From an uncultured bacterium (GTDB lineage: Bacteria; Babelota; Babeliae; Babelales; Vermiphilaceae), in the NCBI GenBank assembly GCA_963702025.1, contig OY969699.1:1176279-1208278 (forward strand): 32,000 nucleotides of DNA, read 5' to 3'. Position 1 is the first letter of the stretch. Each line of letters starts with the position of its first letter. A program made the position numbers and the translations under genes. Below, one piece after another: positions 1 to 32,000 of the stretch. The notes beneath the pieces are model-generated. The model made no database searches and was not told the DNA's origin. It saw only the letters and a program-made list of their open reading frames with translations.

Positions 1-2
1 GT

Positions 3-902
3 ATGTCTTGTAAAAAGGTTATTTCTTTTTTGGCCCTTTTTCTTATTCACCAAGCCGGCGGGGTAACACTCGATTCAACCGCATATCAACATGATGCAAA
101 AAAATGGAAAAATAAATATTTAGTCAACGGTTCTGGCTTAACCTCCTCTGATTTGCAGTACATTGCTAATTTATTTTACTTTTCATTATTACGTTCGGTT
201 GCAACGCTTGCCGCGCAAGAAGCTGCCGTGCCAGCGCTCGATACCATGTGGCGCGGCTGGCAGAATATCGCACAAACCCGTATGAATCCTTCACATTCTT
301 TGCCGTATCCGTTAAATTACCACGAACAACAACAAACGTATGATTTTTTTATTCAAGCACAACAGATACATCGCTCGGGTGGCCTCACCTATGCACATGC
401 ATCCCAAGTAGTGGTGAAAGAAAATGTAGTATCTGCTGATGCGCTATCTGCAGTACAAGAAGTACGCCAGAACGCGCGAACCGTTATCATGGAAGCATTT
501 TTAGATATCAAAAAAATATTGGGCGCCGCTTATAATTTTGCGTCAGAACATCTGCGCGAAGAATCGCTCTATAAGGATGATGAAAATCTTCGTTGGGACC
601 TAGTTGATACAATCATCTCGTATATTCCTAAGCTTGCATCTCAATCATTTATTGAAGCGGAAAAAATACAAACTCAAGCAAGCGAAAAAAGTTGGGAAAT
701 TATCCAGAACATAATTGAGGTAAACACTCAAATTTGGAATGCCGTTGAAACTGCCCGTGCATCATATTATCTAGCCTACTATCGTGAAATCATTCAATTT
801 ATGTATGAGCAAGCTATTGATACAAACTACTTGCTAGTCGCATTTAATGAAAATGGCATAACCCCAACGCAAGAACGTGATGAATTATTGCCGCTTGTTT
901 AA
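3..902 (+). CDS. hypothetical secreted protein (orphan, tandem paralogue 1)
   Basis: ATG at nt 3, 299 aa. N-terminal hydrophobic signal-like segment (VISFLALFLIHQAGG). No domain recognised. Shares a DLxx[IL]ANLxY motif near residue 50 with the next ORF. Confidence 0.55.
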   Translation: MSCKKVISFLALFLIHQAGGVTLDSTAYQHDAKKWKNKYLVNGSGLTSSDLQYIANLFYFSLLRSVATLAAQEAAVPALDTMWRGWQNIAQTRMNPSHSLPYPLNYHEQQQTYDFFIQAQQIHRSGGLTYAHASQVVVKENVVSADALSAVQEVRQNARTVIMEAFLDIKKILGAAYNFASEHLREESLYKDDENLRWDLVDTIISYIPKLASQSFIEAEKIQTQASEKSWEIIQNIIEVNTQIWNAVETARASYYLAYYREIIQFMYEQAIDTNYLLVAFNENGITPTQERDELLPLV

Positions 903-945
903 TGAAAATAATATGTGTATTTACTTTACATAAAAGGAGTCCTTT

Positions 946-1848
946 ATGAACAAAAATAGTTTATTGTTACTCGCCTTAAGTGCCGGTAACCTGTCATCAG
1001 TATTTGCTGATAATGAAAAAAAATCGATTAGCGGTGAAGATATTATACAACATGCAAACGTTTGGGTATCAGACCATGCCCTTTCCCTAAAGCACGATGA
1101 TCTTTGTATCCTTGCCAACCTTTTATATGTTAATTGTGAATTTCTGGATCTTGAAAGCAGATTACGGTCAATGATTTACACAAGCCAAAATCAATTAGCA
1201 GCAATTCTGGTTTGCAAACCGGAAGATTTTTCAAAAATTATTGAATTAAATGCCTCGGCATTAAAGGGAATATGGGAAGCGCTTCTTCCACAACGTGAAA
1301 ATGCCAGATCCGTCGGAGTTCAAATTGACAATTACTTAAAAAGTGAATGCTCTTCGGAATTAAAAACGATTATTGACGGGCTGGAAAAATATACACAAGC
1401 GATTGTATCGCAGCTAATTCGCCAAGACCAACAAAAAATTGAGAACAAAGTGCAAGAATGCAATGCTACTCTAAAAGGACAAGCAGAAAAAACAAAAGAG
1501 TATATAGGCATTTTGGATGCAGTGCTCGAACACAAAAATCCATATTTGCAAGAAGGGCAAGATGCTGCAATAACTGATTTTAACGTTATTTCTTCCGTCG
1601 CCGATTCTCTTTTTGCCTCCTGTAAATTAATGAACGATGCCACAACGGTAATGAAATACATGTCATTGGATGTGATGCACATTAATAGGTTCGTATTCCA
1701 AATTTTTTATAAAACGTTATACGAAAGATTAAAGAAAGAGAACATGCTACCAATGCCTCTTATGTTCAATGCCCAAAAAGGTAAACTATGCATGGAAGAA
1801 TGCAACGTTAATTTACCGGCACTTGTCGAAACACCAAAAAAATCGTAA
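946..1848 (+). CDS. hypothetical secreted protein (orphan, tandem paralogue 2)
   Basis: AAAGGAG Shine-Dalgarno about 7 nt upstream of the ATG. Signal peptide LLLLALSAGNLSSVFA. Same length class (300 aa) and weak motif sharing with 3..902. Confidence 0.6.
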   Translation: MNKNSLLLLALSAGNLSSVFADNEKKSISGEDIIQHANVWVSDHALSLKHDDLCILANLLYVNCEFLDLESRLRSMIYTSQNQLAAILVCKPEDFSKIIELNASALKGIWEALLPQRENARSVGVQIDNYLKSECSSELKTIIDGLEKYTQAIVSQLIRQDQQKIENKVQECNATLKGQAEKTKEYIGILDAVLEHKNPYLQEGQDAAITDFNVISSVADSLFASCKLMNDATTVMKYMSLDVMHINRFVFQIFYKTLYERLKKENMLPMPLMFNAQKGKLCMEECNVNLPALVETPKKS

Positions 1849-1858
1849 ATAAATAACT

Positions 1859-2965
1859 ATGTTACAGATCGATCGTCGATATTTTCGTTATTTTGACTGG
1901 ATAAACTTCTTTCTTATTATCGGCATGTCGGCGATCGGTCTTTTTTTTATTTTCAGCGCTACCTATAAGCCTGAGCAACCCTCTTCAATATTTTTTAAAA
2001 AACAATTATTTGGCATCATATCAGGAATAGTAATTTATCTTCTTTGTTCCGCAACCGATTTTCGCTCATTACTGCGCTGGGGCTATTTTGCCTATTTTGT
2101 TATACTTTTTCTTTTAGCTTTTACCATTATAAAAGGCAGTATTGGCATGGGGGGCCAACGTTGGTTGGATCTTGGCTTTTTTCGCTTCCAACCATCTGAA
2201 CTGGCAAAACTATTTTTTCCTGCGTATGCAACCTATTATTTTTATACCGAAAAAGATTCTCTCTCTTTCACATTTATGCAATTTCTTCCCGTATTATCCG
2301 TTTTGGGCATTAGTTTTCTGTTGATACTCAAACAACCCGATTTAGGTACCGGTTTGGTCCTGTTATTTGCTGGCCTAATCATGGTCTGGTTAGCAGGTAT
2401 TAATAAACGATTTTTTATCTATGGCGGCCTCATAGTACTTATTACGGCACCCGTCTCCTGGCATCTATTGCGACCATATCAAAAACAAAGAGTTTTAGTG
2501 TTTTTAGGACAAGGCGACAGCAAAAAGGAACGGTATCAGATTGAACAATCGCAAATTGCTATAGGATCGGGAGGCTTACAAGGCAAAGGACTCTTGAAGG
2601 GCACTCAAAACAAATTACAGTTTCTGCCAGAAAGCCGCACCGATTTTATTTTTTCAGTAATTGCCGAAGAAACAGGATTTATTGGCGCGGTTATCATTCT
2701 GCTAATATTTGCAATTCTTTTTTTTCAGTCATTGTGGATAGCAGTTTCAATTAAATCCCCCTTTGTTCAGTTACTGGCAATAGGTCTTGTTTTACCAATA
2801 ATTATTTCTACCCTCATTAACATTGCCATGGTAACTGGATTAATGCCCATTGTGGGAATACCGTTACCCTTTATGAGTTACGGCCTGAGCAATTTATGGG
2901 TTAATTTTGCAAGCATGGGGTGGTTCAACGCAATTGCAATACGAAGATTTTACTGGGGAGAATAA
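1859..2965 (+). CDS. rodA: SEDS-family peptidoglycan glycosyltransferase RodA
   Basis: 368 aa polytopic membrane protein. Motifs SELAK, PDLGT and QSQIAIGSGGLQGKG..GTQ..LQFLPESRTDFIFSVIAEETGFIG match RodA more closely than FtsW. Confidence 0.85.
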   Translation: MLQIDRRYFRYFDWINFFLIIGMSAIGLFFIFSATYKPEQPSSIFFKKQLFGIISGIVIYLLCSATDFRSLLRWGYFAYFVILFLLAFTIIKGSIGMGGQRWLDLGFFRFQPSELAKLFFPAYATYYFYTEKDSLSFTFMQFLPVLSVLGISFLLILKQPDLGTGLVLLFAGLIMVWLAGINKRFFIYGGLIVLITAPVSWHLLRPYQKQRVLVFLGQGDSKKERYQIEQSQIAIGSGGLQGKGLLKGTQNKLQFLPESRTDFIFSVIAEETGFIGAVIILLIFAILFFQSLWIAVSIKSPFVQLLAIGLVLPIIISTLINIAMVTGLMPIVGIPLPFMSYGLSNLWVNFASMGWFNAIAIRRFYWGE

Positions 2966-2978
2966 TCAACTTCGCTGG

Positions 2979-3293
2979 CTATTCCGCTTTATGTTTTGCT
3001 AACTTTTCAAGAGCAGCGTCCGCCCATACCATCACTGTTGCCGGCATATACAAAATTGTGTCCACAACAACATTGCCACATAATTGGCAACAGCTTTCAT
3101 CATTAGTATCATTAGAGTTATTTTTTTCATTTTTATCATTAAGAGCATCGTGCAGATCCGAGTATGTACGCGTTTTTTTGACCAATTGATTTGGACCGGT
3201 AGAAGTAGTTATTGTAACTATATTTTTTTCCATTGCTGGCAAATTTAGGGAGAATAATGTTATGCTGCATGTCAAAAGAATCGTATATTTCAT
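2979..3293 (-). CDS. small hypothetical secreted protein
   Basis: Start moved to the internal ATG at 3293 (MKYTILLTCSITLFSLNLPA signal peptide) with AGGA 5 nt upstream. Asn/Asp-rich mature part. No homology recognised. Confidence 0.45.
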   Translation of the reverse strand: MKYTILLTCSITLFSLNLPAMEKNIVTITTSTGPNQLVKKTRTYSDLHDALNDKNEKNNSNDTNDESCCQLCGNVVVDTILYMPATVMVWADAALEKLAKHKAE

Positions 3294-3370
3294 GATGATC
3301 CTGCGATGAAAATTAAAGAGAATGTTAAACATATTTAGCAATTGTACGTATTTATAAAAGTAAGTCAAAC

Positions 3371-4396
3371 ATGGAAAAAAAAGAATTAGTAGATGTGAGT
3401 ATAATCACACTCCAAGAAACACCCGAGGAGCGATCGAATGATTTTTGCCCAAAAACATTCGATGACTATTTAGGGCAACAAGAATTAAAAGAAAAACTTG
3501 CCGTATTTACCCAAGCGGCCAAAATGCGCCAAGAGCCGCTTGACCATCTACTGCTCTTTGGTCCTCCCGGAGTGGGTAAAACAACGTTATCGGGAATCAT
3601 GGCACAGGTAATGGGGGTTGGCATAAAAATTTGCAGTGGACCCATGATGGAACGGACGGGCGATTTGGTGGCAATACTTTCAAGCCTCGAGCCACGTGAT
3701 ATTCTTTTTATTGATGAAATTCATCGTATGCCAGCAAACGTTGAAGAAGTGCTTTACAACGCAATGGAGCATTTTAGAGTTGATGTTATTATCGGTCAAG
3801 GCGCCGGCGCAAAATCGATAAATTTACCCATCAATCCTTTCACACTTGTTGGTGCCACCACTAAAAGTGGTATGATTTCAGCACCCTTGCGGAGCCGCTT
3901 TGGTATTATAGAACGCATCGATTTTTATTCCGATGATGATTTACAAGAAATTGTATTACAGGCTGCTCAATTTTTAAAAATTTCTATACCAAAAGAATCT
4001 GCGCGAATAATAGGCATGTGCGCACGGGGCACGCCACGTATTGCAAAAAAAATATTGCGCCGCGTTAGAGATTTTGCGCAGGTACAGGGGATCTCAAATA
4101 TTAGCACCACTTTGGTAACCCAAGCGCTTAATTTTTTGGGCATCGAAGAAGAAGGCCTTACTAAAATTGATATACTGCTTCTGCAAAAAATTATTGAAAA
4201 CTTCAACGGTGGCCCAGTTGGCTTAGAAACACTCGCTGCGCTTATTGGTGAAGATACTGAAACAATTGAGATGGTTTATGAGCCCTTTTTATTGCGCAAA
4301 GGATATCTTGAAAAAACAGCACGTGGCCGGCAGATTCCGCATAAAAAATTGCCCCATTTGAAACAAAAATTCTTGGGGCAGCACACGTTGCTCTAA
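3371..4396 (+). CDS. ruvB: Holliday junction branch migration helicase RuvB
   Basis: Walker A GPPGVGKTT, Walker B ILFIDEIHR, sensor GATT and RGTPRIA motifs, typical 341 aa length. Confidence 0.95.
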   Translation: MEKKELVDVSIITLQETPEERSNDFCPKTFDDYLGQQELKEKLAVFTQAAKMRQEPLDHLLLFGPPGVGKTTLSGIMAQVMGVGIKICSGPMMERTGDLVAILSSLEPRDILFIDEIHRMPANVEEVLYNAMEHFRVDVIIGQGAGAKSINLPINPFTLVGATTKSGMISAPLRSRFGIIERIDFYSDDDLQEIVLQAAQFLKISIPKESARIIGMCARGTPRIAKKILRRVRDFAQVQGISNISTTLVTQALNFLGIEEEGLTKIDILLLQKIIENFNGGPVGLETLAALIGEDTETIEMVYEPFLLRKGYLEKTARGRQIPHKKLPHLKQKFLGQHTLL

Positions 4397-4478
4397 TCTC
4401 TTGGCTATATCGACATATTTTTAAAAAAATATACCCTTAAGATAAATGATAAAATTTACCGGCTAGGAGCATAAAATT

Positions 4479-5192
4479 ATGTCAGGACATTCCCACTGGG
4501 CCACGATAAAAAGAAAAAAAGAAAAAGAAGATTCAAAGCGTGGGCAGGCCTTCACTAAAATAATTAAAGAAATTACCGTTTCGGCAAAAACTGGCGGTGG
4601 CGATCCTAACGGCAATCCAAAGCTCCGCTTACTGATTGATAAAGCACGTGATATCAATATGCCTCTTGAAAACATCCAGCGGGCCATTAAACGAGGCACG
4701 GGCGAATTGCCTGGCGTTAGCTACGAACCAATGACCTATGAGGGATATGGCCCCTATGGCATTGCAGTAGTAGTTGATACTCTATCGGATAATAAAAACC
4801 GCATTGTTTCTGAACTTCGCCATGTATTTACCGGGAAGGGCGGAAATTTAGGTGAATCAGGATCAGTTGCTTGGATGTTTGAAAAGATGGGCGTCATCGA
4901 TGTGAGTGGCACAATCAGCGAAGATGCAGTTCTTGAAAAACTTATTGACTTTGATGTCAAAGATGTAAAACACGATGGTACATTCTTTACCATTTATTGT
5001 GATCCAAAAGCACTCGTGTCCATAAAAAAAGTATTGACCGATGAAGGGCTTAAAGTAGAAAAAGCCGAGGTAGACTGGGTACCAAAAAATACGATGTCAC
5101 TTCCCGATGATCAAGCACAGAAAGCCTATGAATTTTTAGAAAGCCTTCAAAATCTTGACGATGTTCAAAATGTTTATACAAATCTGGCATAA
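4479..5192 (+). CDS. YebC/PmpR-family DNA-binding transcriptional regulator
   Basis: Canonical N-terminus MSGHSHWATIKRKKE..D..RG..F.K; 237 aa; C-terminal DDVQNVYTN. AGGAG Shine-Dalgarno upstream. Confidence 0.93.
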   Translation: MSGHSHWATIKRKKEKEDSKRGQAFTKIIKEITVSAKTGGGDPNGNPKLRLLIDKARDINMPLENIQRAIKRGTGELPGVSYEPMTYEGYGPYGIAVVVDTLSDNKNRIVSELRHVFTGKGGNLGESGSVAWMFEKMGVIDVSGTISEDAVLEKLIDFDVKDVKHDGTFFTIYCDPKALVSIKKVLTDEGLKVEKAEVDWVPKNTMSLPDDQAQKAYEFLESLQNLDDVQNVYTNLA

Positions 5193-5204
5193 AGGAGTAG
5201 AAAG

Positions 5205-6095
5205 ATGATGCGGAGTATGACAGGATTTGCCACCAAATCTCTTATTATAACGGCGCAGGAAACCAAAATCCCTATTACTCTCAGTCTCAAATCGCTCAAT
5301 GCTCGTTATTTTGATACCAATTGCAGGCTACCCTATCCACTCACCAATCTTGAAACTGAGTTTATTAAACTTTTTAAAACAAAATTGTATCGGGGAACAA
5401 TTAATTTTACGATACACATTTCGAATCCTAATGCATTCAAGGGGGCAATCGAACCTTCTATTACCACCATAAAAAGTTATTTGCGAGCCTTAGATACCAT
5501 AAAAAAAACATGCACCATTGAGGGAACTCTTTCCATAGCCAATGTGCTGTTATTGCCCAACATTTTTATCACCGAAGAACAAGACGTTGATGCCACTTCA
5601 AAAAAATTAATATTTGAGGCCACCGAACAACTGGTGAATGAGCTCATTGCCACGCAGCTACAAGAAGGTCAGGCATTGCAAAAAGATTTTACCCACCGCG
5701 TCGATCTCATTAGCCAAGAAATTAAAGCAATTGAAGTTGCTTTTGAACAATTAATGAAAGTCCAAAAAGAAAAAACACAAACAGCAATTGCCGAATTAGA
5801 AAATGATTCGTCAAAATTTGCTCAAATGCAAAAAGATCTCTTGTATGCAATTCTTGATAAAATGGATGTACAAGAAGAAATTGTACGATTTAAAAATCAC
5901 GTTAGCACCCTCCAATTGACTTTAGAATCAAAAGAGGTCGAAAAGGGGAAACGGATCGATTTTATTTTGCAAGAACTATCCCGGGAAATTAATACAATTA
6001 CGGCAAAGTGTGCTGACGGCATCATGAGCTCACATGCGATAAATATTAAGGTTGAGCTTGAAAAAATGCGAGAGCAAGCCCAAAATATAGTTTAA
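5205..6095 (+). CDS. yicC: YicC-family stress-induced protein
   Basis: N-terminus MMRSMTGFA and C-terminal DUF1732-like DFILQELSREINTITAKC...EKMREQAQNIV; 296 aa. Confidence 0.88.
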   Translation: MMRSMTGFATKSLIITAQETKIPITLSLKSLNARYFDTNCRLPYPLTNLETEFIKLFKTKLYRGTINFTIHISNPNAFKGAIEPSITTIKSYLRALDTIKKTCTIEGTLSIANVLLLPNIFITEEQDVDATSKKLIFEATEQLVNELIATQLQEGQALQKDFTHRVDLISQEIKAIEVAFEQLMKVQKEKTQTAIAELENDSSKFAQMQKDLLYAILDKMDVQEEIVRFKNHVSTLQLTLESKEVEKGKRIDFILQELSREINTITAKCADGIMSSHAINIKVELEKMREQAQNIV

Positions 6096-6140
6096 AGCAT
6101 AAAAATCATCTTTAAAAATTTATTTAAAGAATTTCAAAAC

Positions 6141-6170
6141 GAAGCGTAAAAAGGCCATTGTATACGCTTC
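6141..6170. terminator. possible bidirectional hairpin between convergent yicC and the beta-helix gene
   Basis: GAAGCGTA (6141-6148) pairs with TACGCTTC (6163-6170). The loop is 14 nt and the flanks are T-rich on both strands. It overlaps the stop codon of the minus-strand gene. The loop is long for an intrinsic terminator. Confidence 0.3.
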
Positions 6171-6987
6171 ATTTATGACATGGCTTTGCAGGGCAGGGGA
6201 CCAGCACCCCGTAAAACAAAGATCCAAATTCTGATGTATCTCCCGGAATACCGCTATTAATAATTGTTGCTGTTGCGGTGATTGCGCTATTTACCGGCAC
6301 AGCACCGATCGATACGGTATTGGAAGCATTGCCATTGGCATCGGTTGTCACAGAAATTTGCTTTACCAACAATCTGCCCTCTGGATCATTGGCACTATTG
6401 CTAAAAAATTGCAGAGTAAATGTTGAGCTTGGCACGCTGTTTAATGACCATGCAACATTGAGTCCGGAGGAAGTTACCGTGTATGAACTCAGCACCGGAT
6501 AGTTTTGAAAATCATTCGGGCCAACTGATGGACTCGTGGCATGGTTTCGTGTAGGGCCATCATTGCCAAGATCTATACCAATCAATGTATTGTTATAGAT
6601 GCTATTGCTCAAGATACTATTGCCCACGCTTTGGTCAAGCGCGCTATCACCAACCACAATGCCCTTTTGATTATAGGCAATCAAATTACCTGCGATGAGT
6701 GTAGTTCCGCCGATAATATTATTATTGGACGTGACTAAAATATAAACACCATACTCTCCATTACCCAAATCAAGTCTTCCGAGCAAATCAGTACCTATAA
6801 CGTTTCCCGAAACAGTGTTATTGTCCGAGTTGTTAATAATTTCTATACCATTACCGGCATTGCCTGAAATTACATTTGCCAAAAGAGGATTCAAGGCGAC
6901 TCTGTGCTTAGGTGATCCGTCAGCAAAAACATTAAACCCACTCAAAATGGCAATAATACCTATCGCCAGACTCATTATTCTTTTCAT
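6169..6987 (-). CDS. secreted right-handed parallel beta-helix repeat protein with C-terminal QNYPVL-type beta-sandwich tail
   Basis: GGGAGA Shine-Dalgarno and signal peptide (LAIGIIAILSGFNVFA). Repeated GN.I.GN..GI.I units. Tail IDLGNDGPT...GPNDFQNYPVLSS...FTLQFFSN...VTTDANGNAS...ATATI...GDTSEFG is typical of the C-terminus of large beta-helix surface proteins. Confidence 0.7.
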   Translation of the reverse strand: MKRIMSLAIGIIAILSGFNVFADGSPKHRVALNPLLANVISGNAGNGIEIINNSDNNTVSGNVIGTDLLGRLDLGNGEYGVYILVTSNNNIIGGTTLIAGNLIAYNQKGIVVGDSALDQSVGNSILSNSIYNNTLIGIDLGNDGPTRNHATSPSVGPNDFQNYPVLSSYTVTSSGLNVAWSLNSVPSSTFTLQFFSNSANDPEGRLLVKQISVTTDANGNASNTVSIGAVPVNSAITATATIINSGIPGDTSEFGSLFYGVLVPCPAKPCHK

Positions 6988-7046
6988 TAATATCTCCCTT
7001 TCTTATAGGGGTTGTTACAATAACAACCCCTGATAACTTGTATATC

Positions 7047-7802
7047 TTACCCTTCAATGCGACCGGTAGCTCCGGTAAAGGTAGTAACGGGAGTGCAATT
7101 TGCTTGAAGGTAGGCGCTGATGCAATTTGTTTTTGGTAAGCTGATTGGGCCCAAAGGTGTACAGCTGCTTATGATTGAACCGGCTTCACTGCCGGCAAAC
7201 GGGAACGGCTCAACCAATACTCCAACCGGATACGGCAATCCCAAAATTGCTCCATTGGTTTGGCCATTAAAACGTAATTCTTGCAGTATTCTTGCATAGG
7301 TGCCGTTCTGGACCAATGTCGTAACCGCAAGTTCAAGATTTAATGCTAAATCACAACATCCCAGAGCTACTTCCCATCCGTTAACACGAGCAAGGGAATA
7401 AAAACCGGTGACATCTGTCACAACGCCATTAAATGCCAACGGCGGAGTAGTTGATAATGTTGCTGCAGAAAAAGCAAATACATCAATCAATCCAGCAATC
7501 AAAGCTGTTCTAGCTAGCCCTTCATTGCCATATCCAATAAAATTCACCGTATCATAGCCAAGCAGTTTTGCAGCCGCTTCAATCAAAAGCGGGTCAAAAC
7601 CGATAGCAGTATTTGGGCTCGACGGATCCCAACTGCTCCACGGTAATTCGTCCGGAATAATACCAACGTTCAATACGCCTGCCCCTGAAGTGCCGCATGG
7701 TAAAGCAGCGTTTATGAACATCGGAGATCCAAAGCTTAATAAAGCAAGAATCGTCATTATTTTTTTATAAGTATTCACTTTTTTTCCTTTCTTTATTAAC
7801 AA
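7047..7802 (-). CDS. orphan family-3 solute-binding-protein-like secreted protein
   Basis: GFDPLLIEAAAKLLGYDTVNFIGY..GL..LIAGLIDVFAF and LVQNGTYARILQELRFNG resemble SBP_bac_3 signatures. The track start at 7802 is a TTG directly abutting the upstream stop; an alternative ATG is at 7757. Lys-rich n-region plus hydrophobic signal. 6 Cys. Confidence 0.55.
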   Translation of the reverse strand: MLIKKGKKVNTYKKIMTILALLSFGSPMFINAALPCGTSGAGVLNVGIIPDELPWSSWDPSSPNTAIGFDPLLIEAAAKLLGYDTVNFIGYGNEGLARTALIAGLIDVFAFSAATLSTTPPLAFNGVVTDVTGFYSLARVNGWEVALGCCDLALNLELAVTTLVQNGTYARILQELRFNGQTNGAILGLPYPVGVLVEPFPFAGSEAGSIISSCTPLGPISLPKTNCISAYLQANCTPVTTFTGATGRIEG

Positions 7803-9278
7803 TTAGAATCCAACTGCCCATTTACCAAAGACGGCCCAGCTTGATAGTGCATTACATTTGTCATGGTTGACCACAAACTCATATGAGGCACCAAAGCCAG
7901 CCATCCAATCAAAGCAATCGCATGCGCAACCGGTCCAAGAAAAAGCGCCATAGACTTTATTGGTAATTAATTTGCCGGCAAGTCCTGAATAAATATCCAG
8001 ATCTGCCGGTGAAATAGGTACAAATGCAGCATCCGCAGTGCCGGAACTGGTCATTGTTGCGTTGGAAGCAGTAAATTGACTTAATCCACAACCATTCAAA
8101 TTATAAATGCCAACGGTTGTTGGTAAGGGAACACAGTTATCATTTGACAATTCTAAACGCTCTTTTTGTCGCCAGAAGAGGTTATAACCAATTTCAAAGT
8201 CCCAATCACAACGCTCGTAGTTCAAGCCAAGCCACCACTGAATGGTACTGCGGGGCTGTATTTTAACTCTTGACGTGGTAATATTTGCCGCAGGAAATGG
8301 AAGACCAGACGCCGCAGAATCAACCACTAAAATATATCTGCTGAACTTACCGTTTGGTAATAAATCAAAGGTGCGGCATTCTTTATGGGTAAACACATAA
8401 CGGTAATAAATATCGGTCATCAACGTGAGGTTCGAATCATCGCCACAGCCACAAAAATTGATGTTATAATCAGCTAAAAATCCAACACCGAATGATGCAT
8501 GCTTGCTACCAACTAATGGCTCAAAAATATATTCGGCAGTTGGCGAACGGCCGGCAGGAATTGTGCCAGCGAGATATACGCCAACAAGGTTATCGCCACA
8601 CCATTGGTAATTGTAACCGAGACGTAAGAAAATATCTTCAAATCCTGTACGGCGTTTGCCATCATAACAGTTATTGCAATAGAATCTGCTATACTTTAAT
8701 TGCTCACTACTTAATGCTTGGCCAACCGTTGCTATTCCCGGGCAAATGGTGCTTGTATTACCTATTTCACAGCAATTTAAACGATGATGCGCATTTGTTA
8801 CGCCAAAGGTCATATCACCCCATAAACCACACCACCAATCATCAAGGTTGGCATAGGCATAGCCCAAATAAGTAAACTGTTTACGAGTTGGATTTATAGT
8901 AAATTGCGAAGAAAAAGGAGTTGCTGGTGCTTGATTGCCCAATCCTAATTCAAGCGAGTTTACAATACCTACACCACCGCCTTGAGCAACTTGTATTGAA
9001 TTGTTACCATTACCTAATAAGAAAGCTGATGCAAATCGATCGGAATTCTTTCTGCTTTGTTGATAGAGAGTAAAAGCATTAAAATAAAATTTTTTATCAG
9101 GATATTTGTGATATTTATTATAAAATGTCAGCAAATCGATCCATGCCAAATCAGTGGAAGCACCCCGCGGAACAAATACATGCGATCCACATTCAACTGA
9201 AGAAACACTTACGGCATAACTGAGCGTTCCAAGCGCCAGCATACACAGAGTGAGTATTATATTTTTTTTGCTATTCAT
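7803..9278 (-). CDS. cysteine-rich outer-membrane beta-barrel protein (putative porin)
   Basis: Signal peptide (ILTLCMLALGTLSYA). C-terminal ...FGKWAVGF ends in Phe as in OMP beta-barrels. Alternating aromatic/hydrophilic stretches and Gly/Asn-rich loops. 19 Cys by my count. Confidence 0.55.
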   Translation of the reverse strand: MNSKKNIILTLCMLALGTLSYAVSVSSVECGSHVFVPRGASTDLAWIDLLTFYNKYHKYPDKKFYFNAFTLYQQSRKNSDRFASAFLLGNGNNSIQVAQGGGVGIVNSLELGLGNQAPATPFSSQFTINPTRKQFTYLGYAYANLDDWWCGLWGDMTFGVTNAHHRLNCCEIGNTSTICPGIATVGQALSSEQLKYSRFYCNNCYDGKRRTGFEDIFLRLGYNYQWCGDNLVGVYLAGTIPAGRSPTAEYIFEPLVGSKHASFGVGFLADYNINFCGCGDDSNLTLMTDIYYRYVFTHKECRTFDLLPNGKFSRYILVVDSAASGLPFPAANITTSRVKIQPRSTIQWWLGLNYERCDWDFEIGYNLFWRQKERLELSNDNCVPLPTTVGIYNLNGCGLSQFTASNATMTSSGTADAAFVPISPADLDIYSGLAGKLITNKVYGAFSWTGCACDCFDWMAGFGASYEFVVNHDKCNALSSWAVFGKWAVGF

Positions 9279-9540
9279 TTTTTCTTATCCTTTTTTATTA
9301 GAACTACTCAAAAAAATTACGGAATAAAAGATGCTCCTCTAAAAATAATGGTAACAAAATAAGACCTTATTGATTTTCTACAACATATGAATAGAGAAAT
9401 CAAATAGTTTTAATTTTTTTCACGCTTTACTCAAATAAAAAAAATCAAGTTGTCAGTACTCCAATCTTGCGTTGTCAAATTATATTTTATACCTTCCTTG
9501 TATGCACTAATTTAACAACTTTATTTAAGGAGAGTGATTT

Positions 9541-10998
9541 ATGCATATCATAAATCCAATGAGGCATGCATTATCAATTGCATTGCTCATTTCACTCGTT
9601 GCAAGCAATGCGCATGCAACCGTATTTACCGTAAACACAACCTCAGATTCTGTAGCTAATCCGGGTTCTTTACGGTATGCAATTACTAACCTTGCCGCGG
9701 GCGCAAACACCATTCAATTTGATATCTCTACTTCCGATCCGGGATATAATCCAACAATGCAAACATGGACCATTCAACCGGCAACTGATTTGCCAAACAT
9801 AGTTCAACAAGTAACCATTAGTGGTTACACCTTCGCCGGCGCGGTTTATAATACCGCAACACCAAACACCCTTGCGCAAGGCGATAATGCAGTCTTGCAA
9901 ATTATCATAAATGGCAGCAATTATACAGTTGGCGATGGAGCTATCACGGGTAACGGTCTTCATTTTGCTGCCGGATCTGATGGATCTTTAGTAAGCGGGT
10001 TAGTAATTAATGAGTGGGTGGATAACGGCATTTTGATTGATGGAACTGATGGCACTATTAATGGCATACAAATTAATGGCAACTTCATAGGTACTAATGC
10101 CGCCGGCACAGCAGTTGATGCCAATAGATGCGGAATCGCAATCTCAGGGACAACAAATGCAATAACTAATACGATAATAGGAACAGAAGCGCTCGCCGAC
10201 CGTAATATAATTGCCGGAAGCTTCCAATATTTTAATCCCGATAGCTATGGCGTGCGTGGTGCGTGCATAAGCACGATATCCTCTTCCGGAACAACCATTC
10301 AAAATAATTATATTGGCACCGATATCAACGGCCAGATCGCTCTGGGCAATTCAACCGCTGGTATCATTTTTAATGGGGAAACAGGCAGCCTTATTGGCGG
10401 TACTACTTCCCAATCAAATCTTATATCAGGACATGCAATTTATGGTGTAAATCTTTCCGGGAACTTTCTCTTTAACTCGTTTGTGGGTGTCACCGGTTCA
10501 ACTTTTTGTGCAGTTCAGGAAAATAAAATTGGCACAAATATTCAGGGAAATACCGGTCTTGGCAATTCTAATGCGGGTGTTGAGGTTGAATCATTTTCAA
10601 CTAATAATACGATAATAAATAATCTTATTTCAGGAAATGGTGCAGGTATTCATCTTGGCCAAGCATCTATGCCGGGTAATAATTTTAATATGGTACAAGG
10701 AAATTCAATAGGTACTGATTTTTCAGGAACTAACATCATTGCAAATACCCGTTTTGGCATTGAGGTGAATGACAGTGAAAACACAGTCGGTGGCGCAGTC
10801 TTAGGTCAAGGCAATGCTATCTCTGGCAATGTTCAAGGCGGCATTTTGATCTACGCAACTTCTGATACAACAGTAAATGGCAATCTCATTGGAACTGATA
10901 AAACCGGAACAAAAAAGTTAGGCAATAACGGTCCTGGTATTCAAATAGGACTCAATGGGGGCCTTGGTGGCAGCAGTGCCAATACCATTGGATCTTAA
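9541..10998 (+). CDS. secreted right-handed parallel beta-helix repeat protein (N-terminal head type)
   Basis: AAGGAGAG Shine-Dalgarno and signal peptide ending NAHA. Head motif FTVNTTSDSVANPGSLRYAI...NTIQFDI..., then many N.I.GN.IGT...G......N..GI.I repeats. Lacks the QNFPVL-type tail. Confidence 0.7.
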   Translation: MHIINPMRHALSIALLISLVASNAHATVFTVNTTSDSVANPGSLRYAITNLAAGANTIQFDISTSDPGYNPTMQTWTIQPATDLPNIVQQVTISGYTFAGAVYNTATPNTLAQGDNAVLQIIINGSNYTVGDGAITGNGLHFAAGSDGSLVSGLVINEWVDNGILIDGTDGTINGIQINGNFIGTNAAGTAVDANRCGIAISGTTNAITNTIIGTEALADRNIIAGSFQYFNPDSYGVRGACISTISSSGTTIQNNYIGTDINGQIALGNSTAGIIFNGETGSLIGGTTSQSNLISGHAIYGVNLSGNFLFNSFVGVTGSTFCAVQENKIGTNIQGNTGLGNSNAGVEVESFSTNNTIINNLISGNGAGIHLGQASMPGNNFNMVQGNSIGTDFSGTNIIANTRFGIEVNDSENTVGGAVLGQGNAISGNVQGGILIYATSDTTVNGNLIGTDKTGTKKLGNNGPGIQIGLNGGLGGSSANTIGS

Positions 10999-11027
10999 AA
11001 GATAATTACCACTTTGAGGAGATTTTT

Positions 11028-12668
11028 ATGAAACATTTTGTAAAATATTTAATATTGGGCTTATGCTCTCCCTTTATATTTCACTCAACAACACATGCTA
11101 ATAAATCCAGTCATTTAAGTAAAAGGATTCACCCTTCTAAAATAGAAACCTATACAACTGCAGAGCTAAACAATCTGAGCAAGACATCACCGTCAGTAAC
11201 GCGAACTACAGCCCCCGTGCAAAATGTAGAGCTCCAATTTACTGCCGCAACGGTAGAGAATTCTAAAACTCTCTACAGACCTCAACCAAACTGCAACGGA
11301 TGGGTTGGCCCCGAGCAATATATTTTAATGTCTAATAATCAAATACGCAGTTTTAACAAATTAACCGGTCAACCGGATGGGGTTCTTGATATTGATCCGA
11401 GTAGCTTTTTTCAAATTGCTATTGCTGATGCACGCATCGATTTCGATCGTTTTGGTCAGCGTTGGTTCTTTGCAGGTATTGATACAGATTATACGACTGG
11501 TAGCTCCCCCAACCTTCATTTAGCATTCAGCGATAGCGCTATCATTACACCAAATACAAAATGGACTATTCTTGTTATTCCAAATGCCCAAATCGCACCC
11601 TTTCTGATCCCTTTAGGAAGCGGAAGCATTGATTATGACCAACTTGCCATTGATCAAAACGCCGTGTACGTAACGGTCCAAACTTTTGACGGACCTGAAG
11701 CTAATTTTTATGGCGCATCCGCAATAGTATTTCAAAAGAGTTCCTTAACGTCAAATAATCCCGTTATCACCGTTTTCACCCAATTAAATCCGGATGCCAC
11801 GCCAAGTGATGATTTTGAAACGTACACGCCACCAGCAGATAATTTTGACCGAAATCCCACCTACGGTTATATTTTAGGGCCAAATCTGACTGCCTCTGCG
11901 CCAAACTATAATCTTGCAACGCAGATGTTTTTCTATCGAGTAATCAATCCTGGCAGCTCATCACCATCAATAACTCCCGCAATACCGGTTAATCTTCCGC
12001 CATCTGCATATATTACCGCAACTGATAGATCCGATTCAACGGGAGCTCCGCACAAAGGTAATCTGTTTGGGCCTGGTTACTATTTACAAACGCTTGATAA
12101 TGCGCCTGCAGCGGCACACATTCGCAACCATCAATTATTTACCTGCACTGATATTCTTGTTGATGATACGGGCACGCCAAATTTATTAGGCGATAGAATC
12201 GGCGTTGTATGGTATCAGTTTGATTTAACCGGCGGTGGTGTAGAAACTGAATCAACAGTTCCTATTCTGGTGCAGTCGGGCGTTTTATATGATCCTACCG
12301 TCACCGCTACACCACTCTTTTATTTTAATTCTTCCATTATGACTAATAAAAATGGTGATTTGGTTATTATAGCTAATACTTCCGGAGTAAATGAGTATGT
12401 AAATATCGTCTATGCAGGTAGAAAAGCAACCGATCAAGCAGGGCAATTACGCACTCCGGTGACCATAACTAATAATATATTCCCCTATAATTTTGGCTTA
12501 GAACAATTTTTCATCAATGGATTTACTTTCTCCGTTCAACGGTGGGGAGATTTATCATCATTAGCACCTGATCCGGTTAATGATCTTGATATGTGGCTCA
12601 CCAACCAACTGCCAATTATACCAAATGGCTATGGCATTACCGTTGCACAATTAACACCGGCAAGCTAA
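11028..12668 (+). CDS. hypothetical secreted protein, 546 aa
   Basis: GAGGAG Shine-Dalgarno and signal peptide (LILGLCSPFIFHSTTHA). No domain recognised with confidence. A QRWGDLSSLAPDPVND motif near the C-terminus is reminiscent of beta-propeller orphan families, but this is unverified. Confidence 0.6.
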   Translation: MKHFVKYLILGLCSPFIFHSTTHANKSSHLSKRIHPSKIETYTTAELNNLSKTSPSVTRTTAPVQNVELQFTAATVENSKTLYRPQPNCNGWVGPEQYILMSNNQIRSFNKLTGQPDGVLDIDPSSFFQIAIADARIDFDRFGQRWFFAGIDTDYTTGSSPNLHLAFSDSAIITPNTKWTILVIPNAQIAPFLIPLGSGSIDYDQLAIDQNAVYVTVQTFDGPEANFYGASAIVFQKSSLTSNNPVITVFTQLNPDATPSDDFETYTPPADNFDRNPTYGYILGPNLTASAPNYNLATQMFFYRVINPGSSSPSITPAIPVNLPPSAYITATDRSDSTGAPHKGNLFGPGYYLQTLDNAPAAAHIRNHQLFTCTDILVDDTGTPNLLGDRIGVVWYQFDLTGGGVETESTVPILVQSGVLYDPTVTATPLFYFNSSIMTNKNGDLVIIANTSGVNEYVNIVYAGRKATDQAGQLRTPVTITNNIFPYNFGLEQFFINGFTFSVQRWGDLSSLAPDPVNDLDMWLTNQLPIIPNGYGITVAQLTPAS

Positions 12669-12711
12669 ATATCTGTTTTTTAAACTTAACGTAGATTATT
12701 TTGTGTTTTTA

Positions 12712-12748
12712 GTGGCCTCTTATAAGAAAATAAGAGGTCACTTTTTTT
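12712..12748 (+). terminator. rho-independent terminator after the 546-aa gene
   Basis: GTGGCCTCTTAT / ATAAGAGGTCAC form a 12-bp stem with one G-T pair. The loop is AAGAAA and a T7 run follows. Confidence 0.7.
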
Positions 12749-12916
12749 AAAATCATCTATGATTTATTAAAAGCAGGTGTAAACTTAATTTAATTGAATT
12801 TTACCTTTACCATAAAACCTCCGGCAATACTCTTTTCGCTGATGTTCTTTACGTGTAATTTATGCTGAGCTCTTCTAAAAGAGAAGCAACGCCGGATGTA
12901 TAGTAGAAAAAAGCTT

Positions 12917-15900
12917 ATGTCCCAACACTTTACCCATCTTCATTTACATACCGATTTCTCCCTGCTTGACGGCGCAATATCCGTTGAGAAACTGGTGGAA
13001 TTTGGCCAAAAAAATAAGCTCAAGGCTTTAGCCATTACCGATCATGGCAATATTTTTGGCGCCGTAAAATTTTTTCAAAAATGCAAAAAGGCGGGAATTA
13101 AACCGATTCTGGGCATGGAAGCCTATATGACTGAAGATGCCACGGTAAGAAATGCTGAAAAAAAATATTATCATCTGATCATCCTGGTGCAAAATGAAAT
13201 CGGTTATAAAAATTTATTAAAATTAATTTCTTATTCTTTTCAAGAAGGCTTTTACTTTAAACCACGCATCGATTATAAGATCCTTGCAAAACACCATGAA
13301 GGATTGATCGTTACCAGTGCCTGCCTTGGTGGTCATATTCCTTCTTTATTAATGACCGGACAGAATGAAGAAGCGGAACGGTTAATGGATTGGTTTTTAG
13401 GTATCTTTGGGCCGGAACGATTTTTTTTGGAAGTCCAGCCGGAGGACCAGAAAGAACAAGCCATTTTAAATAATAAAATATTCGAATATGCTACCAAAAA
13501 AAATATTAATGTAGTTGCGGCAGGAGATTGCCATTATGCTACCAAAGAAGATCACGAAGCGCATGAAGTAATGCTTTCTATTCAGACCCATGATAAAATG
13601 GCCAACCCGGATCGCTATTCATTTGGTGATTGCCGGGTTTATATGCGCACGCAAGATGAGATGCTGGAACTATTTAAAGATCACCCGGAAGCAGTATGGA
13701 ATTCTGGTAAAATAGCAGATAGCTGCACCTTCGATTTTCAAACAGGAAAACTCTTTTTCCCGCGCTTTGAAATTCCGGCAGACCACACACAAGAAAGTTT
13801 TTTTGAATACTTATGCAAACGTGGTTTTGAAAATCTGATACGCCAAGAGCGCTTTGATCTGAGCAAACAAGAGCTCTATCAAGATCGGCTAAACCTTGAG
13901 ATTGCTCTTATTATAAAAATGGGCTTTATCGGCTATTTTTTGGTGGTCAGCGATTTTATTCAGTGGGCGCGCCGCAATGGCATACCCGTTGGCCCCGGGC
14001 GCGGTTCGGCAGCCGGATCATTAGTGGCATGGGCTCTTGAAATTACCAATATTGATCCAATTAAATACAATCTTCTTTTTGAGCGTTTCTTAAATCCCGA
14101 ACGTATCAGCATGCCTGATATCGATATCGATTTTTGTATCGAGGGCAGAGATAAAGTAATTAATTATGTTCGTGATAAATATGGCCATGACAAAGTATGC
14201 CAAATCATCACCTTTGGTACCATGATGGCAAAGGGCGTGATCAAAGATGTTGCCCGCGTCCTTGGCTTCTCTTTTGAAGATTCAAATGCGATCACCAATC
14301 TCATTCCCGAACAACTCAAAATAACGCTGGCCGACTCTTTGGAACAAGAGCCGCGACTCAAAGAATTAATTCAAACAAACCCCAAGGCGCAAAAATTATT
14401 TGATCTGGCTCTCCGGCTTGAGGGGTTAACGCGTCACGCTTCAAAACATGCGGCCGGCATTGTTATTTCACCCGAACCGATCGATGACGTATTGCCAATC
14501 TATGTGCCACCAAAAACAACCGAGTTGGTCACCCAATACGCCATGACTGAATTGGAGAGCCTCGGTTTTTTAAAGATCGATTTATTAGGACTTAAAAACT
14601 TAACACTTATTGATAAAGTAGTGGCACTCATACAAAAAAATTATGCTATTGCTATCGATATAGATAAATTGCCGCTCGATGATACCACAACGTTCACTCT
14701 TATCGGGCAAGGGAAAACTTCTGGCGTGTTTCAGCTGGAATCTGACGGATTAAAAGATGTCTTGCGCAAGTTGCAACCGGATAAATTTGAAGATATTATC
14801 GCCGTCAATGCACTCTATCGCCCTGGTCCGCTCGGTTCAGGAATGGTAGACGATTACATTGAACGCCGACACGGACGGCAGAAAATAAGCTATTTATTCC
14901 CGGAACTTGAACCAATACTTCAAGAAACCTACGGTGTTATCGTCTACCAAGAACAGGTTATGAAAATTGCATCGGCAATTGCCGGATTTTCATTGGGAGA
15001 ATCGGATATTTTGCGCCGAGCCATGGGTAAGAAAAAAGCAGAAGAAATGGCAAAACAACAAGAGATCTTTGTTGAGCGTGCCACAAAAAATAATTTCGAC
15101 GCCAAAAAAGCCCGTGAGCTTTTTGATTTAATGGCCTATTTTGCCGGTTATGGATTTAATAAATCGCATTCGGCCGCCTATGCATTAATCGCCTACCAAA
15201 CAGCCTATCTTAAGGCACATTATCCGGCTGAGTTTATGGCATGTCTTATTTCCCTCGAGGCAGCAAACGCAGAAAATATGTCCTTCTATTTGCAAGAAGC
15301 ACGCGACATGGAGTTGGATATCCTACCTCCGGATATAAATCAATCAGCGATCGAATTTACCCCCTTTGAGCGAAAAAAAATATTGTTCGGTCTGCAAGGA
15401 ATTAAGAATGTCGGTTTGGCTGCCCTTGAAAATATTATTACCGAACGAACTACCAAAGGCCCGTTCACCTCTCTGCTTGAATTCTGCAATCGCATCGATC
15501 TGCGAACATCAAATAAACGGGTTATCGAACATTTAATTTGCAGCGGCGCATTTGATACCATTCCAGGCACCCGATCCCAAAAAGTAGCCGATCTTGAAAA
15601 AATCATGGATCTTGCCGCCGAGCAGAAAAAAATAGCTGCTACCGGGCAAATGGGCCTTTTTGGTATGGCAGTGGAAAATACCGATGGTCCACAATCCACT
15701 CATGAATTTATCTACCAACAAATAGCCGAATGGTCAGATAAAGAAAAATTGGAAAAAGAGAAAGAGGTCATAGGATTTTATCTGAGTTCTCATCCGCTGC
15801 AATCATACAAAAAACTTCTTGGCTACCTGGGAATTTGTCCGTTTGATCAACTGCTTAAAAATAATCAGAATCAAAATCCTGAACATGAGCCGATCGTAAT

Positions 15901-16375
15901 CGGTGCGGGACTTATAAAAAGCAAGCGCGAAATAATCACCAAAAAAGGTGATCGTATGGCATTTGTTGCACTGGAAGATATGGTGGGATCGGCTGAAATA
16001 ATTTTATTCCCCAGCGTATTTAAAAAAGTAGAATCATGGTTGGGGCACCATCAAACATTCATTGTTAAGGGCGCCCTCGATAGCGCATCCCCAATTAAGT
16101 GTAAAATTAAAGCAAATGAGTGCATCCCTCTCGATCTTTTCTTTCAAGAATGGCCCTCGGTCCAAAAGATTGTATGCGCACTCAATGGCCCAATAGAACA
16201 AACAACACTGGAGACTCTTTCAAACAGCCTGCAAAAAGGAACAACCTCTCTCGAATTTTTATTTGTCGAAAATGGAAAAAAACTACGCTTGGCAACGCGT
16301 CAAAAGGTGATGGTTAATCAAAATCTTTTTGATCTGTTGCACACACTCAATATTACGCCGCAGTGTATGTTGTAA
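12917..16375 (+). CDS. dnaE: DNA polymerase III alpha subunit DnaE
   Basis: PHP domain HLHLHTDFSLLDG and polymerase core motifs (GPGRGSAAGSLVAW, PDIDIDF, FNKSHSAAYA). The start is placed at MSQHF (12917); the upstream ATG at 12896 is also possible. Confidence 0.95.
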   Translation: MSQHFTHLHLHTDFSLLDGAISVEKLVEFGQKNKLKALAITDHGNIFGAVKFFQKCKKAGIKPILGMEAYMTEDATVRNAEKKYYHLIILVQNEIGYKNLLKLISYSFQEGFYFKPRIDYKILAKHHEGLIVTSACLGGHIPSLLMTGQNEEAERLMDWFLGIFGPERFFLEVQPEDQKEQAILNNKIFEYATKKNINVVAAGDCHYATKEDHEAHEVMLSIQTHDKMANPDRYSFGDCRVYMRTQDEMLELFKDHPEAVWNSGKIADSCTFDFQTGKLFFPRFEIPADHTQESFFEYLCKRGFENLIRQERFDLSKQELYQDRLNLEIALIIKMGFIGYFLVVSDFIQWARRNGIPVGPGRGSAAGSLVAWALEITNIDPIKYNLLFERFLNPERISMPDIDIDFCIEGRDKVINYVRDKYGHDKVCQIITFGTMMAKGVIKDVARVLGFSFEDSNAITNLIPEQLKITLADSLEQEPRLKELIQTNPKAQKLFDLALRLEGLTRHASKHAAGIVISPEPIDDVLPIYVPPKTTELVTQYAMTELESLGFLKIDLLGLKNLTLIDKVVALIQKNYAIAIDIDKLPLDDTTTFTLIGQGKTSGVFQLESDGLKDVLRKLQPDKFEDIIAVNALYRPGPLGSGMVDDYIERRHGRQKISYLFPELEPILQETYGVIVYQEQVMKIASAIAGFSLGESDILRRAMGKKKAEEMAKQQEIFVERATKNNFDAKKARELFDLMAYFAGYGFNKSHSAAYALIAYQTAYLKAHYPAEFMACLISLEAANAENMSFYLQEARDMELDILPPDINQSAIEFTPFERKKILFGLQGIKNVGLAALENIITERTTKGPFTSLLEFCNRIDLRTSNKRVIEHLICSGAFDTIPGTRSQKVADLEKIMDLAAEQKKIAATGQMGLFGMAVENTDGPQSTHEFIYQQIAEWSDKEKLEKEKEVIGFYLSSHPLQSYKKLLGYLGICPFDQLLKNNQNQNPEHEPIVIGAGLIKSKREIITKKGDRMAFVALEDMVGSAEIILFPSVFKKVESWLGHHQTFIVKGALDSASPIKCKIKANECIPLDLFFQEWPSVQKIVCALNGPIEQTTLETLSNSLQKGTTSLEFLFVENGKKLRLATRQKVMVNQNLFDLLHTLNITPQCML

Positions 16376-17026
16376 TTATGTCTTTTTTAAATAATTGAGC
16401 GCTCGCGCATACCACTCACCACTCATTTGTTCGAGCGTTGTTAAAAAAAGCGCTTGCATTCTTTGATCATTATGTTCAAGCAAATAATCGAGCGCCACAA
16501 ATAATATCGTTTCAACTTCCGGCGATTGCAACTGCAAGAGGCCGACAACGATTGCCGTATAGAGCGGCGCCACGGCGTGCACATCGGCACAGCCTTTTAA
16601 CTCCTGCGCCACGGCAAATGCGCGCAGAACCATTTTTTTCTCAAGCAAATTATAGGCAAGTTTACTTAATTTACTTTGAAGACTGTGTGTACTTTTACTG
16701 CTTTTATAAATTTCCAGCAAACGGGTTAAGTGCTTATCATCATGCGGAAGTAAAAAAATCAATTCCTCGTAAAGCGCACACGCCTCTTTATAGCGGTGTG
16801 TATGGTGATATACATGAGCAGCTTGCGCATATTTTTCAGGTGCTCGGCCATCTTGAAATGCATCCAATAAATCGCCCTCTAATTGGTAGGCGTACGCCTG
16901 ATCTTCAAGCGAATGGCTTAATAAGCGATATACTCCGAACGCTTTTTCTTTTTCACCTTTTGCAATGCATTCAGCCAATTTGAACCATGCTATGGTATAT
17001 TTATCATTTGGTACATGCCTCATCAT
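16376..17026 (-). CDS. hypothetical all-helical protein (TPR-like by eye)
   Basis: AAGGA Shine-Dalgarno upstream of ATGATG at 17021-17026. 216 aa, helical repeat-like composition, no recognised family. Its stop codon abuts the dnaE stop. Confidence 0.5.
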   Translation of the reverse strand: MMRHVPNDKYTIAWFKLAECIAKGEKEKAFGVYRLLSHSLEDQAYAYQLEGDLLDAFQDGRAPEKYAQAAHVYHHTHRYKEACALYEELIFLLPHDDKHLTRLLEIYKSSKSTHSLQSKLSKLAYNLLEKKMVLRAFAVAQELKGCADVHAVAPLYTAIVVGLLQLQSPEVETILFVALDYLLEHNDQRMQALFLTTLEQMSGEWYARALNYLKKT

Positions 17027-17135
17027 CTCTATCCTTTATCTTCTCAATGAGCTTTTTTGGTATTCAACCATGCTCAGCTGATAAAATCAATCGATGAGAG
17101 TAAATTTCTACTAATGAACTATTGGAGAAGGTAAA

Positions 17136-17381
17136 TTATTTATTAAGATTTGACAGACGGTTGCCCCACGCTGCCACATGACTCAACTCATTTTTATCAA
17201 TCTGGGTTACATCCACTTCGATCTCATTTGTAGCCGCATTTCGCTTGGTTGGGAAATCGCAACTTTTAACGCGGGTAAAAACAGGATGTGGCTTTACTTT
17301 ATTCGGCTTAACAATGACCATAGCTTGATTTGTAAAAACTGAGAAAATTACGATAATCCCCAAGAGAAAAACACTTTTCAT
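17136..17381 (-). CDS. small hypothetical secreted protein
   Basis: Start moved to the internal ATG at 17381, which is preceded by a strong GGGAGGGG Shine-Dalgarno. Signal peptide MKSVFLLGIIVIFSVFTNQA. Confidence 0.5.
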   Translation of the reverse strand: MKSVFLLGIIVIFSVFTNQAMVIVKPNKVKPHPVFTRVKSCDFPTKRNAATNEIEVDVTQIDKNELSHVAAWGNRLSNLNK

Positions 17382-17523
17382 ACTACCCCTCCCAAAACTG
17401 ATAAATACTATCGTAAGATTACGACAAACAATTACCACGATACAAGAATTAAAAAAAAATTGTATAGTTTCATGTTTTATGAAAGCATCTGTGTTTCAGG
17501 AGAAAGGAAAAGGATAAAAGACG

Positions 17524-17565
17524 TCCTTCGATACGAAAACTGCGTTTTCTACTCAGGATGAGCGG
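17524..17565 (+). repeat. structured repeat, copy a (solo, outer stem missing)
   Basis: TCC-TTCGATAC-GAAAAC-TGC-GTTTTC-TACTCA-GGA-TGA-GCGG. Same architecture as the copies at 19817, 25498 and 25867. Confidence 0.7.
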
Positions 17566-17645
17566 AAGAGACAATTGAGTGAGCCAGAGCCCAGCCTACG
17601 CTTAGTGCTATTATTATTTATTTATATCTTTAAGCCAATCCTTTG

Positions 17646-17663
17646 AAAAACTGGCCGCGCCAG
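17646..17663 (-). terminator. probable terminator downstream of tRNA-Phe
   Basis: On the minus strand CTGGC-GCG-GCCAG is followed by TTTTT. The stem is short (5 bp) but GC-rich. Confidence 0.4.
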
Positions 17664-17703
17664 GCGTAGCTTGCCGAGCCGGAAGGCCCGGATAAGCGTA
17701 GAC

Positions 17704-17778
17704 TGGTGCCGGGGGTCGGAATTGAACCAACGACGCCAAGCTCTTCAGGCTTGCGCTCTACCACTGAGCTACCCCGGC
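17704..17778 (-). tRNA. tRNA-Phe (anticodon GAA), CCA encoded
   Basis: The reverse complement reads GCCGGGG TA GCTC AGTGGTA GAGC G CAAGC CTGAAGA GCTTG GCGTC GTTGG TTCAATT CCGAC CCCCGGC A CCA. This gives a perfect 7-bp acceptor stem, the D, anticodon and T arms, and a GAA anticodon. Confidence 0.9.
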
Positions 17779-17825
17779 AAATTAGGAAAGATTTGAATAT
17801 CAGTAGAATACTTATTTAGCAGGGA

Positions 17826-17854
17826 TTGTCAATACTTTTTGACCCCCTTAAGAT
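17826..17854 (+). promoter_or_regulatory. candidate sigma70-type promoter for pheS
   Basis: TTGTCA (17826-17831), 17-nt spacer, TAAGAT (17849-17854), about 75 nt upstream of the pheS ATG. Sequence match only. Confidence 0.3.
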
Positions 17855-17929
17855 GCATCAATTATTGCTAACGCGCCAAAGTATGATACACTGGCCAGGG
17901 ACAGACTATGGTAATATAAGGTTATTCTT

Positions 17930-18964
17930 ATGCATGATATCAAAACCAAAATTACTCATTTACAAGCAGAACTGAAGGCCAAACTAGAACAGGCAACCTC
18001 TGCTGATCAGCTGGAAAAAATTCGCATCGACTATGTAGGTAGGCATGGCCACATTGCAACGCTCATGCCCCTTCTTAAAGATCTCCCGGAAGAAGAAAAA
18101 AAAGTAGTTGGCCCCTTACTTAATGAGTTAAAAAAATGGGCAGAGCAGGAATACGAAATACACAAAAATAAATGGGAAGAAAGCCAAAGACTGCAAGAAC
18201 TCAATAAACAAAAGTACTTTGATGTAACCGCCTATACCTATAAAGAATTTACCGGCAATCTGCACATTCTCACCAAAGTGGTAGAAGATCTAGAAGATAT
18301 CTTCATCACCATGGGATACGAAATCGCCCGCGGCCCAGAAGTGGTAACCGATTATTACAATTTCCAGGCGCTCAATATTCCTGCCAATCACCCTGCCCGC
18401 GAACTGCAAGACACCTTTTGGCTCACCGATCCTAATTATTTACTGCGAACACACACTTCAACGGTACAAATCGAACAGATGGAAAAAAAATCTTTGCCAC
18501 TTGCCATTTTTGCACCCGGCCGCGTGTATCGCAATGAGGCCACCGATGCTACTCATGATTTTATGTTCATGCAAGGTGAAGGACTTTTTATCGATAAAAA
18601 TATCTCATTGGCAAATCTTTTGGCAAGTGCAAAAGCTTTTTTACGGGCATTCTTTGAAAAAAATGATTTAGAAATTCGTGCTCGTCCGGGATATTTTCCG
18701 TTTGTTGAACCCGGTGTTGAAATTGATGCATCCTGCCCTTTTTGCAAAACAGGATGCTCCGTATGCAAATATACAACCTGGATCGAACTCATGGGAAGCG
18801 GCATGGTGCACCCGAATGTTCTGCGAATGTCTGGTATTGATCCTGAAATATACAGCGGTTTTGCTTGGGGGTTTGGTATTGAACGGTTAACCATGGTTAA
18901 ATACGGCATTACCGATGTTCGGTTGTTCAGAAGCGGTAAAATCGATTTCTTAAAGCAGTTTTAA
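17930..18964 (+). CDS. pheS: phenylalanine--tRNA ligase alpha subunit
   Basis: Class II aaRS motifs (HPARE.QDTFW, LLRTHTS, FAPGRVYRNE, GFAWGFGIERLTM) and the Cys knuckle CPFCKTGCSVCK seen in many bacterial PheS. Confidence 0.95.
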   Translation: MHDIKTKITHLQAELKAKLEQATSADQLEKIRIDYVGRHGHIATLMPLLKDLPEEEKKVVGPLLNELKKWAEQEYEIHKNKWEESQRLQELNKQKYFDVTAYTYKEFTGNLHILTKVVEDLEDIFITMGYEIARGPEVVTDYYNFQALNIPANHPARELQDTFWLTDPNYLLRTHTSTVQIEQMEKKSLPLAIFAPGRVYRNEATDATHDFMFMQGEGLFIDKNISLANLLASAKAFLRAFFEKNDLEIRARPGYFPFVEPGVEIDASCPFCKTGCSVCKYTTWIELMGSGMVHPNVLRMSGIDPEIYSGFAWGFGIERLTMVKYGITDVRLFRSGKIDFLKQF

Positions 18965-18965
18965 T

Positions 18966-19811
18966 ATGAAAATAACAAAGGTAATTATCCCGGCGGCAGG
19001 ATGGGGAACACGATTTTTGCCTTTCACCAAAGCAGTGCCCAAAGAGATGGTACCGCTGTTGAATAAACCGGCGATTCAGTACATTGTGCAAGAAGCGGTT
19101 GATTCTGGGATAAATAACTGCATTGTGATAACGTCTGCCCATAAACAGGCGCTTATTAATTACTTTAGTCCGCAACCAGCACTTGAGGGTTTTTTACAAG
19201 AAAAAAATAAACTTTCATTACTTACTGGGTTACAAAATCTGTGCAATTCAGTAACCATGGGCTATATCATACAAGAAACAGCGCTCGGTTTAGGTCACGC
19301 GGTTGGCCTTGCCAAAAATAAGATCACTGATGATTATTGTGCCGTTATGCTGCCCGATGACATTATGGTGAGTACCCCCCCGGCACTCGCGCAACTGATA
19401 ACAATTGCGCAAACCTACAAAGCAAGCGTTATTGCCGTGCAAGAAGTGCCTGATAATGCCGTTTCTTCCTATGGCATTGTTGCGATAAAAAAGCAGATTG
19501 AGCCCGGGATTTTTGAGGTTAGTAGCGTTGTTGAAAAACCCACGGTGGCAAATGCGCCGTCACGGCTTGCTATTATTGGCAGATACATACTTTCTCAAAA
19601 AATATTTAAAGCACTAGATGAACTTAAACCGGCAGCAAACGGTGAAATACAGTTAACCGATGCAATCGCTTCATTAATCGCCAGCGGTGAAAAAGTCCTT
19701 GCCTACACGGTACAGGGAACTCGGTACGATGTAGGAACTCCTCACGGCTGGCTCACTGCCAATAGGGACATGGCACGTCACAATCCAGCATTTTCAGATA
19801 TTTTCGAATAA
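18966..19811 (+). CDS. galU: UTP--glucose-1-phosphate uridylyltransferase
   Basis: N-terminal VIIPAAGWGTRFLPFTKAVPKEMVPLLNKPAIQYIVQEA and the later VEKP, IIGRYIL and LTDA motifs. The ATG is 1 nt after the pheS stop. Confidence 0.9.
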   Translation: MKITKVIIPAAGWGTRFLPFTKAVPKEMVPLLNKPAIQYIVQEAVDSGINNCIVITSAHKQALINYFSPQPALEGFLQEKNKLSLLTGLQNLCNSVTMGYIIQETALGLGHAVGLAKNKITDDYCAVMLPDDIMVSTPPALAQLITIAQTYKASVIAVQEVPDNAVSSYGIVAIKKQIEPGIFEVSSVVEKPTVANAPSRLAIIGRYILSQKIFKALDELKPAANGEIQLTDAIASLIASGEKVLAYTVQGTRYDVGTPHGWLTANRDMARHNPAFSDIFE

Positions 19812-19816
19812 AAACA

Positions 19817-19855
19817 CCCTACGATACGCGTTAAACCGCTACTCAGGGCAAACGG
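19817..19855 (+). repeat. structured repeat, copy b (degenerate, solo)
   Basis: CCC-TACGATAC-GCG-TTAAAC-CGC-TACTCA-GGG-CAA-ACGG, beginning 5 nt after the galU stop. Confidence 0.55.
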
Positions 19856-19923
19856 ATCTCATAATTATTGCAATTTGAATATTTTTCATGATACTCTCTA
19901 CAGTGAACATAGGGGAGCGGATC

Positions 19924-20139
19924 ATGAAAATAGTAAATTTTGGTTTAATAATTAGTTTAATAATTTCAGTTGTATCATACGGTTGTCCAACATGCGTGGG
20001 GAAAATAAAGGCCGAAAGTTTAGCTTTTTTTTCTAACGATTTTTATCAACCAAACCAACCAATACCGCGCGAAAACAAAGAACAAGTTGGCCATAAAGAA
20101 CTCAAAAAAATATTCACCAAGAAGGAGGTTCGCCAATGA
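19924..20139 (+). CDS. small membrane-anchored/secreted CxxC protein
   Basis: Start moved to the ATG at 19924, preceded by GGGGAG. N-terminal hydrophobic helix ends SYGCPTC. 71 aa. Confidence 0.45.
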   Translation: MKIVNFGLIISLIISVVSYGCPTCVGKIKAESLAFFSNDFYQPNQPIPRENKEQVGHKELKKIFTKKEVRQ

Positions 20140-20390
20140 AGTTGCAACTCTTTTTGTTATTATTGATTTCGTTTGATATCTATGCTTCTTTCGGTTGCAT
20201 GGATTGCAGTTGGCATATGCAACAGAGATACGACAACAAAGAATACCATGTTGTTACTCGTGCAATGGGCAAACATGAAACATGTTGCCCCTGCCCGTGC
20301 AGAAAACTCAGTTTAAGCCGCGGCGAATGCCAAGACTGCCACCATTACCATTATGTGCAACCATGGGTAATAATTAGATATAAAAAGTAA
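20136..20390 (+). CDS. small Cys/His-rich secreted or membrane-anchored protein
   Basis: Strong AAGGAGG Shine-Dalgarno and an ATGA overlap with the previous ORF. Hydrophobic N-terminus ends SFGCMDC, followed by CCPCPC, CQDC and HHYHY (8 Cys and 6 His in 84 aa). Confidence 0.55.
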   Translation: MKLQLFLLLLISFDIYASFGCMDCSWHMQQRYDNKEYHVVTRAMGKHETCCPCPCRKLSLSRGECQDCHHYHYVQPWVIIRYKK

Positions 20391-20393
20391 CTA

Positions 20394-22772
20394 TTATTTC
20401 TTATACCGCATTAAAAATGGCACTATCGCATCAGGATTTAATGAAACTGATTCAATGCCCAGTTCAATAAGAAAATCGGCAAGCTCCGGATAGTCCGATG
20501 GTGCTTGACCACAAATCCCGCTATATTTCCCAGCTCTTTTTGCGCCGGCAATAGCCAGCTCAAACATTTTTTTCATCGCCGGATCCCGTTCATCAAAAAC
20601 CCCGGCAAGCAAGGGAGAGTCGCGATCCACGCCCAAAGTTAATTGTGTAAGATCATTAGAGCCGATTGAGATACCGTCAAAATCCTGTAAAAATTCATCA
20701 ATCAGCATAACATTTGAGGGAACTTCACACATCATGATAATGGATAAATCATGCTGTTTTTGTATCAAATTATTTGTAGCCATCTCTTCAATAACTTTCT
20801 TTCCCTCAGCAAGTGTGCGCACAAATGGGATCATAACTTTTATATTGGTAAGCCCCATAATTTCACGGGCTTTTTTAAGCGCCGAACATTCCAAGGCAAA
20901 TGCGTGTTTATAACGATCCGCACAATATCTGATCGCGCCACGAAACCCAATCATCGGATTTTCTTCATGCGGCTCAAAGTATTGCCCACCCAGTAAATTA
21001 CTGTATTCGTTGGTTTTAAAATCGGAGGTGCGGACAATTACCGGACGCGGGAAAAATGCTGCGGCAATCGTAGCAATTCCTTGGGCAAGTGTATCAATAT
21101 AAAATTCTTTTTTATCCGCATAGCCGGCCGTAATTTCATTAATCTGCCGTACCATTTTTTTATCGGTAACAATCTCGGGGTATAATAAGGCGAGCGGATG
21201 TATTTTTATCGTATTGGTAATAATAAACTCAATCCGCGCAAGCCCGATCCCATCAACTGGTAAAAAAGATAATGCAAAGGCACGTTCCGGGTCAGCCAAA
21301 TTCATTAAAAGTTGCACCGGCGGTTTTGGTAATACATCCAGAAGAATCTCTTTTTTTTCATAGGCGACAGCGCCTTCATACACATAGCCGGTAATTCCTT
21401 GGGAACAATCGATGGTAATGGTTTGGCCATTGTGTAATATCGACATTGCATCATGAACCCCCACAAGGGCCGGGATTCCCAATTCTCTGCTCACAATTGC
21501 CGCATGACAAGTTCTGCCTCCCATTTGGGTGATAATCCCCGCAGCCTTTTTGAGAAGCGGTACCCAATCAGGATCGGTCATGCGCGTTACAATAATGTCC
21601 CCTTTTTCAACTTTATCAGCCTCCCTTATACTCTCAAGATGGCACACTTTGCCGCTCACAATCTGTTGGCCAATACTCTGACCGTGTGCCAGCACTTTAA
21701 TTTTGGAAGTATCAGTAAATGTATAATTAGTATATGAAAGCCCTTTTTCTTGGGCATGCACCGTTTCGGGCCGCGCTTGCACAATATACAGCATATTATC
21801 AATGCCATCCTTTGCCCACTCAACATCCATAGGGCACCAGGATCCTTTTTGATCGGTATACAATTTCTCAATGGCGCACACCGATTTTGTCAGTTCCAGA
21901 ATTTCATCATCAGTTAAGCAAAATTGCTCTTGCTGCGCCGCCGGCACCGCGGTTTGCATAGTGCCTTTTGGTTTATAGACAATTTTAATCTGCTTACTGC
22001 CACGTTTTTTAGAAATAATTGGCTTGAGGTCATCACGCAAGGTCGGCTTAAATACGATATATTCATCAGGTACCACAAGCCCTTGCACAATTGCTTGGCC
22101 AAGCCCATATGAAGCATTGATAACAACCACATCTTTAAAGCCGCTTTCGGTATCCAAAGAAAAGGCAACACCCGAAGAAGCTTTATCGGATCGCACCATT
22201 TTTTGTACCGCAATAGAAAGAGCAATCTTTTTATAATCAAAACCTTTGTCATTGCGATACACCATCGCGCGATCGGTAAAAAGAGAGGCAAAACATTTTT
22301 TGCATGCATCAATAAGTTCATCCTTGCCACTAATATTTAGGTATGATTCCTGCTGACCGGCAAACGAAGCAGACGGAAGATCTTCGGCAGTTGCTGACGA
22401 ACGCACGGCAACATGAATATTTTTTTGTTGATACTCTTTTGCCAATCCGTGATAGGCAGCATATATTTCTTCGGCAAGATCGGCAGGCATCGGGGCAATA
22501 TGAAATAGATTGCGTATTAAATGGCCCACTTTGTGGATCTTATCAAGATCGGCAAAATCATGAATATCATCCATCATTTTTTCTATATGCGGCATGAGCC
22601 CATTCGCATTAACAAAATGCCAGTATGCATCGGCGGTAATCGCAAAACCGTTGGGCACTTTAACTCCGTGAGAACTGAGCCGTGAATACATATAGCCAAG
22701 CGATGCGGTTTTGCCGCCAACCAAGCCAACATCGCTAATCGTAATTTCAGAAAATTGCTTAATAAATTTCAT
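20394..22772 (-). CDS. ppsA: phosphoenolpyruvate synthase (pyruvate, water dikinase)
   Basis: N-terminal ..DVGLVGGKTASLG.M, phospho-His region GGRTCHAAIVSRELGIPA, and a C-terminal PEP-utilising TIM-barrel (GIGLARIEF, GSNDLTQ). The start is set at MKFIKQF (22772), giving 792 aa. Confidence 0.92.
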   Translation of the reverse strand: MKFIKQFSEITISDVGLVGGKTASLGYMYSRLSSHGVKVPNGFAITADAYWHFVNANGLMPHIEKMMDDIHDFADLDKIHKVGHLIRNLFHIAPMPADLAEEIYAAYHGLAKEYQQKNIHVAVRSSATAEDLPSASFAGQQESYLNISGKDELIDACKKCFASLFTDRAMVYRNDKGFDYKKIALSIAVQKMVRSDKASSGVAFSLDTESGFKDVVVINASYGLGQAIVQGLVVPDEYIVFKPTLRDDLKPIISKKRGSKQIKIVYKPKGTMQTAVPAAQQEQFCLTDDEILELTKSVCAIEKLYTDQKGSWCPMDVEWAKDGIDNMLYIVQARPETVHAQEKGLSYTNYTFTDTSKIKVLAHGQSIGQQIVSGKVCHLESIREADKVEKGDIIVTRMTDPDWVPLLKKAAGIITQMGGRTCHAAIVSRELGIPALVGVHDAMSILHNGQTITIDCSQGITGYVYEGAVAYEKKEILLDVLPKPPVQLLMNLADPERAFALSFLPVDGIGLARIEFIITNTIKIHPLALLYPEIVTDKKMVRQINEITAGYADKKEFYIDTLAQGIATIAAAFFPRPVIVRTSDFKTNEYSNLLGGQYFEPHEENPMIGFRGAIRYCADRYKHAFALECSALKKAREIMGLTNIKVMIPFVRTLAEGKKVIEEMATNNLIQKQHDLSIIMMCEVPSNVMLIDEFLQDFDGISIGSNDLTQLTLGVDRDSPLLAGVFDERDPAMKKMFELAIAGAKRAGKYSGICGQAPSDYPELADFLIELGIESVSLNPDAIVPFLMRYKK

Positions 22773-22959
22773 GGTAACCAAACAGAGTAAATGGGGTGTT
22801 AAATAACTCTCAGGATACAAATGAAAAAAATGATAGACAACTCTTTTTAAAAAAGGCCGTATTTTAGCAATCTTTTGTTGACACTCAATAGGGCATCTTG
22901 TATCATAAATGCACGGTTTTAACGCGCATTTCTTCATCGCATATAAGGAGATTATATAT

Positions 22960-23499
22960 ATGCAACTCATGGCTCGTCATAAATGTATCATTGCTTCTTT
23001 AGTCTTTGGTCTTATTACGCCCTTAGCGAGAGCAGAGGATCCCAAACCTAAATTCGACGAAATACATTTTACCCCAATGGGTTACCTTGTTGCGGGAATT
23101 CTGGGCAGTGCTTTATATCTCTACACCCAATTAAATTACAAAAAAACTGAACCAAAGCGCGTCTACCCAAAAGATGATTCATGGCTTGAACTGTTCAAAT
23201 ATATTCATGATGAACTATTAGTTGGGCAACGATATTTGCCTGACCGAGCAGCAGCATGTCATCAAGATCCGGAAAACCCAGAACGCATGATCAACGAATA
23301 TACCAAAGTTGAAGCACGCGGACTTGCTGGTCAAACGCAATATTATATGGAAAAAGTTGTCTGGCCTACTGTTGTTCTTATGGTTGCTATTAATGCATTT
23401 AAACAAGCAATTGGTGCAAACACTGATGCGTTCATTAAATTTGTAAATGACCCTAAGAAACTTGTTGAGATTGTGCCACCCGCAGCAAAAGCATCATAA
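22960..23499 (+). CDS. hypothetical membrane protein (signal peptide plus hydrophobic segments)
   Basis: TAAGGAG Shine-Dalgarno and a start at ATG 22960. Signal ASLVFGLITPLARA. Hydrophobic segments GYLVAGILGSALYLY and VVWPTVVLMVAINAF. Confidence 0.55.
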   Translation: MQLMARHKCIIASLVFGLITPLARAEDPKPKFDEIHFTPMGYLVAGILGSALYLYTQLNYKKTEPKRVYPKDDSWLELFKYIHDELLVGQRYLPDRAAACHQDPENPERMINEYTKVEARGLAGQTQYYMEKVVWPTVVLMVAINAFKQAIGANTDAFIKFVNDPKKLVEIVPPAAKAS

Positions 23500-23522
23500 C
23501 TCTTAATTACGGAGAATATTCT

Positions 23523-24128
23523 ATGTTACTATCATTAAAACGAACTGTTCTGGTTATCGTAGCAAGCGGATTTTCTTTGATCTGCCACGCGCAAGAACCG
23601 GCCAAAAAAGAAGAAACAACCTTATCTAAAATTACAGATCAAGTATTTACAACAATAAAATCAGAAGGCCCTGCACTAGCAGTTTTGGGTCTATTGTTTT
23701 ATCTCGGGACTTGCGCAAATCTTCCTACAACAAGAGACAAAAACGATAATATCATTTCTAGCATGCCTACAAGCTTCATGGAAAAGCTATGCCATGAACT
23801 GGGCAAGGCAATTATAACTCCGTGGGCCTGGGGTGAAAAGAATAAACTTATTATCCCGCCAGCACTTGCGGGTTGGGCGTTAGTACGTTTTGGACCGGAT
23901 AAAGCAATTAACAAATTTCATGATTTTATGAGATTCCTCAACATGAAATATGGCATTCTCAATCCCGCAATTAATATTCCGGCAGAAACGCCAGCGCCAA
24001 CTACTCCGGCTTGGGCAAAAGACATCTTAGCACAACAATCAGAAATTAAACGTGAGCTCGCTGAAATGCAAAAACGTATGAATGGCACTAATATCCCAGA
24101 AAATGCAGTTGAAATAAAAGCTGCATAA
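23523..24128 (+). CDS. hypothetical membrane protein (same topology as the previous gene)
   Basis: GGAGA Shine-Dalgarno. Signal VLVIVASGFSLICHA, then a hydrophobic segment PALAVLGLLFYLGTC. The C-terminus is Pro/Thr-rich and then helical. Confidence 0.55.
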   Translation: MLLSLKRTVLVIVASGFSLICHAQEPAKKEETTLSKITDQVFTTIKSEGPALAVLGLLFYLGTCANLPTTRDKNDNIISSMPTSFMEKLCHELGKAIITPWAWGEKNKLIIPPALAGWALVRFGPDKAINKFHDFMRFLNMKYGILNPAINIPAETPAPTTPAWAKDILAQQSEIKRELAEMQKRMNGTNIPENAVEIKAA

Positions 24129-24143
24129 TTCAAAGTAAAACCG

Positions 24144-24174
24144 AAAAAGAGCCGAGTAATTCTCGGCTCTTTTT
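24144..24174 (+). terminator. rho-independent terminator
   Basis: AAAAAGAGCCGAG / CTCGGCTCTTTTT form a perfect 13-bp stem with a TAATT loop. The A-run and T-run allow function in either direction. Confidence 0.65.
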
Positions 24175-24214
24175 CTTAGTATCAAAATAATCCACGTACA
24201 AAAGGTGATTCGTT

Positions 24215-25450
24215 ATGAAAAATAAAATAATCCTCCTCACACTCGGCATAATTTTTCCCTTTAGCATTAGTGCTATTAATTGGACCCCCTTTGCAAATTT
24301 TGTTAATCAAATTGAAAAACGTGACCTGGCAATCGGTGCTGTGACCCTGACGGTTGGTGGTCTAAGCGGGGTTCTTATCAACAATAAGTATAATGCCAAT
24401 GCACTTGCACTTGAAAATTTAAAAATCAAACAAAATAAAGAAAAACAAATAGAACTCCGCAAAAAACAAGAAGAAGAAAAAGCTGAACGGATCAAGCAAG
24501 AAGAACAAGACAGAAAAAATAAAATTGAACAACAAAAAAAGGATGCGCACAGTTTGCTTGATCATATAAAAAATCATTATAACCAGCAGTTTTCTCTTCT
24601 AGCATCAGAAAGGCTTGATCATGATAAGCAAGCTTTTATTAATAGCATAAGAAGTATGTATAACAGTCGGCCATTTTTAACGTTTTATCAGTCTCTTGAA
24701 ACGGATATATTACAGTTAAAAGCCGCGGAAAATATCATACCAGAAAAAGAAACGGTACGAATCGAGCTTGCTGAGAAACTCGAAAAAATAAAAAATAACT
24801 ACAATCTTATGCTTGCTGACCATCAGGAAATTGAGCAACAGAAAAACGATCAATTAAAAAGGCTCGCTGAAGAACATCAACGCAAAAAACAAAAAGAAGA
24901 TCTTGAGCTTGAGAAAATACGTAATGACGAACGTTTTAAAAAAAATAAAGAAGAGATGGAGCTTGAAAAATTACGAATCGAGCAACGGCATGCGCGAGAA
25001 AAAGCGCAATTAGAGCTTGAAAAGCTTCATGCAGAAATTGCGTATTACAAAACATCTAAGCAGGATATAACCAAAGAACTCGAGGCAATTAAACACGAAC
25101 TAAAAAACCGTGACAAAATGCAACCGTCATGGGCAGCAGAATTTACGCGACTCATAAAAGATGAGATTACGACATTAAAAAAACGTATGGACACGGTGGA
25201 AAATTCAATCGTTGGCAATATTGCGAGTTTCAAAAAAGATGTTGCTGATGTTAAAAAAGATGTTAGAGATTTCAAGCAAATCCTTGAAAAAAATCAGCCA
25301 CAGTCATATATATTGCCACCGCCCTATAATCCAGCGGCACAGCAACCATACAATTCACCAGTTCCGTCACATCAACCACCACCAAGTTTTGGGTATGGTG
25401 AAACACAAACTAACCCGGACATGGTAGCCATTCCGGTGCCAAGAAGCTAG
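24215..25450 (+). CDS. membrane-anchored coiled-coil protein with Pro-rich C-terminus (PPPY)
   Basis: AAGGTGA Shine-Dalgarno, N-terminal signal/TM plus a second hydrophobic segment, and about 300 aa of Lys/Glu/Gln-rich heptad-like sequence. Three 18-aa LELEK repeats. C-terminus ILPPPYNPAAQQPYNSPVPSHQPPPSFGYG. Confidence 0.65.
   Translation: MKNKIILLTLGIIFPFSISAINWTPFANFVNQIEKRDLAIGAVTLTVGGLSGVLINNKYNANALALENLKIKQNKEKQIELRKKQEEEKAERIKQEEQDRKNKIEQQKKDAHSLLDHIKNHYNQQFSLLASERLDHDKQAFINSIRSMYNSRPFLTFYQSLETDILQLKAAENIIPEKETVRIELAEKLEKIKNNYNLMLADHQEIEQQKNDQLKRLAEEHQRKKQKEDLELEKIRNDERFKKNKEEMELEKLRIEQRHAREKAQLELEKLHAEIAYYKTSKQDITKELEAIKHELKNRDKMQPSWAAEFTRLIKDEITTLKKRMDTVENSIVGNIASFKKDVADVKKDVRDFKQILEKNQPQSYILPPPYNPAAQQPYNSPVPSHQPPPSFGYGETQTNPDMVAIPVPRS
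24902..25063 (+). repeat. three tandem 54-nt (18-aa) coding repeats
   Basis: cttgagcttgagaaa at 24902, atggagcttgaaaaa at 24956 and ttagagcttgaaaag at 25010. Each unit begins with (L/M)ELEK. Confidence 0.6.
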
Positions 25451-25497
25451 TGTAGTAATTAAGGCTTAAGATAAAAACTAGAGACACAATTGAAAAA

Positions 25498-25549
25498 GGC
25501 CGCTCGTGGTGAGTAGGCTCTGCAAGAGCCGTATCGAATCCATGCGGCC
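25498..25549 (-). repeat. structured repeat, copy c (complete, inverted orientation)
   Basis: The reverse complement reads GGCCGC-A-TGG-ATTCGATAC-GGCTCT-TGC-AGAGCC-TACTCA-CCA-CGA-GCGGCC. It ends 17 nt before the GIY-YIG ATG. Confidence 0.75.
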
Positions 25550-25566
25550 TAAAAATTTAAGATATT

Positions 25567-25854
25567 ATGAATTGCTTTTATGTATATATTTTAAGATGCA
25601 ATGATAGCTCTTATTATGTCGGACATACTGATAATATTGAAAAAAGAATTGCAGAGCATGTCTCAGGTTCTTATCCCGGTTATACACAAACGCGTTTACC
25701 TATAGAGCTTGTTTATATGCAAGAGTTTGCAAGCCGTGATGAAGCCCTCAACGCAGAACATCAAATAAAGAAATGGAATCGAAAGAAAAAGGAAGCACTT
25801 ATTGACAATGATTGGAACTCTTTAAAATTGTTAGCGAAAAAGAAATTCTATTGA
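25567..25854 (+). CDS. GIY-YIG nuclease family protein (small stand-alone YhbQ/UPF0213-like type)
   Basis: FYVYIL (GIY), YYVGHT (YIG), KRIAEH (Arg) and NAEHQIKKW (Glu) in the canonical order; 95 aa. No obvious Shine-Dalgarno. Confidence 0.85.
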   Translation: MNCFYVYILRCNDSSYYVGHTDNIEKRIAEHVSGSYPGYTQTRLPIELVYMQEFASRDEALNAEHQIKKWNRKKKEALIDNDWNSLKLLAKKKFY

Positions 25855-25866
25855 TGAATGTTTATT

Positions 25867-25920
25867 AAACCCGCATGGTTCGATATGATTGCTTCGCAAT
25901 CACTCACCACGAGCGGGTTT
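25867..25920 (+). repeat. structured repeat, copy d (complete, forward orientation)
   Basis: AAACCCGC-A-TGG-TTCGATAT-GATTGC-TTC-GCAATC-ACTCA-CCA-CGA-GCGGGTTT. It starts 12 nt after the GIY-YIG stop. Confidence 0.75.
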
Positions 25921-25962
25921 TATGATTAACTTTTACAATTCTTACCTTGAAGATAATCTTAT

Positions 25963-27642
25963 CTACTTTCTATTTGCTTGCCGTGCAATACAGGCAACAA
26001 TAAATCCCTCAAAAAGCGGGCTTGGGTTTCCAAGCCTGCTTTTAAATTCAGGATGTGCTTGGGTGGCAATAAAAAATGGATGGTCCGCAATTTCTAAAAA
26101 TTCCATTAAGCGTGTGCCATCATGCCGTTCATGATAACCGGAAAATGTAATGCCTTTTTGTTCCAGCACATCAACATACACCGGATTCACTTCATAGCGA
26201 TGACGGTGCCGTTCATTCACGACATATTTTTCCTCGTAATACTCTACTTTATTAGCTTTTGCGTAGAGTTGCGCCACTTTACTTTCTTTTTTTACGGTGG
26301 CCGCATACCCGCCAAGCCGCATCGAGCCACCGATAGAATGCTCGGCAAGCATCTGTTTTTGGGTAGGTAAAATGTCGATAATAGGAAATTCAGTAGCATC
26401 ATTCACTTCTGTGGTATGTGCCGTTTTTAAATTGCAACTAGTGCGCGCAAATTCAACGGCAGCCAGCTGCATGCCATAACAAAGTCCCAGATAAGGAATA
26501 TTATTGTGCCGAACATAGCCGATTGTAGAAATCTTTCCTTCCACGCCAGCACTGCCAAAGCCACCGGGAATAATTACCCCATCAAAAAGAGCAAGTATCT
26601 TGAGCTGCTCAAGATTCGTTGTTTCAAACATCTGCGCATTGATCCAATTAATTTCAATGCCAATATTATGCTGCGCCCCGGCATGTACCAATGCCTGATA
26701 AATGCTCACATAACTATCAGTGAGACTAAAATCACCAATGTCCAAATATTTACCCACAATAGCAATTTTGACTTTATAGGATGGATTTTTGATTGCGTTA
26801 ACCAATCCGTTCCACCTTTGCCAATCCGGCACTCTTTTAGATGGTAAATGGAAATGGCGCAACACTTTTTGCCCGAGTTGCTCACGTTCCAGGTAGAGGG
26901 GCATTTCGTACACCGTATCGATATCAGGCGCAGAGATAATTTGATCTGCATGCACATAAGAACATTGTTCTATCTTTTTCTTGCGAATTTCATCAAGCGG
27001 CTGCTTTGCACGGCAAATGATAAAATCAGGCAAAATTCCTTCTTGCCCCAGAAGCCGTACGGCTTGTTGCGTCGGTTTTGTCTTCATCTCTTGCATATGA
27101 TCAGGAATCGGCAAGTAGGTGACCAACACATAGGCGATACTGTCAGCGCCAAGTTCCCGCTCTAAACCTTTGATTGCAAATAAAAATGGCACGTTTTCAT
27201 AATCACCGACGGTGCCCCCCAATTCTATAATGGCAATCTCATAGCCTGCTGATGCATCTAGGATGCGGCGTTTAACTTCATCCAAAATATGGGGCATAAA
27301 TTGTACCGTTTGGCCCAAATATTCGCCACGTCGTTCACGATCAATAACCGTCTTATAAATTTGGCCGGTGGTTATGTTATTTTTCTTGGGGATATCTTCA
27401 TCTAAAAATCGTTCATAGGTACCCAAATCTTGGTCAATTTCGCCGCCATCTTCTGTTACCCAGACTTCGCCATGTTCCGTGGGCCTCAAAGTCCCTGCGT
27501 CGTAATTGATATACGGATCAATCTTAATTAAGGTGGTTTTATACCCATGTTCTTTTAAAATCTTGCCCAAGGATGCCGTGGTTACGCCTTTGCCAACCCC
27601 GGAAATAACTCCTCCTGCAACAACAATAAATTTTGTATTCAT
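25963..27642 (-). CDS. pyrG: CTP synthase
   Basis: N-terminal KFIVVAGGVISGVGKG and the glutamine amidotransferase domain (GLCYGMQ, HRHRYEVN); 559 aa. Confidence 0.95.
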   Translation of the reverse strand: MNTKFIVVAGGVISGVGKGVTTASLGKILKEHGYKTTLIKIDPYINYDAGTLRPTEHGEVWVTEDGGEIDQDLGTYERFLDEDIPKKNNITTGQIYKTVIDRERRGEYLGQTVQFMPHILDEVKRRILDASAGYEIAIIELGGTVGDYENVPFLFAIKGLERELGADSIAYVLVTYLPIPDHMQEMKTKPTQQAVRLLGQEGILPDFIICRAKQPLDEIRKKKIEQCSYVHADQIISAPDIDTVYEMPLYLEREQLGQKVLRHFHLPSKRVPDWQRWNGLVNAIKNPSYKVKIAIVGKYLDIGDFSLTDSYVSIYQALVHAGAQHNIGIEINWINAQMFETTNLEQLKILALFDGVIIPGGFGSAGVEGKISTIGYVRHNNIPYLGLCYGMQLAAVEFARTSCNLKTAHTTEVNDATEFPIIDILPTQKQMLAEHSIGGSMRLGGYAATVKKESKVAQLYAKANKVEYYEEKYVVNERHRHRYEVNPVYVDVLEQKGITFSGYHERHDGTRLMEFLEIADHPFFIATQAHPEFKSRLGNPSPLFEGFIVACIARQANRK

Positions 27643-27727
27643 ATGATTTCCAAATCAAACTCAAAAAAACCAACTCGGTAATTGTAGCAAACTACGCACG
27701 ACTTATCTAACAAGAAATATACGGTAA

Positions 27728-28978
27728 TTACAACAACAATCCAACAACCATGGCAGAAAGTAGATTAGCAAGTGAACTTCCTAGTACCGCATACAATCCC
27801 AACTGGGTAATCGTGTGTTGTTTATCCGGCGCTAATGCACCAATCATGCCAATTTGTATGCCGATACAAGAAAAGTTGGAAAAACCACAAAGGGCATACA
27901 CCAAAATAGTAAAAGTACGCGGACTCACCGCCGCTTTGGCAAGCTCACTAAAGGCAACCAACTCATTGACCGACACTTTAATGCCCAGCAATTTACTCGC
28001 TTGCCATAATTCAGCGCCGGTAAACCCCAGTAAATAAGCAAACGGAGCAAAGAGATACGAAAGGATCAGTGCAATGCTTAGCTGAGGAAGTTGTAGCGAA
28101 AACCATTGATTCAAATGATGACTGATGGACCCCAATAAATAATCCCCCAATGCCAATAATGCCAAGAAGGAGATTAACATCGCCGCAACACCGAGGGCAA
28201 GTTGTAATCCATCCATAGTTCCTTTAGCTATAGCATCAAAACTATTTGATCTCTTTTTTTCGAATTTAATAGCTAAATTATGTTCCACTGATGATTTTTG
28301 CGTTTCGGGAATCAATATTTTAGCAATAAATATCGATGCAGGAATACTCATCACACTCGCCGTTAACAAATGTCCACCGGGCATACCGATCAATGTATAA
28401 ATCACGAAGACCGAAATACTGATCGCTGCCATGCCGCTGCACATCAGCACAAAAAGTTCTGAACGCGTCATCAAATGAATATAATTACTCATAAAAAGAG
28501 CCGCTTCCGTTTGCCCTAAAATACTATTGGCAATTGCTGTCATCGTCTCAATGCCCGATGCGCCAATCAAAGGTCTAATAATGGCGTTTAAGCCAATTAC
28601 CAAACGTTGGATAATGCCCCAATGGAATAAAAGCCCCGTGAGTGCGCCGACAAAAATTATTACGGGCAACACTTTAACTGCAAAAATGAAACCCCACGGT
28701 AGCGTATGATCGCCAAGTTTACCAAACATAAATTCAATACCTTTGTCGGCAAACACATATAACATGCCGGCAGCATCCGCTATTTTACCAACAACAACTT
28801 GCCCCCAAGAGGTTCGTAACATGGCAAAAGCAAAGACAAAATGAAGCGCCAGCGCACTCAGAATTAATCGCAGATTGATTGCGCGCCGATTTTTTGAGAA
28901 AGCATATGCGATGAGCGCAATTACTAGAATGCCGACAATATTTAAATAACGATTATATTCGATGAAATAAGAAAGCAT
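27728..28978 (-). CDS. nupC: NupC/CNT-family nucleoside transporter
   Basis: Polytopic membrane protein with CNT-like segments (GILVIALIAYAFSKNRRAINLR, GQTEAALF, ELVAFSEL, ALCGFSNFSCIGIQIG). The start is set at MLSYF (28978), preceded by AAGGA. Confidence 0.85.
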   Translation of the reverse strand: MLSYFIEYNRYLNIVGILVIALIAYAFSKNRRAINLRLILSALALHFVFAFAMLRTSWGQVVVGKIADAAGMLYVFADKGIEFMFGKLGDHTLPWGFIFAVKVLPVIIFVGALTGLLFHWGIIQRLVIGLNAIIRPLIGASGIETMTAIANSILGQTEAALFMSNYIHLMTRSELFVLMCSGMAAISISVFVIYTLIGMPGGHLLTASVMSIPASIFIAKILIPETQKSSVEHNLAIKFEKKRSNSFDAIAKGTMDGLQLALGVAAMLISFLALLALGDYLLGSISHHLNQWFSLQLPQLSIALILSYLFAPFAYLLGFTGAELWQASKLLGIKVSVNELVAFSELAKAAVSPRTFTILVYALCGFSNFSCIGIQIGMIGALAPDKQHTITQLGLYAVLGSSLANLLSAMVVGLLL

Positions 28979-29171
28979 GAAAATCCTTATGTTGTTACTT
29001 CTTTGTAACCAATAATTGCAAAACATTTATCTAAAATATCTTTTGCATACCTATCCCTTATTAATTAAAACAACTAGGCAAAAGTATAACGGAAAAATAA
29101 GAAAAAAAAGTAAATTTATTTATTTTATGAGCAAAACCCTTTTTTTTGGTTTTGATAGTTGAATAAACAAT

Positions 29172-29199
29172 AAAAAAGGCCCGTATCGCTACGGACCTT
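29172..29199 (-). terminator. rho-independent terminator of paralogue A
   Basis: Minus strand AAGGTCCGTA-GCGA-TACGGGCCTT followed by a T-run. Confidence 0.65.
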
Positions 29200-29647
29200 C
29201 ATAATTAAAGAAGCAGATTATATATTAGCCTTTTGGAACCGGCTGTTGAAGTGCGTCAGAACCGCTTATTTTTGCGCGTTTTAGCATTTCTGCTTTATTA
29301 TTTTTAAATGTTCGTTGATCAGCATCTGCTTGGATATATTCTCTTGCAGCCCCATCACTAAATACTGCTTGATAAATCTGATTACCTGGCTTGTTAGGAT
29401 CTGGAGACGTACGTATTTCAAAGCCAATTACATTTGCCGGAAGAATTGTTTCTCTTCCCAAAAAGTTTTTTATTTTCTTAGCACCAACGCTCGCTAATAC
29501 GGCACCTTCATGGAGTGGTACTAAATTATCATGTAACGTTACAATAACGTAATAGACGTCTCCGGTTCTCCATTCAGCAAATCTCCCACTGTTTCCACGA
29601 GGAACATCTGGGTGGAATGCATTGGTTTCACCACGGTGTAAACGACC
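29196..29647. repeat. near-identical 452-bp block, copy 1 (3' half of paralogue A plus its terminator)
   Basis: Matches 30071..30522 at a fixed 875-nt offset, with about 5 mismatches by eye. Confidence 0.85.
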
Positions 29648-30013
29648 AAGAAGATCTTGTATTTGGGTTCCGAACACTTGGTTAGCCAATTTTAACGTTT
29701 CTGCAGTCAAATTAAGTCCGCCAGCAAATGCCATTGAAAATCCTACTGTTGGACCTGCAAGGATTACTCCTAGCGGCATACTTACACCCTTAGCTTTATC
29801 AAGAACGTCCACAATGGTATCTGGAACATGTAATGTAAGTGCGTATGCTTTATGCTGTTTCATCGCATCAGCGGCGCTATTTGCTTTATAGGCATAAATA
29901 TCAACTGCTGGGAGCACACTACCACTTCCATGGACAATCGCATACGCTTGCATTAAAGACCCGGTACATAAAAGCAGGGCCACGCTCATTATTTTTACAA
30001 AAGATGGCTTCAT
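29225..30013 (-). CDS. hypothetical secreted protein, tandem paralogue A (262 aa)
   Basis: AAGGA Shine-Dalgarno and signal peptide SVALLLCTGSLMQAYA. No domain recognised. The C-terminal 137 aa differ from paralogue B at one residue. Confidence 0.65.
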   Translation of the reverse strand: MKPSFVKIMSVALLLCTGSLMQAYAIVHGSGSVLPAVDIYAYKANSAADAMKQHKAYALTLHVPDTIVDVLDKAKGVSMPLGVILAGPTVGFSMAFAGGLNLTAETLKLANQVFGTQIQDLLGRLHRGETNAFHPDVPRGNSGRFAEWRTGDVYYVIVTLHDNLVPLHEGAVLASVGAKKIKNFLGRETILPANVIGFEIRTSPDPNKPGNQIYQAVFSDGAAREYIQADADQRTFKNNKAEMLKRAKISGSDALQQPVPKG

Positions 30014-30047
30014 TTTTTCCTTTTTTGATTTAAAAATACTACTCGAG

Positions 30048-30074
30048 AAAAAGGCCCGTATTGCTACGAGCCTT
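30048..30074 (-). terminator. rho-independent terminator of paralogue B
   Basis: Minus strand AAGGCTCGTA-GCAA-TACGGGCCTT followed by TTTC. It lies only about 35 nt upstream of the paralogue A start. Confidence 0.5.
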
Positions 30075-30522
30075 CATAATTAAAGAAGCAGATTATATAT
30101 TAGCCTTTTGGAACTGGTTGTTCAAGTGCGTCAGAACCGCTTATTTTTGCGCGTTTTAGCATTTCTGCTTTATTATTTTTAAATGTTCGTTGATCAGCAT
30201 CTGCTTGGATATATTCTCTTGCAGCCCCATCACTAAATACTGCTTGATAAATCTGATTACCTGGCTTGTTAGGATCTGGAGACGTACGTATTTCAAAGCC
30301 AATTACATTTGCCGGAAGAATTGTTTCTCTTCCCAAAAAGTTTTTTATTTTCTTAGCACCAACGCTTGCCAATACGGCACCTTCATGGAGTGGTACTAAA
30401 TTATCATGTAACGTTACAATAACGTAATAGACGTCTCCGGTTCTCCATTCAGCAAATCTCCCACTGTTTCCACGAGGAACATCTGGGTGGAATGCATTGG
30501 TTTCACCACGGTGTAAACGACC
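30071..30522. repeat. near-identical 452-bp block, copy 2 (3' half of paralogue B plus its terminator)
   Basis: See 29196..29647. Confidence 0.85.
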
Positions 30523-30888
30523 GAGAAGGCCTTGTATTTGGGTTCCAAACATTTTATTCGCTTCTATTAAGACCTTTGCGGTGATATCGAATCCTTGAGC
30601 AACGGCAACTGAAAATCCTTCAGTTGGACCGGCAAGAGCTGCCCCTATTGGCGCACTTACACCCTTTGCTACCTCTAACACGTCTGCGACTGCACCTGGA
30701 ACACTTAATGTAAGTGCATAAGCTTTATGCTGCCTGATTGCATCCTTGGCATCTTTAGCTTTGTAGGCATAAATATCAACTGCAGGAAGCGCACTCCCGC
30801 TTCCATGAACAATAGCATACCCATGTAATAATGGTCCGGCAAACAAGAGCAATCCAACGCTCCATGTTTTTAGAAATAATAACTTCAT
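30100..30888 (-). CDS. hypothetical secreted protein, tandem paralogue B (262 aa)
   Basis: AAAGGAG Shine-Dalgarno and signal peptide SVGLLLFAGPLLHGYA. The N-terminal ~125 aa are only roughly two-thirds identical to paralogue A. Confidence 0.65.
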   Translation of the reverse strand: MKLLFLKTWSVGLLLFAGPLLHGYAIVHGSGSALPAVDIYAYKAKDAKDAIRQHKAYALTLSVPGAVADVLEVAKGVSAPIGAALAGPTEGFSVAVAQGFDITAKVLIEANKMFGTQIQGLLGRLHRGETNAFHPDVPRGNSGRFAEWRTGDVYYVIVTLHDNLVPLHEGAVLASVGAKKIKNFLGRETILPANVIGFEIRTSPDPNKPGNQIYQAVFSDGAAREYIQADADQRTFKNNKAEMLKRAKISGSDALEQPVPKG

Positions 30889-31000
30889 CGCAACTCCTTT
30901 TTAGAAAAATAGTATTACATTTGGCTCTATAAAAGACCTAGCATAGAGAAGCGTTTATTTGCAATATTTGAATCTGAAGTTCGGACATAAATAGAAGAGA

Positions 31001-31052
31001 CTCCTGTTCTGGTGTATTTTTAAAAAAAACAAAGAAACACCAAAAACAGGAG
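31001..31052 (+). promoter_or_regulatory. hairpin sequestering the transposase Shine-Dalgarno
   Basis: CTCCTGTTCTGGTGT (31001-31015) pairs with ACACCAAAAACAGGAG (31037-31052). The 3' arm contains the AGGAG located 4 nt before the ATG at 31057. Confidence 0.5.
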
Positions 31053-31056
31053 AATC

Positions 31057-32000
31057 ATGATTGCCAAAAAAGATATCATAAAAATGATTAATTCGCTAAA
31101 AGTATTTAACATTCATGTTGCCGACTTCATCGGATCGATGATTTGGGGGTTCCAACAAGCAAAAAAGCTTAGAATTTCCAGCATTTCTGCTGCATCACCC
31201 GGCAAGTATGAATCTAACTATAAAAACATCACAAGATCTCTAAATAAATTAGAAGTTTCTCAGCTTTCAGAAGCTCTTTTGTCATTTCAGGACCAAGCGA
31301 GTGATATCCTATTGCTCGATTTTACTGAGATGACTCGAAAAAATGCTAAACGCACTGCTTATATTGGATATTTAAAAGATGGAGAAACACTTGGCTACAG
31401 CATATTGGCACTGAGTGTACCATTCAAAGGAAGATCTAAAATAATATTTGCTGATGTAATATCTTCTTCAATCATTGCTGAGAGCGCAACTGGAAAGTGG
31501 AAGCTTATTCAAGAAGCTTTACGCCCATTAATTCCTTTGCTTCAGAGTAAGATAATTGTCATTGATCGTGAACTTTGCAATGAGGAGATGATCAAGTTCT
31601 TTCATAAACATCAAATTCATTATTCAATACGCTTAAAAATAAGTGCTGGAAAAAACCAAATTATTATTACTGACAAAAAAGGCAGCAGGATTAACATTTC
31701 TATTACTCGCGGCTCAAAGAAAAATTGGAAAGGGGTTTATTATAAAGGGAAAATCAAAGTAAATATTGCTGCTGAATGGCAAAGCAATATGCCTGAGCCA
31801 ATGTATATAATTACAGATTGTCAGCCAAGTGAAGGTTTAAAATACTATAAAAAACGCATGAAAATAGAGGAAAGTTTCAAAGATATAAAAGATAAATTGG
31901 GCTTTACAAAAATCATGAATAAAACTTTAGGCAATCTCCTTAAAATGCTCCTCATTGGATTAATTGCCTACAATCTATTGATTTTGATAGGCGAAATGCT
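31057..32000 (+). CDS. IS4-family (DDE_Tnp_1) transposase, 3'-truncated by the window end
   Basis: My own translation from ATG 31057 is open to nt 32000 (314 codons). Candidate catalytic residues are LLLDFTE, VIDRE and an exact Y(2)R(3)E(6)K signature in YKKRMKIEESFKDIK. It is absent from the ORF track because no stop lies in the window. Confidence 0.8.
   Translation, partial: MIAKKDIIKMINSLKVFNIHVADFIGSMIWGFQQAKKLRISSISAASPGKYESNYKNITRSLNKLEVSQLSEALLSFQDQASDILLLDFTEMTRKNAKRTAYIGYLKDGETLGYSILALSVPFKGRSKIIFADVISSSIIAESATGKWKLIQEALRPLIPLLQSKIIVIDRELCNEEMIKFFHKHQIHYSIRLKISAGKNQIIITDKKGSRINISITRGSKKNWKGVYYKGKIKVNIAAEWQSNMPEPMYIITDCQPSEGLKYYKKRMKIEESFKDIKDKLGFTKIMNKTLGNLLKMLLIGLIAYNLLILIGEM

Follow-up and report, generated by a model that had tools for sequence, protein, structure and literature searches.

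Hairpin repeats flanking a GIY-YIG nuclease gene in a Babeliales bacterium: a probable structural variant of the Ssn-related motifs

Introduction

The closest described system is that of the SsnA nuclease of Neisseria meningitidis, a 94-aa single-domain GIY-YIG protein (CDD cd10448) whose gene, ssnA, is flanked by the NTS hairpin repeats (CGTCATTCCCGCGMAVGCGGGAATCYRG) (Chenal et al., Nat Commun 2025, PMC11893778). SsnA binds the NTS only as single-stranded DNA (ssDNA) and on one strand only, cuts it a few nucleotides upstream, and ignores both double-stranded DNA (dsDNA) and RNA (PMC11893778). SsnA homologues from other bacteria have “Ssn-related motifs” (SRM) of their own, which they cut; 71% of the homologues have a nearby SRM, and 42% have SRMs on both sides (PMC11893778). 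The same authors pointed out an architecture like that of insertion sequences (IS) and of REP/RAYT systems, and left open the mobility of the Ssn cassette (PMC11893778).

The catalytic fold of the nuclease considered in the present work is common to the UPF0213/YhbQ/YazA proteins, to the Slx1-like nucleases, and to the GIY-YIG homing endonucleases. The homing endonucleases have DNA-binding domains in addition to this fold, and their substrate is dsDNA in a target gene; as for the UPF0213 housekeeping genes, we know of no cognate repeats flanking them.

Here, we analyzed a stretch of 32,000 nucleotides (hereafter, the window) from the genome of a bacterium of the Babeliales/Dependentiae, in which a first-pass annotation had described four copies (a–d) of a putative hairpin repeat.

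Materials and Methods

Further copies of the repeat were collected through a wide scan with the pattern TTCGATAY-N9-21-ACTCANNNYRAGCGG on one genome per species, which matched at least 112 stretches. A covariance model, named R1, was built from 21 gap-free copies, all from other genomes and none from the window, with the structure specified by hand. An alignment of 149 distinct copies was fitted to R1; an orientation-neutral count on 133 distinct copies, parsed by hand rules, agrees with it.

The association between the repeats and the GIY-YIG genes was evaluated both motif-first, i.e., starting from repeat-bearing loci, and protein-first, on a sample of 80 metagenome homologues of the window protein; in the latter, repeats of either the long or the short form (see below) were counted, with a background of 0.007 per 200 nt per strand. 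As a bridge to the Ssn family, viral contigs (IMG/VR) were scanned for the NTS core.

Results and Discussion

Four copies of one repeat in the window

The features of the window are listed below; for each repeat, the sense strand is the one that folds (see the next section), and the orientation given by the first-pass annotation is reported beside it.

17524-17565, annotated orientation (+), sense strand (-): copy a, solo, without outer stem; sense strand CCGCTCA TCC TGAGTA GAAAAC-GCA-GTTTTC GTATCGAA GGA.
19817-19855, annotated orientation (+), sense strand (-): copy b, solo, degenerate; sense strand CCGTTTG CCC TGAGTA GCG-GTTTAA-CGC GTATCGTA GGG.
25498-25549, annotated orientation (-), sense strand (+): copy c, left end of the cassette; GG CCGCTCG TGG TGAGTA GGCTCT-GCA-AGAGCC GTATCGAA(T) CCA T GCGGCC, with outer stem GGCCGC/GCGGCC.
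25567-25854, strand (+): ssn-like gene; its product, a single-domain GIY-YIG protein of 95 aa, is presumably what binds the repeats.
25867-25920, annotated orientation (+), sense strand (-): copy d, right end of the cassette, inverted with respect to copy c; sense strand AAACCCGCTCG TGG TGAGT GATTGC-GAA-GCAATC ATATCGAA CCA T GCGGGTTT.
25498-25917: repeat–gene–repeat cassette of about 420 bp, with copies c and d as inverted ends.

The four copies are where the first-pass annotation had placed them and their sequences had been given correctly, as verified by direct reading and by R1, which, run with filters off, retrieved exactly four copies: d (51.1 bits, E = 3e-10), a (42.9 bits, E = 2e-8), c (30.9 bits, E = 1e-5), and b (20 bits, E = 0.004), the next match having E = 0.79. 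The low score of copy b goes together with its degeneracy, i.e., TACGATAC, ACGG, and an apical stem of only 3 bp. The loose pattern CGATAY-N6-30-ACTCA has six matches in the window (two of which are unrelated to the repeat family) versus 0.44 expected, and none of 100 shuffles reached six; this excess, together with the exactly four R1 matches, leads us to reject chance as the source of the four copies. A pattern scan for the short type of the repeat (YGAG-N3-9-CGAR) did not retrieve any copy from the window.

Copies a and b are intergenic and lie 6–8 kb from the cassette, the former 139 nt downstream of the tRNA-Phe gene and on the same strand, the latter 6 nt after the galU stop codon. When folded as DNA, copies c and d reach -14.5 kcal/mol (z = -4.4) and -15.8 kcal/mol (z = -5.7), respectively, and copies a and b, which lack the outer stem, fold weakly on their own.

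Among the matches listed from the wide scan, the hosts are mostly metagenome-assembled genomes (MAGs) of Dependentiae/TM6/Babeliales, the others being MAGs or genomes named Dehalococcoidia, Myxococcota, Sphingomonadales, Binatia, and further groups. A covariance-model search of this kind had been proposed with the first-pass annotation as a check on the apparent covariation: across 100 sources, R1 retrieved 160 copies, the majority of them outside long ORFs, and the covariation holds. Indeed, in the alignment of 149 distinct copies, 94.7% of the cells are paired (68.5% in shuffles) and double-sided changes amount to 442 (119 in shuffles); the covariation score is 0.587 versus 0.185 for shuffled alignments, with 0 out of 500 shuffles reaching the observed value and slid controls not exceeding 0.096. 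The covariation that had been read from four copies, in the 3-bp helix and in the hairpin, was thus borne out on a much larger set. In the 133 copies parsed by hand, the 3-bp helix is Watson–Crick in 361 out of 399 cells, with at least nine types of triplets, and the inner stems comprise 672 Watson–Crick pairs. Moreover, the 5' flank CCGCTC is invariant in all 21 seed copies of R1. These data confirm the four repeats as genuine DNA hairpins under strong structural constraint.

The folding strand and the anatomy of the repeat

Read in the orientation of the first-pass annotation, the inner stems of the 133 copies contain 71 A.C and only 15 G.U oppositions. On the opposite strand, the pair closing the stem is GU in 79, GC in 18, UA in 6, and AU in 4 copies of the 149-copy alignment; in the same alignment, the purine of CCGCTCR pairs with the T that follows the helix as GU in 51 and as AU in 47 copies. 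G.T wobbles fit only the reverse complement of the annotated strand, which is therefore the one that folds; the orientation chosen in the first place was the wrong one. The folding strand reads 5'-CCGCTCR nnn YGAGT(A)-[variable hairpin]-GTATCGAR NNN(T).

On this strand, the T...A beside the 3-bp helix covaries with C...G (UA in 136 copies, CG in 12), and relatives exist in which CGAG...CGAG replaces TGAG...CGAA, which implies that Y pairs with R. The Y-R pair brackets a tandem G.A/A.G, which is followed by a G-C pair. Hence, half of what had been described as invariant internal loops is a helix with sheared-type mismatches: these stretches are conserved in sequence, as had been claimed, but they are in part paired. 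The claim that the outer stem covaries between copies c and d was likewise overstated, since the two differ only in its distal extension; its core, CCGC/GCGG, shows sequence conservation without covariation.

The long form described so far corresponds to a short form in which the 5-nt loop has been swapped for TA-[hairpin]-GTAT; at one locus the short form reads CCGTTCG TCC TGAG CTTGT CGAA GGA. We also compared the repeat by eye with the hammerhead, the k-turn, the sarcin–ricin motif, and the T-loop, and the order of its elements fits none of them; what covaries is a plain helix plus a tandem G.A.

As for the T-loop, it had been suggested, as a speculation, that part of the repeat might resemble the T-arm of a tRNA, and one could extend this to a tRNA-derived remnant, or else regard the repeats as due to chance. 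Copy d does contain a T-loop-like segment (GGTTCGAT), and copy a lies near the tRNA-Phe gene. However, both ARAGORN and Rfam give tRNA-Phe alone, with no Rfam family at the copies; the TTCGA of the putative loop is the complement of the TCGAA strand in the tandem-G.A helix, whose flanking pair covaries; and more than 200 distinct copies from several phyla share one architecture. This explanation is refuted by the covariation and by the strand analysis, and we assign it practically no weight.

The apical hairpin behaves differently from the rest of the structure. Between near-identical cassette ends it is swapped wholesale, both in copy c (25516-25530) compared with locus L193 (9930-9986) and in copy d (25887-25901) compared with locus L325 (about 361-377). 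Differences of this kind look like exchange between copies and not like stepwise compensation; the alignments thus suggest that the apical hairpin is exchanged between copies, as opposed to evolving through compensatory mutations. Furthermore, nested repeats were found at L008 (6883-6981), L046 (3963-4062), and L102 (about 6800-6900), where a whole sense copy, CCGC/GCGG outer stem included, occupies the position of the apical hairpin of an inverted copy; as a consequence, a sense-oriented motif is present on each strand at one place. A separate observation is that the core of the short motif (TCGACAAGCTC) occurs in the apical loop of some Sphingomonad copies.

A strand asymmetry that permits G.U pairs is what a structured RNA would show, and the repeats might in principle act as terminators, 3'-UTR stabilisers, processing sites, or small RNAs with a partner, the link with the GIY-YIG gene being secondary. 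In copies c and d, short T runs come after the GC-rich outer stems, and the RNA folds have z-scores from -4.0 to -5.5; the copies in general favour the 3' ends of genes. In detail, copy d shows GCGGGTTTT after the ssn-like gene, and copy c has no T run except on the strand that lacks an upstream gene. Against a role as RNA, a terminator scan was empty at c and d, and a and b lack a terminator-like stem. Moreover, both genes adjoining copy b are antisense to its sense strand and, across 143 copies, the orientation with respect to the flanking genes is only weakly biased; the mapping of the copies on gene ends and strands, another check that had been proposed, thus gave a preference for 3' ends together with this weak bias. 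No Rfam family was retrieved at the copies with either gathering or E-value thresholds: in Rfam 15, the tRNA-Phe (17707-17778) is the sole gathering-threshold match in the window, and the region of c and d (25480-25940) gave none at E ≤ 10. A literature search retrieved no relevant match for the sequence strings of the repeat, nor for a GIY-YIG protein tied to an RNA motif. Lastly, an inverted pair placed around a nuclease gene is the signature of a DNA element, and the characterised Ssn proteins do not bind RNA (PMC11893778). On balance, we consider an RNA function of the repeats improbable.

The GIY-YIG gene and its association with the repeats

The 95-aa protein encoded between copies c and d matches Pfam PF01541 at residues 3–75 (E = 1.8e-20) and has no other domain. 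Its closest solved structures are those of the UPF0213 proteins BH0048 and EF2693 (1zg2 and 1ywl; E = 3.6e-17), and the housekeeping homologue YazA of Bacillus subtilis, sharing 39% identity with it, scores about as well, so that sequence comparison by itself does not draw the boundary of the Ssn family here. The closest homologues in the databases share up to 89% identity with it, and some of them are named from Babeliales/Dependentiae MAGs.

Copy c, in sense orientation, ends 17 nt before the ATG of the gene, and copy d, inverted, starts 13 nt after its stop codon. L193, L037, L102, and L046 are arranged likewise, the upstream copy being sense and the downstream one inverted. Proceeding motif-first, all seven strong GIY-YIG ORFs in repeat-bearing loci (that of the window included) have a nearby copy of the repeat, and most of these loci have a sense copy upstream of the ORF, with an inverted one within about 30 nt past the stop codon. 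Proceeding protein-first, a sense repeat was found within 200 nt upstream of 51 out of 79 genes and an inverted repeat within 200 nt downstream of 25 out of 73; for 72 genes the two flanks could be combined, with repeats on both in 19 cases and on at least one in 55.

Among homologues from plasmids, the one of Sphingomonas (58% identity) is accompanied by short-type repeats, and those of Xanthomonas, Legionella, and Variovorax (33–40% identity) have no flanking repeats; at these loci the published SRM string has no match either.

As an observation on gene calling, at L083 (2555-3322) a stop-to-stop ORF runs from the GIY-YIG gene through the repeat, giving peptide tails such as ...LRSSFDTSPSAPTQDERK; in GC-rich genomes, repeats of this family can lengthen ORFs or create spurious ones.

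Comparison with the Ssn/SRM system

The window locus resembles the Ssn/SRM system in several respects:

i. The protein is of about 95 aa and consists of a single GIY-YIG domain; it has Y17 and E64, the residues mutated in the meningococcal SsnA (Y17A and E64A), by position count against the numbering of the paper and without an alignment.

ii. The gene is flanked by hairpin repeats, sense upstream and inverted downstream, and further copies of the family are dispersed and mostly intergenic.

iii. The repeat is directional, with a conserved 5' flank preceding the hairpin (CCGCTCR here, CGTCA in the NTS).

A direct bridge between the two is provided by L299, retrieved from the viral contigs, which harbors a canonical NTS (CGTCATTCCCGCGAAGGCGGGAATCCAG) upstream of a GIY-YIG ORF and an inverted NTS downstream of it, that is, the layout of the window; its protein shares 38% identity over 85 aa with that of the window (BLASTP, E = 2e-15).

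The repeats themselves differ. The NTS consists of a simple GC hairpin closed by a loop of 3 nt, whereas the repeat of the window comprises a lower helix with G.A mismatches, a conserved junction, and a free hairpin in place of the loop. Accordingly, the published SRM string, HGTCWYN(0-2)YYVSBRHN(0-5)WNVSBRGN(0-2)RNCYNB, has no match in the window and seven in 1.04 Mb of collected loci: it misses the repeats because CTCR replaces GTCWY, because the helix has G.A mismatches, and because the nested hairpin is longer than the loop allowed. This, in turn, places the repeats in a class outside the catch of the published survey.

Taken together, these data lead us to propose, with a probability of about 80%, that the repeats are a structural variant of the SRMs, i.e., the ssDNA recognition sites of an Ssn-family GIY-YIG nuclease, whose gene (25567-25854) separates copies c and d. 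We infer that this protein binds only ssDNA, and where it would cut, from homology with the nucleases characterised by Chenal et al. (2025). The first-pass annotation had supposed that selection maintains a nucleic acid fold to which a ligand binds sequence-specifically, as distinct from a generic terminator; the covariation and, by homology with the Ssn family, the candidate GIY-YIG ligand point in the same direction. Its preference for a role as ssDNA hairpin is likewise consistent with the strand asymmetry, with the weak orientation bias relative to genes, and with the likely homology to Ssn.

Limits and contexts of the cassette

At L193, whose protein is 86% identical to that of the window, both repeats are present and the neighbouring genes are different. 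In the alignment of the two loci, similarity extends from GGCCGCTCG (25498) to CGAGCGG (about 25917), and the flanks beyond these points are unrelated. In L325, whose protein is 89% identical, the cassette adjoins a DnaJ gene, a third context, so that each of the three closest cassettes has a gene neighbourhood of its own. Judging from these alignments, the cassette is conserved as a unit. If the motif is cut like the NTS, i.e., a few nucleotides to its 5' side, then the cuts predicted on the two strands would coincide with the limits of the cassette.

The window was also compared with a sister lineage, represented by six contigs from different samples that are fully syntenic with it; PyrG is 96% identical between the two as protein, and their DNA is about 86% identical. 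No GIY-YIG ORF was found in the six contigs (101 kb), and the R1 scan of four of them (64 kb) did not retrieve any intact repeat; the GIY-YIG gene is the only extra gene of the window with respect to the syntenic contigs. At the site of c and d, the left half of c is joined to the tail of d, corresponding to a deletion between GAGC direct repeats; at the site of a, a 46-bp deletion between CTAC repeats has removed the 5' half of the motif. The site of b has a diverged sequence, about 9 nt shorter, a change that may represent ordinary divergence, given that the DNA of the two lineages differs by about 14%.

Other observations concern the surroundings of the solo copies. Immediately 3' of tRNA-Phe, the minus strand has a GC-rich imperfect hairpin (17652-17706; about 65% G+C in AT-rich surroundings) with TTTTT after it. 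This hairpin is nearly identical in the sister lineage, where the intergenic DNA around it has diverged; an exact 19-mer of it is absent from the 193 loci compared. It may represent a terminator of the tRNA gene or another type of repeat. By tRNA-Phe in the sister lineage, L194 (about 19640-19750) has an insertion of ~125 bp relative to the window, which partly duplicates the start of this hairpin and holds a decayed short-type repeat (CTCCTGAGCTTGCCCAAGGG). Close to copy b, the segment 19888-20390 comprises two adjacent ORFs (83 and 84 aa) with N-terminal hydrophobic segments and Cys-rich motifs (CPTC; CMDC, CCPCPC, CQDC), and at the matching place the sister lineage has called genes of 83 or 71 aa.

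The existence of solo, paired, and nested copies, and of inverted cassette ends set in different neighbourhoods, is also what one would expect of MITE- or REP-like elements moved by another enzyme, such as an HUH/RAYT protein or a transposase acting on terminal inverted repeats, in which case the GIY-YIG gene would be a passenger, or a homing endonuclease merely targeting the repeats; the analogy with REP/RAYT was drawn by the Ssn paper itself (PMC11893778). However, neither the ORFs of the window nor the Pfam-annotated genes of the syntenic contigs include any transposase-like gene (HUH Y1 included), and the GIY-YIG gene is the only one consistently found beside the repeats, both motif-first and protein-first. 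Moreover, copies from the same genome differ in helix and apical hairpin, which argues against a recent copy-and-paste from a single master.

The likeness to REP/BIME-RAYT systems concerns short extragenic palindromes that occur as solo, paired, or clustered copies and that, here presumably, form ssDNA hairpins for a small protein whose gene is flanked by the repeats. RAYT is an IS200/IS605-like HUH Y1 transposase, whereas the enzyme of the window is a GIY-YIG nuclease; to our knowledge, a nuclease of this type only cuts and performs no strand transfer. In addition, REP hairpins have a common sequence within one genome, whereas helix and apical hairpin vary among the copies of the window family. 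Mobilisation by another enzyme appears to us improbable.

Returning to the putative Ssn nuclease of the cassette, we advance, tentatively and with more doubt than confidence, the idea that the cassette is an autonomous mobile element, which would move or home via the ssDNA cuts of its own GIY-YIG nuclease at both outer ends. Its non-autonomous derivatives would be the repeats that occur solo, paired, or nested, and the apical hairpin would be an exchanged module. If true, this would define a distinct class of prokaryotic mobile elements, driven by a nuclease without known strand transfer.

A possible mechanism and role

Following the Ssn model, the following steps can be envisaged:

i. When the sense strand becomes single-stranded, during replication, repair, or recombination or in incoming DNA, it would fold.

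ii. The fold would consist of a lower helix (the three variable base pairs, the Y-R pair, the tandem G.A/A.G, and the G-C pair), continued upward by the conserved junction, T(A) plus GTAT, and then by the apical hairpin of free sequence.

iii. Recognition by the nuclease would involve the helix and the junction along with the conserved 5' flank, and the cut would affect this strand alone, at a short distance (a few nucleotides) 5' of the motif.

As to the role of the system, we favour a largely selfish cassette, IS-like or REP/RAYT-like, with solo repeats that are maintained for as long as the genome has the nuclease. Alternatively, the system may serve the host by limiting the recombination of ssDNA, as in Neisseria. 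The host, however, is a Babeliales/Dependentiae bacterium, unlike those of the described Ssn/SRM systems. Babeliales/Dependentiae represent an obligate intracellular lineage, and for an intracellular host the role in transformation control demonstrated in Neisseria is not obviously applicable.

Conclusions

On the proposed reading, a published mechanism would now be attached to a repeat family that resembles an orphan structured RNA, and the Ssn/SRM system would be extended to the Dependentiae, a new host phylum, and to other lineages that contain copies (MAGs named Dehalococcoidia, Myxococcota, Sphingomonadales, and others). Moreover, the targets of Ssn nucleases could exceed the complexity of the published string, through a helix with G.A mismatches and a free hairpin, so that surveys based on that string would undercount the system. 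The limits of the cassette, its three contexts, the nested copies, and the loss of the repeats where the gene is absent provide handles on the mobility of Ssn cassettes. Lastly, as regards ssDNA tools, this clade would offer a nuclease with a predicted site that accepts an arbitrary hairpin insert.

Follow-up and report, generated by a model that had tools for sequence, protein, structure and literature searches.

The stretch of DNA analysed here, 32 kb in full and hereafter called the window, belongs to a Dependentiae (TM6/Babeliales) bacterium, as judged by best protein and locus matches. In the gap between a coiled-coil gene and pyrG, which are convergent, a small gene for a GIY-YIG nuclease could be identified between two inward-facing copies of a hairpin repeat, each bordered on its outside by a short arm. 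Two solo copies of the same repeat occur elsewhere in the window. The features are listed by window coordinates:

17513-17572, minus strand: solo hairpin copy with P2 ATCC/GGAC, between tRNA-Phe and a small ORF (50.5 bits, E 6.1e-12)
19806-19862, minus strand: solo hairpin copy with P2 GCCC/GGGT, directly 3' of the stop of an NTP-transferase gene (39.8 bits, E 5.5e-09)
25451-25497, plus strand: outer arm on the left of the inserted element, made up of a degenerate terminal inverted repeat and then 'arm A'
25498-25549, plus strand: hairpin repeat copy c, forward toward the gene (covariance model 65 bits, E 5.8e-16)
25526-25529, plus strand: GAGC microhomology in the copy c hairpin, one end of a 385-bp deletion in 96% identical relatives
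25567-25854, plus strand: gene for a 95-residue single-domain GIY-YIG nuclease, probably of the Ssn type
25867-25920, minus strand: hairpin repeat copy d, forward toward the gene (68 bits, E 7.6e-17)
25911-25914, plus strand: GAGC microhomology at which the 385-bp deletion ends on the other side; reverse complement of part of the CGCTC conserved in copy d
25921-25962, minus strand: right outer arm, a degenerate terminal inverted repeat followed by 'arm B'

The left arm starts directly 3' of the TAG stop codon of the coiled-coil gene and the right arm ends immediately ahead of the stop codon of pyrG; the full 512 bp between these genes (about 25451-25962) constitute the inserted unit. A first-pass annotation had described the ORF between its two opposite-facing repeat copies, and all of these coordinates were confirmed, as were the two solo copies, which the covariance model matches at the positions listed. 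The unit that it described, the 423 bp between the outer ends of the repeats, is part of this longer insertion of 512 bp. Copy c is separated from the ATG by 17 nt, and the stop codon from copy d by 12 nt. No target duplication is visible in the window's own copy, as the annotation had stated, though the closest sister element has one (see below).

Copies c and d share an identical 14-mer, CGCTCGTGGTGAGT, to which chance matches with up to three mismatches are expected 0.81 times per window; four such matches were reached in none of 100 shuffles. A second stretch, TATCGAA(T)CCATGCGG, is also common to both, whereas their central (apical) hairpins differ (GGCTCTGCAAGAGCC in copy c versus GATTGCGAAGCAATC in copy d). 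Both copies fold far better than shuffled sequence, with z-scores of -3.7 and -5.6. With filters off, the covariance model identified exactly four strong copies in the whole 32 kb (E 7.6e-17 to 5.5e-09), with match bounds 25865-25923(-), 25493-25553(+), 17513-17572(-) and 19806-19862(-), and a weak match at 21110-21204, within a PEP-synthase ORF, was dismissed as chance. The model is strongly directional, copy d scoring 68 bits in the forward and 11.6 bits in the reverse orientation. There is no second GIY-YIG gene elsewhere in the window, and the ORF adjoining the solo copy at 17513 does not encode a GIY-YIG protein.

A consensus built on 33 copies from many genomes describes a repeat of about 55 nt with the core CCGC-TC-[4 bp]-TGAG...CGAA-[4 bp]-GCGG. 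From 5' to 3' it comprises an A-rich flank, the stem P1 (CCGC/GCGG plus covarying outer pairs), an unpaired TC, the 4-bp stem P2, TGAG, a variable loop or extra hairpin, (T)CGAA, P2' and P1'. In copy c these elements are P1 CCGC/GCGG, the TC bulge, P2 GTGG/CCAT, the TGAG/CGAA core and a variable apical hairpin. P2 shows covariation of the types UA/CG, CG/GC and CG/GC, with 97% of the cells in this helix paired; the covariation score was unmatched in 500 shuffles and collapsed in slid controls. The first P2 pair is G.U in 27 of the 33 copies, on the forward strand only. Since the opposite strand would have an A.C mismatch at this position, the fold is selected on one strand only.

In the core, two base pairs connect TGAG with CGAA, one between the initial T and the final A (UA in 32 copies, CG in one) and the other between the final G and the initial C (GC in 33/33). 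At two loci both partners of the T-A or the G-C pair are altered together (CGAG/TCGAG in L007, TGAA/TTGAA in L024). On the basis of these pairings and paired changes we read the core as a continuous helix that would contain tandem G.A/A.G pairs; the paired changes favour this over the minimum-free-energy 'AA-bulge' model (UGA with UCG), which was rejected. The apical part is freely replaceable and ranges from a 5-nt loop to hairpin modules, which recur at either end of different cassettes, and to whole nested hairpins (L004, L013 and L017). Minimal copies (TGAGCCTGTCGAA) limit the conserved part to TGAG/CGAA. A tRNA-like T-loop, a loop E/sarcin-ricin motif and a hammerhead core (suggested by TGAGTA/GTATCGAA) were considered, and their spacing does not fit.

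The Pfam GIY-YIG domain (PF01541) covers residues 3-75 of the 95-residue protein (E 1.8e-20). In Pfam the only other match was a weak one to the related nuclease domain T5orf172, and no Y1_Tnp domain was found. Residues Y7, Y17, R27, H31 and E64 are invariant among 18 aligned homologs, and a dN/dS of about 0.1 against the sister elements indicates that the gene is under purifying selection. Exact-sequence look-ups of the window protein and of P0015 gave no match. The best matches in the structural database are UPF0213 proteins (YhbQ, BH0048 = PDB 1zg2, and EF2693 = 1ywl; 41-43% identity), the closest solved structure being 1zg2 (phmmer, E 3.6e-17). With BH0048 the window protein shares 43% identity (E 1e-24), and with the protein of L025, a canonical Ssn-type homolog from an alphaproteobacterium, 39% identity over 93% of its length (E 9e-20); its C-terminal half (EHQIKKWNRKKKEALI..DW..L) resembles the latter. 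Because the score to BH0048 is higher than that to L025, while these two are mutually only 29% identical, the Dependentiae clade appears from sequence comparison to be intermediate between the canonical Ssn type and UPF0213, with cd10448 or cd10456 as candidate CDD subfamilies.

The association between repeat and gene was examined from both sides. The gene-first sample consisted of 28 genomic homolog loci, the metagenome-assembly locus L029 and the window, 30 loci in total. At 21 of these, the gene has an inward-facing copy no more than 150 nt away on either side. Altogether 45 of the 71 model matches fall within gene-flank windows, where 1.7 are expected (about 26-fold enrichment, p ~1e-54), a count that is partly circular, since some of those copies had served to train the second model; the first model, built from five sequences, already showed the flank pattern. 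Flanking hairpins are also present at one Dehalococcoidia and one Allosphingosinicella locus. P2 is nearly always identical at both ends of one gene, and differs between loci. Enrichment beside GIY-YIG genes, which the first-pass annotation had made decisive for a link between nuclease and repeat, is thus pronounced, in favour of a real association.

The repeat-first sample, obtained by an exact-pattern scan of metagenome contigs, comprised 38 stretches (214 kb) with 61 model matches. No GIY-YIG gene was found in 37 of them; the remaining stretch has a GIY-YIG gene exactly between two copies. Many gene-less inverted doublets could be identified; in some the copies face inward across a spacer of 5-58 nt, in others they face outward and directly adjoin. 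Between a doublet spacer and the 5' end of the gene there is an exact colinear match of 11-12 nt (E 0.02-0.08), a weak hint that the spacer derives from the gene, on which no conclusion is based here. Overall, the genes are few and have hairpins on their flanks, and hairpins that lack a gene are numerous.

Comparison of the pyrG site among relatives provides direct evidence for gain and partial loss of the unit. Relatives with pyrG 85% and 80% identical to that of the window also have pyrG and the coiled-coil gene in convergent orientation, with a gap of 14 bp or a 4-bp gene overlap, and without a hairpin. As the gap in these distant relatives is at most 14 bp and hairpin-free, the 512-bp intergenic region of the window is an insertion. 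In a 96% identical relative, represented by six contigs, the gap measures 127 bp. Besides the left and right outer arms, it comprises 7 nt from the start of copy d and, read on the opposite strand, the 5'-terminal 31 nt of copy c. Here 385 bp are absent (25530-25914), with the junction at a 4-nt GCTC/GAGC microhomology; this gap was placed by blastn HSPs, as MAFFT misplaced the large gap in the alignment of window and relative. A remnant of each hairpin is left, which identifies the site as the scar of a deletion and not as an unoccupied target. This relative also lacks the solo copy at 19806 and has an unrelated 37 nt between the conserved flanks. Insertion followed by partial deletion has therefore taken place at orthologous sites, and relatives in which two hairpins alone would serve as convergent terminators, an outcome that the first-pass annotation had envisaged, were not seen: the sites are either empty or scarred.

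Four cassettes (those of the window, L029, L001 and L004) occupy unrelated gene contexts, with strong homology over the hairpin-gene-hairpin block, a sharp drop outside it and weak homology in the outer arms. The closest sister, L029, is the same element as L081, and its protein is 86% identical to that of the window. About 45 nt outside each hairpin this element ends in a 19-bp terminal inverted repeat (TIR), (A)CGTGAACTYGATCTAAGAA. An empty site for L081 is provided by L078, in which the neighbouring gene is 84% identical, the convergent gap is 12 bp and no hairpin is present; blastn comparison of the two shows TAATTTA(A), 7-8 bp, duplicated on either side of a 579-580-bp insert. The window arms are homologous to the two distinct arms of this element in matching orientation to the gene, 25451-25497 to arm A and the right arm TAAGAATTGTAAAAGTTAATCATAAAAC to arm B (TAAGAATTTTAAAAGTTAATTATACTAAAC). 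The window TIRs have degenerated, which would be expected if the copy is old and fixed. Gene, both hairpins and some 45 nt of outer arm on each side form a unit that is gained and lost as a block.

Gene-less versions of 269 bp (TIR, arm, hairpin, 58 nt, hairpin, arm, TIR) were found at no fewer than four different sites with unrelated flanks; three are 93-95% identical to each other and the fourth about 84%. One of them has a perfect 7-bp duplication, TATACTA. Among the elements, the distance from TIR end to hairpin varies from 41 to 54 nt, and each arm has conserved its TIR and hairpin but not the intervening spacer. In the L006 subfamily the inverted arms are about 130 nt long and quite unlike the others, around an unchanged hairpin-gene-hairpin core. 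In the 548 kb of sequence fetched, the TIR motif was found solely beside these hairpins and nowhere around a transposase gene; two matches in viral contigs lie inside coding sequence and were regarded as chance. The sole ORF of the full-length element is the GIY-YIG gene.

An association of this kind between hairpins and a GIY-YIG enzyme was undescribed as far as the first-pass annotation was aware, but has been published for the Ssn family of single-domain GIY-YIG nucleases of about 94 residues (CDD cd10448; Chenal et al., Nat Commun 2025, PMC11893778). Hairpin repeats (NTS/SRM) were reported near 71% of Ssn genes, and on both sides of 42% (PMC11893778). The Neisseria enzyme binds its hairpin only as single-stranded DNA and only one strand of it, does not bind RNA, nicks a few nucleotides 5' of the hairpin and tolerates loop extensions; the flanking hairpin of the Wolbachia enzyme is likewise cut as single-stranded DNA, on one strand and on the 5' side (PMC11893778). 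Recognition of the hairpin has been demonstrated experimentally for four nucleases of the family (PMC11893778). The hypothesis of the first-pass annotation that the nuclease recognises the repeat agrees with these experiments, to the extent that the present protein is probably related.

The likeness to Ssn systems extends to many properties. The protein is a single-domain GIY-YIG enzyme of matching length (95 versus about 94 residues) with no other domain, and its Y7, Y17 and E64 correspond to the catalytic Tyr, Tyr and Glu (Y6, Y17 and E64 of Neisseria SsnA; PMC11893778). In both cases directional hairpin repeats, 20-55 nt long, lie within 500 bp on either side of the gene (here at 17 nt on its 5' side and 12 nt on its 3' side); many additional copies are dispersed, mainly in intergenic regions; a conserved non-palindromic 5' flank ending in TC precedes the stem; loop extensions are tolerated; and the systems are enriched in host-associated bacteria. 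There are also differences. The core CGCTC-[4 bp]-TGAG...CGAA-[4 bp]-GCGG has probable tandem G.A pairs and usually an extra apical hairpin, and by subfamily the protein appears to fall between UPF0213 and the canonical type. The published SRM pattern, HGTCWYN(0-2)YYVSBRHN(0-5)WNVSBRGN(0-2)RNCYNB, matches nowhere in the window, as the copies have CGCTC instead of GTC in the flank and an interrupted stem; among the loci searched it matches only in L021, L025 and L027. The distant homolog L025 bridges the window type and the Neisseria type. Its flanks, CCGCTCATTCCCGTGAAAGCGGGAATCC and CCGCTCATCCCCGCGGAAGCGGGGATCCAG, are nearly the Neisseria NTS but start with CGCTC, and the residues mutated in Neisseria SsnA, Y6, Y17 and E64, are present at the same positions in the L025 protein. 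On this evidence the window protein is probably related to the Ssn family, and we consider it likely that the locus is a further example of the nuclease-plus-hairpin pairs of that family.

We propose that the locus carries a nuclease-hairpin module of the Ssn type on a small mobile cassette, in which the protein would act as a single-stranded-DNA endonuclease on the forward strand of the hairpin and nick it on the 5' side; by analogy with the characterised enzymes, we regard this as the probable reading. The substrates would be the hairpins of about 55 nt that flank the gene and are scattered through the genome. From homology with characterised Ssn enzymes, binding is expected only when the hairpin DNA is single-stranded, as in replication, repair or DNA uptake, and only to the strand 5'-CCGC-TC-[RYSS]-TGAG...CGAA-[SSRY]-GCGG-3'. 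The nick is predicted to fall in the A-rich flank, a few nucleotides 5' of the hairpin. With the two flanking copies facing inwards, such nicks would bracket the gene, at the outer edges of the block and on opposite strands. We infer from the same homology both the specificity for single-stranded DNA and the position of the cut. The nuclease may further drive or assist the spread of the hairpins, with a possible benefit or cost to the host. The strand-specific G.T wobble in 27 of the 33 copies is consistent with recognition of one strand. Some caution is advised by the window copies falling outside the SRM pattern and by BH0048 being slightly closer than L025; a hydrolytic GIY-YIG enzyme, moreover, by itself leaves the TIRs and the target duplication unexplained.

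How the cassette itself moves is a separate matter. It may be a passenger, similar to a MIC or MITE, moved in trans by an unlinked DDE-type transposase acting on the 19-bp TIRs, with nuclease and hairpins as cargo that has a function of its own, e.g. restriction of single-stranded DNA, and no role in transposition. GIY-YIG enzymes are hydrolases and are not known to have strand-transfer activity. TIRs with a 7-8-bp target duplication are a signature of DDE transposition, and the gene-less derivatives with identical TIRs at four or more sites agree with this; as such a hydrolase does not account for these ends, and as the distance between TIR and hairpin varies, a transposase acting in trans is a serious rival, which we hold to be quite possible though not favoured. 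Against it, the TIR motif occurs in the 548 kb solely beside these hairpins and around no transposase gene, and the GIY-YIG gene is the only ORF of the full-length element. In addition, conservation of TIR and hairpin in both arms, but not of the spacer, suggests that both modules matter to the element, and subfamilies of the L006 type have very different outer arms around the same hairpin-gene-hairpin core.

More tentatively, the unit of about 510-580 bp (TIR, arm, hairpin, gene, hairpin, arm, TIR) could be an autonomous transposable element with a 95-residue single-stranded-DNA nuclease as its sole protein, of which the 269-bp doublets would be non-autonomous derivatives and the solo hairpins footprints. 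Nicking would start the movement, and replication and repair by the host would complete the insertion with its 7-8-bp duplication. We consider this somewhat unlikely. Cutting at the element ends by a hairpin-bound nuclease is disfavoured, because the TIR-to-hairpin distance is not constant (41-54 nt).

It is very improbable that, as the first-pass annotation had suggested, a free-standing homing-type GIY-YIG gene has split a pre-existing palindrome into two inverted halves. Hairpin loops do tolerate insertions, as the nested hairpins of L004, L013 and L017 show, but each flanking copy is complete with its own apical hairpin, both copies travel with the gene to unrelated contexts, and the ancestral pyrG junction and the empty site L078 are both free of hairpins. 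The protein, furthermore, has no DNA-binding domain, and scores only 19.5 bits with the group I intron endonuclease model TIGR01453 (cutoff 56).

There is equally little to recommend a main role of the hairpins as RNA, either as terminators of the convergent genes or as 5' and 3' elements that pair in the mRNA and control expression of the GIY-YIG gene, which was another suggestion of that annotation. The copies are stable as RNA and located at gene ends (c after the coiled-coil gene, d after pyrG), and a secondary role as terminators is possible. However, a terminator would not require a core conserved across phyla, the solo copies point in both directions with respect to the gene upstream, and the single terminator-like site called in 25300-26100 lies outside the repeats. 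No Rfam family matched at gathering thresholds, and searches at E <=10 gave noise only. Pairing in the mRNA fits poorly, since the G.T wobble is specific for the forward strand and the two ends are on opposite strands, so that no single transcript has both copies in the favoured form; Neisseria SsnA, in addition, does not bind RNA (PMC11893778).

Finally, an ordinary housekeeping nuclease of the UPF0213/YhbQ type that lies between REP-like repeats by chance is hardly credible, despite the UPF0213 proteins being its best solved-structure matches (43% identity to BH0048), as the gene is missing from the same locus in close relatives, its context differs in each genome, several paralogues and pseudogenised copies are present per genome, and the flank association is far beyond chance (p ~1e-54).

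The probable reading, an Ssn-type module on a mobile cassette, bears on questions that were left open in the original description, namely the roles of these enzymes elsewhere and whether the hairpin-gene-hairpin unit is a mobile element. That study covers activity in vitro and the role of the Neisseria enzyme in transformation, and it likens 'NTS-ssnA-NTS' to an insertion sequence (PMC11893778). TIRs, target duplications, MITEs and Dependentiae are not mentioned in its main text, and gene-less doublets and filled or empty sites are not reported (PMC11893778). New in the present work are the hairpin variant outside the published pattern, the distinction between pairs on both sides of the gene and gene-less dispersal, and the evidence for mobility. 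The loci supply natural filled, empty and scarred sites, TIRs with a duplication, and recently spread gene-less derivatives, which together make the question of mobility directly testable. The published motif misses a whole class of hairpins, found here in Dependentiae and at single loci of Dehalococcoidia and Sphingomonadaceae. Its hairpins combine a core of probable tandem G.A pairs with a 4-bp specificity stem, which varies among copies in the same genome, and a loop that can be freely exchanged. This class may be an untapped source of enzyme/site pairs for single-stranded-DNA tools. If the reading as an autonomous element were true, the unit would represent a new class of prokaryotic transposon.

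Several other known systems have parts in common with the cassette. The UPF0213 proteins YhbQ, BH0048 and EF2693 have equal length and the same catalytic residues (41-43% identity); their genes are generally stable and single-copy, and are not known to be flanked by hairpins. Homing endonucleases of the I-TevI type and the endonucleases of Penelope-like elements have the GIY-YIG catalytic domain in common with the window protein and serve a mobile element. These enzymes have DNA-binding domains or are fused to a reverse transcriptase, and act on double-stranded targets. The window protein, in contrast to the homing endonucleases, is a bare domain without a DNA-binding domain.

The L029/L081 element resembles MITEs and MICs in having TIRs and a target duplication without a transposase gene, and in its 269-bp gene-less derivatives at multiple sites; the window's own copy has homologous arms, but degenerate TIRs and no visible duplication. 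It differs from MITEs and MICs in that no cognate IS or transposase was found in the 548 kb, and in that the hairpin pair and the nuclease gene are conserved and not arbitrary cargo. With the 'peel and paste' elements of the IS200/IS605 family the cassette shares subterminal hairpins, whose recognition as single-stranded DNA is predicted here. The ends of IS200/IS605 elements are not inverted repeats, both cuts are made on one strand, and target duplication is absent. The cassette, by contrast, has its hairpins in inverted orientation, and in the sister element 19-bp TIRs are accompanied by a 7-8-bp duplication.

The closest parallel in logic is the REPtron (REPIN-RAYT), to which the first-pass annotation had aptly compared the locus, although the comparison with REP/RAYT had already been drawn by Chenal et al. 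2025 (PMC11893778). The enzyme here is a GIY-YIG hydrolase and not an HUH/Y1 transposase; a covalent intermediate is impossible. Both systems nevertheless consist of one small enzyme gene between inverted hairpin repeats, together with many dispersed solo and inverted-doublet copies that presumably are its substrates.

The apical hairpins, the variable and replaceable part of the repeat above its core, appear as modules that are shuffled between cassette ends and between genomes, as seen in copies c and d of the window and in the flanking copies of the nuclease-homolog loci L029 (the closest sister element), L001 and L004. The module GATTGCGAAGCAATC is common to copy d, the downstream copy of L029 and the upstream copy of L004, while GCGAGCATCGCGAGC is common to the upstream copy of L029 and the downstream copy of L001. 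This shuffling suggests exchange between copies.

The cassettes themselves are found in several states. In L004 (3001-3410; 79% protein identity) the nuclease gene has been inactivated by a GAG to TAA change at codon 53 and a frameshift, and both hairpins are intact; the loop of the downstream one contains a second, nested hairpin in opposite orientation. In the subfamily represented by L006 (2820-3430), inverted arms starting from AATGACTCACC run for about 75 nt outside each hairpin; these arms showed no similarity to the CGTGAAC-type terminal inverted repeat (TIR) of L029, and no target duplication was evident at this locus. The alphaproteobacterial homolog L025 (2860-3440) is surrounded by four near-canonical hairpins of the NTS type, the repeat of the Neisseria Ssn nucleases, and its ORF, 145 aa long, continues into the repeats downstream, from which its terminal part (SSAHPRG...) derives. 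Such read-through probably inflates annotated protein lengths in the nuclease family. One transposase gene was identified near the L029 cassette:

L029:19320-20288, IS110-family transposase gene (DEDD_Tnp_IS110), about 9 kb from the cassette.

The IS110 family is not known to generate TIRs or duplications, and this gene is therefore probably unrelated.

The solo hairpin at 19806-19862, 3' of an NTP-transferase gene, is absent from the 96% relative, in which 37 nt of unrelated sequence take its place between well-conserved flanks (L031:13390-13510); no TIR or duplication was visible on comparing the two sites. Solo copies are thus also subject to fast turnover. The other solo copy (17513-17572) shares its strand with a nearby gene:

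17704-17778, minus strand, tRNA-Phe (GAA) gene, about 130 nt from this hairpin.

The covarying P2 stem is ATCC/GGAC in this copy and GCCC/GGGT at 19806-19862, and GTGG/CCAT in the gene-flanking pair (25498-25920). If the enzyme reads P2, the solo copies may be partners of further GIY-YIG paralogues encoded outside this region of the genome.

The coiled-coil, proline-rich protein adjoining the cassette (24215-25450), probably a secreted or membrane protein, is fast-evolving; its identity is 73% in the 96% relative (L031:7805-9004), where that of pyrG is 96%, and 32% in the relative with 85% identical pyrG. On the pyrG side, a relative with 82% identical pyrG carries a compound (nested) solo hairpin directly 3' of this gene (L037:5680-5800), adjoining DUF885, a neighbour differing from that in the window. 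The pyrG 3' end may be a recurrent landing place. At L060:4149-4995, an inward-facing hairpin pair encloses not a nuclease gene but a 210-aa ORF whose N-terminus resembles a signal peptide, which is reminiscent of Neisseria, where surface-protein genes occur in an 'NTS-gene-NTS' arrangement.
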